Notes under the pieces: generated by a model
Seen by the model: the letters and a program-made list of their open reading frames with translations, nothing else
Database searches by the model: none
Told to the model about the DNA's origin: nothing
In this document: piece by piece, positions 1 to 64,000 of the stretch
Position numbering within the stretch: position 1 is the first letter of the stretch
Layout of the letters: every line of letters begins with the position of its first letter
From: Candidatus Thorarchaeota archaeon
GTDB lineage: Archaea; Asgardarchaeota; Thorarchaeia; Thorarchaeales; Thorarchaeaceae
Reading direction: 5' to 3'
NCBI GenBank assembly: GCA_048884785.1
Contig: JBHLQM010000001.1
Location: forward strand, 1 to 64,000
Length of the DNA: 64,000 bases
Position numbers and translations under genes: made by a program

Positions 1-885
1 AATATCTGTCAATAAGCGCGAATGCTCGCCTGAGTTTTGAACATGGATGTATATGTTCTTGTCATCAAAAAACGGAGGTTTATCACCTTGCATAATCACG
101 AGAGTTCTTCGGCATTTCGAACAAAAAGAGAGAAAATACTTGCCTAATTGTGGAGCTAGACCCACATTCATTGTGGGCCTTCTGTTTTTCTCTCGTTTTA
201 AACCCAGTACTATCTCATCGAAACTTGGTTCCTCAAGTCTGAACCTTACAAACTCACGACCCAGCTTGTCAGGACTTGGAGAATGGGCGTCACTGGATGA
301 GATGTAGGTGGTGGTTCTCAAGGAAGGAATATAATCTGCAATTTCAGAATCCGCTGATAGACCAAGTTCAATAAAGTGGATGTGATTCGCTTCAGGCCCA
401 TAACATGCTTCGATACTATCATACTTACCCTCTCGGAAAATCGCCTTGAATGGAGTAAATGCATGTGCGGGACCCAACATACCTCCAGCATCACGAACAG
501 CCCCAGCAATGGACTCTGCGGAGAGGTTTACCCTAGGTCGGCCACCCCATTTGTGGTCAAGATTTGGAGATTCCTTTTTCATGGATGCTCGTAGTTGGTT
601 CACTGATTCAAAGTCAGGAAGAATTGCAAGATGATGAATTGATTCAATATCCTCAATTTCCACGGAGAGAATGAATGCTATTCCATTCGATCTGAGACAT
701 CCGTCTTTGCTATCCAGTGTTTTTTGAAGATGCTGCAGCCAGCCAGGCTGCGTTGCATCGCCGGTACCAAGGACATCTATGCCCTTCTGAGATGCTCCTT
801 TGACAAGATTGGGAATTGTCATGTTTTTGCTGACGCCAATAGAATTAGGTGAATGGATATGAAGGTCTACTGCAAATTCCTGCAT
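1..885 (-). CDS. PHP-domain nuclease, endonuclease Q / TIGR00375 family (3' end runs off the window)
   Basis: Not in the ORF track. Manual translation from ATG at 885: MQEFAVDLHIHSPNS...GTGDA...PAHAFTPFK...IELGLSAD...SDAHSP..KLGREF...LGKYF..FCSKC. These are PHP metal-binding motifs followed by the start of a Zn ribbon, typical of EndoQ. Confidence 0.85.
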   Translation of the reverse strand, partial: MQEFAVDLHIHSPNSIGVSKNMTIPNLVKGASQKGIDVLGTGDATQPGWLQHLQKTLDSKDGCLRSNGIAFILSVEIEDIESIHHLAILPDFESVNQLRASMKKESPNLDHKWGGRPRVNLSAESIAGAVRDAGGMLGPAHAFTPFKAIFREGKYDSIEACYGPEANHIHFIELGLSADSEIADYIPSLRTTTYISSSDAHSPSPDKLGREFVRFRLEEPSFDEIVLGLKREKNRRPTMNVGLAPQLGKYFLSFCSKCRRTLVIMQGDKPPFFDDKNIYIHVQNSGEHSRLLTDI

Positions 886-895
886 CAAGCTATCC

Positions 896-1882
896 TCAGA
901 TGTTAATATTGACCTTTACGACTTCTTTCTGTGTTGCAGCCTCAAAGGCCTGATTTCCCTGCTCAAGTGTGAATTTTTTCGATACCAAGCGATTTACCTC
1001 TATTCGCCCTTTATCAAGCATCATTATAGCCATTTCAAAATCGCCGCCAATTGAACCTATTAGGGATATCTCACGTTCTATTAGAGAAGTGCGATTCAAA
1101 GGAAAGCTATCTTCGCCGCGGCCAGTCAGGGCAACCTTTCCACCACTTTTCACAATATCCATTGCCATCTTTAGTCCCACCTCTGTCCCTGTTGCCTCTA
1201 CTACCACTTGTGGACCGATATCACTGGTTGCATCCAGAATCTTGCGCTTCCAGTCACTTGTTCTGTTGATTACGTTCCTAAGTCCCAGCTGTTTTGCCAC
1301 TCCCAAGTGCCACTGATTCTCACCAACTAGATACACATCTGCACCAAATGCATCGAATACTTGGGCAACGAGAAGACCTGTTTTTCCGGTTCCCAGAACT
1401 AGCACCTTTTCCTCTGGCTCAACTGTAGCTCTCGCAAAGGTTTCAATCGCATTGGCAAGGGGTTCAACAAATGTGCCAGTCACTGAATCTATATTCTCAG
1501 TGAGTTTGTGAACTATCTCATATGGAACACATAGATACTCAGCCATAGCTCCATCTGTTGTTAGACCAAGGGTTTGCTTGGTGCGGCATAGGTGGTTTTT
1601 CCGATTTTTGCAGTACCAGCAAGTTCCACAGGTGATATGAATCTCAGAGGTCACAGGCACTCCTGGTTTGAATTCTGGAACAGAACTCTCATGAATAACA
1701 CCAGACATCTGACTACCCAAAATGAGCGGGAGATCAACATCCAACTCACCTTTCCAGATTTGCAGATCGACCCTGCTAATTCCAACTGATCGAACCTCAA
1801 TTCTAACATGACCTGGCATCAGAGGCGGCGATGGCGTGTCTGCAAGCTGAAGACCATCCCGAGTCAGAACTAAAGATTTCAC
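896..1882 (-). CDS. Zn-dependent medium-chain alcohol/polyol dehydrogenase (MDR family)
   Basis: Structural Zn motif CGTCWYC...LC, GroES-like N-domain, GTGKTG NAD-binding loop. Catalytic-Zn motifs are altered (GISRVD instead of GIC.SD; GSQ instead of GHE). GTG start. Confidence 0.8.
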   Translation of the reverse strand: MKSLVLTRDGLQLADTPSPPLMPGHVRIEVRSVGISRVDLQIWKGELDVDLPLILGSQMSGVIHESSVPEFKPGVPVTSEIHITCGTCWYCKNRKNHLCRTKQTLGLTTDGAMAEYLCVPYEIVHKLTENIDSVTGTFVEPLANAIETFARATVEPEEKVLVLGTGKTGLLVAQVFDAFGADVYLVGENQWHLGVAKQLGLRNVINRTSDWKRKILDATSDIGPQVVVEATGTEVGLKMAMDIVKSGGKVALTGRGEDSFPLNRTSLIEREISLIGSIGGDFEMAIMMLDKGRIEVNRLVSKKFTLEQGNQAFEAATQKEVVKVNINI

Positions 1883-1980
1883 AATACTCCCTACTTTCTC
1901 CTATATTCCGAATGAATAAACCCTTCGTTTTTATGTTACTCCATATAATAAATTTCTACCTATATGGAAAGTGTATAACA

Positions 1981-2859
1981 ATGGGTGAATCCTCCTTCTT
2001 TAGCAGAAGACTGACTGACAAAGAGCTTAACCTGTGGATGGAAATTGGAAAGGGACAGGATGTGCTTGCAATCAGTAAGACATTCATTCATCTTGCTGAT
2101 AGTATGTTGTTTGCTTCATTTCTAGGTGAAGATGTCATTGGCGCTTCAGCAATATATCGCGACAGAAGTAGACTATCAATGGCACTTCTCTCTATCAGAA
2201 TACTTGAGCAGTATAGAGAAAGAACTACAAGTCATATCATGAAATCATCGTTGCCCTTCTTTAAGACGGTGGCAATTAGAGAAGCAGATGTCTTAGTAGC
2301 AAAGGGAAGTGAAGATAATGAGTATCCATTCCCATTGATTTGCGTACTTGGTCCCTGGGCAAGAAAGGCGATTGATGAGAATGGATTTTTCAAAATAGCT
2401 GAAGGGGCGTACGAAACCTATTGGATACCTCATGCTGAAAGTGCTTCAAATATATCGTGGGATAGCAATCCAGCCAACACTGAACAAATAAGGGGCCTTT
2501 TCTGGTCAGCTAATGATTCATTTCGTCCTGATTATTCCCATTTTTGGCTTGGAGTGGATTTATGCAGAGAGCATAATCTACTCTTTACTCAGTCTGGAGA
2601 TAATTCTCCTACACTTGTAATTGGTGCATTGCCCTATGAAGGAGTTCTGTACATCCCTTCAGTTCTTTACGCAGATGATTCGTTGAATGACGATGAAGTT
2701 GTGGATGCCCTAGTAAATCTCTCAACTAGATTGTCTACAGAGCAAATATGCGTTTTAGCATTAGAGGGGATTCAGACATCAGTTCATTCTACTCTTCACA
2801 AGAGATTTGGAGAACCGACAAGAAGAATTCCATTGAATCTAATGCGGAAAAAACTGTGA
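1981..2859 (+). CDS. hypothetical protein, possible degenerate tandem GNAT fold
   Basis: Start re-placed at ATG 1981 because the longer ORF overlaps the divergent dehydrogenase gene. The pattern 'VIGASAIY...LLSIRILEQYR...NGFFKI' resembles GNAT strands. Confidence 0.5.
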   Translation: MGESSFFSRRLTDKELNLWMEIGKGQDVLAISKTFIHLADSMLFASFLGEDVIGASAIYRDRSRLSMALLSIRILEQYRERTTSHIMKSSLPFFKTVAIREADVLVAKGSEDNEYPFPLICVLGPWARKAIDENGFFKIAEGAYETYWIPHAESASNISWDSNPANTEQIRGLFWSANDSFRPDYSHFWLGVDLCREHNLLFTQSGDNSPTLVIGALPYEGVLYIPSVLYADDSLNDDEVVDALVNLSTRLSTEQICVLALEGIQTSVHSTLHKRFGEPTRRIPLNLMRKKL

Positions 2860-2911
2860 CAAATCGGAAAGCCTTTTGTTGATATTGCAGGTTCACTCAG
2901 TAGGTGTCCTT

Positions 2912-3916
2912 ATGGTATCTCTCCGAGTAGTGAAGCATGGAACAGGCATTCACCTCACTTACGGAGAGATTTCTATCGCTCTTGATACAGGTCTTGAAGG
3001 AAATACAACATTACTATCACATGCTCACTCCGATCATATTGGAGGGCTAGATAAAGCTCGACAAATTGTAACTACTAAGGGGACTTATGATGCACTTCAA
3101 GCACGAGGCGGAAAGATTACGTCAAAAGCAAGCCTGCTAAAATATAACGAAACTTTGGGACAGATTGGAATTTACATCTCAGCTTTGAATGCAGGACATG
3201 TAATTGGATCTGCGATGTATAAGATTGAATTTGAAGATGGACTTACAGTCCTGTATACAGGCGATTTCAATGTGGTCGATAGTGTGGTCCATGAAGCTGC
3301 GATTCCAGTTGAAGTGGATGTGTTGATAACAGAAGCCACGTATGGTTCTCCACAATGGGTTTTTCCGGATAGAAAACGGGTTCATAAGGATATTATTGAG
3401 ACAGCTACCAGCCTTATTGAAGTGGGAAAGATTCCCCTTTTTCAGGCGTATTCGCTTGGGAAAGCTCAAGAAGCGATTGCACTCCTTACGTATTCGGGTA
3501 TAAGTACAATTTCTGGAAATCCGGCGATTGATGCAATCAGCGACGTCTATTCGGCATATGGGCAGAATTTGAAATATATTAGCATTGAATCCGAGGAAGC
3601 TCGCAATGCCTTGAAAGAGGGGTGTGCAATCGTCACATCACATCCAAGTCATACAATGAGTAATGTAAAACGCTCCTTGGGTACCAGTTTCTACAAGGAT
3701 TTAACTCGGAGAGCTGAAAAGTACAATCTATCAGGGTGGACATTAGGCGAGCTAAAGAATGGAGGTTTCCCACTTAGTGCACATTCTGATTTTCCTGGTC
3801 TCCTTAGATTTGCTGAACAGGTGAATCCGAGAGTCGTATATTGCTTCACAAATAATGCGAGTACTCTATCTAGCTATCTTGCCAAGAAAGGTATTAATGC
3901 GGTCCCCTTGGAGTAG
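2912..3916 (+). CDS. beta-CASP / metallo-beta-lactamase-fold nuclease
   Basis: Motifs HAHSDH, AGHVIGS, YTGD, TEATYG, YSLGKAQ, LSAHSD. Confidence 0.85.
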   Translation: MVSLRVVKHGTGIHLTYGEISIALDTGLEGNTTLLSHAHSDHIGGLDKARQIVTTKGTYDALQARGGKITSKASLLKYNETLGQIGIYISALNAGHVIGSAMYKIEFEDGLTVLYTGDFNVVDSVVHEAAIPVEVDVLITEATYGSPQWVFPDRKRVHKDIIETATSLIEVGKIPLFQAYSLGKAQEAIALLTYSGISTISGNPAIDAISDVYSAYGQNLKYISIESEEARNALKEGCAIVTSHPSHTMSNVKRSLGTSFYKDLTRRAEKYNLSGWTLGELKNGGFPLSAHSDFPGLLRFAEQVNPRVVYCFTNNASTLSSYLAKKGINAVPLE

Positions 3917-4510
3917 GTGATTCAATTGCAGTATGATGATTTTGATATGGTGGAGCCAATTCATGCTGATTCGTTCTTTTCTGTAAGCTCAACAGGAGAG
4001 ATACATGAAAGGCTTTCATTTGAATATCTTGATCCAGAAGGCCACTACAGAGATGTGCTGAGTAGTGAAAAGCTGCTTGCTGACGAAATCACTAAGCTTT
4101 CCTCAAATATGCAATACTTCCTTGACCTTGAAAGAGTTGAGATAAATGAAGAGCAAGTAAAATCAATCGTTAGGTATACAGATATTTTTCCCAAAGGTGC
4201 AACCAACATTGTGGCAATAGTTTATCTAATTGATTTTGGAGGTGTTCTTCAATCAGGGGGAAATAAAATTCAGACCTGGCTCGAAGATGAAGTCGCCCCC
4301 TATGACTTCGAGATAATTTGGAGATTTCCGGTAGGAACTCACATTGTGGAAATTGATACGAAGCTCCAATACGATATCTATAGGGACCTTGTAGTCCTCT
4401 GGGCTGAAGAAGGCTCAAGCGTGGGCGGGTATGAGCTTATGGAGTTTATTTTACCAAAAAGAGGTTTTGATACAAGGCACTCGAAACGAAATTCCAAGAG
4501 GAAATTCTGA
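3917..4510 (+). CDS. hypothetical protein (acidic, beta-rich)
   Basis: 197-aa ORF whose GTG start abuts the upstream stop and whose stop overlaps the next start. Confidence 0.7.
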   Translation: MIQLQYDDFDMVEPIHADSFFSVSSTGEIHERLSFEYLDPEGHYRDVLSSEKLLADEITKLSSNMQYFLDLERVEINEEQVKSIVRYTDIFPKGATNIVAIVYLIDFGGVLQSGGNKIQTWLEDEVAPYDFEIIWRFPVGTHIVEIDTKLQYDIYRDLVVLWAEEGSSVGGYELMEFILPKRGFDTRHSKRNSKRKF

Positions 4511-4764
4511 TGCTGCAGATATTGCCAAATCTCGAGTTTTTAGCCATTCTCATAATTCTTCTCGGAATCCTGTTAATTGTAGTGGGATGCTTCCTTTCAT
4601 CCACGCGGAAGCCAATGAATCAATCAACACAGAGAAGAGAAGCAAAAGGAGTTATTTTCCTCGGACCGATTCCCATTGTCTGGGGTTTCAGCAAAAGCAC
4701 ACAGATTATTCTTTTGGCAGCTGCGCTCACAGTTTTCGTATTATGGCTTCTTTGGATGCAATGA
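4510..4764 (+). CDS. DUF131 / TIGR00304-type small membrane protein
   Basis: Hydrophobic segments flanking the GVIFLGPIPIVWG signature. TGATG coupling to the upstream gene. Confidence 0.8.
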   Translation: MLQILPNLEFLAILIILLGILLIVVGCFLSSTRKPMNQSTQRREAKGVIFLGPIPIVWGFSKSTQIILLAAALTVFVLWLLWMQ

Positions 4765-5028
4765 TACGCCCCAACCACAATCAGGACAAATACGATTTTG
4801 AGGGATAAGCCTAGTAATTTCACCATTGACAAGACAATCGGGACATACTGGAAGCTTGCTCTTGCATGAAGGACATTTCAATGCAGAATCCAAGTCTCGA
4901 ATGCATGTGAGGGTTCCACAAGTATCACATTTTATGGCATGTGAGTAGCAGAAGTCATTGCCACAATGGTCACAACTAATCTTTGATCTGTTTCTGCATA
5001 CTGAGCATGCTTTCACTGTGTAGTGCAT
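4741..5028 (-). CDS. Cys-rich multi-zinc-finger protein
   Basis: 95 aa with six CxxC pairs plus CxxH (CSVC, CDHC, CYSH, CDTC, CPSC, CPDC, CPDC). Confidence 0.75.
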   Translation of the reverse strand: MHYTVKACSVCRNRSKISCDHCGNDFCYSHAIKCDTCGTLTCIRDLDSALKCPSCKSKLPVCPDCLVNGEITRLIPQNRICPDCGWGVSLHPKKP

Positions 5029-5158
5029 CCCCCCACTTCAATTGGAGGACCTATACATAAACTTGGTGTGCAGATAAAGCAGTATCCCGAGTCTGTATTA
5101 CTTGAAGAGTACCAAGTCTCATAGAGGGTTGGGAACTTAAAGGTATGAGTGATAATCG

Positions 5159-5416
5159 ATGCAGTTTGTATGTGAAACGTGTGGACAGACTTCAGATGAT
5201 TTAGATAGAGTGCTTGACGGAACATGCGAATGTGGAGGGTCCCATTTCAAGTTGGTCTCAGAGAAACCGTTTACGCTGCCCACTGCAATGACAGTTAGAG
5301 AGGAAATTCGAAGGGACCTTCACAGGTGGCTTGACCTCAATATAGATTCATTGGACTCTGATAATATTGGAGATATCCGAGTAACTTTTGAAGTTCCAAA
5401 AGAGAAGCAAAGCTAA
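5159..5416 (+). CDS. Zn-ribbon protein (DUF2072/OapC-like N-terminus)
   Basis: CETCG...LDGTCECGGSHFKLV pattern. Confidence 0.65.
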   Translation: MQFVCETCGQTSDDLDRVLDGTCECGGSHFKLVSEKPFTLPTAMTVREEIRRDLHRWLDLNIDSLDSDNIGDIRVTFEVPKEKQS

Positions 5417-8052
5417 TTGTCTGTAGGGTCCATTTTGTCCTTTTCTAGCTCTTCCAAAGGACGCTCTATCTTAGCTATTTGTGAATCTATTTCTTCATTG
5501 AGATCAACCAAACCAACTACTAATGCAATTCGCTGGACAGCTTTCAGGCTATGAATAAGAGTATCAAGCCAACTGAAGACATCACCAGGATATGCCCATA
5601 GTTCAAACTCCTTCTCTAACCTTTGTGAAATGCCAGTCGGATTTAATCCCTCTTTTCGTTTGCGTACAATCCACTTTCCAAGTTCTATCTGTGCGTGGTC
5701 ACATTCTGGGTAAAGACTACATCCACAATTGAAAAAGTTGGTAGTCCATCTTGAGAATACCTCGAATACCCATTTAGGCAATCTTGCGGCACCACTATTC
5801 GGGTTGCGGACATTACCAAGGTCCAAGAATATACCAGAGAATAATCGCGTTGGCATATGAGCCTTAAATGCTGTATTCACTTCACCTTGGAGACGGGAAG
5901 TGAGGTATACATTTTCAAATGGTTCGAGCTTGACCGCTATATCCAAGACATTCATGCTCTGAGCCATCTTTCCTACTTGATATCCCTCCGAAGGTGTCAG
6001 AAATGAAAGAGAGGTTGCTTTGCCAAGCTCTGTTGGGTACACTCCACCCTCTCGCACTCGAATCATGTGCTTCTTTACAAGAAACTTCAGGGCATCAGAA
6101 GGAGGAACCGATGCAGAAAGCAATTTCAAATAGATTCGAGCCACAGATTTCAAATCGACGAGACCTGTTGCGCATATAATAGCAAGAGCCTGCTCTGCAC
6201 TATGTTCGAGATCTGCAAAAGGTTCGACATCCTCAACCACACCTGCCAGAAGATCAGCCGCAATCTCATCCTCACATTTTTCTTGGCCAGCATGATATTT
6301 CCGTTCAGGTTGCACCAAAAGGAAGGCCTTTCCACGATCATGCTTTCCCAAACGTCCTGCTCTACCGAGCATTTGTTCAAACTCTGCTGTTGATATCCAA
6401 TCAGCACCCATTGCAAGACTCTCAAATATGACTTGAGATGCTGGAAGATCGACTCCAGCGCCTAAAGCTGCTGTAGTCACAACGCAATCGTATCTCTGCT
6501 TATTGAAGGCATGTTCAATCTTCCTCCTAGCCACATATGATAAACCTCCGTGGTAGACTGTGCTCTTAACATGATTCTCTTCTAACCAGTCGCTCAATGC
6601 ATGAGCGCGTCTTCTAGAAAATGTGAAGATAATTGATTGGCCATGATTTCCAAAACTGCTCTTTTTCCTGAATTCATCTTTCACTAAACGGCGAATTATC
6701 GATCGCTTGTCCTCATCACTTCTTGCAAAAACCAGATGGCGCTCTAGAGGCACAGGACGTCCGGTGTAATTCACGAGTTTCAAATTCAATTCTTTAGCTA
6801 GCTCATGTGGAGATCCTACAGTCGCAGATAATGCTAAGACCTGTGCCTTAGGTGCGTAAAATCTCATCCGTGTAAGTAGACCGTCAAGTTCAGGTCCTCG
6901 CTCTTCATCTGCAAGATTCTGTATTTCATCTACGATAATTGTCCCAATCTTACCTAACTTTTGCATCTCTCCGGATCTAAGCATCAGGTCGAGTGCTTCG
7001 TAGGTAGCACATATTATATCAGACCTTTCCACATCTGTGTCAACAATAGGCTTTCCCTCATCACCGACATCAAGATGCGACATCCCCACTTTGATACCAG
7101 TCTTTAGACCGAGCTTCCTGTACCTCTTTCTAAAGACTTCGTATTTCTCATTTGTGAGGGCAACTAATGGCGAGAGATACACCATTTTCTCACCTTTCAT
7201 TGCACGGGGAACCCCAGCGAGTTCACCAATCAGAGTCTTTCCAGATGATGTTGAAGAAACTATCAATAGACTTGCACCATCAAACAATCCGGCTTCGAGG
7301 ACCATTTCTTGAACCGGAAGGAGGCCAGAGATACCCTGTTCAATCAGCAGATCTTTGAATGAATCGGGAATTATCAGATCCCTAATCTCTCTTCCTTTGA
7401 TGAGCTCTCCTGTTGAAAGAGTATCGATTAATGTTAAGTCAGAGTCTCGAGTGGGATCAAAACCAGGAGTCATCAGTTCCAGCAAACGCGGAACCGACTT
7501 AACTCGAAGTAGATGACGCTCCACGTGCTGAAGCATAGCCTTGGACATGTTTATTCCAAGGCTTTTCAAGTCGGTTCTAAAATCCGCCTGGGCACACGAG
7601 CCACACAATACCTGTGTTTGGGACACCTTGATAGCATTTCGCCTAGTTAGAACAGTCAATCTACTTTCCCGAATGCAATGCTCGCACACAGGGACAATTC
7701 TTGTATCAGGTGAATTTAGACGCTGAAGAAGACCCTTAAGGTCGCTAGAAAAGTCGGGTTTGTGTTTTCGGGGTATGATGATGAACTTGGATTTTCTAAG
7801 TATCTCGTGGAACTCTTTTTCTTGATAGTATACGGGTTTGTTGTATTTCACGAACCATGCCCTACGGATCTCAAGCAGACCATTGCTTCTATACCCTAGT
7901 TCTATGTTACCGGAAAGTCTTGCCCTTTGCCGATCCATGAGCGCATCAGACATAATGTCAATTCTGAGAGTCATCTCTTGCCTTCCTGCACGTAGGACTA
8001 TGGAATATGGCTTGGCCAGTGCTTTCTGAATGTCTGCGTCTACAACTTCCAA
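5413..8052 (-). CDS. archaea-specific superfamily II helicase (ASH-Ski2 / COG1202-like)
   Basis: Walker A TSSGKT, DEIQ, LSAT, TTAALGAGVDLPA, QMLGRAGR. N-terminal CEHC...CGSC zinc site and C-terminal CGC..PEC cluster. Confidence 0.9.
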   Translation of the reverse strand: MEVVDADIQKALAKPYSIVLRAGRQEMTLRIDIMSDALMDRQRARLSGNIELGYRSNGLLEIRRAWFVKYNKPVYYQEKEFHEILRKSKFIIIPRKHKPDFSSDLKGLLQRLNSPDTRIVPVCEHCIRESRLTVLTRRNAIKVSQTQVLCGSCAQADFRTDLKSLGINMSKAMLQHVERHLLRVKSVPRLLELMTPGFDPTRDSDLTLIDTLSTGELIKGREIRDLIIPDSFKDLLIEQGISGLLPVQEMVLEAGLFDGASLLIVSSTSSGKTLIGELAGVPRAMKGEKMVYLSPLVALTNEKYEVFRKRYRKLGLKTGIKVGMSHLDVGDEGKPIVDTDVERSDIICATYEALDLMLRSGEMQKLGKIGTIIVDEIQNLADEERGPELDGLLTRMRFYAPKAQVLALSATVGSPHELAKELNLKLVNYTGRPVPLERHLVFARSDEDKRSIIRRLVKDEFRKKSSFGNHGQSIIFTFSRRRAHALSDWLEENHVKSTVYHGGLSYVARRKIEHAFNKQRYDCVVTTAALGAGVDLPASQVIFESLAMGADWISTAEFEQMLGRAGRLGKHDRGKAFLLVQPERKYHAGQEKCEDEIAADLLAGVVEDVEPFADLEHSAEQALAIICATGLVDLKSVARIYLKLLSASVPPSDALKFLVKKHMIRVREGGVYPTELGKATSLSFLTPSEGYQVGKMAQSMNVLDIAVKLEPFENVYLTSRLQGEVNTAFKAHMPTRLFSGIFLDLGNVRNPNSGAARLPKWVFEVFSRWTTNFFNCGCSLYPECDHAQIELGKWIVRKRKEGLNPTGISQRLEKEFELWAYPGDVFSWLDTLIHSLKAVQRIALVVGLVDLNEEIDSQIAKIERPLEELEKDKMDPTDN

Positions 8053-8105
8053 TTGATGACCTCATGTTCTCCCGAGATTATTCAGCAATGACTGTTTTGG
8101 TTTGC

Positions 8106-8888
8106 TCAAAGCTGGAATATATAGGAATCAGTATGTTTGAAGAGGTTGTCCATCACTTGTTCATACTCTGCACGGAAGGCATCCAACCCAATTCCCCCGA
8201 TGCCCGCCTTTTCAACTATCATCCAGTTTGACATGACTTCTATATCGGATACATCGGCAAAACGACCGAAAGGTAGGCTCATTATTTTTGGCTGGTCAAA
8301 CGTGCTATACCTACGCGTATTGAACCACTCTACTAGCGGCTGGTAGAGAGGCCGATTTGTTCCACCTAGAATGAATCTTGCCCGTTGGACCCCAGATATA
8401 TATGACACACTGATTTTCTTTAGAACATCGGTGTAATGGGCTGTTTTAGGTACAGCTCCTTCAGGCCGAACTTGGGCAACCCGGTTGCCTGCAAGAATAT
8501 TGCCTTTCTCAACTACAAGATCACTAATCACAGTCATAATCTCTTCACGTTTGGCTGCCCCAAGAGGATCTATCACTTCAGGTTTAATCACATCAACAAG
8601 AGGAACCGGTTCATCATATCTGAGAGCAGTGGGATCAAACATCAAGGCAGATATATGTTCCTTAATCTCTATCCTGCGGTTGCCACTCTCAGCAATCCCC
8701 TTGAAGTACCCTGGGCCAATGAGCATGGAGTATACCTTATCTTCCCTAAGAATTGACCATAATTGATGTGAGAGTATCAGAACACGACCGGTCATATCAG
8801 CATTCTTTAGAACGCCCAAATCATAATTGTAAGCCTCTAAATCAAGTAGCCAATAAAGAGGGGTGATATTGAGCATAATTCCTGTCAC
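8106..8888 (-). CDS. hypothetical protein
   Basis: 260-aa ORF with GTGA overlap with the upstream gene's stop. No motif recognised. Confidence 0.7.
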   Translation of the reverse strand: MTGIMLNITPLYWLLDLEAYNYDLGVLKNADMTGRVLILSHQLWSILREDKVYSMLIGPGYFKGIAESGNRRIEIKEHISALMFDPTALRYDEPVPLVDVIKPEVIDPLGAAKREEIMTVISDLVVEKGNILAGNRVAQVRPEGAVPKTAHYTDVLKKISVSYISGVQRARFILGGTNRPLYQPLVEWFNTRRYSTFDQPKIMSLPFGRFADVSDIEVMSNWMIVEKAGIGGIGLDAFRAEYEQVMDNLFKHTDSYIFQL

Positions 8889-10063
8889 TCCTGAAGGACA
8901 GTCTGTTCTATGAAATTCTTAACCACTCTTGTAGCAATTAAATCATATTCATTTGGAGAAACTAGTGTGAATTCATCCTTCATTTTTTCTATTTCCATAT
9001 TGAGGTCGACAGACTCTAGGCTGAATCTCTCCATTATTTCTTTGGCGCATTGCTCTATTCGAGTAATCGGGTCGTTTCCCTGATATTTGAGCACCCTCAT
9101 TACTCTTGAAATCCTCTCAGTGAGATAGGAGTCACGTTCATCTCCTTCACGTCTTCTTGCGAGTCTAATGTCTCTCTCTAGGAAGTCGAATGGAGAAGCC
9201 ATATCAGGTTCAGCCTTGCTTCCCCGCGTGGTGCCTGCACCAATCTCAACATATCTAGACCGGTCCCCTCTTGCACCAGTTGGCCGGGGAGCCATATGAA
9301 GAATCAAATGAGCAGCAGCCTTCGGACTAAGACCAACTATCTCTTTTTCTAGCTCACTCACCAAATCAGAAATTCTACCTATGTAAAGATCCATTGTCAA
9401 TGAATCCGATGCCTTAGAAATAATATTGCTGAGCCGCCGAAGAAGAGCTTGATTCCTCTTTTTTATTCGTCCAAGCTTGCCCTTTAGCGTATTCTCTTGC
9501 CACCCAGTAACCGCAGGCCCTAGGAATGTTAGAAGGTCTTCACTCGTCCCCTTCTTGTGATCATTGAACCAAGTCTGGACTATAGGAAGCAGAAAAGCTT
9601 CCGCCATCTTGATTCGAGCATTCATTAGTGAAATCGCCTTTTCTACGGGAGGGTCTTCTTCATCAAAGCCACTCTCTAAATTGGCTATTTCCCTGACTTT
9701 AAGCTCGAATTCTCTTGAGAAACTACCATAAACATAACTAATCCATCGTCCCTCATCAACAGCGAATTCCTGAACATTGCCAGGAAGATTCGGAACTCCT
9801 TCGCCATTAGCTTCTCTTCGGTGCAACTCAGCTGTAAGAAGACGAACTGCTTTCCTTACAGTTGCTATGCCATCCATATCTATTAGATAAGCAATTGATG
9901 CAACTTCAAGAGGACAATTCATTTGATCAGAGATAGCACGAGCTGCATCAACGGGAACTCTACGGCTTCTTTCCCGTAGGTTGGTGTATTTTTCTGAAAA
10001 TTCATGAACAAGCTTTTGCCTGCTTTGAAGGGCGAGCTTCTCTATATCAGGATCTGATAGCAC
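8885..10063 (-). CDS. hypothetical alpha-helical protein
   Basis: 392-aa charged helical ORF, GTG start with a GAGGAG RBS-like sequence upstream. Confidence 0.75.
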   Translation of the reverse strand: MLSDPDIEKLALQSRQKLVHEFSEKYTNLRERSRRVPVDAARAISDQMNCPLEVASIAYLIDMDGIATVRKAVRLLTAELHRREANGEGVPNLPGNVQEFAVDEGRWISYVYGSFSREFELKVREIANLESGFDEEDPPVEKAISLMNARIKMAEAFLLPIVQTWFNDHKKGTSEDLLTFLGPAVTGWQENTLKGKLGRIKKRNQALLRRLSNIISKASDSLTMDLYIGRISDLVSELEKEIVGLSPKAAAHLILHMAPRPTGARGDRSRYVEIGAGTTRGSKAEPDMASPFDFLERDIRLARRREGDERDSYLTERISRVMRVLKYQGNDPITRIEQCAKEIMERFSLESVDLNMEIEKMKDEFTLVSPNEYDLIATRVVKNFIEQTVLQE

Positions 10064-10163
10064 AGGATTACTCCTCTCGTCTAGAATTGCACATTAGGTT
10101 GTATGGCATTATTCATGAATTAGGAATATCAATCATATGCGTGTGTATTTAGCTTCGTGCCAA

Positions 10164-10376
10164 TTACACGCCAGCCGCAAGTAGAATAAAGTGAATTCCA
10201 AATCCAAGAAACACTGCACCTAAGACCAAAGCAAAAATAACCTTCAATTTTGAGAAGTGACGCGCATGTTCTACATGAACAACAAGCCAGCCCAAGGCGA
10301 ATATCCCGAAGAATATGAATATAATTGCCAAATACACGAATAGAGATTCCACACCAAAAGATCCAATCTGAAGCAT
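10164..10376 (-). CDS. small two-TM membrane protein
   Basis: Two hydrophobic helices separated by HVEHARH. GAGG RBS upstream. Confidence 0.7.
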   Translation of the reverse strand: MLQIGSFGVESLFVYLAIIFIFFGIFALGWLVVHVEHARHFSKLKVIFALVLGAVFLGFGIHFILLAAGV

Positions 10377-10465
10377 TGAGTCAACCTCGGACAGTTTGCT
10401 ATGTGGCGCATTCCTATGTGAATTTAAACGTCACGGTCGTACAAGAATCATCCTATACCGTATCA

Positions 10466-11236
10466 TTACACAAGAAAGTCATACTCTTTTTCGATAGTTT
10501 CATCATCGATGGATATTTTTCTGATTAGCTTTCCCCTTTTCTTCGCAAGCCTGCGTTTCTCTGCAAATGACATTTTTGGGTCATCAGGAATCTCAATATC
10601 ATCAATACGAATGAAATGACGGACGTAGATGCTCTTGGTTTTGGAGGTTATCATATTAAGTACATCAGGAAATAGATTCTTTGCAAGGAAATCGAATGCT
10701 TCTTGGTTATTCTCCAGAGAGCCCTTGCTGAATACTGGTTCCTTGGCTTCTACTTCCTCATCTTCATCCGATCCCGCAGGGCTTTTTGGGAAGGACGTCT
10801 TGGTAACAACTTTCCATGAACTGCTTCCGGTTGGATTCATAGAGAGAAGGTAGAAGGTTGTGGGGCTATCCAATTCAAGTAGCTGTTTGATGTCTTCAAT
10901 CGGAGCGGTCTCGTTTAGCTTGGCCTTGAAGGTCGTGGCACCCTTGCCTTTGGAAACACTCCATGAGATTGGCATGGTAAGCTTTTTCGTTACTTCTCGA
11001 ATATCTTCGTAGGTTACGATTGTACCTTTTACCTTCTGATTCCCTCTGGGAACTCCATGAAGGTAGGCTTGAATGAAGGTTTTCTCCAAATCCAAATCAG
11101 CTTTGAAAGAAATTCTTGCTTTGCTCAACTTGATTATAGCTCGAGGACCGGGATGTTCACCTATCCCATACTTTACAAATTTCGCGTGAACATAGTCATC
11201 CGGTTTTCCTTCAATTATCTTTGCAACCCAGCTCAT
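10466..11236 (-). CDS. uncharacterised Lys-rich protein
   Basis: 256-aa ORF with ATG start. No catalytic motif recognised. Confidence 0.7.
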   Translation of the reverse strand: MSWVAKIIEGKPDDYVHAKFVKYGIGEHPGPRAIIKLSKARISFKADLDLEKTFIQAYLHGVPRGNQKVKGTIVTYEDIREVTKKLTMPISWSVSKGKGATTFKAKLNETAPIEDIKQLLELDSPTTFYLLSMNPTGSSSWKVVTKTSFPKSPAGSDEDEEVEAKEPVFSKGSLENNQEAFDFLAKNLFPDVLNMITSKTKSIYVRHFIRIDDIEIPDDPKMSFAEKRRLAKKRGKLIRKISIDDETIEKEYDFLV

Positions 11237-11298
11237 CGTTCTTTAACCCTTGGAACCTCCTTATTTCCTCTGATTTAAACATGTTGCGGAAGGCGCCT

Positions 11299-13029
11299 CT
11301 AGAGTACAACCAAACCTAGAAACAACCAAAGCCAAATGACTCCAATTGTTAGTACCAATATTGCCAGCAAATCAATCATCAAACCAGTTGTTATCATTTC
11401 ACGAAGTTCCAGTTCTCCGGTGCTATAGGCGATTGTGGATGGTGGAGTACCAGTGGGAAGGGCGAAATCCATTGAAACCGCAATGGCGATGATCATGATG
11501 AGAAGGAGGGGGTCAATCCCTAAACCAGCTGCTAGAGGAATGGCAATTGGTATCAGAATAACTGCAGCTCCTGTATTCGATGCGAACATCGTGAGTAAAA
11601 CAGCGATTCCTCCAACAACCATAACGACCAGTATACTAGGTAGCATTCCGATTGCAGTCATTTGAAATGCCAGGAATGAAGACAATCCTGTTGATATCAT
11701 CGCATTCCCCAAGGCAATTCCACTGCCCAAGATAAGTAGCGCAGACCAGTTTATCTTAGACGAAACATCTTTTTCGTCAAGCAATCTGAGAGCTAAGAGA
11801 GCCAAACCGCCCATTACAGCTACTATTGAACTTGATACACCATGAAAACCCTCACTAAGCCACAAAGTAACAACTGATGCGAAGACTATAACTACCAGCT
11901 TTTGCTGAGTGTTCATAGGACCTAACTTCAGGTATTCTCGCGCGGATACCTCTTTTAAATCATCAATCTCCTCTATCTCCTTAGGCAACTTGAACCTGAA
12001 TATCAGCCATTGCCATATCAATGGTAGCAGAATAAGTACTACAGGTAGACCAAATGGTATCCATGACATAAATGTGAATTCCACCCCTAGGAAGGAGTTG
12101 ATATAGGTTGCAGCAAGCGGGTTGGGAGGTGAACCAACAAGCGTGCCGATGCCTCCGACGGTGGCAGAATAGGCTGCACCCAGCACAAGTGCTTTACCGT
12201 ATCTACTTCTGATTTCAGTGCTTCTAACACGAGAGACAATCGCAATAGCAATAGGAACCATAATCGCGGCTGAGGCTGTATTGCTGATCCACATTGAAAG
12301 AAATGCTGTGACTCCCATGACTGTTATTAACAGCCCTGATCCCGATCCCGTTGCATGTGAAAGAATCAGGAGGGCAAGGCGTTTGTCAAGTTCATACTTG
12401 CTCAGCGCCCTTCCAATAAGAAATCCTCCAAATATCAATGCAACTGCTGGATCAAAGAATGGTGCAAACGCAGCATTCGGGTCAGCTATCCCAGTTAGGA
12501 CGATTAGAACAGGAATCAGTATTGAGGTGGCAACAAGACTAATGCCTTCAGAGAACCATAGAATAGCAACTACTCCAAGGATCATGACTGCAGCTCTGGA
12601 ATTTACAAGCGGCCGGTATTCAATGAGGAATGTCTGACCACTCTGTTTTGTCGGTCGGAGTAATTGCTCAAATCCATTTGGCCCTGTGAGCAGGAGGGTT
12701 ATTTGGTCAGCCTGAAGTTCTAAACCTGTAGTAGTTATTTCGAAAATTAGCAAGCTGTTAGGAGAGAGAGGCATTGTTGATGTATAGGTAATTGTTAGAT
12801 TTGTCAAATTGCCATCTATTACTGCAGTAGTATCTTCTGTTGAACCACCCTCCGTAATAGTGATAGTGAATGAATAGTTACCACTTATCACAGGAGAATC
12901 AATGGTTAGCATTGCACTATATGAGCCTGCGGCCACATCGTTTGGTGCGAGATTATATAGCACGAAACCAGCAGTAACTGCAATTATCAGAACAAATACC
13001 GTCTTTCGCGAAATCTTGTATGGTTCCAT
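11299..13029 (-). CDS. DASS/SLC13 family sodium-coupled anion (dicarboxylate/sulfate) symporter with extra N-terminal domain
   Basis: Two SNT motifs (WISNTA, FASNTG), GTLVGSPPN, LPTGTPPS, many TM helices. Confidence 0.9.
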   Translation of the reverse strand: MEPYKISRKTVFVLIIAVTAGFVLYNLAPNDVAAGSYSAMLTIDSPVISGNYSFTITITEGGSTEDTTAVIDGNLTNLTITYTSTMPLSPNSLLIFEITTTGLELQADQITLLLTGPNGFEQLLRPTKQSGQTFLIEYRPLVNSRAAVMILGVVAILWFSEGISLVATSILIPVLIVLTGIADPNAAFAPFFDPAVALIFGGFLIGRALSKYELDKRLALLILSHATGSGSGLLITVMGVTAFLSMWISNTASAAIMVPIAIAIVSRVRSTEIRSRYGKALVLGAAYSATVGGIGTLVGSPPNPLAATYINSFLGVEFTFMSWIPFGLPVVLILLPLIWQWLIFRFKLPKEIEEIDDLKEVSAREYLKLGPMNTQQKLVVIVFASVVTLWLSEGFHGVSSSIVAVMGGLALLALRLLDEKDVSSKINWSALLILGSGIALGNAMISTGLSSFLAFQMTAIGMLPSILVVMVVGGIAVLLTMFASNTGAAVILIPIAIPLAAGLGIDPLLLIMIIAIAVSMDFALPTGTPPSTIAYSTGELELREMITTGLMIDLLAILVLTIGVIWLWLFLGLVVL

Positions 13030-13110
13030 GCCAATTCCTCGCTGTGTATCATGTGAAGTGGTTCTGATTTATTACAAGAGGAGCGACCGCAGCGGTGATT
13101 GGGGAATACT

Positions 13111-13473
13111 TCAATCTATAGGTCTTGAAACAGCAATCCTTTCAAATTCGGATGAAGCTGTAAACAATCCTTTGGTCCCAATTATTGTCTTAGTTTTCTC
13201 AATGTAGCCTTCAGACTGCAATTCGAGAAGCTGGGCAAGTTCCTCAAATTCGTCAAAAGGACCTTCGAAGACAGTAAATCCCGTAAATTCAGTCCCAAAT
13301 GCATTTCCTGCTTCTGCGATAATCTTCATGCCTTTGGGAAGGTCTGTTCGAGCTACAGCCCATTTCTTTATCCAATCCCGTTTGTCATCGTCCGTCATGG
13401 ATCGAAGTTTGTACATTACGATGTAGACAAATTCGAGCTTGGACTTCTCACCAATGATGGGACTAGCGGCCAT
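13111..13473 (-). CDS. hypothetical protein, possible dimeric alpha+beta barrel (ferredoxin-like) fold
   Basis: Strand-helix-strand-strand-helix-strand pattern by eye. Confidence 0.55.
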   Translation of the reverse strand: MAASPIIGEKSKLEFVYIVMYKLRSMTDDDKRDWIKKWAVARTDLPKGMKIIAEAGNAFGTEFTGFTVFEGPFDEFEELAQLLELQSEGYIEKTKTIIGTKGLFTASSEFERIAVSRPID

Positions 13474-13546
13474 GCATCAAATACACACAGGTGAGCTTAT
13501 AAAAGGGGCGCTAAAAACAGAGATGCATCCATAGGAGTAGAAATCT

Positions 13547-14776
13547 TTGGGACTTCGAGCGTCGGAACACAAATGGACTTTGATGATTCTGTACCTAGTT
13601 ACTTTCGTTATGAGAGCATCGTTCTACATGACAATAGCAGTAATTCAAAGTGAATCGTACATGGGAGGTGCAGTTGCAAGTTGGGAAGCAGCCGCTGTCT
13701 TGATTGTATACCCGATAGCTGAATTGTCAACAGTATCATTCTTTGGATCGTATAGCGATAAAGTGGGCAGGAAACCAATTCAAGTTGCCAGCCTATTTGT
13801 GACAGGGATTACAGCTCTCTTTTTCGCCCTTAACACCATAACGATTCTAATAGTGCTATTCGGAGTGATATTTGGTATTGCCATTGCTGCGAAGGTGACA
13901 ACCACCCTCTCTATCATTGCAGATTGCTCTCTTGAAGATAATCGTGCGAGACTAATGGGATACTACGACCTATGTACTCTAATGGGACTTGCAGGCGGGT
14001 ATGGAATGGGTATTCTATTGATTCAATTCCATTATGAAGCAATATTCATTCTTCTAGGCGCTTCTGTTGCATGTATTATTAGTGGATTCCTAGCATTTGC
14101 CGGCTTAAAAGAAACACGTCAAGTTGTTGCGGACCAAGTTAGTATGATGGCACTTCTCAAAAAAGTCGCAGGTGACAAGAGAATCCAAAAGCTTCTACCA
14201 GTTTATGTCCCGATAATTGCATTATATGGCCTAATTATAGCCAATGCCGAGCGACTACTAGAAGCGCATTTCTCCATCTCAGAATATGACCTATTAATCC
14301 TCTTTGGCATGCTTGGAGGATCTCTGGTTCTCGGTATAATCACAATGGGGCATTTGTCAGACCGCTATATGAAGAGAAGACCGTTTATTGTGACAGGACT
14401 AATTGCATTTGGCTTTCTGGCCTATCTCCTATTCGCCTTCGCTGACAACTTCACAGATCTATGGAGTATTTGGCCAGTTCTACCAATCCTAGGATTCACA
14501 GCGGGAGCGTTCCCACCAGCTGCACTCGCATACATGACTGACATATCTGACAAGAATGCGCGTGGCAGCACAATGGGTGTTTACAGTATCTTCTTTGGGT
14601 CCGGAATGGTGATCGGGCCTGCTGTCGGCTATTTCATGTATGAGGGGTACGGCTTGGTTGGAATGGCTGTCCTTGTTGCTATTCTGATAACCATCGCCTG
14701 CATTGGAACATATTTCATGCCAGAGATGCATGCAGGAAGACATCCTCCCAAAGAATCCCAAGAGAAACATGTGTAA
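13547..14776 (+). CDS. MFS transporter
   Basis: About 12 TM helices. Motif A in both halves (GSYSDKVGRK; GHLSDRYMKRR). Confidence 0.92.
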   Translation: MGLRASEHKWTLMILYLVTFVMRASFYMTIAVIQSESYMGGAVASWEAAAVLIVYPIAELSTVSFFGSYSDKVGRKPIQVASLFVTGITALFFALNTITILIVLFGVIFGIAIAAKVTTTLSIIADCSLEDNRARLMGYYDLCTLMGLAGGYGMGILLIQFHYEAIFILLGASVACIISGFLAFAGLKETRQVVADQVSMMALLKKVAGDKRIQKLLPVYVPIIALYGLIIANAERLLEAHFSISEYDLLILFGMLGGSLVLGIITMGHLSDRYMKRRPFIVTGLIAFGFLAYLLFAFADNFTDLWSIWPVLPILGFTAGAFPPAALAYMTDISDKNARGSTMGVYSIFFGSGMVIGPAVGYFMYEGYGLVGMAVLVAILITIACIGTYFMPEMHAGRHPPKESQEKHV

Positions 14777-14821
14777 GCAAGAGTTAATAGAAGCTAGGTC
14801 ATTTCATGAGACTAGATTCTC

Positions 14822-15469
14822 TTGGGGAGAGCCATTATGGTTAGGCTTACAACTGTTAGTAACCTCTTTGCAGGTATTGGAATTGCTGTTATTGCGGGTT
14901 CCGGCGGTCTCTGGGCGTTATTGACTTCCATCAGTCTTCCGCCAGAGTCAGGTGCTTGGATGTATCCATTCTACTTGTGGGTAGGCGGAGCCGCAATCCT
15001 ATGTCTGGTAATTGTTATGTCAGCTGTCACAACATTTACAGAACTTACTGGATTCGTGCATCCTGAGGATAAGCTCATCAGTAACATGTTCGTGTACTTA
15101 CAAGCGATCGCCACGATTCTGGTTCTTGGGATTCTTTATCCAACCGATACAATCCTGCAACAAAGGCTGTTCAATGTTGCAGCGATGATTGTGATTGCAT
15201 ACGTATTCCTATTCGTATTCATCTTCTTCAGTGCGGAAATCACTGAAGGTAGTGAGCAGGGTCAAGTTAAGGAGATGACCTCACGGTTCATGCTTGTGTC
15301 ACTCTTTCTGGGTGCTATCATGGCCGGCATCAAAGTGTTTCTTGACTGGGTCTGGGACGTCACTGCTTCATTTGGCTTGGCATCGTTGGTGCTGGCCTTG
15401 TTCGCAGTAGTACTAGTGTTCGGAATCGTAGCATATCTTGGAAGACGCTATGAGCCAGTTGGAGAATAA
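14822..15469 (+). CDS. hypothetical six-TM membrane protein
   Basis: Six hydrophobic segments. The start could be TTG 14822 or ATG 14837. Confidence 0.75.
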   Translation: MGRAIMVRLTTVSNLFAGIGIAVIAGSGGLWALLTSISLPPESGAWMYPFYLWVGGAAILCLVIVMSAVTTFTELTGFVHPEDKLISNMFVYLQAIATILVLGILYPTDTILQQRLFNVAAMIVIAYVFLFVFIFFSAEITEGSEQGQVKEMTSRFMLVSLFLGAIMAGIKVFLDWVWDVTASFGLASLVLALFAVVLVFGIVAYLGRRYEPVGE

Positions 15470-15476
15470 TCGTGTA

Positions 15477-15512
15477 CCTTGGTGCTGCTGCACCAAGGCA
15501 TGATACTTTTTT
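15477..15512 (+). terminator. hairpin plus T-run terminator
   Basis: Perfect 9-bp stem CCTTGGTGC/GCACCAAGG with a 4-nt loop, followed by TTTTTT, just after the stop at 15469. Confidence 0.7.
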
Positions 15513-15675
15513 GATGAAGTATCGGAAATTCTCTCCTGAAACACCCCTTTTTGTAGAGAAATGAAACAATTCTCTTAGTACTACTGAGTAAATGTAATAA
15601 ACAAGCAAGAAATACCAAACCAAGACAATCCCAAGGTGCTTGGTTTCCATTTTATTGGAAGGAGATTGCTGTATA

Positions 15676-17652
15676 ATGGGTGATGGTAAACTCTGGCTTG
15701 GTTCATATGTTGATGATGAAGGAAAGAGAACTGACCAGAAATTTGAGATTGGTGTCGACCTGCTGAGACGGCATGGAGGGATATTTGGATCAACCGGGTC
15801 AGGCAAGACTGTACTCAGCAAAATAATTCTTGAGGAAGCCGCGCTTCAAGGAATACCAATCCTTGCATTTGACCCTCAAGGAGATATTGCCTCATTGATG
15901 CTACCAGGTGACCCAAAGCAACTGCGCGAGAAAGGAGTCCCGCCTGAGAGACTGCAGCAATATTTGGACAAAGTCATAGTACGAGTCTATACACCTGCAA
16001 GCAGCAAGGGGCTATCAATCTCCATCAATCCATTGAAGTTGCCAGATCCAAAAGCGGACCAAGATGATGTTATCAGACTTCTTGACAACTCAGCCAGAAC
16101 CCTAACAAAGGTCCTGACGAAGGTTGGGGGGCTTTCTCGTTCCTGGGAGAGTAAATCATTTGCCGCCATCTACGAATTGATGCGCCATATCTGGGAAAAC
16201 AATCAGGATGTTGGAGACCTCAAAGAGCTTGCAGACATGCTAGTGGGGTCTCAAGAGGAAATTGGTGTTGATTTGGAGCCATACATGAAATTATCCGAAA
16301 GGCAGACTCTTGCCACCAGAATCAGGACTCTCACCGTTGGCTCTGCACAGCTGCTCTTCAAAGAAGAGGGGCAAATAGACTTCGATGATTTAGTGAAACC
16401 GGTTAATGGCAAGACTCCCATTAATGTGATATTTCTAAAGACCCTTAGAAGTGAAGAAGAGAAGCACTTCTTCATAGCTATTGTGCTTAATCAGCTCTAC
16501 TCATGGATGCTTCGACAGGGATTCACTGAAGACCCAAGGATGATGATATTTCAAGATGAAGCAGCACCCTTCATCCCGGCAGGAATGAGTTCACCCGGAC
16601 CAAAGGAAACATTCCTACTACTCTTTAGACAGGCAAGGAAATATGGTGTGGAGTGTCTAATAGCAACACAGAGTCCTAAGGATATTGATTACAAGGCATT
16701 TGAGCAGTTCAATACTATTTCGGCGGGTAGAATCAGCAGCGAACAGTCTCTCAAAGTATTGGAGAGAATTCTGGAACCTATAGCTGGAGAAAAAGAGTCC
16801 GAGCAAATAATTACAGCTTTACCAGGACAGCAGACGGCGAACTTCATCTTTTCGTCCGCGGATCTAATACCCAAAGTCAATCATATTGCTGCACGCTGGC
16901 TTCTTACAAAACATATCACTCTGACTGAAAAGGATGTAAAGGACCACATGGCCAAATTGGTTGCAGAGCAGCAGAAGATTCTGAAGAAGCTGGAACAAGA
17001 GCGTTTGGCAGAGGAAAAAGAAAAGGAGCTTGAAAGACAGAAACTCGAAGAAGAACGAAGAAAAGCTGCTGAAACTAAAAAACTGCAACAGGAGAGAGCT
17101 AAAGAAGAAGCTGAACGTTTGAAACAAGAAGAAGAGCTTAGATTGCAGAGAGAAAAGGAAATTGCAGAAAAGAAGTCCAAGTTTGCCAAGGCAAAAGATG
17201 ATGACAAAGTATTCACAACAAGAGGACAGGCAGGAATGGTTTCGTATGAGGATATCGTCAATGGATTTGTTGCACGAATAGAAAAAATCGCTAGGACAAC
17301 ATTTGGTCTTCAGTTGCTTAAGGAACTGGTTAGTAGAGGAGACCTTGAGTATGAGCGAGCCATGGGCATGTATTTGAAAGAAACTCGTGAAACTCTTAAA
17401 CAGGGCCTAGCACGAAAAGAAAAACTAGAGATAAAGAAACGAGGCAAAGTTGTACAAGTTGATCACCTTGTATTTGATTTCGATTTTGTATTGAAAAAAG
17501 TCGTTGAGAGCATGGGTATCAGAGAACCAGATTATGTAGATGAACAACGACTAAAGAAGCATTTAGAAAGGATAGTCAAATCGGCAAAGAAGACCTCCCT
17601 AATTGAGAGAATAGCGCTAGGTATGCCCTTCCTAGAATTCAGTGTTAATTAA
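15676..17652 (+). CDS. HerA/FtsK-superfamily ATPase (DUF87/DUF853-like) with long charged helix and C-terminal domain
   Basis: RHGGIFGSTGSGKT Walker A, FDPQGD, MMIFQDEA Walker B, RQARKYG arginine finger, ATQSPKD. E/K/R-rich segment around residues 440-520 of the track translation. Start re-placed at ATG 15676. Confidence 0.88.
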   Translation: MGDGKLWLGSYVDDEGKRTDQKFEIGVDLLRRHGGIFGSTGSGKTVLSKIILEEAALQGIPILAFDPQGDIASLMLPGDPKQLREKGVPPERLQQYLDKVIVRVYTPASSKGLSISINPLKLPDPKADQDDVIRLLDNSARTLTKVLTKVGGLSRSWESKSFAAIYELMRHIWENNQDVGDLKELADMLVGSQEEIGVDLEPYMKLSERQTLATRIRTLTVGSAQLLFKEEGQIDFDDLVKPVNGKTPINVIFLKTLRSEEEKHFFIAIVLNQLYSWMLRQGFTEDPRMMIFQDEAAPFIPAGMSSPGPKETFLLLFRQARKYGVECLIATQSPKDIDYKAFEQFNTISAGRISSEQSLKVLERILEPIAGEKESEQIITALPGQQTANFIFSSADLIPKVNHIAARWLLTKHITLTEKDVKDHMAKLVAEQQKILKKLEQERLAEEKEKELERQKLEEERRKAAETKKLQQERAKEEAERLKQEEELRLQREKEIAEKKSKFAKAKDDDKVFTTRGQAGMVSYEDIVNGFVARIEKIARTTFGLQLLKELVSRGDLEYERAMGMYLKETRETLKQGLARKEKLEIKKRGKVVQVDHLVFDFDFVLKKVVESMGIREPDYVDEQRLKKHLERIVKSAKKTSLIERIALGMPFLEFSVN

Positions 17653-18335
17653 ACCTGATTCTTGAAGATTTGAAAATCAGTCAGTCTACATTGGACCCAT
17701 CTCTCAATCATTTGCCTTGTTTTCTGAGCTGCTGAGTCCAAGTAGTCAAATGATACTTCAGGAGCACCATAGATGAGAAGGTATGCTTGAGAAGTGCCTC
17801 TTGTGACTTTCGTAAAATCGGAATCATGAGTCGCAAAACCAAAGCACACTATTCTCGTTGAATCAGCTAAAACTAGTTCTCGTCCAGTGCAGATTCTTGG
17901 TTCAGTAGCTCCTATCCTAGTGAAAGGTTCACCTTTCTTGGCTGTTCGAACTTGTAGTTCTCCCTCACATTTACTCACATCAACTAATCCTATTGGTAGT
18001 TTGTGCATTGCTGAAACAAGATTAGCAACATCTACGAGGCTCGAAATTCTCCAGAGGTTTTGCCCATTAACAATCCTTCTGAGAAGTGCTTCACTGGACA
18101 CCCGTAGTTTTGTTGGATCCATTCCATGTTTCCAATAGAGATCACGGTAGGACCTGAAAATTGGGTCATCCTTGATATCATCTAGTGATGTAGACTCACG
18201 GATAGTGGAAAACAACTCTGATTCATAATAATTCCATTCATTTCTTGAAGGACCTATCTCTACGTCATCCAAACCTAGGAGTGCAAGACTAAGATTGCTG
18301 TCCAATCCAACGAACTGGATATCGGGTAAACGCAT
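17649..18335 (-). CDS. stand-alone B3/B4 domain protein (PheT editing-like, trans-editing candidate)
   Basis: YRDLYWKHGMDPTKLRVSSEALLRR and LVDVANLVS..HKLPIG motifs. Start re-placed at ATG 18335. Confidence 0.85.
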   Translation of the reverse strand: MRLPDIQFVGLDSNLSLALLGLDDVEIGPSRNEWNYYESELFSTIRESTSLDDIKDDPIFRSYRDLYWKHGMDPTKLRVSSEALLRRIVNGQNLWRISSLVDVANLVSAMHKLPIGLVDVSKCEGELQVRTAKKGEPFTRIGATEPRICTGRELVLADSTRIVCFGFATHDSDFTKVTRGTSQAYLLIYGAPEVSFDYLDSAAQKTRQMIERWVQCRLTDFQIFKNQV

Positions 18336-18436
18336 GAATATTATATAGGAGTATGCCATTTTAGGTATTACCACGGAAGAAAATATACAAGCAAATGGAG
18401 TGTATTTCTGAAGTAATTGTGCAAGGTGGGTGGTCA

Positions 18437-18997
18437 TTGGAGAAGCCGGCATTTGTATACAAGATATGCATCGCAGGAGATTCAGCTGTTGGCAAGACCA
18501 GCGCAATTATTCGATGGTGCGAGGGGTTCTTTCGTCAGGAGTATCAAAGCACCATGGGAGTACAGCATTATTCAAGAGTAGTAAGCATTGGTAATGAAAA
18601 ACCAACAGTGGTGAAGATGATGATTTGGGATCTTGCTGGTCAAGATATATTCAAGCATCTTCGCGCCGCATTCTATGAGGGCGCAAAGGGCATTGTGATG
18701 ATGTTTGATGTGACCAGACAAGACACATTTACTTCTCTGCCAAACTGGATACGTGAAGCGATAGGCCATGTTGGTACTACCGTTCCCTATGTGATTGTGG
18801 GAAATAAGGCGGACCTTATTCCAGATGAAACCAAATTCTTTGGTGCTGCAGAATATGCACAATCATTGGGAGTGCCATTTCTTCTGACAAGTGCGAAAAC
18901 AGGCGAAAATATCGACGATTTGTTTTCAACTATAGGACAGATTGTACATAGTCAGGCTCAAGAAGAATTGAAGAAAGGAAGTTCTTGGATTGAATAG
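18437..18997 (+). CDS. Rab-like small GTPase (Ras superfamily)
   Basis: G1 GDSAVGKT, G2 YQSTMG, G3 WDLAGQ, FYEGA, MFDVT, G4 GNKAD, G5 TSAK. No C-terminal Cys. Probable TTG start at 18437. Confidence 0.92.
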   Translation: MEKPAFVYKICIAGDSAVGKTSAIIRWCEGFFRQEYQSTMGVQHYSRVVSIGNEKPTVVKMMIWDLAGQDIFKHLRAAFYEGAKGIVMMFDVTRQDTFTSLPNWIREAIGHVGTTVPYVIVGNKADLIPDETKFFGAAEYAQSLGVPFLLTSAKTGENIDDLFSTIGQIVHSQAQEELKKGSSWIE

Positions 18998-18999
18998 AA

Positions 19000-19812
19000 C
19001 TACATCATATCGATGATTTCATCTAACGACTCTACAGTTACACTTGGAGTTCGATCCATATCACCTGAATCAAATTCAACAACATTATCTTTTCGTTCAA
19101 TGAGAATTGTTGCTAATCCAGCTGCCTTCCCACCAGCTATATCGGATGCAGGATTATCACCAATCATGACTGAAGTATCTGGAGTAAAGCCAAGACTCTT
19201 CACGGTTTCAATAAAAATCTCAGGAAGAGGTTTTCCAAGAACTACACATTGAACTCCAGTTGCATGTTCAATCGCTGCAACAATCGAGCGTTCTCCAATA
19301 TATACATCCTCAGAACCGAGATAAACGCCGGGGTAGTCCAAACTACCACTGATGCAGATTAATTCTGCACCGCTTCTGACCATCTTTGTGGCGAAGTTTA
19401 GCTCAGGAAAAGTCATCCCTCGATCAGCTCCAACAGCCACAAAATCCACAGGAGGATTATTCACTACATCAAGTCCCCAGTCAATAAAGTCCTCCCTTGC
19501 ACCACCTTCGCTTATTACGAAACAGCGTGCACCTGGCATTCGATTGTCAATGTATGCAGCGGCAGCAGCACCGGCACTGAATGTGTGATTTCGCTCAAGC
19601 TTGAACCCAGCTGCCGTAACTACCCCATGAATCTGCCTCGCAGAAAGCCTTCCTACATTTGTGAGAACTGCGATTGTTTTTCCAATGTCCAGAAGATGAT
19701 TCCACAATAGCAACGCATCGTCAAAGGGTTTTGGATGTTCCACATCCTGAACCAGAGTATTGTCAACATCAAATATCCAGAGATCTAGCTTGCTGAGATT
19801 CATACAATTCAC
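19000..19812 (-). CDS. HAD-IIA family hydrolase (NagD-like)
   Basis: DVDNT, LTN, GKP and MIGDNPASDIAGG motifs. Confidence 0.9.
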   Translation of the reverse strand: MNCMNLSKLDLWIFDVDNTLVQDVEHPKPFDDALLLWNHLLDIGKTIAVLTNVGRLSARQIHGVVTAAGFKLERNHTFSAGAAAAAYIDNRMPGARCFVISEGGAREDFIDWGLDVVNNPPVDFVAVGADRGMTFPELNFATKMVRSGAELICISGSLDYPGVYLGSEDVYIGERSIVAAIEHATGVQCVVLGKPLPEIFIETVKSLGFTPDTSVMIGDNPASDIAGGKAAGLATILIERKDNVVEFDSGDMDRTPSVTVESLDEIIDMM

Positions 19813-19880
19813 ACACCGTGAAAGGATGTCATCCTCAAAAATCTGTCTAGAGGTTTTGAATGAGCTGCTGGCTAAAAGAA

Positions 19881-20231
19881 CTATTGGCTGCCAAGCAGAG
19901 GAATCACACAGATGAATCGAAATAGTTCTTTTCCCTCAGTATTGTCATATCCATGTTGCTCTAGAGATGGAATAAAGACAATATCATCTTTCTTGGCAAA
20001 GGTTTCCTTCTCTGCACCTAGTAGCTTGGCGGTTCCTTGTAAGATGAAAATTTCATGCTCCTCCTCGTGAGAATGAAGCGGGATAACTCCGCCTGGAGCT
20101 ATCTCAAATAGTCGCATTGCGTATGTCTTTGCTCCAGTTCTTCGGTCAATCAGCCATCGCACAGTAGTTTTCTGTGCCCCATCCATGGTTATTTCTTCTC
20201 TATCGCGTTCTTTGTAGCTTAATACATACAT
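19881..20231 (-). CDS. cupin domain protein
   Basis: PGG.IPLHSHEEEHE and PSLEQHGY motifs. Start re-placed at ATG 20231. Confidence 0.88.
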   Translation of the reverse strand: MYVLSYKERDREEITMDGAQKTTVRWLIDRRTGAKTYAMRLFEIAPGGVIPLHSHEEEHEIFILQGTAKLLGAEKETFAKKDDIVFIPSLEQHGYDNTEGKELFRFICVIPLLGSQ

Positions 20232-20387
20232 AGCGAGGACTTCCAGTGCGTTAAGTGAAACTGAGATATTCAAGTTCAGTGAATATATGAGCATTCGGAT
20301 ATGTTCACATATATCTAAACATAACAGAAAGGTTAATCTTACATCATCTGGATGTGCGAAAATAGCATGGCAGTTTGAAGACTGAGG

Positions 20388-20915
20388 ATGGGTTCTAGAG
20401 TGAGCGAAGAAGACACTTACCTACGCGCGAAATTGACTGAGATTAACAGCTCAATTGAACGGCTTACTGAGATGCTCAATCGAATGATAGATGTAATTTC
20501 TAGGATTGGAGAAGTGCAAGAAGCGACCACAGATCTTTCCGTCAGAATCGCAGAGAATAGCAGAAAACTTGACCAGATTATGCTCAGGATGGAAGGCACA
20601 TCGACTGGTGTTCCTACATCATCAGGAAGGGCAGTCGAATCAAAAGGTGCAGTGTCTGCGCATGCGGCTATATTGGACAATCTTGAAGGTCACTTTCGAG
20701 AAGGGATTATAGCAAGCGACCTTGCTGCAAAGATATCTGAAGCGGCAACTGCCCTTGAAGAAAAGGGCATGACAGGGGGAGTTATAGTTAAGATGAATCG
20801 CTGGGTTCGAATTCTAAGAACCTATGGAAGAGTTGACTCTATCAGTCCGACCGACCTAGGAAAGCTCCGGACAGATATCAGAGAATGGCAGAAGGAGTTG
20901 GCATCCTCAAGGTGA
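20388..20915 (+). CDS. hypothetical coiled-coil protein
   Basis: N-terminal heptad repeats, S/T/G linker, helical C-terminal domain. Confidence 0.7.
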   Translation: MGSRVSEEDTYLRAKLTEINSSIERLTEMLNRMIDVISRIGEVQEATTDLSVRIAENSRKLDQIMLRMEGTSTGVPTSSGRAVESKGAVSAHAAILDNLEGHFREGIIASDLAAKISEAATALEEKGMTGGVIVKMNRWVRILRTYGRVDSISPTDLGKLRTDIREWQKELASSR

Positions 20916-21052
20916 GCCGCCCATACCAAAATGGTGCAAATGGACGGCAATTGTCGAAATGTGCAACTGAATCGTGCGAAGGCTGTTTTGTGAATACTTA
21001 ATAGGGAAAAATATACAGTAAAACCAGCCGGGAAGCATGGGGTGCGATTACT

Positions 21053-21391
21053 ATGATACCATCCGAATGGGAAGACAAGATTAGAATCATTATCGAGAAA
21101 TTTCCCCATCCACACAACTCAAACCTGATTTCTTATTGGGATGAATGGATCTCATCAAACCCACAGTCACCATTCTACCAAAATTGGTCGGAATTCGCAT
21201 CGGAGAAAGACGATCCCGAGTTGCTATACACTGAGGCCAGGGTGTATACAAAAAGAATCACCAATGAGCTAAGGGAGCTAGAGATTCCATTATCCACATG
21301 GCAAAAGGTAGCGAAAGCCTTAGCGGCAGTAGCGAGTATTTTTCTTGTTATTTTCCTCGCACTGTCAAGAGTTGCAAGGGCAAGTGATTAG
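21053..21391 (+). CDS. hypothetical protein with C-terminal TM helix
   Basis: Trp-rich soluble domain followed by ALAAVASIFLVIFLAL near the C-terminus. Confidence 0.7.
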   Translation: MIPSEWEDKIRIIIEKFPHPHNSNLISYWDEWISSNPQSPFYQNWSEFASEKDDPELLYTEARVYTKRITNELRELEIPLSTWQKVAKALAAVASIFLVIFLALSRVARASD

Positions 21392-21469
21392 TGAACTAGG
21401 TCACTCGCTTAAGCAGAGCTCTCAACTTATATCATCATTGAGCAGACGATTATGTAGAGAGAATAAGCT

Positions 21470-22951
21470 ATGATTGACATGCCTTCTACAATGCAGAAAG
21501 CAATTAGAAATGCAGCTACTGCGCTCTTTGCATCAGATAAGGTCCTAGCTGTTTCTCATATCGATGCCGATGGCATTGCATCAATGGCAATTGTATTGGA
21601 AACCCTCACTCGTCTGAATAAACCACATAGGTGGAGAAACATCCATCAACTCAATTCAGAATCAATCCATGAAGTCAAAGAACTGGTTTTGGAATATTCA
21701 CCAGACTTGGTGATTTTCAGTGACTTTGGTTCGGGTCAGGTAGATCTTATACAAAAACATATCTTACCAATGAACGGTGTCAAAGGAGCAATAATATTGG
21801 ATCATCACCTTCCGCCTAGTGGTAGAGAAGAATATCAGGAATTGGACCAAGAAGGAAAACTGATTGAAATCAATCCGTGTCAACATGGATTAAATGGGAG
21901 CAAGGATATCTCAGGCGCCGGCGTATCATTTCTTTTTTCGTTGTCAATATCCCCTGACAATTCAGACCTCAGTGAATTGGCAATTGTAGGTGCTACTGGT
22001 GACCTTCAGGATTACTATGGTAAGGGATTTACTGGCCTAAATTTAGAGTTGATCAAACTTGGAATAAGCGGAAATTACATCAGCGTGAATCGAGATCTCA
22101 CTCTGTTTGGAATCAATACTAGACCACTTGTACAACTAATTCAGTATGCAACAGATCCATATCTACCAGGATTGACTGGTGATCCTGATGCATGCTATGC
22201 CTTCTACAACCAGCTTGGAATTGAACTGAAGAATCGTGAAGACCAGTGGAAGCGATGGGTCGATCTCAATCAAGACGAGAAGCAGAGGATTGTTCAAAAA
22301 CTCATCAGCGAGCTACTTCATTTTTATGAAGATTCCAAAGTCGCTACTGGACTTATTGGTGATGTAATTGCATTGCTTCACCGTCCTCAGAGGAGTGAGA
22401 TGAGCACTGCAAAGGAATTCTCCACGCTGCTGAATGCTTGCGGAAGAAATCGTCGCTCTGATATTGGAGTTAAAATCTGCTTAGGCGATGAAGAAGCATT
22501 TCAAGCAGGGAAAGCATTGCTTCAACAACATCGAGCAAATTTGGCAATGGCAATCAGAAGAATCGAGGATGGAGGATTTGAGGAGCGTGAAGGAATATAT
22601 GTTGTTAATGATCCTCAAACCCAAGATACTATTATCGGTGTCGTTATTGGGATGGCCCAAGGTTCCAACATAATTCCAGGTGATAAGCCTGTAATTGGAA
22701 TTAGCACGAATACCACTGATGATGGACCTCTTGTTAAAATATCTGGAAGAGCACGCAGGCATGTAGTGAAGAGAGGGGTCAATCTGAAAGATGTCTTCAC
22801 AGCAACAGCAGATGAGTTGAACAATAAGTATCACAAATTAGTTGCAGAAGCCGGAGGACATCCTATGGCAGCAGGAGCGTTTATCCAAAACGATTACTTG
22901 GATGAGTTTGTTAATAGAGTTTCAACTGCTATTGCTATAAAACTTCAGTAA
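21470..22951 (+). CDS. DHH/DHHA1 phosphoesterase, archaeal RecJ/Cdc45-like
   Basis: SHIDADG, SDFGSG, LDHH, VGATGD, LNACGR, SGR and AGGHPMAAG motifs. Confidence 0.9.
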   Translation: MIDMPSTMQKAIRNAATALFASDKVLAVSHIDADGIASMAIVLETLTRLNKPHRWRNIHQLNSESIHEVKELVLEYSPDLVIFSDFGSGQVDLIQKHILPMNGVKGAIILDHHLPPSGREEYQELDQEGKLIEINPCQHGLNGSKDISGAGVSFLFSLSISPDNSDLSELAIVGATGDLQDYYGKGFTGLNLELIKLGISGNYISVNRDLTLFGINTRPLVQLIQYATDPYLPGLTGDPDACYAFYNQLGIELKNREDQWKRWVDLNQDEKQRIVQKLISELLHFYEDSKVATGLIGDVIALLHRPQRSEMSTAKEFSTLLNACGRNRRSDIGVKICLGDEEAFQAGKALLQQHRANLAMAIRRIEDGGFEEREGIYVVNDPQTQDTIIGVVIGMAQGSNIIPGDKPVIGISTNTTDDGPLVKISGRARRHVVKRGVNLKDVFTATADELNNKYHKLVAEAGGHPMAAGAFIQNDYLDEFVNRVSTAIAIKLQ

Positions 22952-22990
22952 AAAATGATGGTGAGAGGGAAAATCCCCCTCTTGGAGCTT

Positions 22991-23461
22991 CTAATAATCC
23001 TCGGAAGTTAGTGATGCACCAATTATCCCTGGAATGAAAAGAAGTCCAAATGAAACACCAACATCGATTGCAATATTCTGCAAAAGAGCCGAAAGAACAG
23101 CTGCATCAAGAGCAAGTCCCATCGACAACATTGCATATCCGAGGAAAAAGACTGCAACCGATATAATCGATACTACTAGCATTCGCACTCCACTCTTTGA
23201 TATTAGACCTGCAATGAATCCCGCAACGCCAAGTGCGACAAGTGGGGCATATGCGCCACTCAGTGCGAATGTATATGGAAATAGGAGTTCTGCAAATAGC
23301 AATGCACCTTGATAACTCAATGCATCAGTGAGACTGGGAGATTGAAGAATAGCCTGTATAGCAGCCACATCAAGTCCCAGAATTTGAAAGGCACCAATGA
23401 TAATTGCCACCACTAGTGCGACTACCAATGCCATTATTGTTCTAAACATTTTAAATAACAC
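22991..23461 (-). CDS. hypothetical multi-pass membrane protein
   Basis: Highly hydrophobic 156-aa ORF. Confidence 0.7.
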   Translation of the reverse strand: MLFKMFRTIMALVVALVVAIIIGAFQILGLDVAAIQAILQSPSLTDALSYQGALLFAELLFPYTFALSGAYAPLVALGVAGFIAGLISKSGVRMLVVSIISVAVFFLGYAMLSMGLALDAAVLSALLQNIAIDVGVSFGLLFIPGIIGASLTSEDY

Positions 23462-23540
23462 ATCCTGTATCAGAACTGAGGATTAATGTTGGCTTCACTT
23501 AGTGCTCGACTGTTTATATCTCTTAGGTCTAGCTATTCAA

Positions 23541-23978
23541 TCATAGCAGATTAATTCGCGCTTGAGCTTTTGCTATGAGCTCAGCAACAGCTGGAGGCAT
23601 CTCATCCAGAGGAAGATAATCAGGTGAAAACCAACATACTTCAGCTTCTGGAAATTCCGGCCTTATTTCTTCTGTCAATGCCCGCGCAAGATAGTGATTC
23701 AGCAAGAAATGATATTGCACTGCATTATTTGTATCCCGATGGATAATATCAAACGTGGAGAGAAACTCAATTACGGAACAACTCACGCCTGTTTCTTCCA
23801 AAACCTCGCGTTTGACTGACTCTTCTTGGGTTTCTCCAAGCTCTACTCCTCCGCCAGGAATACTCCAAAGACCTCTTGAAGGTTCCTTGACCCTTCTAAC
23901 AAGCAGTATTCCTTTTGTGCCAAAAACAACCGCACCAACACCAGGGATTGGAAATTGAGGATATTGACGTTCGCTCAT
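23541..23978 (-). CDS. Nudix hydrolase
   Basis: Nudix box PGGGVELGETQEESVKREVLEETG. Confidence 0.93.
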   Translation of the reverse strand: MSERQYPQFPIPGVGAVVFGTKGILLVRRVKEPSRGLWSIPGGGVELGETQEESVKREVLEETGVSCSVIEFLSTFDIIHRDTNNAVQYHFLLNHYLARALTEEIRPEFPEAEVCWFSPDYLPLDEMPPAVAELIAKAQARINLL

Positions 23979-23996
23979 CCTAATTGCATTAGAATT

Positions 23997-25181
23997 TTAA
24001 AAGGTTAAAAGACCTCTGGGCATCTCAATTGGCTCTTTGCAATTAGAGCACTCAACAGATTTGTATGGATCAAAGTTTGGAAATGTATCGAGTTCATATT
24101 TGAAACTGGACCCGCATTTCTTGCAGTTGATTCTAACATAGCCTCTCAATTCAATTGCCTTGTTCCAAGCCTTTAGGGCTTGTTCTTTAATGCCCATTCT
24201 GTCATATTCGATTGCTAGTGATATCCAAGGTGCCGCTGCGCCAGGATCATTTTGGGTCCATTTCAATAAGCAATCCAGCTGCTTAGAATTCCATCCCAGC
24301 TCTGAATATGCGTAACATAGACCTCGAAGGCATTCAGTTGAATACTCAATCTGCAACTCAGCCGTTTCGAGGTATTTGTTGCAGGAAGCGATGTCACCAT
24401 TGTTATGACTTATGACAGCTAGTCTTGAGAGTGCCTGGACATTATTTGGGTCCACTTTGAGGGCTTTTGTGAAGAAATCAACAGCTCTCTCTTCATTGCC
24501 TTGTGCAAGGGAAATCATGCCCATCAAAACAAGAGACCTATCATCGTTAGAAGCCATGGCGTAGGTGGACTCAACTAACGGAACTGCCTCATTCACTCTA
24601 CCCTGCAATAGCAATGTATAGGCGTAGTTTGCCCTTGCTGCCATAAGACTTGGACTTAGCTCATAAAGTGTTGCCCATTCTATCGTTGCCTGAGTAAAAT
24701 CACCAAGCCGATGAAGCGCAAGCGCGTATGTGCCTCTAAGGGAAAGATCCTCTGGAAATAGAAGAATTGCCTCCTCCAGTATTCGTACTGCCTCCCTATA
24801 GTCAGTCTTATCGTGCAGGAGTCGACCAAGTTCAATCCAATGCTCAGGTTCTTCAGGTTCAAGTTCAATTGCATGACGGAGTTCAACCTCAGCCTCCTCA
24901 AGTCGTCCTAGTACTCGAAGTGCTCGACCTAAGAACAAAGCAACAACGCAGTGGTCTTCAACCATCTCTTGTGCTCGACGTAGAACACGAACGGCATCTT
25001 TTGGTTTTTCAGCTTGGACATAGGCAATTCCGAGATAGACAAGTGCATCAGGTTCAGGATTGTACCTCTTCGCCAGCGGTTCAAGTATCTGAATTGCTTC
25101 TTCAATTCGTTCCTCTTCAATAGCCCGCATGGCCTTTTTGATGCTATCGTCAATCAAATTCCGTCTTGCCTCATAGTCCAA
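23997..25181 (-). CDS. TPR-repeat protein with C-terminal Zn ribbon
   Basis: Multiple TPR-like repeats (ALVYLG..Y, LFLGRAL, WIELGRL, WISLA..Y) and C-terminal CKKC...CSNC. Confidence 0.85.
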   Translation of the reverse strand: MDYEARRNLIDDSIKKAMRAIEEERIEEAIQILEPLAKRYNPEPDALVYLGIAYVQAEKPKDAVRVLRRAQEMVEDHCVVALFLGRALRVLGRLEEAEVELRHAIELEPEEPEHWIELGRLLHDKTDYREAVRILEEAILLFPEDLSLRGTYALALHRLGDFTQATIEWATLYELSPSLMAARANYAYTLLLQGRVNEAVPLVESTYAMASNDDRSLVLMGMISLAQGNEERAVDFFTKALKVDPNNVQALSRLAVISHNNGDIASCNKYLETAELQIEYSTECLRGLCYAYSELGWNSKQLDCLLKWTQNDPGAAAPWISLAIEYDRMGIKEQALKAWNKAIELRGYVRINCKKCGSSFKYELDTFPNFDPYKSVECSNCKEPIEMPRGLLTF

Positions 25182-25237
25182 TGCATCGGCAGAATAGCAG
25201 AAGTTCGATTATAAGTAGCCATCGTTATGGCAAAATT

Positions 25238-26080
25238 GTGAACGACCATAGAATATCAACGCCATTCTCAGTGCTTCATGCGGCAAGTCTGCTGAGTCAA
25301 ACTTCAAGAATCCGCAAATTTGCAGAGGCAATATCCAGAGTAGTAACGCCTGATACAAGAGTAGTTGATGTTGGGACAGGAAGCGGAATCCTCGCGATGC
25401 TTGCGGCTAAAGCAGGAGCAGCAGAAGTTGTGGCACTTGATATAAACCAAGAATCAGTGGAATATGCAAAGAAGGCAGCATTCATGAATGGGCTGAATGA
25501 TAGGATAGACTTTCGTGTCTGCCACTTTGCTGACTATTTTCCTGAGGAGAAATTTGACGTTGTAATCTGTGAGATGCTCTCTGCTATGCTGCTAGTAGAA
25601 CAGCAGATACCTGCAACCAGGCATATCTGGAGCTATGTGATAAAGAAAGATGGAGTTTTCCTGCCAAGTAGCGTCAGGACCTATATTGCCACAGTCCAAT
25701 GTGATTCGATTTGGAATAGATTCTCCATACAGAATCTACTTTTCCCCATGTTGCCTCAATCGGTTGCCAAAGGCCAAACAGATGACTTAACAGATCTTCA
25801 AGAATTATCCTTTTTCAATCTCTCAACCATTTGTGATGAGTTTATGGTCGAAAAGACCCTGAAAATGGATATAGTTCAAGATGGTGTTGCACACGGAATT
25901 ATAGGAGTTTTCGAAGCATCCCTGGTTGATGATATAAGACTGAGAATGGAAGATGGATGGAGGGAACTCTTCGTTCCATTTCAGAGAATGATTGACGTGA
26001 AGAGTGGAGATGTATTGGAAGTCTACATAAGCTATCAACCAGGAAGGCTAGATACCATTTGCATAGATGCGAATCTATAG
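25238..26080 (+). CDS. class I SAM-dependent methyltransferase, protein arginine methyltransferase (PRMT)-like architecture
   Basis: VVDVGTGSGILAMLAAKAGA, FDVVICEMLSAMLLVE (double-E-loop-like), FLPSS, and C-terminal beta-rich domain HGIIGVFEA...GWRELFVP. Probable GTG start at 25238. Confidence 0.8.
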   Translation: MNDHRISTPFSVLHAASLLSQTSRIRKFAEAISRVVTPDTRVVDVGTGSGILAMLAAKAGAAEVVALDINQESVEYAKKAAFMNGLNDRIDFRVCHFADYFPEEKFDVVICEMLSAMLLVEQQIPATRHIWSYVIKKDGVFLPSSVRTYIATVQCDSIWNRFSIQNLLFPMLPQSVAKGQTDDLTDLQELSFFNLSTICDEFMVEKTLKMDIVQDGVAHGIIGVFEASLVDDIRLRMEDGWRELFVPFQRMIDVKSGDVLEVYISYQPGRLDTICIDANL

Positions 26081-26135
26081 GATTGGCCAAGCAGACATAC
26101 TTTTATCACCTTGAGACTGGCCGTTGACATGAGTT

Positions 26136-26813
26136 GTGACTATTATGGAACTCAAGGGTCCTCTTTGCTACGTACTTGACTATGACGACATCGCGAATTA
26201 TGCGTACCAGACTGCTCTCCGAATTCGAGAGTCAGGATGGAAACCAGAGGCAATCATTGGTATTGCCCGTGGAGGATGGGTGCATGCACGAATTCAGTGC
26301 GATTTGCTGGGCGTTAAAAACCTGCATAGCGTAAAGGTAGACCATTGGGGGGTTACAGCAACGCGAGATGGAAAAGCCATGCTTTCATGTCCACTGGTGG
26401 GTGATGTCGAAGGCATGCGTGTCCTGGTAGTCGATGACATAACAGACACCGGGGAGAGTCTTATGACTGCTGTGAACCACATAAAGGATACAGGGAAACC
26501 TGCAGAAGTGAAGACAGCAACATTGATGCATATTGTCGGGTCCAAATTTGTTCCCGATTTCTTTGGAGTTGAGGTCACATGGGCATGGGAGATATGGCCA
26601 TGGAACTTCTATGAAGACATCACATCTCTCATAATGAAGATCTTTGAGGGAGAGAAGATTACAGATATGACTACAGCAGAGGTAAAGAAGCACCTGCGTG
26701 AATACAACAATATTGTCCTCTCAGACGAACAACTTTCCAAAGTCAAATCGCATATGGGTTTCCTTGGCAAAATCGTATATCCATTAGACAAGCACTGGAG
26801 AAAGAACGTATAA
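26136..26813 (+). CDS. type I purine phosphoribosyltransferase
   Basis: IARGGW, VDHWG and PRPP loop VLVVDDITDTGES. Confidence 0.9.
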   Translation: MTIMELKGPLCYVLDYDDIANYAYQTALRIRESGWKPEAIIGIARGGWVHARIQCDLLGVKNLHSVKVDHWGVTATRDGKAMLSCPLVGDVEGMRVLVVDDITDTGESLMTAVNHIKDTGKPAEVKTATLMHIVGSKFVPDFFGVEVTWAWEIWPWNFYEDITSLIMKIFEGEKITDMTTAEVKKHLREYNNIVLSDEQLSKVKSHMGFLGKIVYPLDKHWRKNV

Positions 26814-26909
26814 TCAGGCAGTATCAGTGCCTCTCCTTGGCATTTCAGTAGTTATAAATGGAGGAGAGAGCCATAGTTCTCACAGAACTCTAGGAGTTGA
26901 CATTGAGAG

Positions 26910-27773
26910 ATGGCTTTTGAAGCAAAACTCGATTACGCACTTATAGATAGGTCCCAGAAGGAGGATTTCGAGTCAGCACTGCCAGTTGAGATCGGGATGT
27001 TTGGCGGAAGTGGCAACTATGACTCTGATGTCATTAGTAATCCAATTGAAGTCAAAGTCTTTACACCGTTTGGTGCTGCATCAGACAATTTTATTATTGG
27101 TACAGTCAAGAGAAGAGCATTTGCATTTCTGGCGCGTCACAAACGCGGCCATACCATTCCACCCCATGCAATTAATTACAGGGCCAATATCTGGGGAATG
27201 AAAGCGCTTGGTGTTAAGAGAATAATATCGCCAGCTGCGTGTGGGAGTCTTCAGCCTCAAAAGGTCAAACTTGGTGAATTTGTTATAGCGGACCAGATTT
27301 TTGATAGAACTTTTGGACAGAGAAAAGATACTTTCTTTGAGGGAGGACCGATTGCACACCTCCCCTTTGCCGATCCTTTCTGCCCCGAGTTAAGAGGAGT
27401 TGCATTGCAGACTGCTGCAAAGCTGAAGTACAAAGTGCATGATGGAGGAACCTATGTTTGTATCAATGGGCCACGATTCTCCTCAAGAGCTGAATCGCTT
27501 TTCTACAATAGAAATGGATGGGATGTAATTGGAATGACTGCCTATCCTGAAGCCCCTCTAGCCAGAGAGGCTGGTATATGTTTCGTAAATATATCGATGC
27601 CCACAGATTATGATGTAGCTGGAGAGGAAGGACCAGTCACGCATGAGCTTGTTCTCAGAACAATGTCGCAAAATGTTGAACGAGTTCGTAAGCTCACATT
27701 CGATATGATTGATAATATTCCACAAGAAGCTAGTTGCAGCTGTCAGACAGCTATGAAAGGTGGATTATTCTAG
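26910..27773 (+). CDS. mtnP: S-methyl-5'-thioadenosine phosphorylase
   Basis: GGSG, LARH..GH.IPPH.INYRANIW, GPRFSSRAES, IGMT..PE..LARE, and TDYD (Asp-x-Asp for 6-aminopurine recognition). Confidence 0.9.
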   Translation: MAFEAKLDYALIDRSQKEDFESALPVEIGMFGGSGNYDSDVISNPIEVKVFTPFGAASDNFIIGTVKRRAFAFLARHKRGHTIPPHAINYRANIWGMKALGVKRIISPAACGSLQPQKVKLGEFVIADQIFDRTFGQRKDTFFEGGPIAHLPFADPFCPELRGVALQTAAKLKYKVHDGGTYVCINGPRFSSRAESLFYNRNGWDVIGMTAYPEAPLAREAGICFVNISMPTDYDVAGEEGPVTHELVLRTMSQNVERVRKLTFDMIDNIPQEASCSCQTAMKGGLF

Positions 27774-27785
27774 AGAATACAAACA

Positions 27786-27812
27786 GGGGTGAGTGTGTAA
27801 TGCACCCACCCC
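27786..27812. terminator. GC-rich hairpin between convergent mtnP and micro-peptide genes
   Basis: Imperfect inverted repeat GGGGTGAGTG...CACCCACCCC. Confidence 0.5.
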
Positions 27813-27856
27813 TATGAAGAATTCAGGTTATACGATCTCAGAGTCATGAACCGCGA

Positions 27857-27952
27857 CTACCAATCGTCGTCGTCGTCGTCGGCCCAGTCATCGTCGAAGT
27901 CGTCATCCCAATCCTCATCGTCTTCATCAAACCATAGTTTCTCGATGAACAA
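27857..27952 (-). CDS. 31-aa Asp/Trp-rich acidic micro-peptide
   Basis: Below the ORF-track cutoff. TTG at 27952 with GAGGTG RBS 8 nt upstream (27961-27966). Translation MFIEKLWFDEDDEDWDDDFDDDWADDDDDDW*. Mixed GAC/GAT codons argue for coding rather than a pure microsatellite. Confidence 0.75.
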   Translation of the reverse strand: MFIEKLWFDEDDEDWDDDFDDDWADDDDDDW

Positions 27953-28251
27953 GGATATTACACCTCAAATATGCAGTACAGAATTATGAATTAAGGATAC
28001 GCCCCACATTTGTGACCGATGAATTGTCCAAAAAGGCTGGTTAGGGATAAATAATTGCCTAAGAAGTTTCTCAGGAAAAAATCACCCCCAATTCTACTGA
28101 AAGAGGGTCTATAAAATCCGATTTCAGTGAAAAAAGCATATTAATGACCAGATAATGATGTCCCCAATAGTGAGAGTTTTATTACAAGCAAACAATATAT
28201 TGAAAATGTGTGCATGGTCCATTGTGACTGTGTCACAGGATTAGGATTTAT

Positions 28252-29088
28252 TTGGGAAGTTCTGATGATGTCCTAACCGACAAACAAGAAGCTCCAGCTT
28301 TCAATATGGAGACTCGCTTAGTTATTCTTCCTCAGAAGACATTATTCCGCCTAAATGGTTCAAAATTCGAAGATACCAGACGAATTGTTCGAGGTGTTTT
28401 TCTAATAAAGCGACGTCATAGGAAAATCCGTGAAGCCCTTAGCGAGGTACAACATATTCGATTCAAGAGGGCCAAGGACATCCCGAAAGGCGATTCAAGG
28501 AAGCTTAAACCATTTGAGGAGCGAACATTCGCCGTTGTGACCTACTCCTTTGGCGGTGCGTCTGAACAGCAAAAGAAAAAGATGCAAAGGCTACTTCTTA
28601 GGGCACCATGCATCAGAGTTAGGCCGGGTGTCCTGATATTCCCAAATCTCCGTTCCAAGGAAAAGGCTCGCTATTATTCCAATGCTGGAGACATCCTTGA
28701 CTCAAAGAAACTTGCTAGAGAGGCACATCTAATTGGAGCAAGAGTAAATCGGTGGACTCGCCTACGATTAGCTAATAGAGAGGCAGAAGAGTACATAGAT
28801 GCATCCTTCAATGAGATGCTCAAATTGGACCTGGATTCTTTTGAGAAGAAACTGAAACATCTTTCTCAAGAGATGGACGATCCCTCCATCTCTCAAAAAT
28901 CCCTCAGACTTCACCTGAATGTGCTTGCCGCGAAATTCATCAAACTCAAGAGGAAATATGGAATCCTCAAGGCAATATGGCAATACGATTCACAAAAAGA
29001 ACTGAAACGAGTATATAATCGAATGCTAAAGACTCGACGAAAGTATCAGGATAGAAATCTACATACCGAATCAGTAAAAGGTCGCTGA
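28252..29088 (+). CDS. basic hypothetical protein with Cas2/PaaX-central/ChrB-N-like domain and helical C-terminus
   Basis: K/R-rich. AVVTYSF...QKKKMQRLL..APCIRVRPGVLIFP resembles the Cas2-like ferredoxin motif of PaaX/ChrB. The start may be ATG 28306. Confidence 0.55.
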   Translation: MGSSDDVLTDKQEAPAFNMETRLVILPQKTLFRLNGSKFEDTRRIVRGVFLIKRRHRKIREALSEVQHIRFKRAKDIPKGDSRKLKPFEERTFAVVTYSFGGASEQQKKKMQRLLLRAPCIRVRPGVLIFPNLRSKEKARYYSNAGDILDSKKLAREAHLIGARVNRWTRLRLANREAEEYIDASFNEMLKLDLDSFEKKLKHLSQEMDDPSISQKSLRLHLNVLAAKFIKLKRKYGILKAIWQYDSQKELKRVYNRMLKTRRKYQDRNLHTESVKGR

Positions 29089-29114
29089 ACAGATTCTCAG
29101 GACTGGCGAAAGTC

Positions 29115-29906
29115 ATGAGAATTGGCGTTGCGCAGATGGAACCTCATGTTTGTGAATCCGAATACAATTTGAAGCATCTCTCTGAGATACTAAAGAAGGC
29201 AGATTCAGAAGATGTGGATGTGCTCGTTATACCTGAACTAGCAAACTCCGGGTATGCATTTAATTCCTTGAAAGAGGTTGAAAAATCAGCCGAGGAGATA
29301 CCAAGTGGAATATTCTCAAATCAGCTCCTTGAATGGTCAGGAAATGAACGATTAGTAGTAGCCGGCATATGTGAGAAAAAGAATGGGAGATTATACAACT
29401 CAGCGGGAATATTCAGCAATGGCAAATTGATGGAAGTATACCGTAAGATACACCTTTTCAGTGAAGAGAAGAGATGGTTTACGCCAGGCTCAGTTGAACC
29501 TCCAGTAGTAAGACATGGAGAATATAACTTTGGCATCATGATCTGCTGGGATTGGATTTTTCCCGAGGTGTCTAGAATATTGACATTAAAAGGTGCACAG
29601 GTAGTCCTTCACCCAGCAAATCTTGTACTAGCATATTGCCAAGCTGCGATGGTTACTCGTTCAATTGAGAATGGAATCTTCACAGCAACGGCAAATAGAA
29701 TAGGCACCGAGAGAGAGTTGATGTTTTCAGGAAAGTCACAAATAACCGATACGCGAGGCAAAGTGCTTATCTCGATGCCTGACGGAATAACCGGAGTTTA
29801 TTCTGCAGACATCAGCCCTTCTGAGGCAGACAATAAACACATGACCAAGAAAAACCATTTACTAAACGACCGAAGGCCTGACTTATACTCAAGGATTGCT
29901 ACCTAG
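29115..29906 (+). CDS. carbon-nitrogen hydrolase (nitrilase family)
   Basis: Glu-Lys-Cys triad motifs IPELANSGY, YRKIHLF and ICWDWIFPE. Confidence 0.92.
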   Translation: MRIGVAQMEPHVCESEYNLKHLSEILKKADSEDVDVLVIPELANSGYAFNSLKEVEKSAEEIPSGIFSNQLLEWSGNERLVVAGICEKKNGRLYNSAGIFSNGKLMEVYRKIHLFSEEKRWFTPGSVEPPVVRHGEYNFGIMICWDWIFPEVSRILTLKGAQVVLHPANLVLAYCQAAMVTRSIENGIFTATANRIGTERELMFSGKSQITDTRGKVLISMPDGITGVYSADISPSEADNKHMTKKNHLLNDRRPDLYSRIAT

Positions 29907-30270
29907 GGTTTCTGACTTTGTCCGGTATGCGACCGCGCCATTTATTGGCTGGATATTTGCTTTTGTTTTTCTCAAGTTTTTCGAGGATTGCTTTTGTTGG
30001 TTCAATTCCGGTAGTATCTGCTAGGCGTAGCATGTAAATTATGACATCAGCCATCTCATCGGCAATACTCTTCCTATATTCCTCACTTCTAAGCAGGTTG
30101 TCTATTTCCTCATGTGTAAGCCATTGGAATCGTTCAAGCAGCTCACCTAGTTCAATTGCAGCAGAAACAGCCAGTGAGGAGGGTTTTTGAAATCCTTCCC
30201 ACCCTCGTTCTTGAATGAATTCTCGGATGAGGATTGTGAGATTCTCTAGAGTGAGATCCTCATCGTTCAT
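29899..30270 (-). CDS. MazG-like nucleotide pyrophosphohydrolase (dCTPase-like)
   Basis: ERGW, ELGELLE.FQW, DEMADV and KN..KYP motifs. Confidence 0.88.
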   Translation of the reverse strand: MNDEDLTLENLTILIREFIQERGWEGFQKPSSLAVSAAIELGELLERFQWLTHEEIDNLLRSEEYRKSIADEMADVIIYMLRLADTTGIEPTKAILEKLEKNKSKYPANKWRGRIPDKVRNPR

Positions 30271-30281
30271 TCAAAACACCA

Positions 30282-30815
30282 CTACTTTTTCGGTTCTGCG
30301 GAAAAGGTTCTTTGAATTAACCATAGAGTGTAGATTGAGAAAGCAACAATAACTGCTGCAAGCAGAATTACAGAGGTATTGGAGCCTGGTATCAGCGATA
30401 CTCCAGTAGTAATCATTAGTATTGCATCCCAAACACCTGCGGCAGCCGAAACAATTACGACGATTAAATTCGTAAGCCCACCCCAACGTAGTCTTGAGCC
30501 TTCTGCTCCAGTCCAGACCTTGATTGAATTGATTGATGCAACTGCCACCAAGACCAACAATAGATATGTGGCAAGCAGGTAGTAAACCCACTGAGACCAG
30601 ATTGCTGGGGGCGTAAGCAGCGATAAACTGAGCCCTAGAACGATTAGAATGAAGGCTGTCTTTGGCCACGGATCATGGACGAAGGAACTAACACGCTCAG
30701 CAGGTGTTGCGTAGGAGCGCTCCTCATAGGAATCATTGTCGTCAGGGAATGTATCATCCTCGTCATCATACTCATCATCTTCAAATTCATCAAAATCTTC
30801 GTTGGAGTCGTACAT
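30282..30815 (-). CDS. four-TM membrane protein with acidic N-terminal tail
   Basis: About 35-aa D/E-rich N-terminus followed by four hydrophobic helices. Confidence 0.75.
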   Translation of the reverse strand: MYDSNEDFDEFEDDEYDDEDDTFPDDNDSYEERSYATPAERVSSFVHDPWPKTAFILIVLGLSLSLLTPPAIWSQWVYYLLATYLLLVLVAVASINSIKVWTGAEGSRLRWGGLTNLIVVIVSAAAGVWDAILMITTGVSLIPGSNTSVILLAAVIVAFSIYTLWLIQRTFSAEPKK

Positions 30816-30932
30816 TCGTATAGCCTCGTTCTTGCATCTTGATTTCGTTTTAACGTCCTCGTTAAAACCTTATTGTCAGAGAGAGATTCCGTCATGAATA
30901 TCATTAAAACAACAAACTGATTCGAGCCATAC

Positions 30933-31541
30933 ATGTCATCTGATGGTCTTTCTTTCGATAAGCTGCTGCAAGAAGCAAGACTATTGCGACAGAGCGGCGA
31001 GAATAAGAAGGCCATAGAAGTGTATCGCCGAGCCTTGGAGATAAAACCTGAGTCTATTGTAGCGCTAAATGAAATGGGAGTGACACATATCCGCATTGGA
31101 GAACAAGCTGAAGCCATTATGGTATTTGATACGGCCATTTCAATCAAACCCGATGAAGCTTCATCTCATATCAACAAAGTCGAAGCATTCCTTACACTTG
31201 GTTCATTTGAAGAAGCCTTGATTTCCGCCGATATTGGACTTATTGTAGCTCCGACAAATGCAGTATTGCATGAAAAGAGAGCACGAGCCTTAGAGAGTTT
31301 ACTTCGAATACCAGAGGCTGTGGATGCATTCAACGAATCAATCAGATATGATTCGGAGAATCCTGAAACTTGGAAAGCTCTTGCTCTGTGTCTCGATGCC
31401 CAAGCGAAGTGGGTTGAAGTTGCCAGGGCGTATAGAATAGCCGGCTCTTTGCATCAAAAAAGAGGAGAACTTAGGGATGCTGAGAGTTGTTTCAAGTTTG
31501 CTGAGATGGCAGAGAAATCCTCTTCCGATGAAATGGCATAG
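30933..31541 (+). CDS. TPR-repeat protein
   Basis: About five TPR-like repeats (AIEVYRRALEIKPE, AFNESIRYDSENPETW). Confidence 0.88.
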   Translation: MSSDGLSFDKLLQEARLLRQSGENKKAIEVYRRALEIKPESIVALNEMGVTHIRIGEQAEAIMVFDTAISIKPDEASSHINKVEAFLTLGSFEEALISADIGLIVAPTNAVLHEKRARALESLLRIPEAVDAFNESIRYDSENPETWKALALCLDAQAKWVEVARAYRIAGSLHQKRGELRDAESCFKFAEMAEKSSSDEMA

Positions 31542-31596
31542 TTCATGAAAAAGACATTGGTGACTTGAGAACTCTGCTTCTCAAGTCACATGGTTT

Positions 31597-33309
31597 CTAT
31601 TTCGTCTTCCGGGTTTTTCTTCGTTTAGTGCTTTTGCGACTAGTTAGCATACCCTTCTTGTATGCGACTGCACCGCCTCCACCGCAAATAATTCCAATGC
31701 CAGCAACTGCAAGCCAAATCCCGAATTCTGCCAGGAATTGGGCAAGAGGATCAGTTGGTGGTGGGGTTGTTGTCGTCGGTGTGGGCGTGGTAGTCGGAGA
31801 AGCAATAGAATTGCGAACTCTTATGACCATGGGAAGACCAGTGTGCCAAACAGCACCAACTCTAACTCGTCCGACAACAGTTATGTTTGTCATATCGGCC
31901 TGAGCTGGAATCACTTGGAAGTAGTTCTCCATTTCTTCCTCTTGTGACATATAGATATTCTCTAGGATAGAGGTGTTTGTCCAAGTACCTTCATTCACCT
32001 TAACGTCGAGTTCAACGTCATCAACGTTCTCCGAGCCATTTAGCATGTGTGCGAAAACTGTCACATTGATGACAGAGATACTGGTGGGAATGTTAGGAGT
32101 CCAGTATACGTTCACATCATCAAGAGATTCTGCACCAGCAATTTCCCAATCGAAATCATAGATTTGCTGATACCACTGTGCAATCCCCTCATGTTCTATT
32201 ATAACACCTGCTTCTCTGTTTTCGGTAATGCTATCATCACTGTAGTTTATGCTGCTAATTAGCACTATCTGACCATCAACGATAATGCCCTTATTGTGGT
32301 TTGCCGTGAACCATCGTGTATCTTGCCACACGATTGGGATTCCATGTTCCACGAAGAGTTCTTCAACGATTTCCCAATCATATTCTTCTTCGGATATAAC
32401 ACGAACTGTAACTCCACGTTCTCTGGCTGCAAGAATAGCATCCACAATTTGGTTGACAGATCCTCCCTCATCAACATTTGTGAAGTATGGAATTTGAATA
32501 TCCAAAGTAGCTTGAGCAGAATTGATACAATAAAGAATTCCATCAAGACTTGTATCGGGACTAAAGATTGGTGTCACCTTCATTGAACCGCTGAATTCTC
32601 CTGCCGTGGCAAAAGGTGCCGGGTAAGTGCTTGTAGCAGTAGGTAGAGTCAGGGCATCACCCGTTCCATGGGTGCCTGCGTCATAGACTGTTCCATTCTT
32701 CCAATCACCATCAAAAACTGCACGGTAATAACCAGTAACATCACTGTCGGTCATCGCGATACTCCATTCTCTGTTGGCTTTGTATCCGTCTTGGGGGAAG
32801 CTTGTTTTAGCCCAATTTCCAGAATGGACAATGGTTGTTTCATTATCAATGATAACGAATTTCTGATGTGCAAGTTTAAAATCATCAGAATTTGTCCATT
32901 TGACTTCATACCCTAACTCCGTTAGGTTGTTAGCTACATATTTGTTAGGAGTTGGATAGCCGAGACTATTCCATCCAATTAAGAACTTCATATCTAGAGA
33001 TGGTTTTGTATCGTGGAGTTCGTGAATGAGATCTAGAATGAATGGGTCATTGATTCCATAAATCTCTATATAGATGCTCTCTTCTGCTGAATTCAGGAAA
33101 TGAAAGAGTGCATCTTGACTTCCATCTGGTGATGTGAATGTTGTTACATTCATATTTTTCTCAAAGGTTTGCCAAGTGTGTGTCTGTGCGACTAGTACCG
33201 ACTCACTCATACTAGGTGTAGTAGTTGGTGTTACAGCCAACGGTGTACCGGACAGTGCTATTAGAAATACAATTGACATTCCAAGAACAATGTGGTGGGT
33301 CTTACTCAT
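31597..33309 (-). CDS. membrane-anchored extracellular phospholipase D-superfamily protein
   Basis: Signal peptide, two HKD motifs (HQKFVIID...SGNW; HNKGIIVD...SSIN), Thr/Pro linker, C-terminal TM helix and basic tail. Confidence 0.9.
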   Translation of the reverse strand: MSKTHHIVLGMSIVFLIALSGTPLAVTPTTTPSMSESVLVAQTHTWQTFEKNMNVTTFTSPDGSQDALFHFLNSAEESIYIEIYGINDPFILDLIHELHDTKPSLDMKFLIGWNSLGYPTPNKYVANNLTELGYEVKWTNSDDFKLAHQKFVIIDNETTIVHSGNWAKTSFPQDGYKANREWSIAMTDSDVTGYYRAVFDGDWKNGTVYDAGTHGTGDALTLPTATSTYPAPFATAGEFSGSMKVTPIFSPDTSLDGILYCINSAQATLDIQIPYFTNVDEGGSVNQIVDAILAARERGVTVRVISEEEYDWEIVEELFVEHGIPIVWQDTRWFTANHNKGIIVDGQIVLISSINYSDDSITENREAGVIIEHEGIAQWYQQIYDFDWEIAGAESLDDVNVYWTPNIPTSISVINVTVFAHMLNGSENVDDVELDVKVNEGTWTNTSILENIYMSQEEEMENYFQVIPAQADMTNITVVGRVRVGAVWHTGLPMVIRVRNSIASPTTTPTPTTTTPPPTDPLAQFLAEFGIWLAVAGIGIICGGGGAVAYKKGMLTSRKSTKRRKTRKTK

Positions 33310-33405
33310 CTTTTTCTCCTCAGGTCCACATTCAGACTAAATTCCGAACGTACTGGTTAGACTTATACCTTACTCAATGGTATTAAACTACAAGAGGAGT
33401 TCACC

Positions 33406-33663
33406 TTGAAATTGTTCTACAGACTAGATCCAGACAAGTACAGGGATGCACTTGACAAGATTAAGAATGAGTATGATATGCACGAGGAAGTCGATGAAGC
33501 AAAAACGATGCTTCTGCTTAACACCGAGGATAAGATAGAACTCGTTTCCGGAATGTATGATCCGGCTGAGGATGATGTTGCTACAATTAGAGTAGTCCTA
33601 GTTGACGAATCCCTCAAAGGATTCTTTGATTCAGTACTAGGTGAACCATACAAAGTAAGATAA
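33406..33663 (+). CDS. small acidic hypothetical protein
   Basis: TTG start with GAGGAG RBS, 85 aa. Confidence 0.7.
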   Translation: MKLFYRLDPDKYRDALDKIKNEYDMHEEVDEAKTMLLLNTEDKIELVSGMYDPAEDDVATIRVVLVDESLKGFFDSVLGEPYKVR

Positions 33664-33722
33664 AACAAGTATCGACGACAGGGAGCACTTCCGTAAAGTT
33701 GGAAGCAACTCCCATGTCGAGT

Positions 33723-33749
33723 TACCAATACCAAAATCTGGCATTGGTA
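33723..33749. terminator. hairpin between convergent genes
   Basis: Near-perfect inverted repeat TACCAATACCA...TGGCATTGGTA just downstream of the ferredoxin stop. Confidence 0.5.
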
Positions 33750-33764
33750 GTCTATTGTTCTGGA

Positions 33765-33944
33765 TTATTCCTCGATAGCGCCTTCGGGGCAGCTGTCTAC
33801 ACATGCATAGCACTCGGTGCATTCGTCTGCTCTGGCAACCTGATATACTGCTTTGTCGTTGACGACGTATAGAGTCGGATCAACAGGACAAACATCAGCA
33901 CAGGTTCCACAGGCTGTACAATTGTCATTTACCTTCCAGATCAT
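33765..33944 (-). CDS. 2[4Fe-4S] ferredoxin (59 aa)
   Basis: Not in the ORF track. Manual translation MIWKVNDNCTACGTCADVCPVDPTLYVVNDKAVYQVARADECTECYACVDSCPEGAIEE* has two CxxCxxCxxxCP motifs. Confidence 0.95.
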   Translation of the reverse strand: MIWKVNDNCTACGTCADVCPVDPTLYVVNDKAVYQVARADECTECYACVDSCPEGAIEE

Positions 33945-34152
33945 CGTTGGTCACTTCTTTGTTGGACTCTTTGTGAATCCTTCGACAGTTTTGCGCAGAC
34001 TCTTCCCATTTAAACTTCGGGGTTTGTAAAGCAAGTCTCCTATAGAAGCAATCGAGGCATTGTTGTAGTAGGAATATTCAAAAGGACCTCAAATTCGAGG
34101 TCGGAAGATTGACAACGAGTCCCAGTGCAGTGACTGAACCAGGTGATTAGTT

Positions 34153-35499
34153 TTGGTTGAATCCTTTGTCGATGAGCGCCAAGCGGGTAAATTTGCCCGC
34201 CGACTAGGTCTCATCGGAGCAACTAACATTGGCTTAGGCGCGATGTTAGGCGGCGGTATCTATGTCATATCAGGTACGGCTGCAGGAATGGTTGGTCCAA
34301 GTCTAGTCATTGCCTATTTAGTGACCGGGCTTATCACCGTGTTCACCGCAATTAATTATGCAGAGCTAGCATGTTCAATACCAAAGCAAGGCGGAGGGTA
34401 TACATTTGCCAATGATACCATTGGGGGGTTTCCGGGATTTCTTACAGGTTGGTTCCTTTTCATTGGTAATGTTGTGGCATGTGGCTTGTACTCTCTTGCA
34501 GTCGCACACACTTTTGTTGCATTCATTCCTGATGCTACCGAATCGACGGTGGGTTTCTTTGCGATTATTATCATCTTTATCACATTTCTCACTAATATCA
34601 TAAGCATCAAGGGTGTATCTGGGGTTCTGGGGATACTGAATATAATTCAGTCAATAGTCTTGTTCTCATTCATCTTGATTGGCTTCTTCTTCATCCAGCC
34701 ATCAAATCTAGATCCATTCATTCCTGATTTTGTTGGAATACCGCAATTCATGACTGCGGTTTCATTCATATACATCAGCTTTGTTGGCTTCGAATTGATC
34801 ACAACTGCATCTGAAGAGATCAAAGATCCGGCAAGAAACATACCCCGGGCAATCATGTTGACCCTAGCCATAGCAACCACTGTCTATATGGCCGCAGCTC
34901 TTGTAATTGTTGGAGCGGTGAATTATACTGAGGTTTCTACTACAAGTACTCCTATTGCCGATGTCTTTGGCTTCATGCTCGGACCTGGAGCTCGATACGT
35001 TGGCTTGGCCGGGATGGCGGCATCCAATTATGCCGCTCTTAATGCAACATTTTTGGCAACAGCTCGTGTTGCATACTCAATGGGTAGAGACAGATTCTTT
35101 CCTGCCGTTCTTGACCGTGTCAATCCGCGGTTCAAAACTCCGATTCCAGCATTAATCACAGCTCTAATCCTTGTAAGTGTATTCGCCCTGCCGGGGGATG
35201 TATCTCTGGTTGCATCGCTATCAGACTTCGGGTACCTTGTAGGTCTATCAATTGTGAATGCCTCTGTTATTATGCTTCACAGAAAAGGACTAAGTGTACC
35301 AGGAACGTTCAAGGCACCTTGGTTTCCGGCAATACCAATTCTTGGCGTGATAACATGCCTCATCCTTGTGCCAAGTCTGCACTATGAAACTCTTCTATTG
35401 GGTGCATTATTGACAATCATCGGCCTGATTGTGTATGGGTTATACGGAGGCAGAAGAAATCGATCCTACGTACTCCTTACAAATGGCGAGGACATCTAA
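34153..35499 (+). CDS. APC-superfamily amino acid permease
   Basis: GAMLGGGIY, YAELA..IPKQGGGY, FVGFE, EEIKDPARNIPRA; about 12 TM helices. Confidence 0.93.
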   Translation: MVESFVDERQAGKFARRLGLIGATNIGLGAMLGGGIYVISGTAAGMVGPSLVIAYLVTGLITVFTAINYAELACSIPKQGGGYTFANDTIGGFPGFLTGWFLFIGNVVACGLYSLAVAHTFVAFIPDATESTVGFFAIIIIFITFLTNIISIKGVSGVLGILNIIQSIVLFSFILIGFFFIQPSNLDPFIPDFVGIPQFMTAVSFIYISFVGFELITTASEEIKDPARNIPRAIMLTLAIATTVYMAAALVIVGAVNYTEVSTTSTPIADVFGFMLGPGARYVGLAGMAASNYAALNATFLATARVAYSMGRDRFFPAVLDRVNPRFKTPIPALITALILVSVFALPGDVSLVASLSDFGYLVGLSIVNASVIMLHRKGLSVPGTFKAPWFPAIPILGVITCLILVPSLHYETLLLGALLTIIGLIVYGLYGGRRNRSYVLLTNGEDI

Positions 35500-35732
35500 C
35501 CGCCGACTGTAATGAAAGACTCGAAGTCATCAATCTCGGGCATTAATGATATTCTTTCAATAAACTCCCTGTAGAACTCAAGGCTTGGAACAGTAACCCA
35601 AGCAATAACATCGATTTTCCCATCGCGGATTGTGTGTGCCTCGAGCACCTCGCTCTGTGCTCTCAGTTCTTGAGTGATCTTCTTTGCCTGGCCTTTTTTA
35701 GCTTTTACCGTAAAGAGCACTTTGATGGACAT
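35496..35732 (-). CDS. stand-alone Lrp/AsnC ligand-binding (RAM) domain protein
   Basis: EVLEAHTI.DGKIDVIAWV pattern with no HTH. Start re-placed at ATG 35732. Confidence 0.75.
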   Translation of the reverse strand: MSIKVLFTVKAKKGQAKKITQELRAQSEVLEAHTIRDGKIDVIAWVTVPSLEFYREFIERISLMPEIDDFESFITVGG

Positions 35733-35788
35733 GTTCCTTTTAGAATGCAAAAGGAGCATAAGATTCCTTCTATTATGGGAAAATGAAA

Positions 35789-37597
35789 TTAAATTGGATC
35801 TTCTTTATCAAGCCATTCACGCAGAGTCTTTGCACTAGCTAGTGACATACCTTCTGCCTTTGCGAGCTGCTCGGCGGTTGCTTTACGCACTTCATCATAG
35901 CTTCCGAAGTGAAGCAATAGTGCTTGACGGCGTTTTGGACCGATTCCAGGCGCCTCCTCAAGAATTGAGCCACTGAATCTCTTCTCTCTTAGCTTATGGT
36001 GGTACTTCTGCGCAAATCGATGAGCCTCATCACGTACGTGTTGAACTAGCTTGAGACCATCTGAATCTGCATCAAGAAAAACACCATCCATATTATCTCG
36101 AGTAAAGAGAGTTTCTTCCCTCTTTGCTATTGCAGCCACATGAAGGTATTCAAGTCCCAGCTCACCGAGAGCTTTCAATGCAACATTAAGCTGACCCTTT
36201 CCGCCATCAACAATGATTAAATCAGGTAGGGCCTTTCCTTCTTCTAGTCTTCCTCGATATCTTCGGACAATCACTTCATGCATCATTGTATAATCATCAG
36301 GTGTTTCTTTGGACCGTATTCTAAACATACGATAGCTCCTATTTGCTGGCTCGCCATTTCTAAAGACTACACATGATCCCGTCGGGTCGGTTCCCTGAAT
36401 GTTCGCAATATCGAATCCCTCAATGTGAAGGGGTGCACGAGAGAGACGCAGCGCCTCCTTGAGCTCCTTCACTCCGTCATTGACAATCTCCTCATCACTC
36501 TCACCAAGAATCAGAATCTTTCGTAGTTGTCGATATGCGTTCTTGTTGGCCATCTCCACAAGCTCAAGTCTTTTACCCTTATCTGGAACAATAAGCTTGA
36601 CAGGAGAGCAAGCAGTCTCTTCCAGCCAACCCTCTAGTTTCCTCATATCAGTTATTTCAACGGGCATCAGTATTTCTTCAGGTATTTTGGGGAGCATGAA
36701 ATAGAACTGCTCAACAAATGTGGTGAGTACATCAGCATCTGTGGAATCCATGTTCTCCTCGAAATAGAAACTATCTTGGCCAATAAGGCGTCCTCCTCTA
36801 ACTAGAAGCATCTCAATCAGCGCAGCCTCTTCTGTCCGAGCTATTCCAAGGATATCTCTGTTTACACCACCTGTGTCAACCATCTTCTGTCCTCGCATGA
36901 TTATCTCGATATCCTGAAGGCGGTCTCTTACTTCTGCTGCTTTTTCGAACTCAAGATTTCTCGATGCCTCTTCCATTTGACCGTGAATCATCTCCGTCAA
37001 TTGCTCTGATTGTCCATCTAGAAACAGACACATCTGCTCGATGAGGAGTTTGTAATCATCTTTAGGAATCAGATTCTGACAGATACCTTTGCACCTCTCT
37101 AGATGATAATCCATGCAGACCCTCTTCATCTTGGTTGGGTCGGGACACATAGCAATAGGTATGTACTTACGTATGGTGTCCAGGAATTTCTCCAGTCGCT
37201 TTGTGCTTCTATATGGTCCGAAGTACCTGGCACCATCTTTCTCAACGTCTCGAGTTACGAAGAAGGTGGGTTTCTCGGATTCGAGGTCTACTCGTATCCA
37301 AGCATGTTTTCTATCATCCTTGAGAGCTCTATTGAACTTTGGCTGGTGCTTTTTTATTAGTGTTGCCTCAAGGATGAGTGCTTCACGTTCATTGTTAGTC
37401 ACGATTGTCTCCAAATCTCGAGCTCTCTGCATCAATTCCCATGTTTGTCTCTCGTGATGGTTGCGCAGATACGATCCAACTCTCTTTCTGAGTTCCTTGG
37501 CCTTGCCAATGTAAAGAATTTCGCCCTTTTCATCCTTCCAGAGATATACTCCTGGCTGGAGAGGGAGATCCTTCACAAGTGTATCAAGGTCCGACAC
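35789..37597 (-). CDS. uvrC: excinuclease ABC subunit C
   Basis: GIY-YIG (PGVYLW...LYIGKA), Cys-rich region, UVR domain (FEKAAEVRD), RNase H-like domain (GFDIANIQG, VDGGKGQ), C-terminal HhH (PGIGPKR). Confidence 0.97.
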   Translation of the reverse strand: MSDLDTLVKDLPLQPGVYLWKDEKGEILYIGKAKELRKRVGSYLRNHHERQTWELMQRARDLETIVTNNEREALILEATLIKKHQPKFNRALKDDRKHAWIRVDLESEKPTFFVTRDVEKDGARYFGPYRSTKRLEKFLDTIRKYIPIAMCPDPTKMKRVCMDYHLERCKGICQNLIPKDDYKLLIEQMCLFLDGQSEQLTEMIHGQMEEASRNLEFEKAAEVRDRLQDIEIIMRGQKMVDTGGVNRDILGIARTEEAALIEMLLVRGGRLIGQDSFYFEENMDSTDADVLTTFVEQFYFMLPKIPEEILMPVEITDMRKLEGWLEETACSPVKLIVPDKGKRLELVEMANKNAYRQLRKILILGESDEEIVNDGVKELKEALRLSRAPLHIEGFDIANIQGTDPTGSCVVFRNGEPANRSYRMFRIRSKETPDDYTMMHEVIVRRYRGRLEEGKALPDLIIVDGGKGQLNVALKALGELGLEYLHVAAIAKREETLFTRDNMDGVFLDADSDGLKLVQHVRDEAHRFAQKYHHKLREKRFSGSILEEAPGIGPKRRQALLLHFGSYDEVRKATAEQLAKAEGMSLASAKTLREWLDKEDPI

Positions 37598-37727
37598 GAT
37601 AGCTCAACCCAATTAATGATTTACCCTACAAGAGAGCTTTGATATTACCCTAATCAACGCAGCGAATGATGAAAAAGTTCAGACGATATGGCGCGAAAAA
37701 TGATGCTTCACTGGATTGATTCTCATT

Positions 37728-40586
37728 CTAATTCAGGTCTCCATGTTTGACGCGCGGGCCATAGATTGCTGACCGAAGGTGATTACCAGTATATGACCTA
37801 GTGATATCGCAGAGTGCCTCTGGAGTTCCTGCCCCTATCAGCCAGCCGCCCTTATCTCCACCCTCAGGCCCAAGGTCAATAACATGGTCGGCGGTCTTAA
37901 TCACCTCTAAGTTATGTTCAATCATGATGACTGTGTTCCCGGCATCTACGAGGCGCTTTATGACTCTCAGGAGAATATGCACGTCGTATGCTGAGAGACC
38001 TGTAGTAGGTTCATCCAAGATGTACAAGGTATTGCCAGTGCCTCTTCGAGAAAGCTCAGAAGCCAGCTTCATGCGTTGGGCTTCTCCACCACTGAGTTGT
38101 GTAGCTGGCTGTCCCAGCTGAAGGTATCCAAGGCCAACATCATAAAGTGTTTTCAGCTTGTCCTTGATTTTTGGGATCTCACCGAAGAAATCCAGAGCCT
38201 CATCAATTGTCATTGAGAGTACTTGATTGATATTCTTCCCCTTATACTGAATCTCAAGGGTCTCTCTATCGAATCTCTTCCCTTTGCAGACATCACACTG
38301 AATGAATACATCACTCATGAAGTGCATCTCAACAGTGATAACACCACTCCCTTTGCACTTCTCACACCTGCCAACTCGAGTATTGAAACTGAATCGACCG
38401 GCATCAAAGCCTCTCGCCTTTGCTTCGGTCATCTTTGCAAAGAGGGTTCTTATCTCACCAAATACCTTAGTGTAAGTCGCTGGATTTGAGCGTGGTGTTC
38501 TGCCAATCGGTGACTGATCCACAAGAACAAGTCTGTCAATGTTCTCTATGCCCTCTATGGACTTGTACTTCCCAGGAGTTCCGCCAGATCCATTTAATTC
38601 TCGTGCCAGAGCCCTGTAGAGTGTTTCGTTCAGCAAGGAACTCTTTCCACTCCCTGAAACTCCCGTGACACAGATGAACTTCCCGAGTGGAAACTCGATA
38701 TCAATTCCTTTGAGATTATTCTGGCTTGCTCCCCTGAGAATGATAGACTTGCCATTTCCCTCTCTCCGATGCGTAGGAACCGGTATTTGTTTCTCGCCGG
38801 ATAGGTATTGAGCTGTGAGAGATTCTTCATTTACGAGAACGTCCTGAGGTGGCCCTTGAATGATAATTTCTCCGCCATGGACACCAGCAAAGGGACCAAT
38901 GTCAATTATATGGTCAGCAGCTTGAATTGTGTCTCTATCATGCTCTATGACGACCACTGTGTTGCCAAGGCTCCGGAGATTGTAGAACGTATCGATGAGT
39001 CTATTGATGTCGCGAGGGTGAAGCCCGATACTTGGCTCATCCAAACAATAAAGTACTCCAGTAAGTGCAGAGCCGATTTGTGTGGCAAGCCTTATTCTCT
39101 GGCTCTCACCACCACTCAGGGTCATTGATAATCGGTCGAGATTCAGGTATTCAAGGCCTACAGAGAGCAGAAACTTCAACCTAGCTTTGATCTCTTTTAG
39201 TACAAGTTCGGCAATGCGCCTTTCACGTTCACTCAGCTCAATAGTCTCAAAGAAGCCATAAGCTGATTCAATTGTCATCGATGTGACCTCATCGATGGAT
39301 TTGCCCGCCATTGTAACTGCAAGGCTTTCTGGTTTCAGCTTGCGTCCATTGCAACTACGACACATTGTTCTGGTAGCAAATTTATCACCAATCTGCTGAG
39401 CTCGATATTGATACCACGCTTTCGAACTACTATTTCCCTGTTCAAAGGCATTTTTCAGCCATGGTACTAGACCAACCCACCTCCGAGAAACTTCCCAACG
39501 GGAGGTTTCACTCTCTGCGACATAAGTGATCTGTATCTCTGGCCGACCCCACAAGAATAGCTCCTTTGCGGATTCTGGTAGGTTCTTGAATGGAACATAT
39601 GGGTCGAATTCGGGAACTACGTCATGAATAGCATCAATTCTTCTTAGCATCCATTTTCTGTAGTCAAAGGCTCGAGCAGCGATATCCCATGCAGATACCC
39701 CATCATCAAATACAACAAGCTCTGGTGCGATGTCAAGAGTCACACCGAGTCCATTACACTCAGGACAAGCTCCATCAGGACGATTGTAGGAGAAGGCCTT
39801 GGGTCCGAGTTTTTCATATTGGACCCCACAGTGGGGACACATCAGTTGGTTCGCAAAAGTAAGATCCTCAACCTCTTCTCTTGAGGCAATCGCGACACCA
39901 TTTCCGACCTCAAGTGCAGTTTCCAGTGAACCAATGAGACGCTCACGATTCTTCTGACCTATCTCCAAACGGTCTACCACGACCTCAATGCTATGCTTCT
40001 TTCTGCCATCTATGTCAAGGCCTTCAATCTCCTCAATAACTCCATCAAGCCTTATCCTAGCAAAACCACTACTCAAAAGATTAGCAAGAGTGTCCTCATG
40101 TTTACCTGCCTCATCTCTAATAACAGGAGCTAGAATGTGTACTCGTTGACCTCCGTTCTCATGAAGGAGTAGACGTGCCGCTGACTCTGGAGTTAACTGT
40201 TCCATTGCCCGTGCACATTTAACACAATGCGGGATTCCGATGTTTGCATAGAGTAGCCGGAGGTAATCATGTATCTCGGTACTTGTGCCCACTGTGCTGC
40301 GTGGGTTCTTTGTACGTCCCTTCTGTTCAATAGAAATTGCTGGTGGTAAACCTGTTATTTTTTCCACTTTTGGTTTATCGAGCCTTCCCAGAAACCTGCG
40401 TGCATAGGATGATAATGATTCAACATATCTTCGCTGCCCTTCCGCGAAAATTGTGTCGAATACAAGTGTGCTCTTTCCGGATCCAGAAGGTCCAGTCACG
40501 ACAACCAACCGGTCTCTAGGTATATCAACATCGACCTGTTTGAGGTTGTGCTCTTCGGCCTTTCTGACTGAAATGAAGCCAGTCAT
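37728..40586 (-). CDS. uvrA: excinuclease ABC subunit A, paralogue 2
   Basis: Two Walker A (GPSGSGKS, GVSGSGKS), two ABC signatures (LSGGESQR, LSGGEAQR), DEPSIGLH/DEPTTGL, Zn modules, DQSPIGRTPRSNPATY. Confidence 0.96.
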   Translation of the reverse strand: MTGFISVRKAEEHNLKQVDVDIPRDRLVVVTGPSGSGKSTLVFDTIFAEGQRRYVESLSSYARRFLGRLDKPKVEKITGLPPAISIEQKGRTKNPRSTVGTSTEIHDYLRLLYANIGIPHCVKCARAMEQLTPESAARLLLHENGGQRVHILAPVIRDEAGKHEDTLANLLSSGFARIRLDGVIEEIEGLDIDGRKKHSIEVVVDRLEIGQKNRERLIGSLETALEVGNGVAIASREEVEDLTFANQLMCPHCGVQYEKLGPKAFSYNRPDGACPECNGLGVTLDIAPELVVFDDGVSAWDIAARAFDYRKWMLRRIDAIHDVVPEFDPYVPFKNLPESAKELFLWGRPEIQITYVAESETSRWEVSRRWVGLVPWLKNAFEQGNSSSKAWYQYRAQQIGDKFATRTMCRSCNGRKLKPESLAVTMAGKSIDEVTSMTIESAYGFFETIELSERERRIAELVLKEIKARLKFLLSVGLEYLNLDRLSMTLSGGESQRIRLATQIGSALTGVLYCLDEPSIGLHPRDINRLIDTFYNLRSLGNTVVVIEHDRDTIQAADHIIDIGPFAGVHGGEIIIQGPPQDVLVNEESLTAQYLSGEKQIPVPTHRREGNGKSIILRGASQNNLKGIDIEFPLGKFICVTGVSGSGKSSLLNETLYRALARELNGSGGTPGKYKSIEGIENIDRLVLVDQSPIGRTPRSNPATYTKVFGEIRTLFAKMTEAKARGFDAGRFSFNTRVGRCEKCKGSGVITVEMHFMSDVFIQCDVCKGKRFDRETLEIQYKGKNINQVLSMTIDEALDFFGEIPKIKDKLKTLYDVGLGYLQLGQPATQLSGGEAQRMKLASELSRRGTGNTLYILDEPTTGLSAYDVHILLRVIKRLVDAGNTVIMIEHNLEVIKTADHVIDLGPEGGDKGGWLIGAGTPEALCDITRSYTGNHLRSAIYGPRVKHGDLN

Positions 40587-43507
40587 GTCTTCGCCCTCCG
40601 CTCCTTTGCCTCCGTGGAGGTTGGTTCCCTATGTGGCTGAAGTATCTTCTTGAGAAATTTCCCTGTATATGAAGACTCGATCCCAGCTATTTCCTCAGGA
40701 GACCCTGCACCAAGAAGATACCCTCCCTCATTGCCACCTTCAGGCCCTAGGTCGATCACCCAATCTGCTGTTTTGACTACGTCCAGCTGATGCTCTATAA
40801 CAAGAACTGTATTCCCCAGGTCTACAAGTCTATGAAGAACTTCTAGAAGTTTCTTGATGTCAGCGAAATGAAGTCCTGTGGTTGGTTCATCCAACATTAT
40901 CAATGTCTGTCCAGTTGCAGGCCGAGAGAGGTACTTACTTAGTTTGATGCGTTGAGCTTCTCCCCCGCTCAGTGTTGTAGCAGGCTGTCCAAGCTGCACA
41001 TATCCCATGCCCACCTCACATAGTGTCTGAAGTCTTCGATAGACAGAAGGAAGACCCTCAAAGAACTCTAGGGCCTCATCAATCCTCATCGCAAGAATGT
41101 CAGCGATATTCTTCCCCCTGTATCTGACCTGGAGTGTATCCTTGTTGTATCGTCTGCCCTTGCACTCTGTACATGTGACCTGCACCGGCGGAAGGAATTG
41201 CATCTCGATGATTTCTACACCCGCACCTTGGCACTTCTCACACCTACCACCCTTCACATTGAAACTGAATCTACCAGGCTTGTATCCGCGGATCTTGGAC
41301 TCCGGTAGTGAAGAGAACAACTCACGAAGAGGAGACCATAGGCCTACATAGGTCGCTGGATTCGACCTGGGCGTTCTGCCAATCGGGCTCTGATCAATGA
41401 CAATAACTTTGTCAAGCTGTTCTGCTCCTATTATGGCATCATGTTTTCCAGGAATGCTTTCGGCATGATGGAACCGGCGGGATAGTTCACGCTGAAGGGT
41501 CTCTACAATTAATGAAGACTTGCCGCTTCCTGAAACTCCTGTAACTGCAATAAACAATCCAAGAGGAATCTTGACATCAATGCTCTTGAGATTATGATGC
41601 CTTGCTCCCTTTATCTCTAGGAAACGCCCATTTGGTTCGCGACGAGTTTCGGGGATAGGTATCATGTCATCGCCCCTAAGGAACCTACCGGTAACAGAAT
41701 CCTTTGATTTCAAGATGTCTTCAAGTGTCCCTGCAACAACAACTTCCCCTCCTTCTGAGCCAGCACCCGGACCGAGGTCGACAATGTAATCTGCACTGAG
41801 CATGGTTTCCTCGTCGTGTTCCACCACCAGTAGTGTATTTCCTACATCTCTGAGACGCATAAGAGACCTCAGAAGACGTTTGTTATCTCGCGCATGCAGG
41901 CCTATACTCGGTTCATCGCAGACATATGTCACACCTACAAGATTAGACCCTATTTGGCTGGCCAGACGAATCCGCTGTGCCTCTCCTCCAGCAAGTGTTG
42001 GTGCCGTGCGATTCAATGTGAGGTATTCAAGACCTACTTCTTCAAGAAAACCGATTCTACCTTGAATCTCACGCAGAATAGGCCCTGAAACTGGTTCTAG
42101 GCGAGGATCAACTTTTGCTGAGTCGAAGAACACCTTTAGTTCCTTGATAGACATCTCATCTATATCAGAGATCGAACGTCCATTGAAGGTCACGGCTAGT
42201 GATTCCTGACGCAGCCGTGCACCATGACAATCAGGGCACTTCTGATGCGACATGAATTTCTCAATCTCTTTTCGACGATACTCCGACTTGGTCTGTCTGT
42301 AGAGCCTGTTCTGGCGTTCTAGCCATCCTTCGAATGGCCGCTTGAAGGTTCCTTTCCATTCAGCCTGATATTCCTCATTCTCGCCATGCCATGTAAATTC
42401 GAAAAGCCTATCACCAGAGCCATAGAGCAGTAGCTGTTTTTGCCTTTCATTCATCTCATTCCAAGGCGTGTCTATCGTGAGACCATATTCTGATAGTATG
42501 TGGTCATACCGTCCCTCAATCATTCGCCTTGTTCTCCAGGTTTCTGTAATGAAAAGGCCTTCTCGAATTGAGGTAGTTGGGTCTTTTATGATAAGGTCAG
42601 GATCAAATTCACGAATTGTTCCGATGCCTGTACATCTAGGACAAGCTCCCTGTGGAGTGTTCCATGAGAATATCCGAGGTTCCATCTCTGGCAGACTGAT
42701 ACCACATTCAACACAGGCGAACTGCTCTGAGAGTGTGAGGTTCTGATTTTCTGTAGCAATCGTCACTACACGTTCCGCCATTCTTAGAGCCGTTTCAACT
42801 GCTTCAGAGATTCTGCTCCGCTCCTTCTCATCCACAGTCAACCTATCAATTACAACTTCTATGGTATGCTCGAAGTACCGATCAAGGGACATCCCTTCTT
42901 CAATGTCTTTGAGCTCACCATCAATTCTCGCCCTAATGAAGCCCTGTTTGAGGAGGTCTCTGAATTCCTTTCTATATTCACCCTTTCTACCGCGCACAAT
43001 CGGAGCCATTATCATAATCTTGGTACCTGCATCGAGTTTCAGAACCCTATCAACAATCTGCTGTGCAGTCTGAGGTTCGATTTTCTTCCCACATTTAGGA
43101 CAATGAGGTTCTCCGACTCTTGCATAAAGAAGTCGGAGGAAGTCATAGATTTCAGTGATTGTGCCTACTGTACTCCGTGGGTTACGACCAACACTCTTCT
43201 GGTCGATTGAGATCGACGGCGAAAGCCCTGACATGAAGTCTACCTTAGGTTTCTCAAGCATGCCCAAGAACTGTCGTGCATATGCTGAAAGACTCTCCAC
43301 AAATCTTCGCTGTCCCTCAGCAAAAATGGTATCGAATACTAAGCTTGACTTGCCACTCCCACTAACGCCTGTTACAACTGTTAGGCTATTCTTTGGAATT
43401 TCAACACTAATATTACGAAGGTTATGTTCAGCAGCCCCAACTACCACTATTGATCTCGGACCCTCTGAGTCCAAATCTGAGGTGGTTGTTTTCTTTGCTG
43501 CTTTCAT
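40583..43507 (-). CDS. uvrA: excinuclease ABC subunit A, paralogue 1
   Basis: Two GVSGSGKS, LAGGEAQR/LSGGEAQR, DEPSIGLH/DEPTTGLH, Zn modules, RGRKGEY in the UvrB-binding domain region. Confidence 0.97.
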   Translation of the reverse strand: MKAAKKTTTSDLDSEGPRSIVVVGAAEHNLRNISVEIPKNSLTVVTGVSGSGKSSLVFDTIFAEGQRRFVESLSAYARQFLGMLEKPKVDFMSGLSPSISIDQKSVGRNPRSTVGTITEIYDFLRLLYARVGEPHCPKCGKKIEPQTAQQIVDRVLKLDAGTKIMIMAPIVRGRKGEYRKEFRDLLKQGFIRARIDGELKDIEEGMSLDRYFEHTIEVVIDRLTVDEKERSRISEAVETALRMAERVVTIATENQNLTLSEQFACVECGISLPEMEPRIFSWNTPQGACPRCTGIGTIREFDPDLIIKDPTTSIREGLFITETWRTRRMIEGRYDHILSEYGLTIDTPWNEMNERQKQLLLYGSGDRLFEFTWHGENEEYQAEWKGTFKRPFEGWLERQNRLYRQTKSEYRRKEIEKFMSHQKCPDCHGARLRQESLAVTFNGRSISDIDEMSIKELKVFFDSAKVDPRLEPVSGPILREIQGRIGFLEEVGLEYLTLNRTAPTLAGGEAQRIRLASQIGSNLVGVTYVCDEPSIGLHARDNKRLLRSLMRLRDVGNTLLVVEHDEETMLSADYIVDLGPGAGSEGGEVVVAGTLEDILKSKDSVTGRFLRGDDMIPIPETRREPNGRFLEIKGARHHNLKSIDVKIPLGLFIAVTGVSGSGKSSLIVETLQRELSRRFHHAESIPGKHDAIIGAEQLDKVIVIDQSPIGRTPRSNPATYVGLWSPLRELFSSLPESKIRGYKPGRFSFNVKGGRCEKCQGAGVEIIEMQFLPPVQVTCTECKGRRYNKDTLQVRYRGKNIADILAMRIDEALEFFEGLPSVYRRLQTLCEVGMGYVQLGQPATTLSGGEAQRIKLSKYLSRPATGQTLIMLDEPTTGLHFADIKKLLEVLHRLVDLGNTVLVIEHQLDVVKTADWVIDLGPEGGNEGGYLLGAGSPEEIAGIESSYTGKFLKKILQPHREPTSTEAKERRAKT

Positions 43508-45489
43508 CCTATATTGCCTTCAATCTTCTTTCTAAACATTACAATCTGGTCTCTGAGCTTCGCTGCCTTCTCAAACTCCAGGTTGCTGGCGGCCTCTTTC
43601 ATTCTCTCTTCAAGATCAACTATGAGATCCATCATCTCTTCCGCTTCAAGAGGATCGTATTCCTCTATAGTTGCCTGTTTGAAGGTTTCCTTCGTCTTGA
43701 TTCCAAGTGCAATATCATGAACATGCTTTGTTATGGAAGTGGGGATTATTCCATGTTCCTCATTGTAGTTGGTTTGATACTGCCTTCTTCGATTGGTTTC
43801 ATCAATTGCAGATTGCATCGCAGCAGACGTATGGTCAGCGTACAGAATCACCCTTCCATCTGCATTCCTAGCCGCGCGACCCATTGTCTGAATGAGTGCC
43901 CAGTCAGTCCTAAGGAATCCCTCTTTGTCTGCATCCATAATCGCCACGAGTCCTACCTCTGGCAAATCCAATCCCTCTCGAAGGAGATTGATTCCTACTA
44001 ATACATTGAACTTGCCCTGACGTAGTTGCCTAATAATCTCAATACGCTCCACTGTACCAATATCTGAGTGCAAGTATCGAGCCCTGATTCCATTTTCAAC
44101 AAGGTACTCGGTGAGCATCTCAGCAGTCTTCTTTGTAAGAGTTGTAACGAGAACTCGATGCCCCTGGCCAACTGTTGTGTGTATCTCCCCAATGAGGCTA
44201 TCAACCTGGTTCCCCATAGGATGGAGAGTTATATCTGGATCCAGCAGTCCCGTTGGTCTTAGCAATTGCTCAACAATCTGTTTGCTATGCTTTCGTTCAT
44301 AGGGGCCGGGCGTAGCGCTGGTGTAGATTGTTCGCTTCATATACTTCGCAAATTCATCAAACTTCAGAGGTCGATTATCCAAGGCGGAAGGTAACCGGAA
44401 TCCGTAATCTACCAAGTTATTCTTCCGATGCAGATCACCATGGTACATTCCTCTAACCTGAGGGATAGTCATATGACTCTCATCAATGATCATCAAGAAT
44501 TCGTCAGGAAAATAATCTAGAAGTGTGTAGGGTTTCTGTCCAGGAGCCCTTCCATCAATCATTCGAGAGTAATTCTCAATTCCACTGCAATGTCCAGTTT
44601 CTCGAAGCATTTCTATATCAAACAGAGTTCTACGCTTTAGCCGGTCGGCCTCCACCAATTTGCCTTCTCGTCTAAACCAATCCACACGTTCCTCCATCTC
44701 TTGTTTTATCGGGTCCAGAACCTCAAGGATGGTTTCGTATTTTGCTACATGATGTCGTGCAGGAAACAGCTCGGTCCAATCACTTGACCAAAGACGCTTT
44801 GCAGTCAAGGCTTCAAGCGCAGAAATCTTCTCTATCTTCTTTCCATCAAGTTCGATACGAATGCTGTTCTGTGAGGCAGATGGGTAGATATCGATGACAT
44901 CGCCTCTGACACGGAAGACTCCTGGCTTGATCTCCAGGTCATTACGTTCATACTGCATTGAAACAAGTCGTTCAAGAAGATCACGTCTGTCAATATCCAT
45001 ACCGACTTCCAAATACATTCTGAAATGATCGTATGCCTCGGGATCTCCAATTCCGTAGATGCACGAAACTGATGCAACAACAAGGACGTCCTTTCGGGAC
45101 CGGAGAGAGTTTGTAGTTGAATGCCGAAGACGCTCAATCTCAGCATTTATGTCAGCCTCTTTCTCGATGTACATGTCCTTACTGGGAACATACGCTTCGG
45201 GCTGGTAGTAATCGTAGTAGCTCACAAAGTATTCCACAGCATTATCCGGAAAGAATTGCTTGTATTCCGAAGCCAACTGAGCAGCAAGTGTCTTGTTATG
45301 GGAAATAACGAGTGTGGGTATGTTGTAAGTCTCAATAACATTGGCCATAGTAAATGTCTTTCCAGAGCCCGTGACTCCAAGAAGCGTTTGATAATCTAGT
45401 CCACTCTCAAGACCTTCTACCAACTTCTTGATTGCTTGAGGCTGATCACCAGTTGGTTTGAAAGGTGCTTCTAGTTTGAAGTCTGACAT
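43504..45489 (-). CDS. uvrB: excinuclease ABC subunit B
   Basis: GVTGSGKT, YYDYYQPEAY beta-hairpin, DESH, C-terminal UVR domain. Confidence 0.98.
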   Translation of the reverse strand: MSDFKLEAPFKPTGDQPQAIKKLVEGLESGLDYQTLLGVTGSGKTFTMANVIETYNIPTLVISHNKTLAAQLASEYKQFFPDNAVEYFVSYYDYYQPEAYVPSKDMYIEKEADINAEIERLRHSTTNSLRSRKDVLVVASVSCIYGIGDPEAYDHFRMYLEVGMDIDRRDLLERLVSMQYERNDLEIKPGVFRVRGDVIDIYPSASQNSIRIELDGKKIEKISALEALTAKRLWSSDWTELFPARHHVAKYETILEVLDPIKQEMEERVDWFRREGKLVEADRLKRRTLFDIEMLRETGHCSGIENYSRMIDGRAPGQKPYTLLDYFPDEFLMIIDESHMTIPQVRGMYHGDLHRKNNLVDYGFRLPSALDNRPLKFDEFAKYMKRTIYTSATPGPYERKHSKQIVEQLLRPTGLLDPDITLHPMGNQVDSLIGEIHTTVGQGHRVLVTTLTKKTAEMLTEYLVENGIRARYLHSDIGTVERIEIIRQLRQGKFNVLVGINLLREGLDLPEVGLVAIMDADKEGFLRTDWALIQTMGRAARNADGRVILYADHTSAAMQSAIDETNRRRQYQTNYNEEHGIIPTSITKHVHDIALGIKTKETFKQATIEEYDPLEAEEMMDLIVDLEERMKEAASNLEFEKAAKLRDQIVMFRKKIEGNIG

Positions 45490-45848
45490 CTACCCTGACC
45501 TCGTACACTTCGGCTCTCACCTGACGCTAAGTAACCTTTACGGTTGCTGCCATCCCTGCATAAGGAAGATGATGACAGGTACACTAAGAGGTTTCTATCC
45601 ATAATGATTCGATGCACGGGACACTCACTACCCAGAGAGATACTCGAAAGTAAACATCTTGCGAATGAACCGATACAAGTCCTTGTAGCTCGTAAGTTCC
45701 GAGTCGTTTGTATAATTGCATTCTCAAGATAGGAATAGTGGATACCGAGGTTGAGAAGTGGGTATTCATCCATGATAACCCATCATTTTGGAGGCATATT
45801 TGTCCTACACAATGGCATCTGATAAAAGTCTGGATAGACCGGCAATAC

Positions 45849-45891
45849 ATGAGATGAAGGAATTGCAGAGAACTTCCTTCATCTCATTTTT
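45849..45891. terminator. 14-bp perfect inverted repeat hairpin
   Basis: ATGAGATGAAGGAA (45849-45862) pairs with TTCCTTCATCTCAT (45874-45887), with a T-run on the + strand side. Confidence 0.7.
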
Positions 45892-45916
45892 GGATAGGGT
45901 CAGTCAGATACCGGAT

Positions 45917-48900
45917 TCATGCTGAGGTCGTGGTTGCCTCGTACTGCCTTCTCCTACACACGATTATACCAACAACGGGCAAACCAATCGCGAGTGCTGC
46001 ACCTCCAAATATCAACGACCAAGGCAATCCTCCTGGTGGTGCCACCACAAACACGTTGAATTGAGGATCTGTTGCAACACTGTAGCCATCCCAGTTTTCA
46101 AAGCATGAGGTCATTATGTAGTAAGTGCCAATGTATGTACACGAACTCACAGTCATGGTATCATCATCGGTCATCTCAGAAGTACTATACATTAGTGCAA
46201 ATGCAGAGAGAGGAACAGTCGAGGAATGCATGGTATAAATCCCATCGTCTTTTCCCCAGGTATAGTCATAGCCACCCATTTGCATTGTTGCAAATGGAGA
46301 TGAGCCAGGAATATTAGCACTTAGACTGAATCTATCAGCCTTAAAGCTGGTTGCATCGTCGGAAATCTGAGCCCCCTCGTAAGTTGTCATCGTGTGTGTT
46401 TCTAGTCCAGTTGTAGTTTGAAATGTCAGTGCCAACGAGTAATTGAACAAAGCCGATAATGGCTGACCATAAATTGACCAGTCTCCTACACTTTCATCAA
46501 CTTTGATTCTCACCATACCCAGGTCCTGCGTCGTCACATCTCCTTGGACTTCATCGGAGATACCAAAGTGTGAGATGAAGCTCATGTCATCGATTCGAAC
46601 CTTCGAAGGAACTTGGGTGAAATTGCCGCTTGGAGATTGAATGCCATAGCAATCCTGCCACCACCAGGCGACGCCACTTACTTCACCTCCAGATGCTGAA
46701 GCTGGATACGTTGTACCATTGATGCCTTCAGCTGTAAAGCCCCAGGAAGGAGTATCATCTAGAGCCAACTGAATTTCTCCACTATCACTCGGTTCTGGAG
46801 TCATGAAGACTAGGCTTTCTGTTTCCTCAAGTATGAAGAAATGTGTGAGCTCCTCAGCCACGGCAATCCCGTCTTCAAAGTTTACATTCAATATGCCATC
46901 TTCATTTAGATCCTCAAATAGTAGGATTCCAGAGAAGAATAGGCTTAAGTCAACGCCTGAATACTCTCCATTCACCTCAGTGTAGAAGTCTTCAATGAAA
47001 CTCACTACAAGCCATTTAAAGGTCCTATCCTCGGACCACCAGTCATATGCGGAATTCTCTGCAACAGTATCAGCCCACGTATGATTGGAAGTCAATCCTG
47101 CTAGCTGATAGTACTCCGGGATGACAACTCCATCTGTGTCCCAGATTGTTCGATTGATTTTGTCAAAAACCTGAGGAGATACAACACTCTTGTTCTCAGC
47201 ATACATCCAAACATAGAGGTCTTCCCATTCATGGTGCCAAGTATACGACATCTCTCCAAATACCGAGGTCATGGAATACGAACCCCATGTAACATTCACT
47301 GTAAGTATCTCGCCTGTTGTAGTGAAACTGTTACTAGATGTATAGATGTGATTTACATAGTATCTATCACTGGTCGTCGCATTATTGCCATCGAGATCCA
47401 ATGCACGAGTAATGGGGTCGGTCATCCAGCGCTGTTCTGTTGCATACATATCCGAATAATCAGATACATATCCGATAAGCACCCTCTGACTATTTGGATA
47501 AACTGTTTCATAGTCAAATTCATACTCCAGACTCAGGCTTTCATTAAAGAAAAGCACTTCCCAGTTGTATAAACCATTAGGAACTGTTTCCTTCAGAGTG
47601 AGGTTGTATGCCAAGACCAAAGTGTGTGCTATAGAATCATCTTGAACACTGAACTGATTATCGCCCAGCCCTGCAAACTCTGAAGCATTGATCTTTTCGT
47701 TCAAGTATGTATATGTTTCTTCATAGGTTTCCAAGTCAATCCTGTATAGGATTGTTGAATTATATGCTTCAATAAAGGTAGTATCCTCAATACTATTATG
47801 TATCAGGTATATTCTAAATCTAGAGGCCATATTGTAATAGAAATCCTCATCATGCCAATTCTGCCAGGTCCGAGGTTTCTCAAGCAGTATAGTGACATTG
47901 GTAATCCTACTTCGGATGGCATTCCTGAAAGCATCGTCGCCTGTGATATTGATGATTGGACTATAGTATCGACCAGGTAGGATCCATCTAGAACTGGAAT
48001 CCATCATGTTCTTCATAATGACTGAAGTGACTGTGTTCAAACTTGGAACAGAAAATCCCTTATCCCAGACCCTGATCCAATAGGTACTTCCATAATTATG
48101 CATCTCGTAGACATCTTCACCTTCTGAAGTGTACGCAACAGCTTCAAACTGATAATTTCCCACTGAGCAGTTCGCTAAGAATGGTATCTTCAGTACAAAC
48201 TCGATGTTGGTGCCATCAACGACTTTACTCATTGCTTCATTAAGGACATAGAAATTCGACTCTCCTTGAAGCTCTATTGACAATCTAGCGCTAAAGTTCT
48301 CAGATAATGTTTGACTATTAAAGACCCAGTAGTAATATCCTTCACATATATCAAACTCATTTGCTTCAATGTCGTATGTTAGCTTCACTGCACGCGTCGG
48401 TCGTGAGTCTGCAAGACTAGGACCATATGGACTGTATGCCGGATGAGGACCAGTTTGCCAAGTTTCAGAAGTTTGGTTACGGTAATAGCCCTCTGTGATT
48501 ATCATCTCCTTCTTGTAATCAATATCCTGAGTATTCAAACTGAGATTATCCCACCAACCATAATCAACAGGGGGATGTATGAAGATGGTCACATTATCAT
48601 AGTTCTCGAAGCTTCCCATATCGATGTGGATTTTAACATCTGTGCCAGGAAGTATAGATGGTGTACTTTGATCATCCATATCAGTCAGATATGCTATGAA
48701 AGGAGACAGTGTTCCAATACCCTCCATAGTAGGTTCGAGGAGTACAATGTGGCCACGGATGTCAGATTCTCCAAGACTCATTCCTTTTGTATCATAGACA
48801 ACCGAGTAGATTTCATACGTCCCTGCCAAGTCGAATATAGGATTGAGGCTTGCCTGTATTCGTACAACGTAATTGTCTGAAGTTTCAATGAATTCACATT

Positions 48901-49528
48901 CTTCAAAATTGGGGATTATAAGTGGCAATCCTTCTGTAATGTCAGGAGGTGCATCTTGCTCGAATTCTGCCAGTGTGGAATTGATTATCCATCCATCACC
49001 ACGGATTAGGGGAGGATTGACAGGAGGATCGCGGTTTCTAGCAGGATACGCCAGATAGCCAAAGAACAGGCTACACTCCCATGCCGTATGAGGAGAAGGC
49101 TCTGTGACCTGTTCGGAATGACTAAGAGTAAGCGAAATATAGCTTGCATTTCGACCAGGTGTAATCATGCTCTTAGGAACCGTAATAGTGACGAGGAAGG
49201 GCTGTTCTAACATCAGAAAATGTGAAGGTATGGCTCTTGTCCGGCTTGCCAATGAAGTGCCATTAAGATACGTGATATCAAATTCAATCTTGGGTCCAAA
49301 GAGCCACTCAGATTGACCCCCAGTCCATTCATGACTCGTTGAAGGACTGCTTTTTGCCCATGACACAGTATAGGTATCAGGAAAACCTGGCACCTGTGCT
49401 GCGACCGGTGTCAAGACAAAGGATACTGTAGAAATTATCACCAAAAAGCTCAGGAAGACTGAGAAGAATCTCTTATCATACCTAGTATGAACTAAATGAT
49501 TAACCACAATATTCTCTCCCACTCTCAA
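45917..49528 (-). CDS. large secreted, C-terminally anchored surface glycoprotein
   Basis: Signal peptide ending near PVAA-Q, beta/aromatic-rich acidic body, many N-x-S/T sequons, Dx[DN]xDG-like loops (DLDGNN, DLNEDG), C-terminal TM helix followed by RRR. Confidence 0.85.
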   Translation of the reverse strand: MRVGENIVVNHLVHTRYDKRFFSVFLSFLVIISTVSFVLTPVAAQVPGFPDTYTVSWAKSSPSTSHEWTGGQSEWLFGPKIEFDITYLNGTSLASRTRAIPSHFLMLEQPFLVTITVPKSMITPGRNASYISLTLSHSEQVTEPSPHTAWECSLFFGYLAYPARNRDPPVNPPLIRGDGWIINSTLAEFEQDAPPDITEGLPLIIPNFEECEFIETSDNYVVRIQASLNPIFDLAGTYEIYSVVYDTKGMSLGESDIRGHIVLLEPTMEGIGTLSPFIAYLTDMDDQSTPSILPGTDVKIHIDMGSFENYDNVTIFIHPPVDYGWWDNLSLNTQDIDYKKEMIITEGYYRNQTSETWQTGPHPAYSPYGPSLADSRPTRAVKLTYDIEANEFDICEGYYYWVFNSQTLSENFSARLSIELQGESNFYVLNEAMSKVVDGTNIEFVLKIPFLANCSVGNYQFEAVAYTSEGEDVYEMHNYGSTYWIRVWDKGFSVPSLNTVTSVIMKNMMDSSSRWILPGRYYSPIINITGDDAFRNAIRSRITNVTILLEKPRTWQNWHDEDFYYNMASRFRIYLIHNSIEDTTFIEAYNSTILYRIDLETYEETYTYLNEKINASEFAGLGDNQFSVQDDSIAHTLVLAYNLTLKETVPNGLYNWEVLFFNESLSLEYEFDYETVYPNSQRVLIGYVSDYSDMYATEQRWMTDPITRALDLDGNNATTSDRYYVNHIYTSSNSFTTTGEILTVNVTWGSYSMTSVFGEMSYTWHHEWEDLYVWMYAENKSVVSPQVFDKINRTIWDTDGVVIPEYYQLAGLTSNHTWADTVAENSAYDWWSEDRTFKWLVVSFIEDFYTEVNGEYSGVDLSLFFSGILLFEDLNEDGILNVNFEDGIAVAEELTHFFILEETESLVFMTPEPSDSGEIQLALDDTPSWGFTAEGINGTTYPASASGGEVSGVAWWWQDCYGIQSPSGNFTQVPSKVRIDDMSFISHFGISDEVQGDVTTQDLGMVRIKVDESVGDWSIYGQPLSALFNYSLALTFQTTTGLETHTMTTYEGAQISDDATSFKADRFSLSANIPGSSPFATMQMGGYDYTWGKDDGIYTMHSSTVPLSAFALMYSTSEMTDDDTMTVSSCTYIGTYYIMTSCFENWDGYSVATDPQFNVFVVAPPGGLPWSLIFGGAALAIGLPVVGIIVCRRRQYEATTTSA

Positions 49529-49787
49529 CTCGCTAACACATTTACTCGAGAGCGCATATTAATGCAATAGTTTGCTAATTAACTTTCTTTTTTATAGGTT
49601 AAACGAGCGTATGTACATAATGCCAATCTCTTTGATTGTGGTAAGATTCGATATGGAGAATTCTCTGCGTGCTTTACTCATATGAATGGAATTCTATTTG
49701 GATGACTAGCCACTCGCTAATAGGAAGTACATAGTTCTGAATGCAATACTTAACACAGTAGTTAAGGTTGAAAAGACAACTGGCTTG

Positions 49788-50801
49788 TCAACTCTTCATT
49801 GCCTCTTCCTCACGTTTCAGTCGCTCTTTCTCTAGCTCTTTCAAACGCTTCTCTTTTGCATCTTCTACTTTCTTGATTCGCTTATCTACCTCATTTAGGC
49901 GCTTCTCTGCATTCGATAGTTCCTTTTTCCTTCGGTTTTCTGCATTCTTGTATTCCTTATCTGCATCACTGAACTCCTGCTTTGCAAGCTTCAATTCCCG
50001 TTCGATACTCTCTGTGCGAGCTCTCTTGGTTTCAGCAACACCTCGATAGCGGTCGACTTCTTCATCAAGACGTACACGTAATTTATCGAGCTCTTTTTGC
50101 AGCTGTTCGCGTTCAATCTCCATTGCCTTGCGATCTGAATCCATCTGTCGGACTTTCTCATCCCTAGAAGGATCATCCATCTTTACTGAAATGGCAGGTT
50201 TGGGAGGTGGGACGACAGGTTCTTCGATTATTGGTACTTCAGGAGGAGCGAATTCTTCCTCTTCGGGTGGCTCTTCCATCGTTGCCTCAACATCCTCCTC
50301 ATACATAGCGGACTCTGACGTCTCAACAGGAATCTCCTCTTCAGGTTGCTCTTCGATAGATTCAGGTGGCTGAACTACTTCGCTCTTAGCCCGAGCTTCA
50401 GCCTCTTTCACTCTCTCTAGGATTGATTGAACCACTTCCTTACCTTCTTGGTATTCCTTTTGCTGCAGTATCGGAGGTTCTGGTTCTTCTTCTGCAGAAG
50501 TCATTTCGGCTGCTTCAAGAATCTCCGGTTCAGTATCTGCGGTTGCAAGGCTATCAAAAGATACATCTCCTAGGCTAACAGGCTCCTTTTCGCTAATCTC
50601 AATGGGCTCTTCCGGAACTTCCTCCTCGGGCTCTTCTGGTTCTTTTAGGTGTGCTCCCGTAACCACTCTTCCTAGTTCTGGAATTGGTGCAGATGGTTTG
50701 GGCTTGGCCTCTCCAGCCGCCTTTAGCAGAGATGCTCCACATCGGGTACAGTATTTTCGAATCACATCATTTGCTTTCCCACATTCTGGACACGTTCTCA
50801 A
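49788..50801 (-). CDS. N-terminal Zn-ribbon, Glu/Pro-rich disordered linker, C-terminal coiled-coil protein
   Basis: CPECG...CTRCG, EEPE-rich middle region, about 125-aa charged coiled coil. TTG start with GGAG upstream. Confidence 0.8.
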   Translation of the reverse strand: MRTCPECGKANDVIRKYCTRCGASLLKAAGEAKPKPSAPIPELGRVVTGAHLKEPEEPEEEVPEEPIEISEKEPVSLGDVSFDSLATADTEPEILEAAEMTSAEEEPEPPILQQKEYQEGKEVVQSILERVKEAEARAKSEVVQPPESIEEQPEEEIPVETSESAMYEEDVEATMEEPPEEEEFAPPEVPIIEEPVVPPPKPAISVKMDDPSRDEKVRQMDSDRKAMEIEREQLQKELDKLRVRLDEEVDRYRGVAETKRARTESIERELKLAKQEFSDADKEYKNAENRRKKELSNAEKRLNEVDKRIKKVEDAKEKRLKELEKERLKREEEAMKS

Positions 50802-51043
50802 TTCAATTATCTCCTTCGTCCCTGAGTAATGCCATATTTTAGAATCATTATTAGATATACATTTGGCGTATCATATCAAGACCTAGTAGCACGATAGATT
50901 AGCAGCAAAAAGCCGGAAGAATGCTTGGTCCCTCTATGACTGAATCAATTTTCTATGAATAGAGATTGGACAGAAAGATAAAGAAAGAGGTTGTATTTCA
51001 GGTGTATCTGTAAAGAAGCAATTCTGTTTCAGGGGCACTAATA

Positions 51044-51916
51044 ATGAATAATGAAGCACCCATATTAGATCGTAGGTTTGTAGGCAGGGAATATGTGACT
51101 GCCAATCAAGAAGCAAGGGCAGAGGATATGATTCGCTATGCTCGCGCTACAAACGAAAACAATCCGCTATACTACGATATGGATCACGTCAACAATCTGC
51201 TACATCCTCCTCTCTATCCGGTTGTCTTTCTGCCAGATATTTTGCGACAGCTCGTTGATGATGCTGAAGAGATGAATCTTGACATCCTTCGAGTTGTTCA
51301 CGCTGAACAGGAGATGTGGTGGAGGAAGCAAATCCATCCAAATGAGGATATTATTACTCATGCCAAGATTGTAAACATCGAACAACGAGGGTCAAATGAG
51401 ATACTAGAGTTGCACATACGGTGTAATCACGATGATACAACAGCAGTGGAAATGCAGTACCGATTATTGATGCGCGGCAGAGGGAGAGGGAGTAGTGACT
51501 CGCCTCCACAAAGAGAAGAGTCTAGTCATCATCCCGAGATCATATCTCGACACTCAATGAAAGTGGCAGAAGATCAAGGAAAAAGATATGCAGAGGCCTC
51601 TGGAGACCACAATCCAATTCATATCAGTGATGAAATTGCCAAGAGTGTTGGTCTGCCAAGAGCTATTCTTCACGGATTATGCACAATGGCGTTTGCATCT
51701 CAGGCAATAGTTGAGGAGCTATTGGATAGAGACCCTACCCGGCTGAAGTACATGAGCGTACGGTTCTCAAAGCCAGTACTCATGGGCGAAACCTTGACAA
51801 CCGAACTGTTCGATATGAAAACTGACAAAGAAGGAATGTGTACGGTTCATTTTGAAACCAAGAATCCTTCAGGAATCTCAGTACTAACGCGTGGCAAGGC
51901 AGAATTCGCAACATAA
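51044..51916 (+). CDS. MaoC-family (R)-specific enoyl-CoA hydratase, double hot-dog fold
   Basis: YAEASGDHNPIH...ILHGLCT catalytic motif; N-terminal hot-dog domain with VVHAEQE. Confidence 0.9.
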   Translation: MNNEAPILDRRFVGREYVTANQEARAEDMIRYARATNENNPLYYDMDHVNNLLHPPLYPVVFLPDILRQLVDDAEEMNLDILRVVHAEQEMWWRKQIHPNEDIITHAKIVNIEQRGSNEILELHIRCNHDDTTAVEMQYRLLMRGRGRGSSDSPPQREESSHHPEIISRHSMKVAEDQGKRYAEASGDHNPIHISDEIAKSVGLPRAILHGLCTMAFASQAIVEELLDRDPTRLKYMSVRFSKPVLMGETLTTELFDMKTDKEGMCTVHFETKNPSGISVLTRGKAEFAT

Positions 51917-52012
51917 TGCAGCTTCTCTCAATCACGGGAGACCCTGAGAAACCGGTGCCTTTCTGACGTAAAAGTCTGGATTTATATAGACTTCATTTTG
52001 GTAGGTCTGAAT

Positions 52013-53992
52013 ATGACAGAGGAAGGAGTTATCCGCACTCTGAATTGGAGTATCGATTCAGAATCTATACAATCCATTACAGATGATGCAATAGCCAATG
52101 CAAAGAAAGCTCTGGATGAAATTGCCACAACTCCTGAAGGAGACGAGAGTATATCGACTCTGCAGGAGTTTGAAGAGATACTTGCACATGTGAGGGAAGT
52201 AATTTCGCCATTGACCTTTCTGAAGTATGTTTCAACTAATGCGGCACAAAGAGATGCAGCTCATAATGCTGAGCAGGACATCCTGAAGTTCATTAATGAG
52301 GTCTGGAGCATGAAGGCGGTCTACGAAGTGCTTGCTAGAATTGAGGGATTAGAGGAATCTATGGGGCCTGAGGAAAGAAGCCTCCTGACAAAAACCCTTA
52401 GGGATTTTCGACATAGTGGCGCAGCACTTGACGACGATGTGCGAATGGAGTTTCTTGAGATTGCCAATAACATCTCCGTTCGAGAGTCAGATTTCAATAA
52501 GGTCCTAAATGAAATCACTACAAAGGTGAAATGTACAAAGAAAGAGCTTGAAGGAGTTCCTCCTGAAGTATACGAGAGTCTTGAGATGGAGGACGAATCA
52601 TACCTCTGCACTCTCGATTATCCCATTTATGTTCCAATAAGACAATATGCCAAGAATCCAGAAACACGGAGAAGGATGCTGATTGCATTTGAGCAAAGAG
52701 GAGGAAGGGAGAATAGTGAACGCCTTTCTGACACGTTGGCATTGCGAGATAGACAAGCCAAACTTCTGAATCACCCCACTTTCGCCGCATACGAAATCAG
52801 TAGGAAAATGGCGAAGAAACCAGATAGGGTTATTGAATTCTTGGCTGAACTCAGAGAGAAGCTCACTCCCATAGGCAGAAAGGAGATGGATGTCCTAAAA
52901 GAATTGAAAGCCCGGGAGTTGGGACAAAATCCTGAAGACGTGACTCTAGAGCTCCATGATTTATGGTATTATCATGAAATGCTCATGCGAGAGAAATACG
53001 CAGTTGATCAAAATGAAGTTAAGAAATACTTTCCAATGGATCTAGTTGTCAAGGGTGTTCTCGATGTTTATCAAAAAGTTCTGAATCTAGAATTCAGACA
53101 GATAGTTGATGCAAATGTTTGGCATGAAGATGTTACAGCATACGAGGTTTTTGACACAATAACAGGCTCAAAAATGGGGATGTTCTATCTGGACCTATAC
53201 CCGAGAGTTGGGAAGTTCAAACATTATGCTGTTTCAAATATCCTGGAACGTAGGGAAAAGAATGGTATTGTACTCCTGCCAATAACCTCTATGCTGGCGA
53301 ACTTTCAAAAACCTACTCCAAAACAACCTTCACTTCTTACCCATCCAGAGGTAATTACATTCTTTCACGAATTTGGCCACCTAATGCATGTTGTGACAAA
53401 CAAGACTAGATATGCTCGATTTGGCTTAGATGGCGTTCTTCCAGATTTCATAGAAGTGCCGTCTCAGATGCTTGAGAATTGGGCATGGAAAGAAGAAGTA
53501 CTCACGTACGTATCGGGACACTATGAAGATACAGCGAAGAAACTGCCATCAGAACTGCTGAAGAAGATGCTTGAAGCCAAGTTGCTTAATGAAGCCATTT
53601 TTCAGCTCCGGCAAATATTCTTTGGCACCTTGGACATGAGTTATCACACAAATGCCCCTGAAGATACCACCACAGAATATCATAGGTTATTCAAGGAGAT
53701 ACTAGGTTTTTCAATGCCAAAAGAGACCGTTCCTGAAGCGAGTTTTGGGCATCTTATGGGAGGATATCAGGCTGGCTACTATAGCTATCTTTGGTCGAAG
53801 GTCTATGCTGAAGATCTTTTCACTAAATTCGAGGAAGCTGGATTCATGGATGAAAAAACTGGTTTGGAGTACCGTGAGAAAATCCTAGCTCCTGGAGGGA
53901 GCAGAGACCCTGATGAAATGGTTCGCGATTTCCTGGGGCGTGAATCAAATAACGAGGCATTCATGAGAGCTCTTGGGATTACTAAGGAGTAG
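52013..53992 (+). CDS. M3 family oligopeptidase (thimet oligopeptidase/neurolysin-like)
   Basis: FHEFGHLMH zinc motif, DFIEVPSQMLENW, FGHL.GGYQAGYYSYLWS. Confidence 0.95.
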   Translation: MTEEGVIRTLNWSIDSESIQSITDDAIANAKKALDEIATTPEGDESISTLQEFEEILAHVREVISPLTFLKYVSTNAAQRDAAHNAEQDILKFINEVWSMKAVYEVLARIEGLEESMGPEERSLLTKTLRDFRHSGAALDDDVRMEFLEIANNISVRESDFNKVLNEITTKVKCTKKELEGVPPEVYESLEMEDESYLCTLDYPIYVPIRQYAKNPETRRRMLIAFEQRGGRENSERLSDTLALRDRQAKLLNHPTFAAYEISRKMAKKPDRVIEFLAELREKLTPIGRKEMDVLKELKARELGQNPEDVTLELHDLWYYHEMLMREKYAVDQNEVKKYFPMDLVVKGVLDVYQKVLNLEFRQIVDANVWHEDVTAYEVFDTITGSKMGMFYLDLYPRVGKFKHYAVSNILERREKNGIVLLPITSMLANFQKPTPKQPSLLTHPEVITFFHEFGHLMHVVTNKTRYARFGLDGVLPDFIEVPSQMLENWAWKEEVLTYVSGHYEDTAKKLPSELLKKMLEAKLLNEAIFQLRQIFFGTLDMSYHTNAPEDTTTEYHRLFKEILGFSMPKETVPEASFGHLMGGYQAGYYSYLWSKVYAEDLFTKFEEAGFMDEKTGLEYREKILAPGGSRDPDEMVRDFLGRESNNEAFMRALGITKE

Positions 53993-54030
53993 AAGAGCCT
54001 GATGTTTCAAGTCAGAGGTAGGTGTCATAG

Positions 54031-54189
54031 CTAAATTCGCTTGATTCCACCTCTGATTTTTGCCCCACAACTTTTGCACACTGCAGTGAGCGGACCTATC
54101 CAGGTAAGTGTCCTTTCATCGAGACGGACTCCGCATTCATGACATTCACTCGGGACTTGTATTGATAGTATTCCAGTTAAATCTGACAA
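54031..54189 (-). CDS. 52-aa Zn-ribbon protein
   Basis: Not in the ORF track. TTG at 54189: MSDLTGILSIQVPSECHECGVRLDERTLTWIGPLTAVCKSCGAKIRGGIKRI* with two CxxC pairs. Confidence 0.75.
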   Translation of the reverse strand: MSDLTGILSIQVPSECHECGVRLDERTLTWIGPLTAVCKSCGAKIRGGIKRI

Positions 54190-54339
54190 ATCTATTTCCC
54201 TACAGGAAGTGAAAGATATTGATTATAATAAATGAATGAGTTTCCATGAAGCAATCAAGTTACCTTTCGGATAGTTGGCTAGAATTTCAGGAAAGTGAAA
54301 CAGGTTACAATGTTTTAAGGATGAAATTAGCATTCTTGA

Positions 54340-55299
54340 ATGATGAAGAATAAACCAATCGAGTACATCTTTGACTCCTCCTTTGAGGAATTTCAAGAAG
54401 CAGTGGCATCCGAAATTTCATTTAAGGGAGCTGTTTCTTTGGCTCCTCAGCTGCTGGGCGGTTGGTCCTCTCTTAATTTCCTGGGGTATGAAGATGGGAT
54501 TCCCAAATTCGTTGTCAAAATGCCCTCCATATTATATCGGTATGATTATGGGAAGATCTCTTCAATACATGACACACTATCAGAATTCGAGATATGCCCG
54601 GCTATACTGGGCAGAGGGGAAATTGGAATAGAAAAAAGAATTCCCTTTCTTGTCCTTGAGTATATTGAGGGAAAAGTGTGTACACATCCAAAAGAAATCA
54701 ATAAACGCCGATTTAGTCAGTTGAGTCAAACATTAGAAACATTAGGCCAAATCGATATTCCCTCCCTTTACAGGCACGATGGCTCCATTCAATACTTCAA
54801 GTACCTAACAAAGCCATTAATACAAAAGACCAACGATTGGAAGAAGGAGCCACAAACCAGATTTGTGATGTTTCTTGAAAAGTTCCTATCAAATCTCAGT
54901 AGAGTGAAAGACAGCATCAGAAACATTCAGTGGGATTCAGCAACCATTCATGGAGATTTGAGTGAGGGGAATATCGTTTTCCAAAGCAATAAGGCAGTGC
55001 TCTTGGATTTAGAGGAATGCTGCGTCGCAGAGAAGTTCTATGACATCGTATACCTCGCCGCACAATCATTTGATAGTGAGGGAAGTAGATTATATTTTTT
55101 TGAGAGAAAGAAAATCTCAAAGGATCATTGGCAAGAACTTGAGATTATGGCTTTGACTAGCGTCATTTCATGGAGCTTCAGATGGCTCACGGAATGGTAC
55201 CTTGGGCGAATTGAGCCAAATATCGCAGCTCGTGTTGATACTGGAAATGTACTAGATTATATTGAGAAGAAGATGACAAGGTTGTTTGCGTATCTTTGA
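54340..55299 (+). CDS. aminoglycoside/choline kinase-like phosphotransferase (APH family)
   Basis: FVVK, LVLEYIEG, IHGDLSEGNI (Brenner motif), LLDLE. Confidence 0.85.
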   Translation: MMKNKPIEYIFDSSFEEFQEAVASEISFKGAVSLAPQLLGGWSSLNFLGYEDGIPKFVVKMPSILYRYDYGKISSIHDTLSEFEICPAILGRGEIGIEKRIPFLVLEYIEGKVCTHPKEINKRRFSQLSQTLETLGQIDIPSLYRHDGSIQYFKYLTKPLIQKTNDWKKEPQTRFVMFLEKFLSNLSRVKDSIRNIQWDSATIHGDLSEGNIVFQSNKAVLLDLEECCVAEKFYDIVYLAAQSFDSEGSRLYFFERKKISKDHWQELEIMALTSVISWSFRWLTEWYLGRIEPNIAARVDTGNVLDYIEKKMTRLFAYL

Positions 55300-55384
55300 A
55301 ACAATAATCCAGATTGCATTAGATCACTGCTTAAAGGTCAAATACATATTTTAGAAATGCTAGAGACAGTTCCTTTTTATTGCA

Positions 55385-55639
55385 TTGCATGGAACGCAGC
55401 TCATGGAGCCAGGAATGCTTGTCCTATTTGTTGCATTTGGGATGATTATTTTAGTTCTGTTAATTGGTGGGAGAACGAACAATCGAAAACGTGACGATGT
55501 TGAAAACTCATTTTCTCCTCCTTCTGCATTGAAGATGGTGGTTTACGCGCGCCCTGCATGCGCAGAGGCGGTTGGTGTATACAAAACTCATAGTGATCGA
55601 CAGATCTTGAGAAAAGCATCGCCATGCCAAAAAGGATAA
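55385..55639 (+). CDS. putative single-TM small protein
   Basis: One hydrophobic helix followed by basic residues; fills the intergenic gap. Confidence 0.4.
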   Translation: MHGTQLMEPGMLVLFVAFGMIILVLLIGGRTNNRKRDDVENSFSPPSALKMVVYARPACAEAVGVYKTHSDRQILRKASPCQKG

Positions 55640-55642
55640 CAC

Positions 55643-56155
55643 TCACTTGGATCCCGTTCGCCATCGTATCAAAGCTTCGCAGGCATCTTGTCTTCTGCAC
55701 CCATAATAAGTGTAGTCTGGGCAAGAAACACATGGCGAGGTCATATGGGAAGTGATGCGCGGTACCGCCTCACTCTTTCGAAGGCTATCAATTTGCTTCG
55801 TCTTCTCAAGCTGCTCGTAGAGCTGTTCGGACTCAACACTTTCGGGGTATTCCACTCCAAGCCTGCGTAGGACTTCTGGGTCCACAACATCATGACCAAG
55901 CTTATTCAACACCAACGCAAGCTCTGCCCAAAACATGAGAGGAGTCGGATTAAGTGTCACTGCTCGTCGAAGTGCTCGCTCAGCTTCAATGAGCTTCCCG
56001 GCCTTTCTCAGCTGGCATCCTAGTACGAACCAAGTATGAGAGTCATTGGGAAATGCGGCTAAACGCGTCCTAAGATTCTGCTCCATAATATGATCAATTG
56101 AGTTGTGCGGAGGCCTCTGTTCTGATGCGTTTTTATCTGTATCATTTCCCTGCAA
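55643..56155 (-). CDS. TPR-containing protein with C-terminal Cys cluster
   Basis: WFVLG..L...GKL.EAERALRRAVTLNP TPR; CVSC-x6-C-x5-C at the C-terminus. Confidence 0.7.
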   Translation of the reverse strand: MQGNDTDKNASEQRPPHNSIDHIMEQNLRTRLAAFPNDSHTWFVLGCQLRKAGKLIEAERALRRAVTLNPTPLMFWAELALVLNKLGHDVVDPEVLRRLGVEYPESVESEQLYEQLEKTKQIDSLRKSEAVPRITSHMTSPCVSCPDYTYYGCRRQDACEALIRWRTGSK

Positions 56156-56269
56156 GCGTGTGTCCTCCCGGCGGACAAAGCAGACCCATTTCTCTGCACA
56201 TAGAGGAAATAGTATTCCAGTTATATACAGTTGTGGTATGAATCTTTTTCGAAGGTAAACCGCGCCATA

Positions 56270-56521
56270 TCAGATTGCAAACACTTTGTCGTTCTCTCGG
56301 ACTCGATCAGCCACCTTTATGGCTATCTCTTGCCCAGGTCCTGCCTCTGCAATATCCTTTCTGTTCACCTGCATTGAGGCGACTTTTTGTTCAAAGCTTG
56401 TGGTGCCTCCCTCAATGCTTATTGTCTGACCCACTTTAAGGGGATGACTTAGCTTGATGGCTGCAACACCAATTTTACCGAAATATCGAGTGACCACTCC
56501 AATCTGTTTTTTGTCGCTCAT
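56270..56521 (-). CDS. stand-alone EF-Tu domain 2-like beta-barrel protein (translation elongation factor-like)
   Basis: IGVVTRYFGKIGVAAIKL..PLKVG...F.QKV.SMQ...A.PGQEI.IKV..RVRENDKVF. Confidence 0.8.
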   Translation of the reverse strand: MSDKKQIGVVTRYFGKIGVAAIKLSHPLKVGQTISIEGGTTSFEQKVASMQVNRKDIAEAGPGQEIAIKVADRVRENDKVFAI

Positions 56522-56584
56522 GTGCGAACACCTTTAATTTCTATGAGCATTTTGACTCAAAAGGTATATGGCTTCTGATAAATC

Positions 56585-56956
56585 TCACGGGGATGCCCCT
56601 ATCTCACTTATTACAATTCTTGCGGCATTCAGCAACAAAGCCCAAGCCCCAATAGTATCTTCAGCATCCTCGAGAGAACGATGAACCACTACACCTCTAC
56701 CATTCAGGTCATATTCAGCAGTCCAGCCCGACATTGCCGCGATTGTGAATAGATGATGGCAATCACTGTTGGTGTTCGCACTGATACCCATCCTAGGTTT
56801 CCACAGCAAGTTGGAGCTGATGCTCTCGTGGTCAAATCCGGTTCGCACATCAAAAGGGATAATTCCAATTTGGCCAAGCTCTCGTATTATTTCTGAAACT
56901 GCAACCATTCCCTCGGATAGATATCCGTTAGCTTTCAGCTCGTCGGCTTCTGACAA
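56585..56956 (-). CDS. hypothetical protein
   Basis: 123-aa ORF with TTG start and GGAG upstream. Confidence 0.55.
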   Translation of the reverse strand: MSEADELKANGYLSEGMVAVSEIIRELGQIGIIPFDVRTGFDHESISSNLLWKPRMGISANTNSDCHHLFTIAAMSGWTAEYDLNGRGVVVHRSLEDAEDTIGAWALLLNAARIVISEIGASP

Positions 56957-57215
56957 TGCCTTTTCGTCTCCTTCTCTTACTCAACTCACTTCCAAGGTGC
57001 AATCAAACACCTTCATCAGCTACATAGAGAACCAACACAATAGACACTTCTGTTCAAATAGAAGGGAGTTATCCAATAATATAGATAATAATAGAGCATT
57101 TAGGGAACTATATGCAATATTATGAGGTTAATAATGGCTTATAATTGTGAAAATGTGATTTTATAAAGTCGAAAAGCCCACATGCACTTCGGGGTTGGTG
57201 CAGTGAGCCTGCAAT

Positions 57216-58250
57216 CTATACCTGACTCGTTCGAACTGCTGATATTTTGCCGACAAGTCCGGCTACCCAGAGGAGTATAGGACCTGCAAGAAGGCCTCCC
57301 CAGACGAAGAGAGATATCACTCCAAGAACCAGTATTCTGATTGCGGAGGAGGTCTCTAGATTGCCTTCCGAATACCGAAATGCTTTGAAAGCAAAGTAGC
57401 CTGTAAGGACCGGCATGAGACCAAAGAGCATCGTGATTATAATTTGGAAATCAATTGGTACTTGAAGTGCAGCAAGAATCATCTGGAAGAAGATTGAGAT
57501 ACCACTGCCAATAATAAGAAATGAGGCAATTGATCCAAGCCACATCACTGGACTCTTCTTGTTAATTGTGACGAATCGCTTGTTTAGGATTAGTAGAATT
57601 CCGATTGCCACCGTGAGAACTATGGGAGTTAGAATCAGTAGGAGATTTTGTCCCTCCCAGAGGTGAATCGAAATCACGTTTATCGGCACCATTATCCATT
57701 CATCTAATGAGAATTCCTCTCTATAACCCAAGGTAATCGAATACCTACCTCCGGTATTTGGTTCATATACAACAAGATAGTATTCGCCACTCGCCTGAAG
57801 AGTCGTATCGACGTCCAGGACTACTAGGAATGCCGAGGGAGTGAAACCTTCGTAAACCGCAATGGCATCATCTGGGATGAAGAGCGATGCCTCCGAGCCA
57901 GAGGGGATTTCAACATATGATGGCACAGTATCGTTCATACCCAAATCAGGTCCAATCAAGACTACTGTGGGACGGAATGCTGAACTCAAGTACTCCATTG
58001 GTAGATTTAGTGTCATTCGAAGACGCATTCCGTCTGGTGCTTCAAATGAGAAATACTGAGGCTCCTCGTTTTCCTGCAGCTCTGAATAAATCACTAAGGA
58101 TTTCGTAGGATCCATTATTTCGATTGCTGTTTCAGGTGTACTTCCAGGTTCGCCTACAACTGGAACATGTGCTGAAACAAATCCCATAACAAGCAAAGAT
58201 GATATGACAGCTGCTAGGATTACTAAATAGCGGGAGTTCATAAAAACCAC
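57216..58250 (-). CDS. membrane protein with extracellular beta-sandwich (PPC-like) domain and several TM helices
   Basis: Signal peptide (VSA-HVP), GEYYLVVYEP..GGRYSITLG..E.F, C-terminal TM helices. Confidence 0.75.
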   Translation of the reverse strand: MVFMNSRYLVILAAVISSLLVMGFVSAHVPVVGEPGSTPETAIEIMDPTKSLVIYSELQENEEPQYFSFEAPDGMRLRMTLNLPMEYLSSAFRPTVVLIGPDLGMNDTVPSYVEIPSGSEASLFIPDDAIAVYEGFTPSAFLVVLDVDTTLQASGEYYLVVYEPNTGGRYSITLGYREEFSLDEWIMVPINVISIHLWEGQNLLLILTPIVLTVAIGILLILNKRFVTINKKSPVMWLGSIASFLIIGSGISIFFQMILAALQVPIDFQIIITMLFGLMPVLTGYFAFKAFRYSEGNLETSSAIRILVLGVISLFVWGGLLAGPILLWVAGLVGKISAVRTSQV

Positions 58251-58361
58251 GTCACGTATATATAATTAACAATTGTGAATGTCTGTACATATAAGGTATG
58301 CGAAATAGGTCGGCTTGCGTCACCGGTGTGCCTGTTTAGCAGATCTATGATTATCGTTCCT

Positions 58362-59600
58362 TCACTCTCTTAGGTAGACATATGAGAAGAAGTCCTCGAT
58401 GATCTCGGCATGGTCTCCGGGTATAATCACGTGATGATTAGCCAATGATTCATCCAAGAAATACGACACATCTTCATCAAGATTTACACGAATCTGAGTT
58501 CTACAGCACTCTTCCTCCCTCAGATTCTCTTCAATGGTGCCACCTGAAACCCAATAATCGAGTAGCTCATCACCAAATACCTTGAATACAGTGACTCGCT
58601 CTTTTTCAAAGCTACCTCTGATGCCAACACTCTTTCCTGTTTCAAAATGCGTTGTTATCTCATAATTCTTGACCAGAGATGTAGCCACAGTACAATGGGC
58701 AAAGACAGCCGCATTATTCTCCAAATCCACATCAATCACATTGGCCATGAAGCTTGGACTTCCGGTCAGAATTCTCGCAAGAAGCATAGTGAAAGTCGTG
58801 GGAATATCTCCTTCGCAACCTGCAGTCTGTCCTGGTTGATTATTCACATGAGAGAGCGCAAGACATCCACTTACTTCTGTTTCAACCAGATAATCAAAGC
58901 ATTGCAGAGTAACGGCTCGTAGATGATGTTCTTGAATAAAATCATTGAGAACTGCCGCAACTCTTGATGCCTTCTCGATTTCTGTTGCAGGAATCTCTAT
59001 TTTGGAGGACCCTGCTTTGAACTCACTTTCTATAGAATTTGCAGTGGTTATTGTTGCTTCAGTTTTAAGGACAGAAAGGTCGAATTTCTCAAATGCTACG
59101 CCCCATCGATTGGTTGCCTTTTCAAAATCAATATCTGAAGCAATCAACCAGAAGGAGGGTTTCCCAATGAGGCCTATTCTGCTCTTTCTTAGCATTTCTA
59201 GATGCTCAGAGAATTCAACCCACCGTCTGAGCTTCATCACTAGCCCGTCTAAAGGAAGATGAATCAACGCCGCTGGAAATCCATTTTTATCCAAGTAGGC
59301 TCTGATTTCCATCGATGCAGGGAGAGAGTTATTGGATGGGTGACTCATGATTATAATGGGAGACCTTAGGTCATTCTCTCGGATGAAATCTGCAACTTTA
59401 TTCTCGGTACCACCAGTTCCTACAAAGATGATATTTTGTTGTGTAAGAAGATCAGCTTCTCGTTTTTTCGTCCCCATGAAATCATCTGGTTTAATTACTC
59501 TAGCTCCTGATTCGAGCAAATATCGTGAATGAGTATCTATGAGGCAGGGGCTGGCAATACTGGAGAAGAATGGAATAATATTGATGGGCATAATTTTCAA
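58362..59600 (-). CDS. L-fucose/L-arabinose isomerase-superfamily protein
   Basis: TLQCF, GCLALS, GCEGD, AHCT, CRTQ and ANHH metal-ligand motifs. Confidence 0.82.
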   Translation of the reverse strand: MKIMPINIIPFFSSIASPCLIDTHSRYLLESGARVIKPDDFMGTKKREADLLTQQNIIFVGTGGTENKVADFIRENDLRSPIIIMSHPSNNSLPASMEIRAYLDKNGFPAALIHLPLDGLVMKLRRWVEFSEHLEMLRKSRIGLIGKPSFWLIASDIDFEKATNRWGVAFEKFDLSVLKTEATITTANSIESEFKAGSSKIEIPATEIEKASRVAAVLNDFIQEHHLRAVTLQCFDYLVETEVSGCLALSHVNNQPGQTAGCEGDIPTTFTMLLARILTGSPSFMANVIDVDLENNAAVFAHCTVATSLVKNYEITTHFETGKSVGIRGSFEKERVTVFKVFGDELLDYWVSGGTIEENLREEECCRTQIRVNLDEDVSYFLDESLANHHVIIPGDHAEIIEDFFSYVYLRE

Positions 59601-59688
59601 GATTTACACTAACGGCTATATCAGTTTGTATAGATGAAGTAAGAGAAGATATAACGCGGAATGCAAATACTATGCTCTGGGTGTTCTA

Positions 59689-60021
59689 ATGGCTAAGGAA
59701 CAGATTCTAGCAGAGCTTCGAAAGCTGGCGGAAAAGTTTGAAGACGAAAAAATAAAGCGTCGTTTCAAGGATTACAACAAGACACTCCAATTTGCATTTC
59801 CAGACATTGATGCACATATGTTTATGAAAATCGGAGATTCCGAGCTGCTTGAGATTGGTGAAGGGAAAGTGGATGCTGAATTGAGTGTCACGATGGATTC
59901 CACTGTATTTCTGGGGATTATTAGCAAGACTGAGAGTCCTATGGCGGCCTACTCTAGTGGAAGACTGAAGACAAAGGGAGAAGTTCCAGATTTGCTGAAA
60001 CTGCAGAAGCTAATGCTCTAG
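59689..60021 (+). CDS. SCP2 sterol-carrier domain protein
   Basis: AELSVTMDS.VFLGI......PMAAYSSGRLKTKGE...LLKLQ signature. Confidence 0.85.
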   Translation: MAKEQILAELRKLAEKFEDEKIKRRFKDYNKTLQFAFPDIDAHMFMKIGDSELLEIGEGKVDAELSVTMDSTVFLGIISKTESPMAAYSSGRLKTKGEVPDLLKLQKLML

Positions 60022-60047
60022 TGCCTTCTACGCGAGAGGTAATCACA

Positions 60048-61046
60048 TTGAAAGCCCTCATCACTGCTCCTCTAACTAATGGGGCAATAACTGAACTTGA
60101 AGCGTTGGGACTTGACGTAGATTATCGAAGTTGGCTAGAAACAGGCAAGCTGTATCTTGGTGATTCACTTCTCCCCTTAATTAAGGAGAGTGGAGCCGAG
60201 ATTGTTCTTGTTGAAGGTGATGAGGTCAAAGAAGAGGTCATTGAAAACTCGAATCTAAAATTCATTGGATGTGTCAGAGGCGGACCCAATAACGTTTCAA
60301 TTCCCTCAGCTACAAAAAGGAGGATCCCGGTGGTTTCAGTGCCCGGAAGAAATACGCTCGCAGTTGCTGAGTTGACCATTGGATTGATACTTAGTCAAGC
60401 TAGAAGACTTGGAGCGGCAGAACGATTCATCTCTAATGATTTCTTTGTGGATGATTTCAGTGATTTTGCTAGGATGTACAAACACACAATGGGTTTTGAA
60501 CTCCACGATAAGATAGCTGGAATAATAGGACTGGGTGCAATAGGGTATGAAGTAGCAAAGAGACTCAAAGCTTTTGGGATGGAGATTCTTGCACATGATC
60601 CTTATGCAGACAATGAGAAAGCAGAGAGCCTGAAAGCTAAGCTCGTGAATCTCGATACCTTGCTTTCGGAATCAGATGTAGTTACGGTGCATTGTCCTGC
60701 CAATGATGAAACACGTGGAATGATAGGAAAACAACAATTCAGCAAGATGAAGAAAACAGCGATATTCATCAATACCGCGCGAGCTTCAATAACCGATGAA
60801 TACGCTCTATTAGATGCCCTTAAGGAAGGAAGAATTGCAGGTGCGGGGATTGACGTCTTTTCCATGGAACCGGTTGACTGTGATAACATCTTTTTGGGTC
60901 AGGAAAATGTAACAGTGACTCCCCATATTGGCGGAAATACCAAACAGACAATCGAGCGGCAATCACAATCTTTAGTGAATTCAGTTCGGATGTTCCTTAG
61001 AGGACAAGTACCGGAAAATATACTGAACCCAGAGGTTTTCGAATGA
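60048..61046 (+). CDS. D-isomer-specific 2-hydroxyacid dehydrogenase
   Basis: PGRNT.AVAE, GIIGLGAIG, INTAR, DVF..EP, TPHIGG. Start re-placed at TTG 60048 with GAGGT RBS. Confidence 0.92.
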   Translation: MKALITAPLTNGAITELEALGLDVDYRSWLETGKLYLGDSLLPLIKESGAEIVLVEGDEVKEEVIENSNLKFIGCVRGGPNNVSIPSATKRRIPVVSVPGRNTLAVAELTIGLILSQARRLGAAERFISNDFFVDDFSDFARMYKHTMGFELHDKIAGIIGLGAIGYEVAKRLKAFGMEILAHDPYADNEKAESLKAKLVNLDTLLSESDVVTVHCPANDETRGMIGKQQFSKMKKTAIFINTARASITDEYALLDALKEGRIAGAGIDVFSMEPVDCDNIFLGQENVTVTPHIGGNTKQTIERQSQSLVNSVRMFLRGQVPENILNPEVFE

Positions 61047-61058
61047 GAGGTGATATTG

Positions 61059-62558
61059 ATGGTTGTGGCAGCAATAGACGCAGGAACAACTGGAGTACGA
61101 TGTATGATTGTTGATAAAGCTGGCAAAACTATCGCCCTAAGTCGTCGATCATGGACCTATTCAACTCCTGAGTATTTCGAGGTAGCAAAGGAATTTGACC
61201 CAAAACACTTCTGGGACTTGGCTTGCACTGTTGTACGCGAGGCAATAGACATAGCTTCACACAAAGGTTCTATGGTGGAGGGAATCGCAACAACAAGTCA
61301 AAGACATGGTATGGTATTGCTGGATGAGTCTGGTATAGAACTTCATGGCGGGCCAAATATTGATGCAAGAGGATCTATGACACAATATGTCATTGAGGAT
61401 GAGATCGGAGAGGATTATCATGCGATTACTGGATGCTGGCCGCCAATGATGTTTGCTCCGACTAGAATCGCGTGGTTTGAAGAAGAAGAGCCTGAGATTT
61501 TTGAGAGCATAGCCCATGTCCTTCCGATCAGTGATTGGCTTACTTTTAGGCTCTCTGGTGAATATGTTACGGAGCCGGCATCTGCAAGCGCGACTGGATT
61601 TTATGACATCAAAAGAGATGAATGGAGTCAGAGAGTTCTAGATGCTCTGAATCTGGAAATGAGTATTCTCCCCAAGATATCCCAGTCCGGTCAAGTTGTT
61701 GGAGAAATCACAGAGCAGGCAAGCAAGGAATGTAATCTCCCAAAGGGAATTCCTGTTATTCAAGGAGGAACAGACACCCATTGCGCATTACTAGCCGCAC
61801 AAGTGGAACTGAGTGAAATTGGTATTATTGCAGGAAGCACTACTCCGGTAATGCTGGTTACAGAAGATAACATATGCGACGAGAAGATGCGTGTCTGGAC
61901 AGGAAGGCATGTTATTCCGACTCAATACACAATTGAAAGCAATGCCACTCTAACTGGGGCTTACCTGGAATGGATTGTCAATCTTCTCTGTGAAAGAGCG
62001 AAAAAGCCAGACCTTTGTAAAAAGAACACGTTTGGAAATCTTGAGAATCTGCTGAAGGATGTTCCGCCGGGCAGTGATGAAACTATGGTAGGGCTAGGAC
62101 CAAACATCATGGACAGTACAAAAATCACAAACATTCCTTTAGCAAGGATGATGTTTCCACAACCTGCACTTCCCTCTGTAAAGCCTCTTAACGCAAGCAC
62201 ACTGATACATGCTGTCTTGGAGAATATAGCATATTCAATACGAGGGAATTGTGAGCAGCTGAATGAAATGTCAGAAGTAAAGGGAATCAAAGCCATAGGG
62301 GGAATGACACGTTCTCATGTTTGGGTGCAGATGCTTGCCAATATTCTGGGGAAGGAGATAAGGACTCCAGTGCAATATGAGGGCAGTCTAGTGGGAGCGG
62401 CAATATGTGCATCAGTAGGCATCGGATGCTATTCTGATCTGGAAAAAGCCGGTGAATCTATGGTAAGGTGGAATGAAACATTCCTACCCGATGAACGCTC
62501 TAAAGACTACGAGTCTTATTATGCGAAATGGAAAGAAATGTGGTGCGAGGCGAGCTAA
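61059..62558 (+). CDS. FGGY-family carbohydrate kinase, LsrK-like
   Basis: DAGTTG.R, TSQRHG.VL...PNIDARG, GGTDT, AGST, LENIA, GG..RS..W.Q. GAGGTGA RBS. Confidence 0.9.
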   Translation: MVVAAIDAGTTGVRCMIVDKAGKTIALSRRSWTYSTPEYFEVAKEFDPKHFWDLACTVVREAIDIASHKGSMVEGIATTSQRHGMVLLDESGIELHGGPNIDARGSMTQYVIEDEIGEDYHAITGCWPPMMFAPTRIAWFEEEEPEIFESIAHVLPISDWLTFRLSGEYVTEPASASATGFYDIKRDEWSQRVLDALNLEMSILPKISQSGQVVGEITEQASKECNLPKGIPVIQGGTDTHCALLAAQVELSEIGIIAGSTTPVMLVTEDNICDEKMRVWTGRHVIPTQYTIESNATLTGAYLEWIVNLLCERAKKPDLCKKNTFGNLENLLKDVPPGSDETMVGLGPNIMDSTKITNIPLARMMFPQPALPSVKPLNASTLIHAVLENIAYSIRGNCEQLNEMSEVKGIKAIGGMTRSHVWVQMLANILGKEIRTPVQYEGSLVGAAICASVGIGCYSDLEKAGESMVRWNETFLPDERSKDYESYYAKWKEMWCEAS

Positions 62559-63194
62559 ATGTACGAAGAGGAGAAAACAGCTCTACTAGAAGTATGTAAA
62601 GATATGCTCAAACTTGGCATGGTTATTGGTTCCTCGGGCAATGCTAGCATTAGGGTTGATGACCACGTCGTCATCACTCCAAGTTCTGTGAAGTATATTA
62701 CAATGGAACCTGATGAGATGGTAGTCCTTAGTATGACTGGCGATACAATCGAAGGAGATAGAAATCCCAGCATTGAGAAATTCATGCATCTAGGAGTCTA
62801 TAACAATAGGGAGGATGCAAAGGCTATCGTACACTCACACAGTATTTACGCTTCATCACTAGCTGTTCTGAGAAAACCACTTCCACCGATCATTGATGAA
62901 GTGGTTCCAGCTCTTGGCGGTGAAATACGTGTAGCTGAATACGCAATGCCGGGTACTAAAGACCTAGCATCCAATGTTGTGCAAGCCTTGGAGGAAAGAA
63001 GTGCTGTCTTGTTGGCAAATCATGGTGCTTTAAGTATTGGAAAAGACATCCATGAGGCGCTTCACAAAATGGTTCTCTTTGAAAGAAGCTGTCAAATCTT
63101 TCTCATGGCTTTGCAGGCAGGAACCCCCATTGAACTGCCAGAGGATGTTGTTGAAGATGAGATGGATATTTGGGATATGATGAGATCCTACTGA
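62559..63194 (+). CDS. class II aldolase (L-fuculose-1-phosphate aldolase-like)
   Basis: GSSGNAS, ITPS, PSIE, HSHS and LANHG Zn-binding motifs. Confidence 0.9.
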   Translation: MYEEEKTALLEVCKDMLKLGMVIGSSGNASIRVDDHVVITPSSVKYITMEPDEMVVLSMTGDTIEGDRNPSIEKFMHLGVYNNREDAKAIVHSHSIYASSLAVLRKPLPPIIDEVVPALGGEIRVAEYAMPGTKDLASNVVQALEERSAVLLANHGALSIGKDIHEALHKMVLFERSCQIFLMALQAGTPIELPEDVVEDEMDIWDMMRSY

Positions 63195-63196
63195 AT

Positions 63197-63535
63197 CTAT
63201 GACTTCATTAAACTCTGGAGCTTCATCAGGTCCCTTGGAGATCCATCAGCTTTTAGCTTCCCACCCATGAAAGACCGCACTGCAGATAGGGATCCATCGA
63301 GTATACCTAGGATTGTTTTAGAATCAGTTACAATCTTCATGTCCGCCTTTTCAGGAGCTCCCTCTCTGACAGTTGCCTTTCCGCCGCTGAATTCGATTGT
63401 CAAATCGAGGCTCAAATCCTGATATGTCATCAGCATCGTCTTTTCAAAATCCTGAAACCTCTTCTGCATCTTGGGTTCCTCAACTCTGCTGACCATACGT
63501 TGGATAGCTTGCATAAGCTCCTCTTTGTCTGTAAT
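63197..63535 (-). CDS. SCP2 sterol-carrier domain protein, second copy
   Basis: ADMKIVTDSKTILGILDG.LSAVRSFMGGKLKADG...DLMKLQ; paralogous to 59689-60021. Start is ATG 63514 or ATT 63535. Confidence 0.85.
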   Translation of the reverse strand: MTDKEELMQAIQRMVSRVEEPKMQKRFQDFEKTMLMTYQDLSLDLTIEFSGGKATVREGAPEKADMKIVTDSKTILGILDGSLSAVRSFMGGKLKADGSPRDLMKLQSLMKS

Positions 63536-63652
63536 GATATTAGCCTCCTATGGGATGTTCTATTTCATCTACATAATGAAAAATCTGCCTAGTCAAAATG
63601 ACTATGTAAGAAATCATCTAAATCCTCCAAAAAATGAAAGGAGGATTTAGTT

Positions 63653-63928
63653 TTACACAACCGCTGATTCTGAACTCTTATTCATGCTTTCTATAACTTC
63701 AAGGATTTCAGGAGATACCTTGCCTCTATAGGCCTGGAGGATGCTGTGAGGCACACCCCGTTTATTCAGCTCGCGTTCGAGCCGTTTTATGCATACTGTA
63801 ACGTTTGCAAGGGCATTCTTGAGAGTCACTAGACTCACTCTGAGATCGTCATCAGAACATGTTGCCATGTTGTAAGGAACACAGCACTTGAAGGCCAATT
63901 TTCGGCCAAATTGCTCTTTCTCATTCAA
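63653..63928 (-). CDS. hypothetical small coiled-coil protein
   Basis: 91-aa ORF with a leucine-zipper-like stretch. Confidence 0.5.
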   Translation of the reverse strand: MNEKEQFGRKLAFKCCVPYNMATCSDDDLRVSLVTLKNALANVTVCIKRLERELNKRGVPHSILQAYRGKVSPEILEVIESMNKSSESAVV

Positions 63929-64000
63929 TCTTGATGCGCCTCTGGGTTCTTCGAGCCCGTGTATGATATCAGCAAATTATGTAATTAGCCTATTCTTTCA

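What the first reader, a model, noticed from the sequence alone, without database searches (positions are those of the whole stretch)
27857..29088. Charge-complementary divergent pair: acidic micro-peptide and basic Cas2/PaaX/ChrB-like protein
Seen: the hyper-acidic peptide and a K/R-rich 278-aa protein are head-to-head across an approximately 300-nt AT-rich region. The latter has a Cas2-like ferredoxin motif and a helical C-terminus, with no CRISPR array nearby. Known: the Cas2/VapD fold includes RNase toxins and regulator domains, and acidic disordered peptides are typical antitoxins or nucleic-acid mimics. Inference: an undescribed toxin-antitoxin or regulator/anti-regulator module. The Cas2 catalytic Asp appears replaced (YS instead of YD), which favours a binding role.
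Basis: inference. Interest (0 to 1): 0.7.

Follow-up and report, generated by a model that had tools for sequence, protein, structure and literature searches.

The report
Acidic micropeptide and basic protein module
A never-annotated 31-residue, extremely acidic, tryptophan-studded peptide gene and an orphan, very basic 278-residue protein gene form a real, conserved gene pair in Thorarchaeota and other Asgard archaea. It is not a classical toxin-antitoxin pair, and its function is so far only inferred.

Summary
A 31-aa peptide (19 D/E, Trp at 7/15/23/31, TTG start, GAGGTG ribosome site) lies head-to-head with a 278-aa protein (pI 10.4, net about +30) across a 299-nt spacer of 35.8% GC.

The link is not chance:
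- 42 of 44 testable loci of the basic gene carry such a peptide ORF within 900 nt. These span nine Asgard families, at least three genomic contexts and two gene orders.
- The whole 3.6-Mb bin holds only three comparably acidic short ORFs.

The dependence runs one way:
- The peptide persists beside mtnP in genomes where the basic gene was not found.
- Similar peptides stand alone in Asgard families that lack the basic gene.

The basic protein has no Pfam, NCBIfam, PADLOC or PDB sequence match. It folds confidently into ferredoxin-like units plus a three-helix bundle. The PaaX/Cas2 likeness is weak and at fold level only. There is no catalytic Asp and no CRISPR array.

Best reading (about 0.4): the peptide is a polyanionic partner, a mimic or chaperone, of a nucleic-acid-binding-type basic protein, and both are expressed from a fixed-geometry divergent promoter. 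A plain regulator-and-target relation is the main rival. Toxin-antitoxin is unlikely.

This scan has met the same module before on other Asgard DNA. I found no paper that describes it.

The parts
27783..27815 (-). Terminator-like hairpin (13 pairs, 7 G-C) with a T-rich tail, downstream of the peptide stop; it lies between the convergent mtnP and peptide genes
   Evidence: fold energy -28.1 kcal/mol for the 87-nt stretch that contains it
27857..27952 (-). Acidic Trp-periodic micropeptide gene (31 aa plus stop; net charge -18; TTG start)
   Evidence: Homologous micro-ORFs with a start codon, a ribosome-binding site and a stop occur in more than 40 loci. The 24-nt periodicity is seen. Four exact peptide sequences are absent from a 15-billion-protein collection, so gene callers have not called them.
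27961..27966 (-). Shine-Dalgarno GAGGTG, 8 nt upstream of the TTG start
   Evidence: Read from the sequence. GAGGTGAA occurs 5-9 nt upstream of the start in 10 of 16 Thorarchaeaceae loci.
27989..27996 (-). TATA-like CCTTAATT, 37-44 nt upstream of the peptide start; the promoter role is inferred
   Evidence: AATTAAGG is conserved in alignment A5 and in the upstream regions
28081..28086 (+). Conserved spacer motif ATCACC at a fixed distance of about 128-133 nt from the peptide start
28160..28164 (+). Conserved GTC[AC]C motif 205-211 nt from the peptide start, preceded by an A/T-rich TATA-like stretch (28134-28145). Inferred to be the promoter/initiator or an operator of the basic gene.
   Evidence: Present in 16 of 16 Thorarchaeaceae loci linked to the basic gene; absent from peptide-only loci
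28223..28237 (+). Palindrome TGTGAC-TGT-GTCACA just upstream of the basic gene's start; seen in this locus only
   Evidence: not conserved in relatives
28252..29088 (+). Basic orphan protein ('BASIC', 278 aa, pI 10.4): a small N-terminal beta-rich unit (21-73), a ferredoxin-like unit (93-173) and a three-helix bundle (177-277)

Best explanation
The two genes form a conserved module of Thorarchaeota and several other Asgard lineages.

The peptide is a disordered polyanion of about 30 residues. It consists of runs of 3-7 Asp/Glu separated by single Trp/Phe residues, and usually ends in Trp.

The 278-aa protein carries a net charge of about +30 and has no enzyme signature. It is built like a nucleic-acid- or polyanion-binding protein, with tandem ferredoxin-like units and a three-helix bundle. 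Its conserved Lys/Arg residues cluster in helix 105-116 and hairpin 121-134.

I propose the following mechanism:
1. Both genes are expressed divergently from a spacer of fixed geometry.
2. The peptide binds the basic protein's positive surface by electrostatics, with Trp residues as anchors.
3. It thereby acts as a nucleic-acid mimic or chaperone that titrates the protein or keeps it soluble. This is a regulator/anti-regulator or client/chaperone pair, not a poison/antidote pair.

The peptide class is older and more widespread than the basic protein and also works without it. The basic protein is the dependent partner.

Shown here: gene reality, linkage, fold, charge and spacer geometry. Inferred: co-expression, physical binding and nucleic-acid binding.
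For: Linkage:
- 42 of 44 testable BASIC loci have an acidic-Trp micro-ORF within 900 nt.
- It is divergent and upstream in Thorarchaeaceae, f13, f6 and f31. It is co-directional and downstream in f12 and f32.
- The other neighbours differ: mtnP/nitrilase, GNAT+MFS, EamA, ribosomal S3Ae, CitMHS, RPB9-like and more. The peptide is therefore the only constant neighbour.
- In f12, three genomes each hold two BASIC paralogues. Each paralogue keeps its own peptide, and the peptide subtype follows the paralogue clade.

Rarity: only 3 comparably acidic short ORFs exist in the 3.6-Mb bin.

Translation signals: a GAGGTG-type ribosome site, a start codon and a conserved stop, usually after Trp, occur across loci.

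Charge: BASIC family members carry +17 to +41 (pI 10.1-11.1). The peptides carry -14 to -35.

Fold:
- The model is confident (pLDDT 89.8, pTM 0.85).
- The family shows no conserved acidic or catalytic residue. Conserved positions are Y98, K109, R113, R122, R124 and R134.
- No fused forms appear among the 34 family representatives in 1.84 billion proteins.

Asymmetry: BASIC almost never lacks the peptide, whereas the peptide often lacks BASIC. That fits a client that needs its partner.

Shared control region: two motifs sit at fixed distances from the peptide start in 16 of 16 Thorarchaeaceae loci.
Against: - There is no direct evidence that the two products touch, or that BASIC binds nucleic acid.
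- BASIC has no recognisable DNA- or RNA-binding motif or wHTH.
- The same linkage and the same asymmetry would arise if BASIC merely regulated transcription of the peptide gene.
- The peptide persists without BASIC beside mtnP: G004; G008; G010 and the rest of genus g5. Similar peptides stand alone in the families that lack BASIC. Its primary role therefore cannot be to neutralise BASIC.
- The net charges of BASIC and of its peptide do not co-vary across 35 loci (Spearman rho -0.02 and 0.13).
- Two BASIC loci (G044, G031) have no acidic ORF within 2.5 kb.
Confidence: 0.4

Rival explanations
1. Regulator and target. BASIC is a DNA-binding transcription factor that is analogous to PaaX but has lost the wHTH. 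It sits beside its target, the peptide gene, and controls it together with its own promoter. The two products do not bind each other, and the peptide has a function of its own.
For: - The divergent arrangement with a long AT-rich spacer is typical of regulator-target pairs.
- Two positionally fixed motifs, ATC[AC][AC]C at about 130 nt and GTC[AC]C at about 207 nt, occur in 16 of 16 loci and are absent from peptide-only loci.
- The best whole-chain fold hits are the repressor PaaX and Rv0674.
- The target exists without the regulator in many genomes.
Against: - There is no HTH or other DNA-binding motif.
- hhalign against a PaaX profile gives probability 0.07%, and the PaaX_M and ChrB_N HMMs do not match.
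- A net charge of +30 is far above that of typical site-specific regulators.
- The fixed motifs are not shared by the other families that keep the pair.
- In f12 and f32 the peptide lies 200-460 nt downstream on the same strand.
Confidence: 0.25
2. Toxin-antitoxin module. BASIC is a toxin of the Cas2/VapD fold, and the acidic peptide is its antitoxin.
For: - The products have opposite charges, the genes are adjacent, and the fold is Cas2-like ferredoxin (Z 5.2; Foldseek probability 0.90-0.92).
- The asymmetry fits: the putative toxin is almost never without the peptide, while orphan peptides are tolerated.
Against: - The genes are divergent, 299 nt apart, and each has its own promoter-like signals. 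They are not an operon.
- No acidic or catalytic residue is conserved at the Cas2 position.
- The gene is single-copy, and its tree follows genera with no sign of mobility.
- It lies in a housekeeping neighbourhood.
- There is no PADLOC match.
- Peptides of this class are common in genomes that lack BASIC.
Confidence: 0.05
3. No functional link. The two genes are neighbours by inherited synteny only.
For: - Much of Thorarchaeaceae shares the same block: methyltransferase, PRTase, mtnP, peptide, BASIC, nitrilase, MazG.
- In G004, G008 and genus g3 the peptide stays at mtnP without BASIC.
Against: - The pair recurs in unrelated contexts and in a different gene order in other families.
- It moved as a unit in the clade of g3, g6 and g15.
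- The f12 paralogues each keep their own peptide.
- Such ORFs are very rare genome-wide.
Confidence: 0.05
4. Substrate or carrier. The peptide is a precursor (RiPP-like) or an amino-group or ligand carrier with an acidic tail (LysW-like), and BASIC is its scaffold or recognition protein.
For: - It is a short ORF next to a conserved protein, and the C-terminal Trp is conserved.
- Earlier scan notes drew the LysW analogy.
Against: - BASIC has no enzyme-like fold or conserved catalytic residues.
- No ATP-grasp, LysX or RiPP-enzyme neighbour is conserved.
- The peptide has no Zn-ribbon and no leader/core organisation.
Confidence: 0.05

Closest known systems
PaaX / Rv0674 (PaaX-family repressors; PDB 8a39, 3kfw)
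   Same: Both have a ferredoxin-like (Cas2-like) unit followed by an all-helical C-terminal domain. They are the best whole-chain Foldseek hits (E 3.7e-3 and 7.3e-3, probability 0.87 and 0.84). Domain-level Z is 4.7-5.0.
   Different: BASIC has no N-terminal winged helix. The global superposition is poor (TM 0.25, rmsd about 19 A). There is no HMM match to PaaX_M, and hhalign probability is 0.07%. BASIC is strongly basic and is tied to a micropeptide, not to a catabolic operon.
Cas2 (CRISPR adaptation nuclease; e.g. PDB 8d3p_E, 2ivy, 8ia4)
   Same: Residues 93-173 have the beta-alpha-beta-beta-alpha-beta ferredoxin-like topology (Foldseek probability 0.90-0.92 at E 0.02-0.16; Z 5.2).
   Different: The scores are no better than for ACT, NikR-C, Lrp RAM or pro-carboxypeptidase domains. 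The catalytic Asp after strand 1 is absent. There is no CRISPR array nearby. BASIC has extra N- and C-terminal domains.
DSS1/Sem1 (Pfam PF05160), the eukaryotic acidic Trp-containing disordered adaptor and DNA mimic (biology from my own knowledge)
   Same: Both are very small, extremely acidic, studded with Trp/Phe and expected to be disordered. Both plausibly bind basic surfaces of nucleic-acid-binding partners.
   Different: None of the 17 peptides matches any Pfam family at E<=1; the sole hit up to E 10 is one peptide against GP67 at E 3. The peptides are half the size of DSS1, have a regular Trp period and mostly end in Trp. Homology cannot be assessed in such low-complexity sequence.
Polyelectrolyte pairs and DNA-mimic proteins, such as prothymosin-alpha with histone H1, acidic histone-chaperone tails with aromatic anchors, and phage Ocr/ArdA (my own knowledge; an analogy of mechanism only)
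   Same: Each is a highly acidic, often disordered, partner that neutralises or competes for a highly basic nucleic-acid-binding protein.
   Different: None is a genetically linked micropeptide of about 30 aa with its own divergent promoter. No family relation was tested or is claimed.
Type II toxin-antitoxin modules
   Same: Two adjacent genes encode products of opposite charge. The larger gene is almost never found without the smaller one.
   Different: These genes are not an operon. There is no toxin catalytic signature, no sign of mobility and no multicopy pattern. Inheritance is vertical, and the peptide class is widespread on its own.

Membership tests
Cas2 | Ferredoxin-like beta-alpha-beta-beta-alpha-beta fold | tested here: met
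   Model residues 93-173. Cas2 chains score Z 5.2 and Foldseek probability 0.90-0.92. Many other ferredoxin-like families score equally well.
Cas2 | Conserved catalytic Asp at the end of strand 1 | tested here: not met
   The local sequence is VTYSF. Y98 is invariant, and position 99 varies (S/Q/R/H/N/K) across 30 family members.
Cas2 | Match to the family sequence model, and association with cas1 or a CRISPR array | tested here: not met
   No Pfam or NCBIfam hit at E<=1 or E<=10. No repeat array between 15 and 42 kb.
PaaX family | N-terminal winged helix-turn-helix (PF07848) | tested here: not met
   No Pfam hit. The modelled N-terminus has four strands and one helix.
PaaX family | Sequence or profile similarity to PaaX_M / PaaX_C | tested here: not met
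   PF20803 finds nothing in the genome at E<=10. hhalign of A1 against a 14-member PaaX alignment gives probability 0.07%, E 0.72.
PaaX family | Overall fold: a Cas2-like middle domain plus a helical C-terminal domain | tested here: inconclusive
   Foldseek 8a39 gives E 3.7e-3, TMq 0.25, rmsd 19.6 A. Domain Z is 4.7.
ChrB | Match to ChrB_N (PF20229) | tested here: not met
   No match in the genome at E<=10. No Pfam hit for the protein.
Type II toxin-antitoxin | Co-transcribed adjacent genes (an operon), with the antitoxin next to the toxin | tested here: not met
   The genes are divergent with a 299-nt spacer, and each has its own ribosome site and TATA-like elements.
Type II toxin-antitoxin | Known toxin family or catalytic signature; patchy, mobile distribution | tested here: not met
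   No Pfam or PADLOC hit. No conserved catalytic residue. The gene tree follows genera and the gene is single-copy.
Type II toxin-antitoxin | Growth inhibition by the toxin, relieved by the antitoxin | not testable with these tools
   This needs expression in a laboratory host.
DSS1/Sem1 (PF05160) | Match to the family model | tested here: not met
   No Pfam family at E<=1 for the window peptide. For the 17 peptides scanned up to E 10, the only hit is one peptide against GP67 at E 3.
DSS1/Sem1 (PF05160) | A small, acidic, disordered protein that contains Trp | tested here: met
   31 aa with 19 D/E and 4 W. This is composition only and says nothing about homology.

The most novel reading that the evidence does not exclude
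The acidic-Trp micropeptides are an ancient Asgard-wide class of polyanionic 'anchor-and-cloak' cofactors for basic chromatin- or RNA-binding proteins. They would be functional forerunners or analogues of eukaryotic acidic-aromatic disordered chaperones such as DSS1, prothymosin-alpha and histone-chaperone tails. BASIC would be a new type of nucleic-acid-binding protein whose activity is set by a polyelectrolyte complex with the peptide, and in some lineages with a poly-Lys micropeptide too. The whole would be expressed from a promoter of fixed, possibly wrapped, geometry.
Probability: 0.15. Interest if true: 0.85.

Novelty: categorically new. Interest (0 to 1): 0.65.

Why it matters
Neither gene belongs to any described family, and gene callers miss the peptide gene: four exact sequences are absent from a collection of 15 billion proteins.

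A micropeptide of about 30 residues, built only from Asp/Glu runs and spaced tryptophans, is kept next to a +30 orphan protein across Asgard archaea. This is a compact and experimentally tractable system: a synthetic peptide, one recombinant protein and a 300-bp DNA.

If the peptide turns out to be a nucleic-acid mimic or a dedicated chaperone, it would show that polyelectrolyte regulation of the eukaryotic type, by acidic-aromatic disordered proteins, exists in the closest archaeal relatives of eukaryotes. It would also add a class of functional micro-genes to archaeal annotation.

If it is only a regulator-target pair, it still defines a new regulator fold family and a widespread unannotated gene.

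Tried and rejected
- Complex prediction of BASIC (alignment A1) with the peptide (alignment A4) gave no verdict (score 0.01 against a mark of 0.32). It counts neither for nor against binding.
- Sequence searches of BASIC found nothing meaningful. This covers Pfam, NCBIfam and PADLOC, a PDB profile search (best E 0.047, to coiled coils only), the ChrB_N and PaaX_M HMMs over the whole genome, and hhalign against PaaX.
- VIA-align on the full model is dominated by generic three-helix bundles (spectrin repeats, Z 11-12), which is uninformative for helical bundles. The N-terminal half alone gives only generic ferredoxin-like matches with Z<=6.6.
- An Rfam scan of 27700-28400 gave only a chance hit (E 0.8), so no known RNA element lies in the spacer.
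- Charge covariation between BASIC and its peptide is absent and uninformative.
- The first related-loci scan with the single protein found nothing, and alignment A1 was too diverse to seed a scan.
- The 'second copy in the same genome' argument is rejected. Contig C62 carries a second BASIC, an acidic peptide and a poly-Lys micro-ORF. However, its genes have syntenic homologues at 48-75% identity on C37 and C112 of the same bin, and its BASIC is sister to a genus-g6 copy. C62 is probably a co-binned relative, so I count it as an independent locus and not as a paralogue.
- The poly-Lys micro-gene reported by earlier scan notes as a third module part is absent from the window locus, where mtnP abuts the peptide. 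It is present at C62 and in f12, f32, f31, g3, g6 and g15 loci.
- The fixed GTC[AC]C geometry is not shared by f13, f6 or f31.
- Three literature searches found no description of the module.
Full report
**1. What is in the window**

The minus strand at 27857-27952 holds a 31-codon ORF.
- It has 16 Asp, 3 Glu and one Lys. Trp sits at residues 7, 15, 23 and 31 (a period of 8), and Phe at 2, 8 and 19.
- It starts with TTG. GAGGTG lies at 27961-27966, 8 nt upstream of the start.
- It ends in Trp followed by a stop codon.
- A 13-pair hairpin with a T-rich tail follows at 27815-27783.
- Tandem Repeats Finder sees the 24-nt codon periodicity and nothing else between 15 and 42 kb, so there is no CRISPR array nearby.

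The plus strand at 28252-29088 encodes a 278-aa protein, called BASIC here.
- It has 65 Lys+Arg against 33 Asp+Glu, and pI 10.4.
- Its TTG start is supported by the conserved N-terminal residues of close relatives.

The spacer between the two genes is 299 nt at 35.8% GC, against 43.7% for the window.

**2. Organism and family**

Relatives that carry the gene are titled Candidatus Thorarchaeota or Promethearchaeota MAGs, so the window comes from an Asgard archaeon of the Thorarchaeaceae.

BASIC has no hit in Pfam, NCBIfam, PADLOC or PDB sequences. An exhaustive HMMER search of 1.84 billion representatives finds only 34 relatives, all 134-295 aa long, so there are no fused forms.

A profile search of 400 Asgard genomes finds it in 91:
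- Thorarchaeaceae: 59 of 85.
- Family f12: 17 of 19.
- f13: 3 of 3. f32: 3 of 5. f31: 2 of 3.
- Single genomes of f6, f8, f10 and f15.
- The largest family, f9: 0 of 135.

All members aligned are very basic, with net charge +17 to +41.

**3. The pair is a unit**

Short ORFs with a comparably acidic tail are very rare. There are three in the whole 3.6-Mb bin, and two of them lie next to a BASIC gene.

I examined 44 BASIC loci with enough flanking sequence. Of these, 42 have an acidic micro-ORF studded with Trp/Phe within 900 nt.
- One apparent exception, G003, is an assembly gap that cuts the peptide.
- Two loci, G044 and G031, truly lack one within 2.5 kb.

The arrangement differs between lineages. 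It is divergent and upstream in Thorarchaeaceae, f13, f6 and f31. It is co-directional and downstream in f12 and f32.

The surrounding genes differ as well.
- Much of Thorarchaeaceae shares one block: methyltransferase, PRTase, mtnP, peptide, BASIC, nitrilase, MazG, a membrane protein with an acidic N-terminus, and a TPR protein.
- The clade of genera g3, g6 and g15 has the pair elsewhere.
- In other families its neighbours are GNAT/MFS, EamA, ABC-2, ribosomal S3Ae, CitMHS, an RPB9-like zinc ribbon or a 2-thiouracil desulfurase.

The peptide is the only constant neighbour of BASIC.

Nearly every peptide ORF has a GAGGTG- or GGAGG-type ribosome site 5-9 nt before an ATG, GTG or TTG start. In family f12, three genomes each carry two BASIC paralogues. 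Each paralogue has its own peptide, and the peptide subtype follows the paralogue clade.

**4. The dependence is one-sided**

That is what I find.
- In G004 (same genus, 92% complete) the peptide lies between mtnP and the nitrilase gene, and BASIC is gone.
- G008 is the same.
- In G010 the peptide lies beside mtnP without BASIC. All five genomes of its genus g5, up to 98% complete, lack BASIC but carry the acidic-Trp pattern.
- Genus g3 keeps a peptide-only gene at the mtnP locus and the full pair at another locus.
- Acidic-Trp micro-ORFs also stand alone in families with few or no BASIC genes (f9, f18, f5, f20). They often have a short basic N-terminus (M-x-G-P-K-K-K), long spacers on both sides and no constant neighbour.

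So the peptide class is the broader and presumably older element, and BASIC is the dependent partner.

**5. What BASIC looks like**

AlphaFold2 on the 30-member alignment gives a confident model (pLDDT 89.8, pTM 0.85) with three parts:
- a small unit of four strands and one helix (21-73);
- a beta-alpha-beta-beta-alpha-alpha-beta ferredoxin-like unit (93-173);
- a long three-helix bundle (177-277).

The fold comparisons are weak.
- The best whole-chain Foldseek hits are PaaX (8a39, E 3.7e-3) and Rv0674 (3kfw, E 7.3e-3), but with TM of only 0.25.
- The N-terminal half alone matches many ferredoxin-like domains at Z 4.5-6.6. Cas2 scores 5.2, Rv0674 5.0 and PaaX 4.7. None stands out.
- The bundle matches spectrin-type repeats at Z 11-12, which is generic for helical bundles.

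Profile tests of the PaaX, ChrB and Cas2 idea all fail.
- ChrB_N and PaaX_M find nothing in the genome at E<=10.
- hhalign against a PaaX alignment gives probability 0.07%.
- The Cas2 catalytic Asp position is variable in the family.

The conserved residues are Y98, K109, R113, R122, R124, G126, F130, P131, R134 and Y255. This is a basic and aromatic surface, not an active site.

**6. The spacer**

The spacer is barely alignable between genera, yet four features are conserved in Thorarchaeaceae:
- the peptide's ribosome-binding site;
- a TATA-like CCTTAATT about 40 nt upstream of the peptide start;
- an ATC[AC][AC]C motif at about 128-133 nt from the peptide start;
- a GTC[AC]C motif at 205-211 nt.

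The last motif is present in 16 of 16 loci. It is usually the only such 5-mer in 520 nt, and an A/T-rich element lies 20-30 nt before it. It is missing from peptide-only loci and from the other families.

I read this as a divergent promoter or operator of fixed geometry. The roles of the motifs are inferred. No Rfam family matches.

**7. Mechanism**

Three things can be stated from the analysis:
- The two genes are a conserved functional module.
- The products are a disordered polyanion and a polycationic, non-enzymatic protein.
- BASIC needs the peptide gene nearby, but the reverse is not true.

The most economical mechanism (confidence about 0.4) is that the peptide binds BASIC through charge, with Trp residues as anchors. 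It would then act as a nucleic-acid mimic or a dedicated chaperone that titrates BASIC or keeps it soluble, and the two would be co-expressed from the shared spacer.

The main rival (about 0.25) is that BASIC simply regulates the peptide gene. It predicts the same linkage and the same asymmetry, and the fixed motifs fit it. Against it, BASIC has no DNA-binding motif and an unusually high charge. The two readings are not exclusive, because the peptide could feed back on a BASIC repressor.

A toxin-antitoxin module (about 0.05) fits poorly. The genes are divergent and 299 nt apart. BASIC is single-copy, and its tree follows genera. There is no catalytic signature and no defence-library hit, and the neighbourhood is a housekeeping one.

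Pure synteny (about 0.05) is contradicted by the multiple contexts. A carrier or precursor role (about 0.05) lacks any conserved enzyme neighbour.

The complex prediction gave no verdict and is not used as evidence. Charge covariation is absent.

**8. Caveats**

- The bin's second BASIC, peptide and poly-Lys set on contig C62 is probably from a co-binned relative. Its genes have syntenic 48-75%-identical counterparts on C37 and C112, and its BASIC is sister to a genus-g6 sequence. Bin contamination is 5.4%.
- 'Absent' in MAGs means not found. Completeness ranged from 60 to 100%.
- Homology among low-complexity peptides cannot be proven. I group them by composition, size, expression signals and position.

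**9. Earlier notes of this scan and the literature**

The scan has met this module before on other Asgard DNA. Those notes mention a poly-Lys micro-gene, a control region of fixed length, and resemblance to ChrB/PaaX and to DSS1.

I tested these points here.
- The poly-Lys micro-ORF exists at C62 and in f12, f32, f31, g3, g6 and g15 loci, but not at the window locus.
- I had already found the fixed geometry independently (before).
- ChrB, PaaX and DSS1 fail as family assignments.

Three full-text searches found no paper that describes the peptide or the pair. Four exact peptide sequences are absent from a 15-billion-protein collection, while BASIC is present there but unnamed.

**10. Verdict**

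This is a real, conserved and undescribed two-gene module. Its function is unproven. It is more likely a polyanion partner paired with a basic nucleic-acid-binding-type protein than a toxin-antitoxin pair. Interest 0.65.

Noticed in passing
G000 contig C62:522-1891 (locus L012): A second set consists of a BASIC gene (1052-1891 +), an acidic peptide (715-795 -) and a 31-aa poly-Lys micro-ORF (522-638 -), the only such K-rich micro-ORF in the bin. The contig's genes have syntenic 48-75%-identical counterparts on C37 and C112, and its BASIC is sister to a genus-g6 copy. C62 is therefore probably bin contamination, not a paralogue.
   Followed up: yes
window 30282-30815 (-): A 177-aa membrane protein has a hyper-acidic N-terminus containing a conserved [ST]FPD motif. 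It is syntenic with the module in most Thorarchaeaceae loci (MazG, this gene, TPR protein).
   Followed up: partly
L010:3759-4094, L017:3711-3980, L018:2662-2904, L024:2819-2902, L025:2884-2985, L019:2409-2489: Several relatives carry a second, more divergent acidic-Trp micro-ORF between the BASIC stop and the nitrilase gene, convergent with BASIC. The window has only a 27-nt gap there.
   Followed up: partly
L073-L088 (Asgard families f9, f18, f5, f20, f8, f7): Stand-alone acidic-Trp micro-ORFs of 30-55 aa occur in families with few or no BASIC genes. They often have a basic N-terminus (M-x-G-P-K-K-K), have long spacers on both sides and show no constant neighbour. In two f9 genomes (L085, L086) a homologous protein of about 193 aa is divergent from the peptide.
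   Followed up: partly
window 25166-27773 (+): A SAM methyltransferase with PrmA/PRMT5_C-like hits, a purine/pyrimidine phosphoribosyltransferase and MTA phosphorylase (mtnP) lie co-directionally upstream. A CN-hydrolase (29115-29906) and a MazG-like gene (29899-30270, -) lie downstream. This block is conserved across Thorarchaeaceae.
   Followed up: no
G000 contig C33, around 27849 (+): An unrelated protein of about 140 aa ends in an acidic tail with a Trp (…DDDWEEEDDE). It was the only other hit of the acidic-Trp DNA pattern in the bin.
   Followed up: no
window 28223-28237 (+): A perfect palindrome TGTGAC-TGT-GTCACA lies 15 nt upstream of the BASIC start codon. It is not conserved in relatives.
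   Followed up: partly

Follow-up and report, generated by a model that had tools for sequence, protein, structure and literature searches.

A block of four genes encoding an SCP2 protein, a 2-hydroxyacid dehydrogenase, an FGGY kinase and a class II aldolase is conserved in Asgard archaea and recurs in bacteria as a single fused protein, and we propose that it forms a module whose probable role is to cleave a three-carbon sugar phosphate from a partly hydrophobic molecule. SCP2 is very likely a functional part of this module, the combined chemistry of the kinase, dehydrogenase and aldolase is likely to yield dihydroxyacetone phosphate (DHAP) and an aldehyde, and we put the probability that the substrate has a hydrophobic tail at roughly 0.5-0.55.

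The copy studied here lies in a Thorarchaeota (Asgard) MAG, within a window of 64,000 nucleotides (the whole stretch of DNA analysed), and re-reading the open reading frames and their families returned exactly the layout that a preliminary description had given for positions 58362-63535. An isomerase-like gene (58362-59600, minus strand, 412 aa) diverges across 88 nt from SCP2-A (59689-60021, plus strand, 110 aa; PF02036, 33.7 bits, cut-off 21.3). On the plus strand there follow the dehydrogenase (60021-61046, 341 aa; 2-Hacid_dh PF02826, 202 bits, and also PF00389), whose first possible start shares 1 nt with the SCP2-A stop, the kinase (61050-62558, 502 aa; FGGY_N PF00370 and FGGY_C PF02782) and, directly abutting it with 0 nt between, the aldolase (62559-63194, 211 aa; Aldolase_II PF00596, 173 bits). 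SCP2-B (63197-63514, minus strand, 105 aa; PF02036, 45.3 bits) converges on the aldolase, with 2 nt between the stop codons. An assembly artefact is excluded: one 10.2-kb contig from another sample covers 59421-64000, and in a different study contigs of a strain with ~95-98% identity bridge both the isomerase/SCP2-A junction (59525-59885) and the aldolase/SCP2-B junction (62908-63236). The block was also described as having neither transporter nor regulator, which is true within the window; what this missed is that an AEC-family transporter and an ABC-2 transporter, together with an aldehyde oxidoreductase (AOR), are encoded on another contig (C21) of the same genome.

In Thorarchaeota-family loci, the dehydrogenase, kinase and aldolase genes are contiguous 19 times, and SCP2 joins them without interruption in all 18 loci that could be judged, where orthologues of SCP2-A (62-76% identity) precede the dehydrogenase gene. 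Orthologues of SCP2-B (47-63% identity) are found in 10 of the 19 loci, on the opposite strand and downstream of the aldolase and AOR, and the kinase has orthologues (55-61% identity) in 22 other genomes of the family. Among loci of other Asgard families, SCP2 is found within 10 of 18 clusters, in one family with the kinase on one side and a dehydrogenase-aldolase fusion on the other; no SCP2 was detectable in the other eight clusters, which implies that the enzymes can function when no SCP2 is linked to them. AOR is present in 25 of 40 Asgard loci, mostly directly after the aldolase, and is of the broad-specificity P. furiosus type (397 bits), a tungsten aldehyde:ferredoxin oxidoreductase. 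The preliminary description had rightly suspected that SCP2 is part of the pathway, but had missed that the dehydrogenase belongs to the constant core and that AOR is the usual fifth gene.

The isomerase-like protein has no Pfam match, and its only family match, to the sulfoquinovose isomerase SftI, is partial and weak (70 bits, cut-off 700). Its AlphaFold model (pLDDT 94.5) resembles L-arabinose isomerases (TM-score 0.74-0.76) and L-fucose isomerases (0.70-0.72), which bears out the earlier 'fucose/arabinose-isomerase-like' label at the level of the fold. Its earlier placement as the first step of the pathway is not supported. Orthologues occur in many Asgard genomes amid unrelated neighbours; among 40 Asgard loci that carry them, only one, in a genome of the same genus (G164), has the gene beside an SCP2-A orthologue, and the module enzymes are absent there, while at another locus an aldolase homologue is encoded 2 kb away and the others have housekeeping genes as neighbours. 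Because linkage to the module is confined to this genus, a fucose-style logic in which an isomerase feeds the kinase is unsupported, and the gene is probably a chance neighbour outside the module. The gene order on C21 (ABC-2 transporter / AOR, AEC transporter, small protein) resembles what normally surrounds the module, with the four-gene block removed. We therefore read the five genes, SCP2-A through SCP2-B, as this genome's rearranged version of a catabolic module that is conserved but uncharacterised, and relocation of the module as the probable cause of its adjacency to the isomerase gene; taken as a whole, with the mechanism proposed below, this explanation has about even odds.

In bacteria, the same parts occur in single proteins of ~1300 aa (1250-1480 aa) in the order FGGY, 2-Hacid_dh, SCP2, Aldolase_II, with hosts in Chloroflexota, Myxococcota, Actinomycetota and others, including Bellilinea caldifistulae and Mycobacterium persicum. 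The complete four-part fusion was found in 51 of the 74 bacterial loci with an open reading frame of the fusion family, and three of the 51 carry two SCP2 domains; the archaeal and bacterial SCP2 parts are not clearly orthologous. Synteny across Asgard families together with these fusions ties SCP2 to the pathway; a search for such recurring linkage or fusions had been proposed in the preliminary description. That the SCP2 genes are mere neighbours with no functional tie to the enzymes could be argued from the eight SCP2 genes dispersed in this genome beside varied genes and from the eight Asgard clusters without a detectable one, but retention of SCP2 in the cluster across six Asgard families (Thorarchaeota and five others) and at least 51 bacterial loci in which it is fused in frame, with the dehydrogenase on one side and the aldolase on the other, make this most improbable.

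SCP2-A and SCP2-B are paralogues (28% identity, E = 3e-15), and the SCP2 fold is confirmed by the model of SCP2-A, which in a fold search matches the C-terminal domain of an alkylsulfatase, AF1534, Thermus SCP2, UbiJ and the SCP-2L domain of MFE-2. In MFE-2, alkylsulfatases and UbiJ, the SCP2 domain hands hydrophobic substrates to catalytic partners. Peroxisomal MFE-2, the alkylsulfatases SdsA1/Pisa1 and UbiJ, all among the top fold matches, resemble the module in that SCP2 is joined to catalytic parts or acts alongside them, and in them it binds the hydrophobic tail of the substrate; they differ in having no kinase or aldolase partners, and in that the SCP2 of the module is free-standing in archaea and fused only in bacteria. 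By this likeness, the SCP2 proteins would be integral to the module and most likely hold a hydrophobic part of either the substrate or the aldehyde product.

The dehydrogenase is assigned to the D-2-hydroxyacid dehydrogenase family and appears PGDH-like, its best NCBIfam model being PGDH (254.8 bits, under the cut-off of 454) and its nearest solved structure P. horikoshii PGDH (1wwk, 206 bits); it shows the GxGxxG motif and the Arg/Glu/His catalytic residues. The kinase is placed in an LsrK-like branch of the FGGY family (LsrK model 293.9 bits, FucK 114, RhaB 62), and the aldolase belongs to the class II (FucA-type) zinc aldolases, with FucA-type models at 162-167 bits, FucA 4c24 as its nearest solved structure (134 bits) and the 'GN.S', 'S.E', 'HSH' and 'NHG' motifs present (phosphate, catalytic Glu, Zn ligands). 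We infer that the kinase would phosphorylate the hydroxymethyl group at the end of a polyol or ketol tail and that the dehydrogenase would make or adjust the neighbouring carbonyl, in either order, giving a 'ketose-1-phosphate' end, which the aldolase would split into DHAP and an aldehyde; AOR (encoded on C21 here and by the next gene in relatives) would then oxidise the aldehyde to the acid, reducing ferredoxin. Conservation of AOR beside the aldolase in Asgard archaea counts for an aldehyde product, as do 10 bacterial loci that have AOR in the 10 kb on either side of the fusion.

Among the closest parallels are the L-fucose and L-rhamnose routes of E. coli (FucI-FucK-FucA, RhaA-RhaB-RhaD), in which an FGGY kinase and a class II zinc aldolase likewise convert a sugar, via a ketose-1-phosphate, into DHAP and an aldehyde that is then oxidised or reduced (FucO/AldA). 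In contrast to these, the module has a kinase that is neither FucK- nor RhaB-like, adds a PGDH-like dehydrogenase and SCP2 to its core, has AOR in place of AldA/FucO and lacks a conserved isomerase. In the DHAP shunt and 5-deoxyribose disposal (DrdK-DrdI-DrdA; MtnK-MtnA-Ald2), a class II aldolase cuts a C5 sugar whose C5 group is non-sugar into DHAP and a substituted acetaldehyde, and the second-best structure match of the module aldolase is 6btd (119 bits), which we take to be B. thuringiensis DrdA and which the structure search labels 'fuculose phosphate aldolase'; unlike the module, these routes use an MtnK-type kinase and an MtnA-type isomerase and have neither dehydrogenase nor SCP2. In Brucella erythritol catabolism, the FGGY kinase EryA acts first on the polyol and the dehydrogenase EryB then oxidises the polyol phosphate, an order that is also the domain order of the bacterial fusion, although the dehydrogenase is of another family, isomerases rather than an aldolase finish the route and SCP2 is lacking.

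LsrK is by far the nearest characterised relative of the kinase, both as the best NCBIfam model and by structure (5ya0, 219 bits; next match 122), and the lsr route also ends in DHAP. The kinase might accordingly act on the AI-2 precursor 4,5-dihydroxy-2,3-pentanedione (DPD) or a similar diketone, the dehydrogenase reducing one keto group (an alpha-diketone is similar to a 2-oxo acid) to give 5-deoxypentulose-1-phosphate, which the aldolase would cleave into DHAP and acetaldehyde for oxidation by AOR; in three Anaerolineae loci the gene immediately preceding the fusion encodes an LsrR-like regulator of the SorC family. This is quite improbable, given that the LsrK score is far under the family cut-off of 528, that no LsrF-, LsrG- or LsrACDB-like genes were found among the scanned neighbours, and that SCP2 and the lipid-type neighbours are left unaccounted for; in a further difference from the lsr route, cleavage would fall to a class II aldolase instead of the LsrF thiolase. 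More improbable still is a tetronate-type route, in which the dehydrogenase would oxidise an aldonic acid, the kinase would phosphorylate the product and the aldolase-fold protein would act as an OtnC-like decarboxylase yielding DHAP and CO2. The dehydrogenase family does work on 2-hydroxy acids, and the OtnC model matches the aldolase in part, but at 120.6 bits it is under both its cut-off (250) and the FucA-type scores, and a decarboxylase route makes no aldehyde, which would leave the conserved AOR without a role. The chemistry has precedent in PMC12994016 and the 2016 DUF1537 paper that it cites: the tetronate pathway (LtnD/DenD-OtnI-OtnK-OtnC, plus an Ltn3D variant), as described there, also combines a dehydrogenase, a kinase and a class-II-aldolase-fold enzyme and ends in DHAP, but uses DUF1537 kinases and SDR or beta-hydroxyacid dehydrogenases instead of FGGY and 2-Hacid_dh proteins, closes with a decarboxylation and includes neither AOR nor SCP2.

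What favours a hydrophobic-tailed substrate is the company that the fusions keep. In seven loci the fusion is preceded, at a distance of -3 to 15 nt, by a P450 whose best match is CYP125, in three it is directly followed by a KshA-like Rieske oxygenase (193 bits), and further neighbours include acyl-CoA ligases, TetR, acyl-CoA dehydrogenases, an enoyl-CoA hydratase and a thiolase-like protein with DUF35; lipid-type neighbours are restricted to 24 of the 74 bacterial loci. Together with two FadD-like acyl-CoA ligases directly upstream of SCP2-A at one Thorarchaeota locus (L082), they render plausible the amphipathic substrate put forward in the preliminary description. Against it counts that LsrK acts on a small, water-soluble diketone. 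An ordinary small-sugar route is a rather unlikely alternative: the kinase would make a ketose-1-phosphate from a 6-deoxyhexose, 5-deoxypentose, pentulose or small polyol, the aldolase, closest as it is to FucA, Ru1P-aldolase and DrdA-type enzymes, would release DHAP and lactaldehyde, glycolaldehyde or acetaldehyde, AOR would make the 2-hydroxy acid, the dehydrogenase would oxidise this to the 2-oxo acid, and SCP2 would have a non-lipid role as a scaffold or in handling reactive aldehydes. FucA-type cleavage of any sugar gives a 2-hydroxyaldehyde, the corresponding acid is of the kind on which the dehydrogenase family naturally acts, and the dehydrogenase keeps the Arg that binds the carboxylate in that family, so that a 2-hydroxy acid fits it better than a polyol. 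NiFe hydrogenase and Nfn-like redox genes beside several Asgard clusters could recycle the reductant and suggest a high-flux fermentative route; in some bacterial loci, such as that of Bellilinea, a SorC-type sugar-phosphate regulator and an MFS transporter replace the lipid genes, and aminotransferase genes recur near the module. The small-sugar route nevertheless leaves unexplained why dozens of bacterial lineages have SCP2 built in between the dehydrogenase and the aldolase and why P450, KshA-like, acyl-CoA ligase and beta-oxidation genes occur near the module; neither a sugar ABC or PTS transporter nor a conserved isomerase was found alongside the module, and NAD-linked oxidation of a 2-hydroxy acid is energetically uphill.

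Our literature search found no paper that describes the module; it is widespread yet unstudied, and many bacteria encode it as one giant protein.

In the window, the isomerase-fold gene (58362-59600, minus strand), which encodes a protein of 412 aa without a Pfam match, is separated by 88 nt from the divergent gene for the first SCP2 protein, SCP2-A (59689-60021, plus strand). This gene is followed on the same strand by those for a 2-hydroxyacid dehydrogenase (60021-61046, spacing -1 nt), an FGGY kinase (61050-62558, spacing 3 nt) and a class II aldolase (62559-63194, spacing 0 nt), and the gene for a second SCP2 protein, SCP2-B (63197-63514, minus strand; 28% identity between the two), converges on this row with its stop 2 nt from the aldolase stop. 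The preliminary description had placed this arrangement at 58362-63535, and the genes are indeed found there, with a Pfam family for all but the isomerase. Both junctions are bridged by contigs of other samples, including those of a related strain that was sampled in a separate study, and the layout is therefore no mis-assembly. The block is flanked by open frames of 344 aa (57216-58250, minus strand) and 91 aa (63653-63928, minus strand), both without a Pfam family. Just past the window end, the same contig of this genome (G000) carries a class I/II aminotransferase gene (G000:C1:64141-65280, minus strand, equivalent to L007:141-1280), relatives of which also occur close to the module at L098 and L099, two loci of the Freyarchaeia type.

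SCP2-A and SCP2-B match PF02036 with 33.7 and 45.3 bits, respectively (cut-off 21.3), and SCP2-A is predicted to adopt the canonical SCP2 alpha/beta fold, its model (pLDDT 84.9) matching SCP2 structures with a probability of 1.00 and TM-scores of 0.62-0.73. The kinase scores above the cut-offs of PF00370 (155.8 bits) and PF02782 (68.7 bits); its top-scoring kinase model is that for LsrK (NF008187; 293.9 bits, below the equivalog cut-off of 528), and LsrK is also its nearest PDB relative, with 219 bits vs 122 for the next. An lsr-like context is limited to a SorC-type regulator at three loci, and none of LsrF, LsrG and LsrACDB is present among the Pfam-scanned neighbours of the Asgard or bacterial loci. 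The dehydrogenase exceeds the cut-offs of PF02826 (202.3 bits) and PF00389 (66.9 bits), keeps the catalytic Arg/Glu/His set ('NTARA', 'FSMEP', 'TPHIGG') and is most closely related in the PDB to a short archaeal phosphoglycerate dehydrogenase (PGDH; 1wwk, 206 bits), while scoring 254.8 bits against the PGDH model TIGR01327 (cut-off 454). The aldolase belongs to PF00596 (173 bits) and has FucA as its nearest relative, and it misses both FucA models (TIGR01086, 123.2 bits, cut-off 400.25; NF005302, 162.2 bits, cut-off 264) as well as the OtnC model for 3-oxo-tetronate-4-phosphate decarboxylases (NF043034, 120.6 bits, cut-off 250). Read from the sequence, it keeps the three Zn-binding His, the catalytic Glu and the phosphate-binding Asn/Ser ('GNAS', 'PSIEKFMH', 'VHSHS', 'ANHGA'), and these active-site positions are invariant in 13 bacterial fusion proteins. 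Kinase and aldolase fall below every equivalog cut-off.

The label 'fucose/arabinose-isomerase-like' holds for the upstream gene at the level of the fold: a model of high confidence (pLDDT 94.5) shows the fold of L-arabinose and L-fucose isomerases, with a Foldseek E-value of 3e-21 and TM-scores of 0.74-0.76 vs AraA and of 0.70-0.72 vs FucI. At the sequence level the protein has neither a Pfam match nor a relative in the PDB, and its sole NCBIfam match is SftI (70 bits vs a cut-off of 700). The family has five invariant cysteines (C234, C246, C262, C303 and C366) and Glu/Asp/His candidates for a putative metal site. That the isomerase would be a step of the pathway, as in fucose/rhamnose-type operons, did not survive the comparison of Asgard genomes, 81 of 201 sampled ones having matches to it. 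The 40 loci fetched around its orthologues have varied neighbours, mostly housekeeping genes, which include those for a phosphoribosyltransferase, a TPR protein, Met-tRNA ligase, PhzF, TldD/PmbA and an amino-acid kinase, and the kinase/dehydrogenase/aldolase set is present in 0 of these 40; likewise, the isomerase is present in 0 of 38 loci around kinase orthologues, and families with the kinase cluster are often without any isomerase (e.g. f7, f13 and f19). Among the 40 isomerase loci, the gene adjoins an SCP2-A orthologue only in the same-genus genome G164, and there without the enzymes. In G164 (L038 on contig C58 and L096 on contig C12), the isomerase and SCP2-A pair is retained, the dehydrogenase and aldolase were not found alongside, and all that is left of the kinase is a fragment, interrupted by an internal TGA, on a contig of 3 kb; this module is either decaying or poorly assembled.

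While the isomerase step falls away from the proposed pathway, its other part, the link of SCP2 to the enzymes, is upheld by synteny across Asgard families and by complete bacterial fusions. Kinase orthologues occur with 55-61% identity in 22 other genomes of the window's own Thorarchaeota family and with 30-41% identity in other Asgard families; word-based protein searches with SCP2-A or the kinase matched close Thorarchaeota relatives only. The dehydrogenase, kinase and aldolase genes are contiguous in 19 loci of the window's family, where an SCP2-A orthologue (62-76% identity) lies upstream of the cluster in 18 of the 18 loci that could be judged, either directly or ~3.2 kb away behind a divergent ABC-2 transporter operon, and in 10 of the 19 an SCP2-B orthologue follows downstream in the opposite orientation. 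Among the other Asgard families, SCP2 is found within the cluster in 10 of 18 loci and was undetected in eight (families f7, f8, f13 and f19). In family f9, the gene order is kinase, SCP2 and a fused dehydrogenase-aldolase of ~560 aa (L112:5876-7570 and L114:5831-7516, minus strand), with SCP2 between the fusion and the kinase.

A further recurring partner is a tungsten aldehyde:ferredoxin oxidoreductase (AOR) of the broad-specificity P. furiosus type, which is encoded in 25 of 40 Asgard loci, in most of them as the next gene after the aldolase, and is followed by genes for an AEC-family membrane transporter and a small protein. In the window's genome, these genes lie outside the window (G000:C21:39831-44987; AOR, AEC-family transporter and small conserved protein, with a divergent ABC-2 transporter), and the AOR encoded there shares 56% identity with its counterpart in the clusters of relatives. 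This order corresponds to the usual flanks minus the four-gene block and resembles an 'empty site' after loss of the core, so the window would contain a translocated core placed beside the isomerase. The same genome has at least 12 AOR-family paralogues (tblastn, whole genome) and six further stand-alone SCP2 genes on contigs C110, C28, C12, C5, C22 and C40 (L001-L006). The neighbours of several of the latter encode oxidoreductases, in three sets: an SDR with an M24 peptidase, an MFS transporter and a GFO/IDH/MocA enzyme; an Fe-ADH with a nitronate monooxygenase; and a Zn-ADH with a ThDP enzyme. This hints that SCP2 is paired with dehydrogenases more widely in this lineage.

The genome-neighbourhood analysis that had been suggested as a check, for recurring linkage or fusion of SCP2, FGGY kinase and aldolase, was positive in bacteria as well. 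When the kinase was searched against 1.8 billion representative proteins, long relatives were found, including single proteins of 1318-1481 aa that carry the Pfam domains FGGY, 2-Hacid_dh, SCP2 and Aldolase_II, and partial fusions of FGGY with the dehydrogenase, with the aldolase, or with the dehydrogenase and SCP2; in public databases these have generic names such as 'NAD(P)-dependent oxidoreductase' or 'FGGY family carbohydrate kinase'. Across species-representative genomes, 80 loci were retrieved from Anaerolineae and other Chloroflexota, Myxococcota, Actinomycetota, Spirochaetales, Binatia, Bacillota and others, with Bellilinea caldifistulae (Chloroflexota) and Mycobacterium persicum (Actinomycetota) as cultured carriers. 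A fusion-family ORF is present in 74 of the 80, and in 51 of these 74 the complete four-part protein is encoded in one frame (three times with two SCP2 domains). The SCP2 domain is always located between the dehydrogenase and the aldolase. Apparently longer proteins of 1580-1737 aa, considered as P450 fusions, turned out to be ORF-start artefacts in GC-rich DNA. A possible further lead is a fucA-serA2-xylB trio of M. tuberculosis (Rv0727c-Rv0729). The archaeal and bacterial SCP2 parts are not clearly orthologous: the bacterial domains have a median best score of 41.8 bits to the SCP2 proteins of the Asgard clusters and of 31.4 bits to the other paralogues of the window's genome; the Asgard cluster proteins score 52 bits against those same paralogues. 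In a rough FastTree tree, read without support values, the kinases of the Asgard clusters group together, apart from a second clade made up of the bacterial fused kinases, which speaks against a recent transfer.

SCP2 domains are known from MFE-2, alkylsulfatases and UbiJ, and by analogy with these systems, and from the lipid-type neighbourhoods of some loci, SCP2 may serve here as the holder of a hydrophobic tail. Two types of neighbourhood recur around the bacterial fusions. In Chloroflexota, a co-directional row encodes a GntR regulator, an AOR, a class III aminotransferase, an M28 peptidase, an NAD-dependent epimerase/reductase and the fusion, with a BKACE enzyme and an SDR in some loci. 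In Myxococcota and allies, the row consists of acyl-CoA ligase, TetR, P450, fusion, Rieske oxygenase and acyl-CoA ligase genes, with acyl-CoA dehydrogenase pairs, an enoyl-CoA hydratase and a thiolase-like protein with a DUF35 partner nearby. In seven loci, the end of the P450 gene and the fusion start are -3 to 15 nt apart; the P450 is nearest to CYP125, by a narrow margin (212 bits vs ~200 for other P450s), while the Rieske protein is clearly KshA-like (193 bits vs 73 for the next). In one locus of the window's family, two FadD-like acyl-CoA ligases are encoded directly upstream of SCP2-A. Counting against a lipid substrate, however, lipid-type neighbours are present in only 24 of the 74 bacterial loci, SCP2 is undetectable in the eight Asgard clusters, a SorC-type regulator is found at three Anaerolineae loci, beside an MFS transporter in Bellilinea, and aminotransferase and M20 peptidase genes recur near the module. 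Several Asgard clusters are, in addition, adjoined by genes for Group-3-type NiFe hydrogenases or Nfn/SudAB-like ferredoxin:NADP oxidoreductases (L094:2399-6458; L100:13038-17058; L102:5251-6087 and 12206-13636); the upstream genes of some clusters had been considered a sugar ABC transporter and are these redox genes instead. On the substrate we can only speculate; candidates are bacteriohopanepolyols, aromatic cofactors that bear a ribityl chain, and amino- or polyols of long chain length.

One reading accounts for all parts. In this model, the kinase would phosphorylate a terminal CH2OH, the PGDH-like enzyme would oxidise the adjacent CHOH, much as PGDH acts next to a phosphate-bearing carbon, the aldolase would release DHAP and an aldehyde, AOR would oxidise the aldehyde with reduction of ferredoxin, and the resulting acid would be exported or activated with CoA. 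The conserved AOR beside the aldolase speaks for an aldehyde being made, which makes a true aldolase more likely than an epimerase or a decarboxylase. The domain order of the fusions (kinase, dehydrogenase, SCP2, aldolase) matches the proposed order of steps, which is suggestive only; alternatively, the dehydrogenase could act on a 2-hydroxy acid made by AOR. A more specific version of the kinase-first model, which we consider improbable, at roughly one chance in eight, is that the module harvests, independently of oxygen, a polyol tail that derives from ribose and is carried by a bulky lipid or cofactor. Its leading candidate would be a bacteriohopanepolyol, with a ribityl chain as second option: in bacteriohopanetetrol, phosphorylation at C35, oxidation at C34 and aldol cleavage between C32 and C33 would yield DHAP and a C32 hopanoid aldehyde, which AOR would convert to C32 hopanoic acid.

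Cleavage to DHAP by a kinase and an aldolase is textbook sugar chemistry, and we know of no DHAP-yielding kinase/aldolase route with a lipid-carrier domain as a fixed part. In its mode of action the module resembles the fucose/rhamnose and DHAP-shunt routes, yet it stands outside them, because the equivalog cut-offs are missed, the isomerase is not conserved and the dehydrogenase and SCP2 have no counterpart there. The tetronate route (PMC12994016) is analogous in its chemistry and draws on other enzyme families, and a riboflavin-degradation pathway described in a preprint offers a chemical parallel only, with a different gene set that includes a class I aldolase and a RibF-like kinase. A preprint on Asgard lipid transfer makes bare mention of an SCP-2 homologue of a Lokiarchaeon, and our literature search found no published description of the module.

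Asgard archaea and at least five bacterial phyla share this conserved module, often as one protein of ~1300 residues. If SCP2 presents a greasy substrate to the enzymes, this would be a new way for anaerobes to cut a usable C3 unit out of amphipathic molecules, with consequences for membrane-lipid degradation in sediments and for what Asgard archaea feed on, and the cultured carriers B. caldifistulae and M. persicum make the question directly testable. Should the hopanoid reading be true, the module would be the first enzymatic route for the breakdown of the hopanoid side chain, and sediment Asgard archaea and Chloroflexota would live off head groups taken from the membrane lipids of bacteria.
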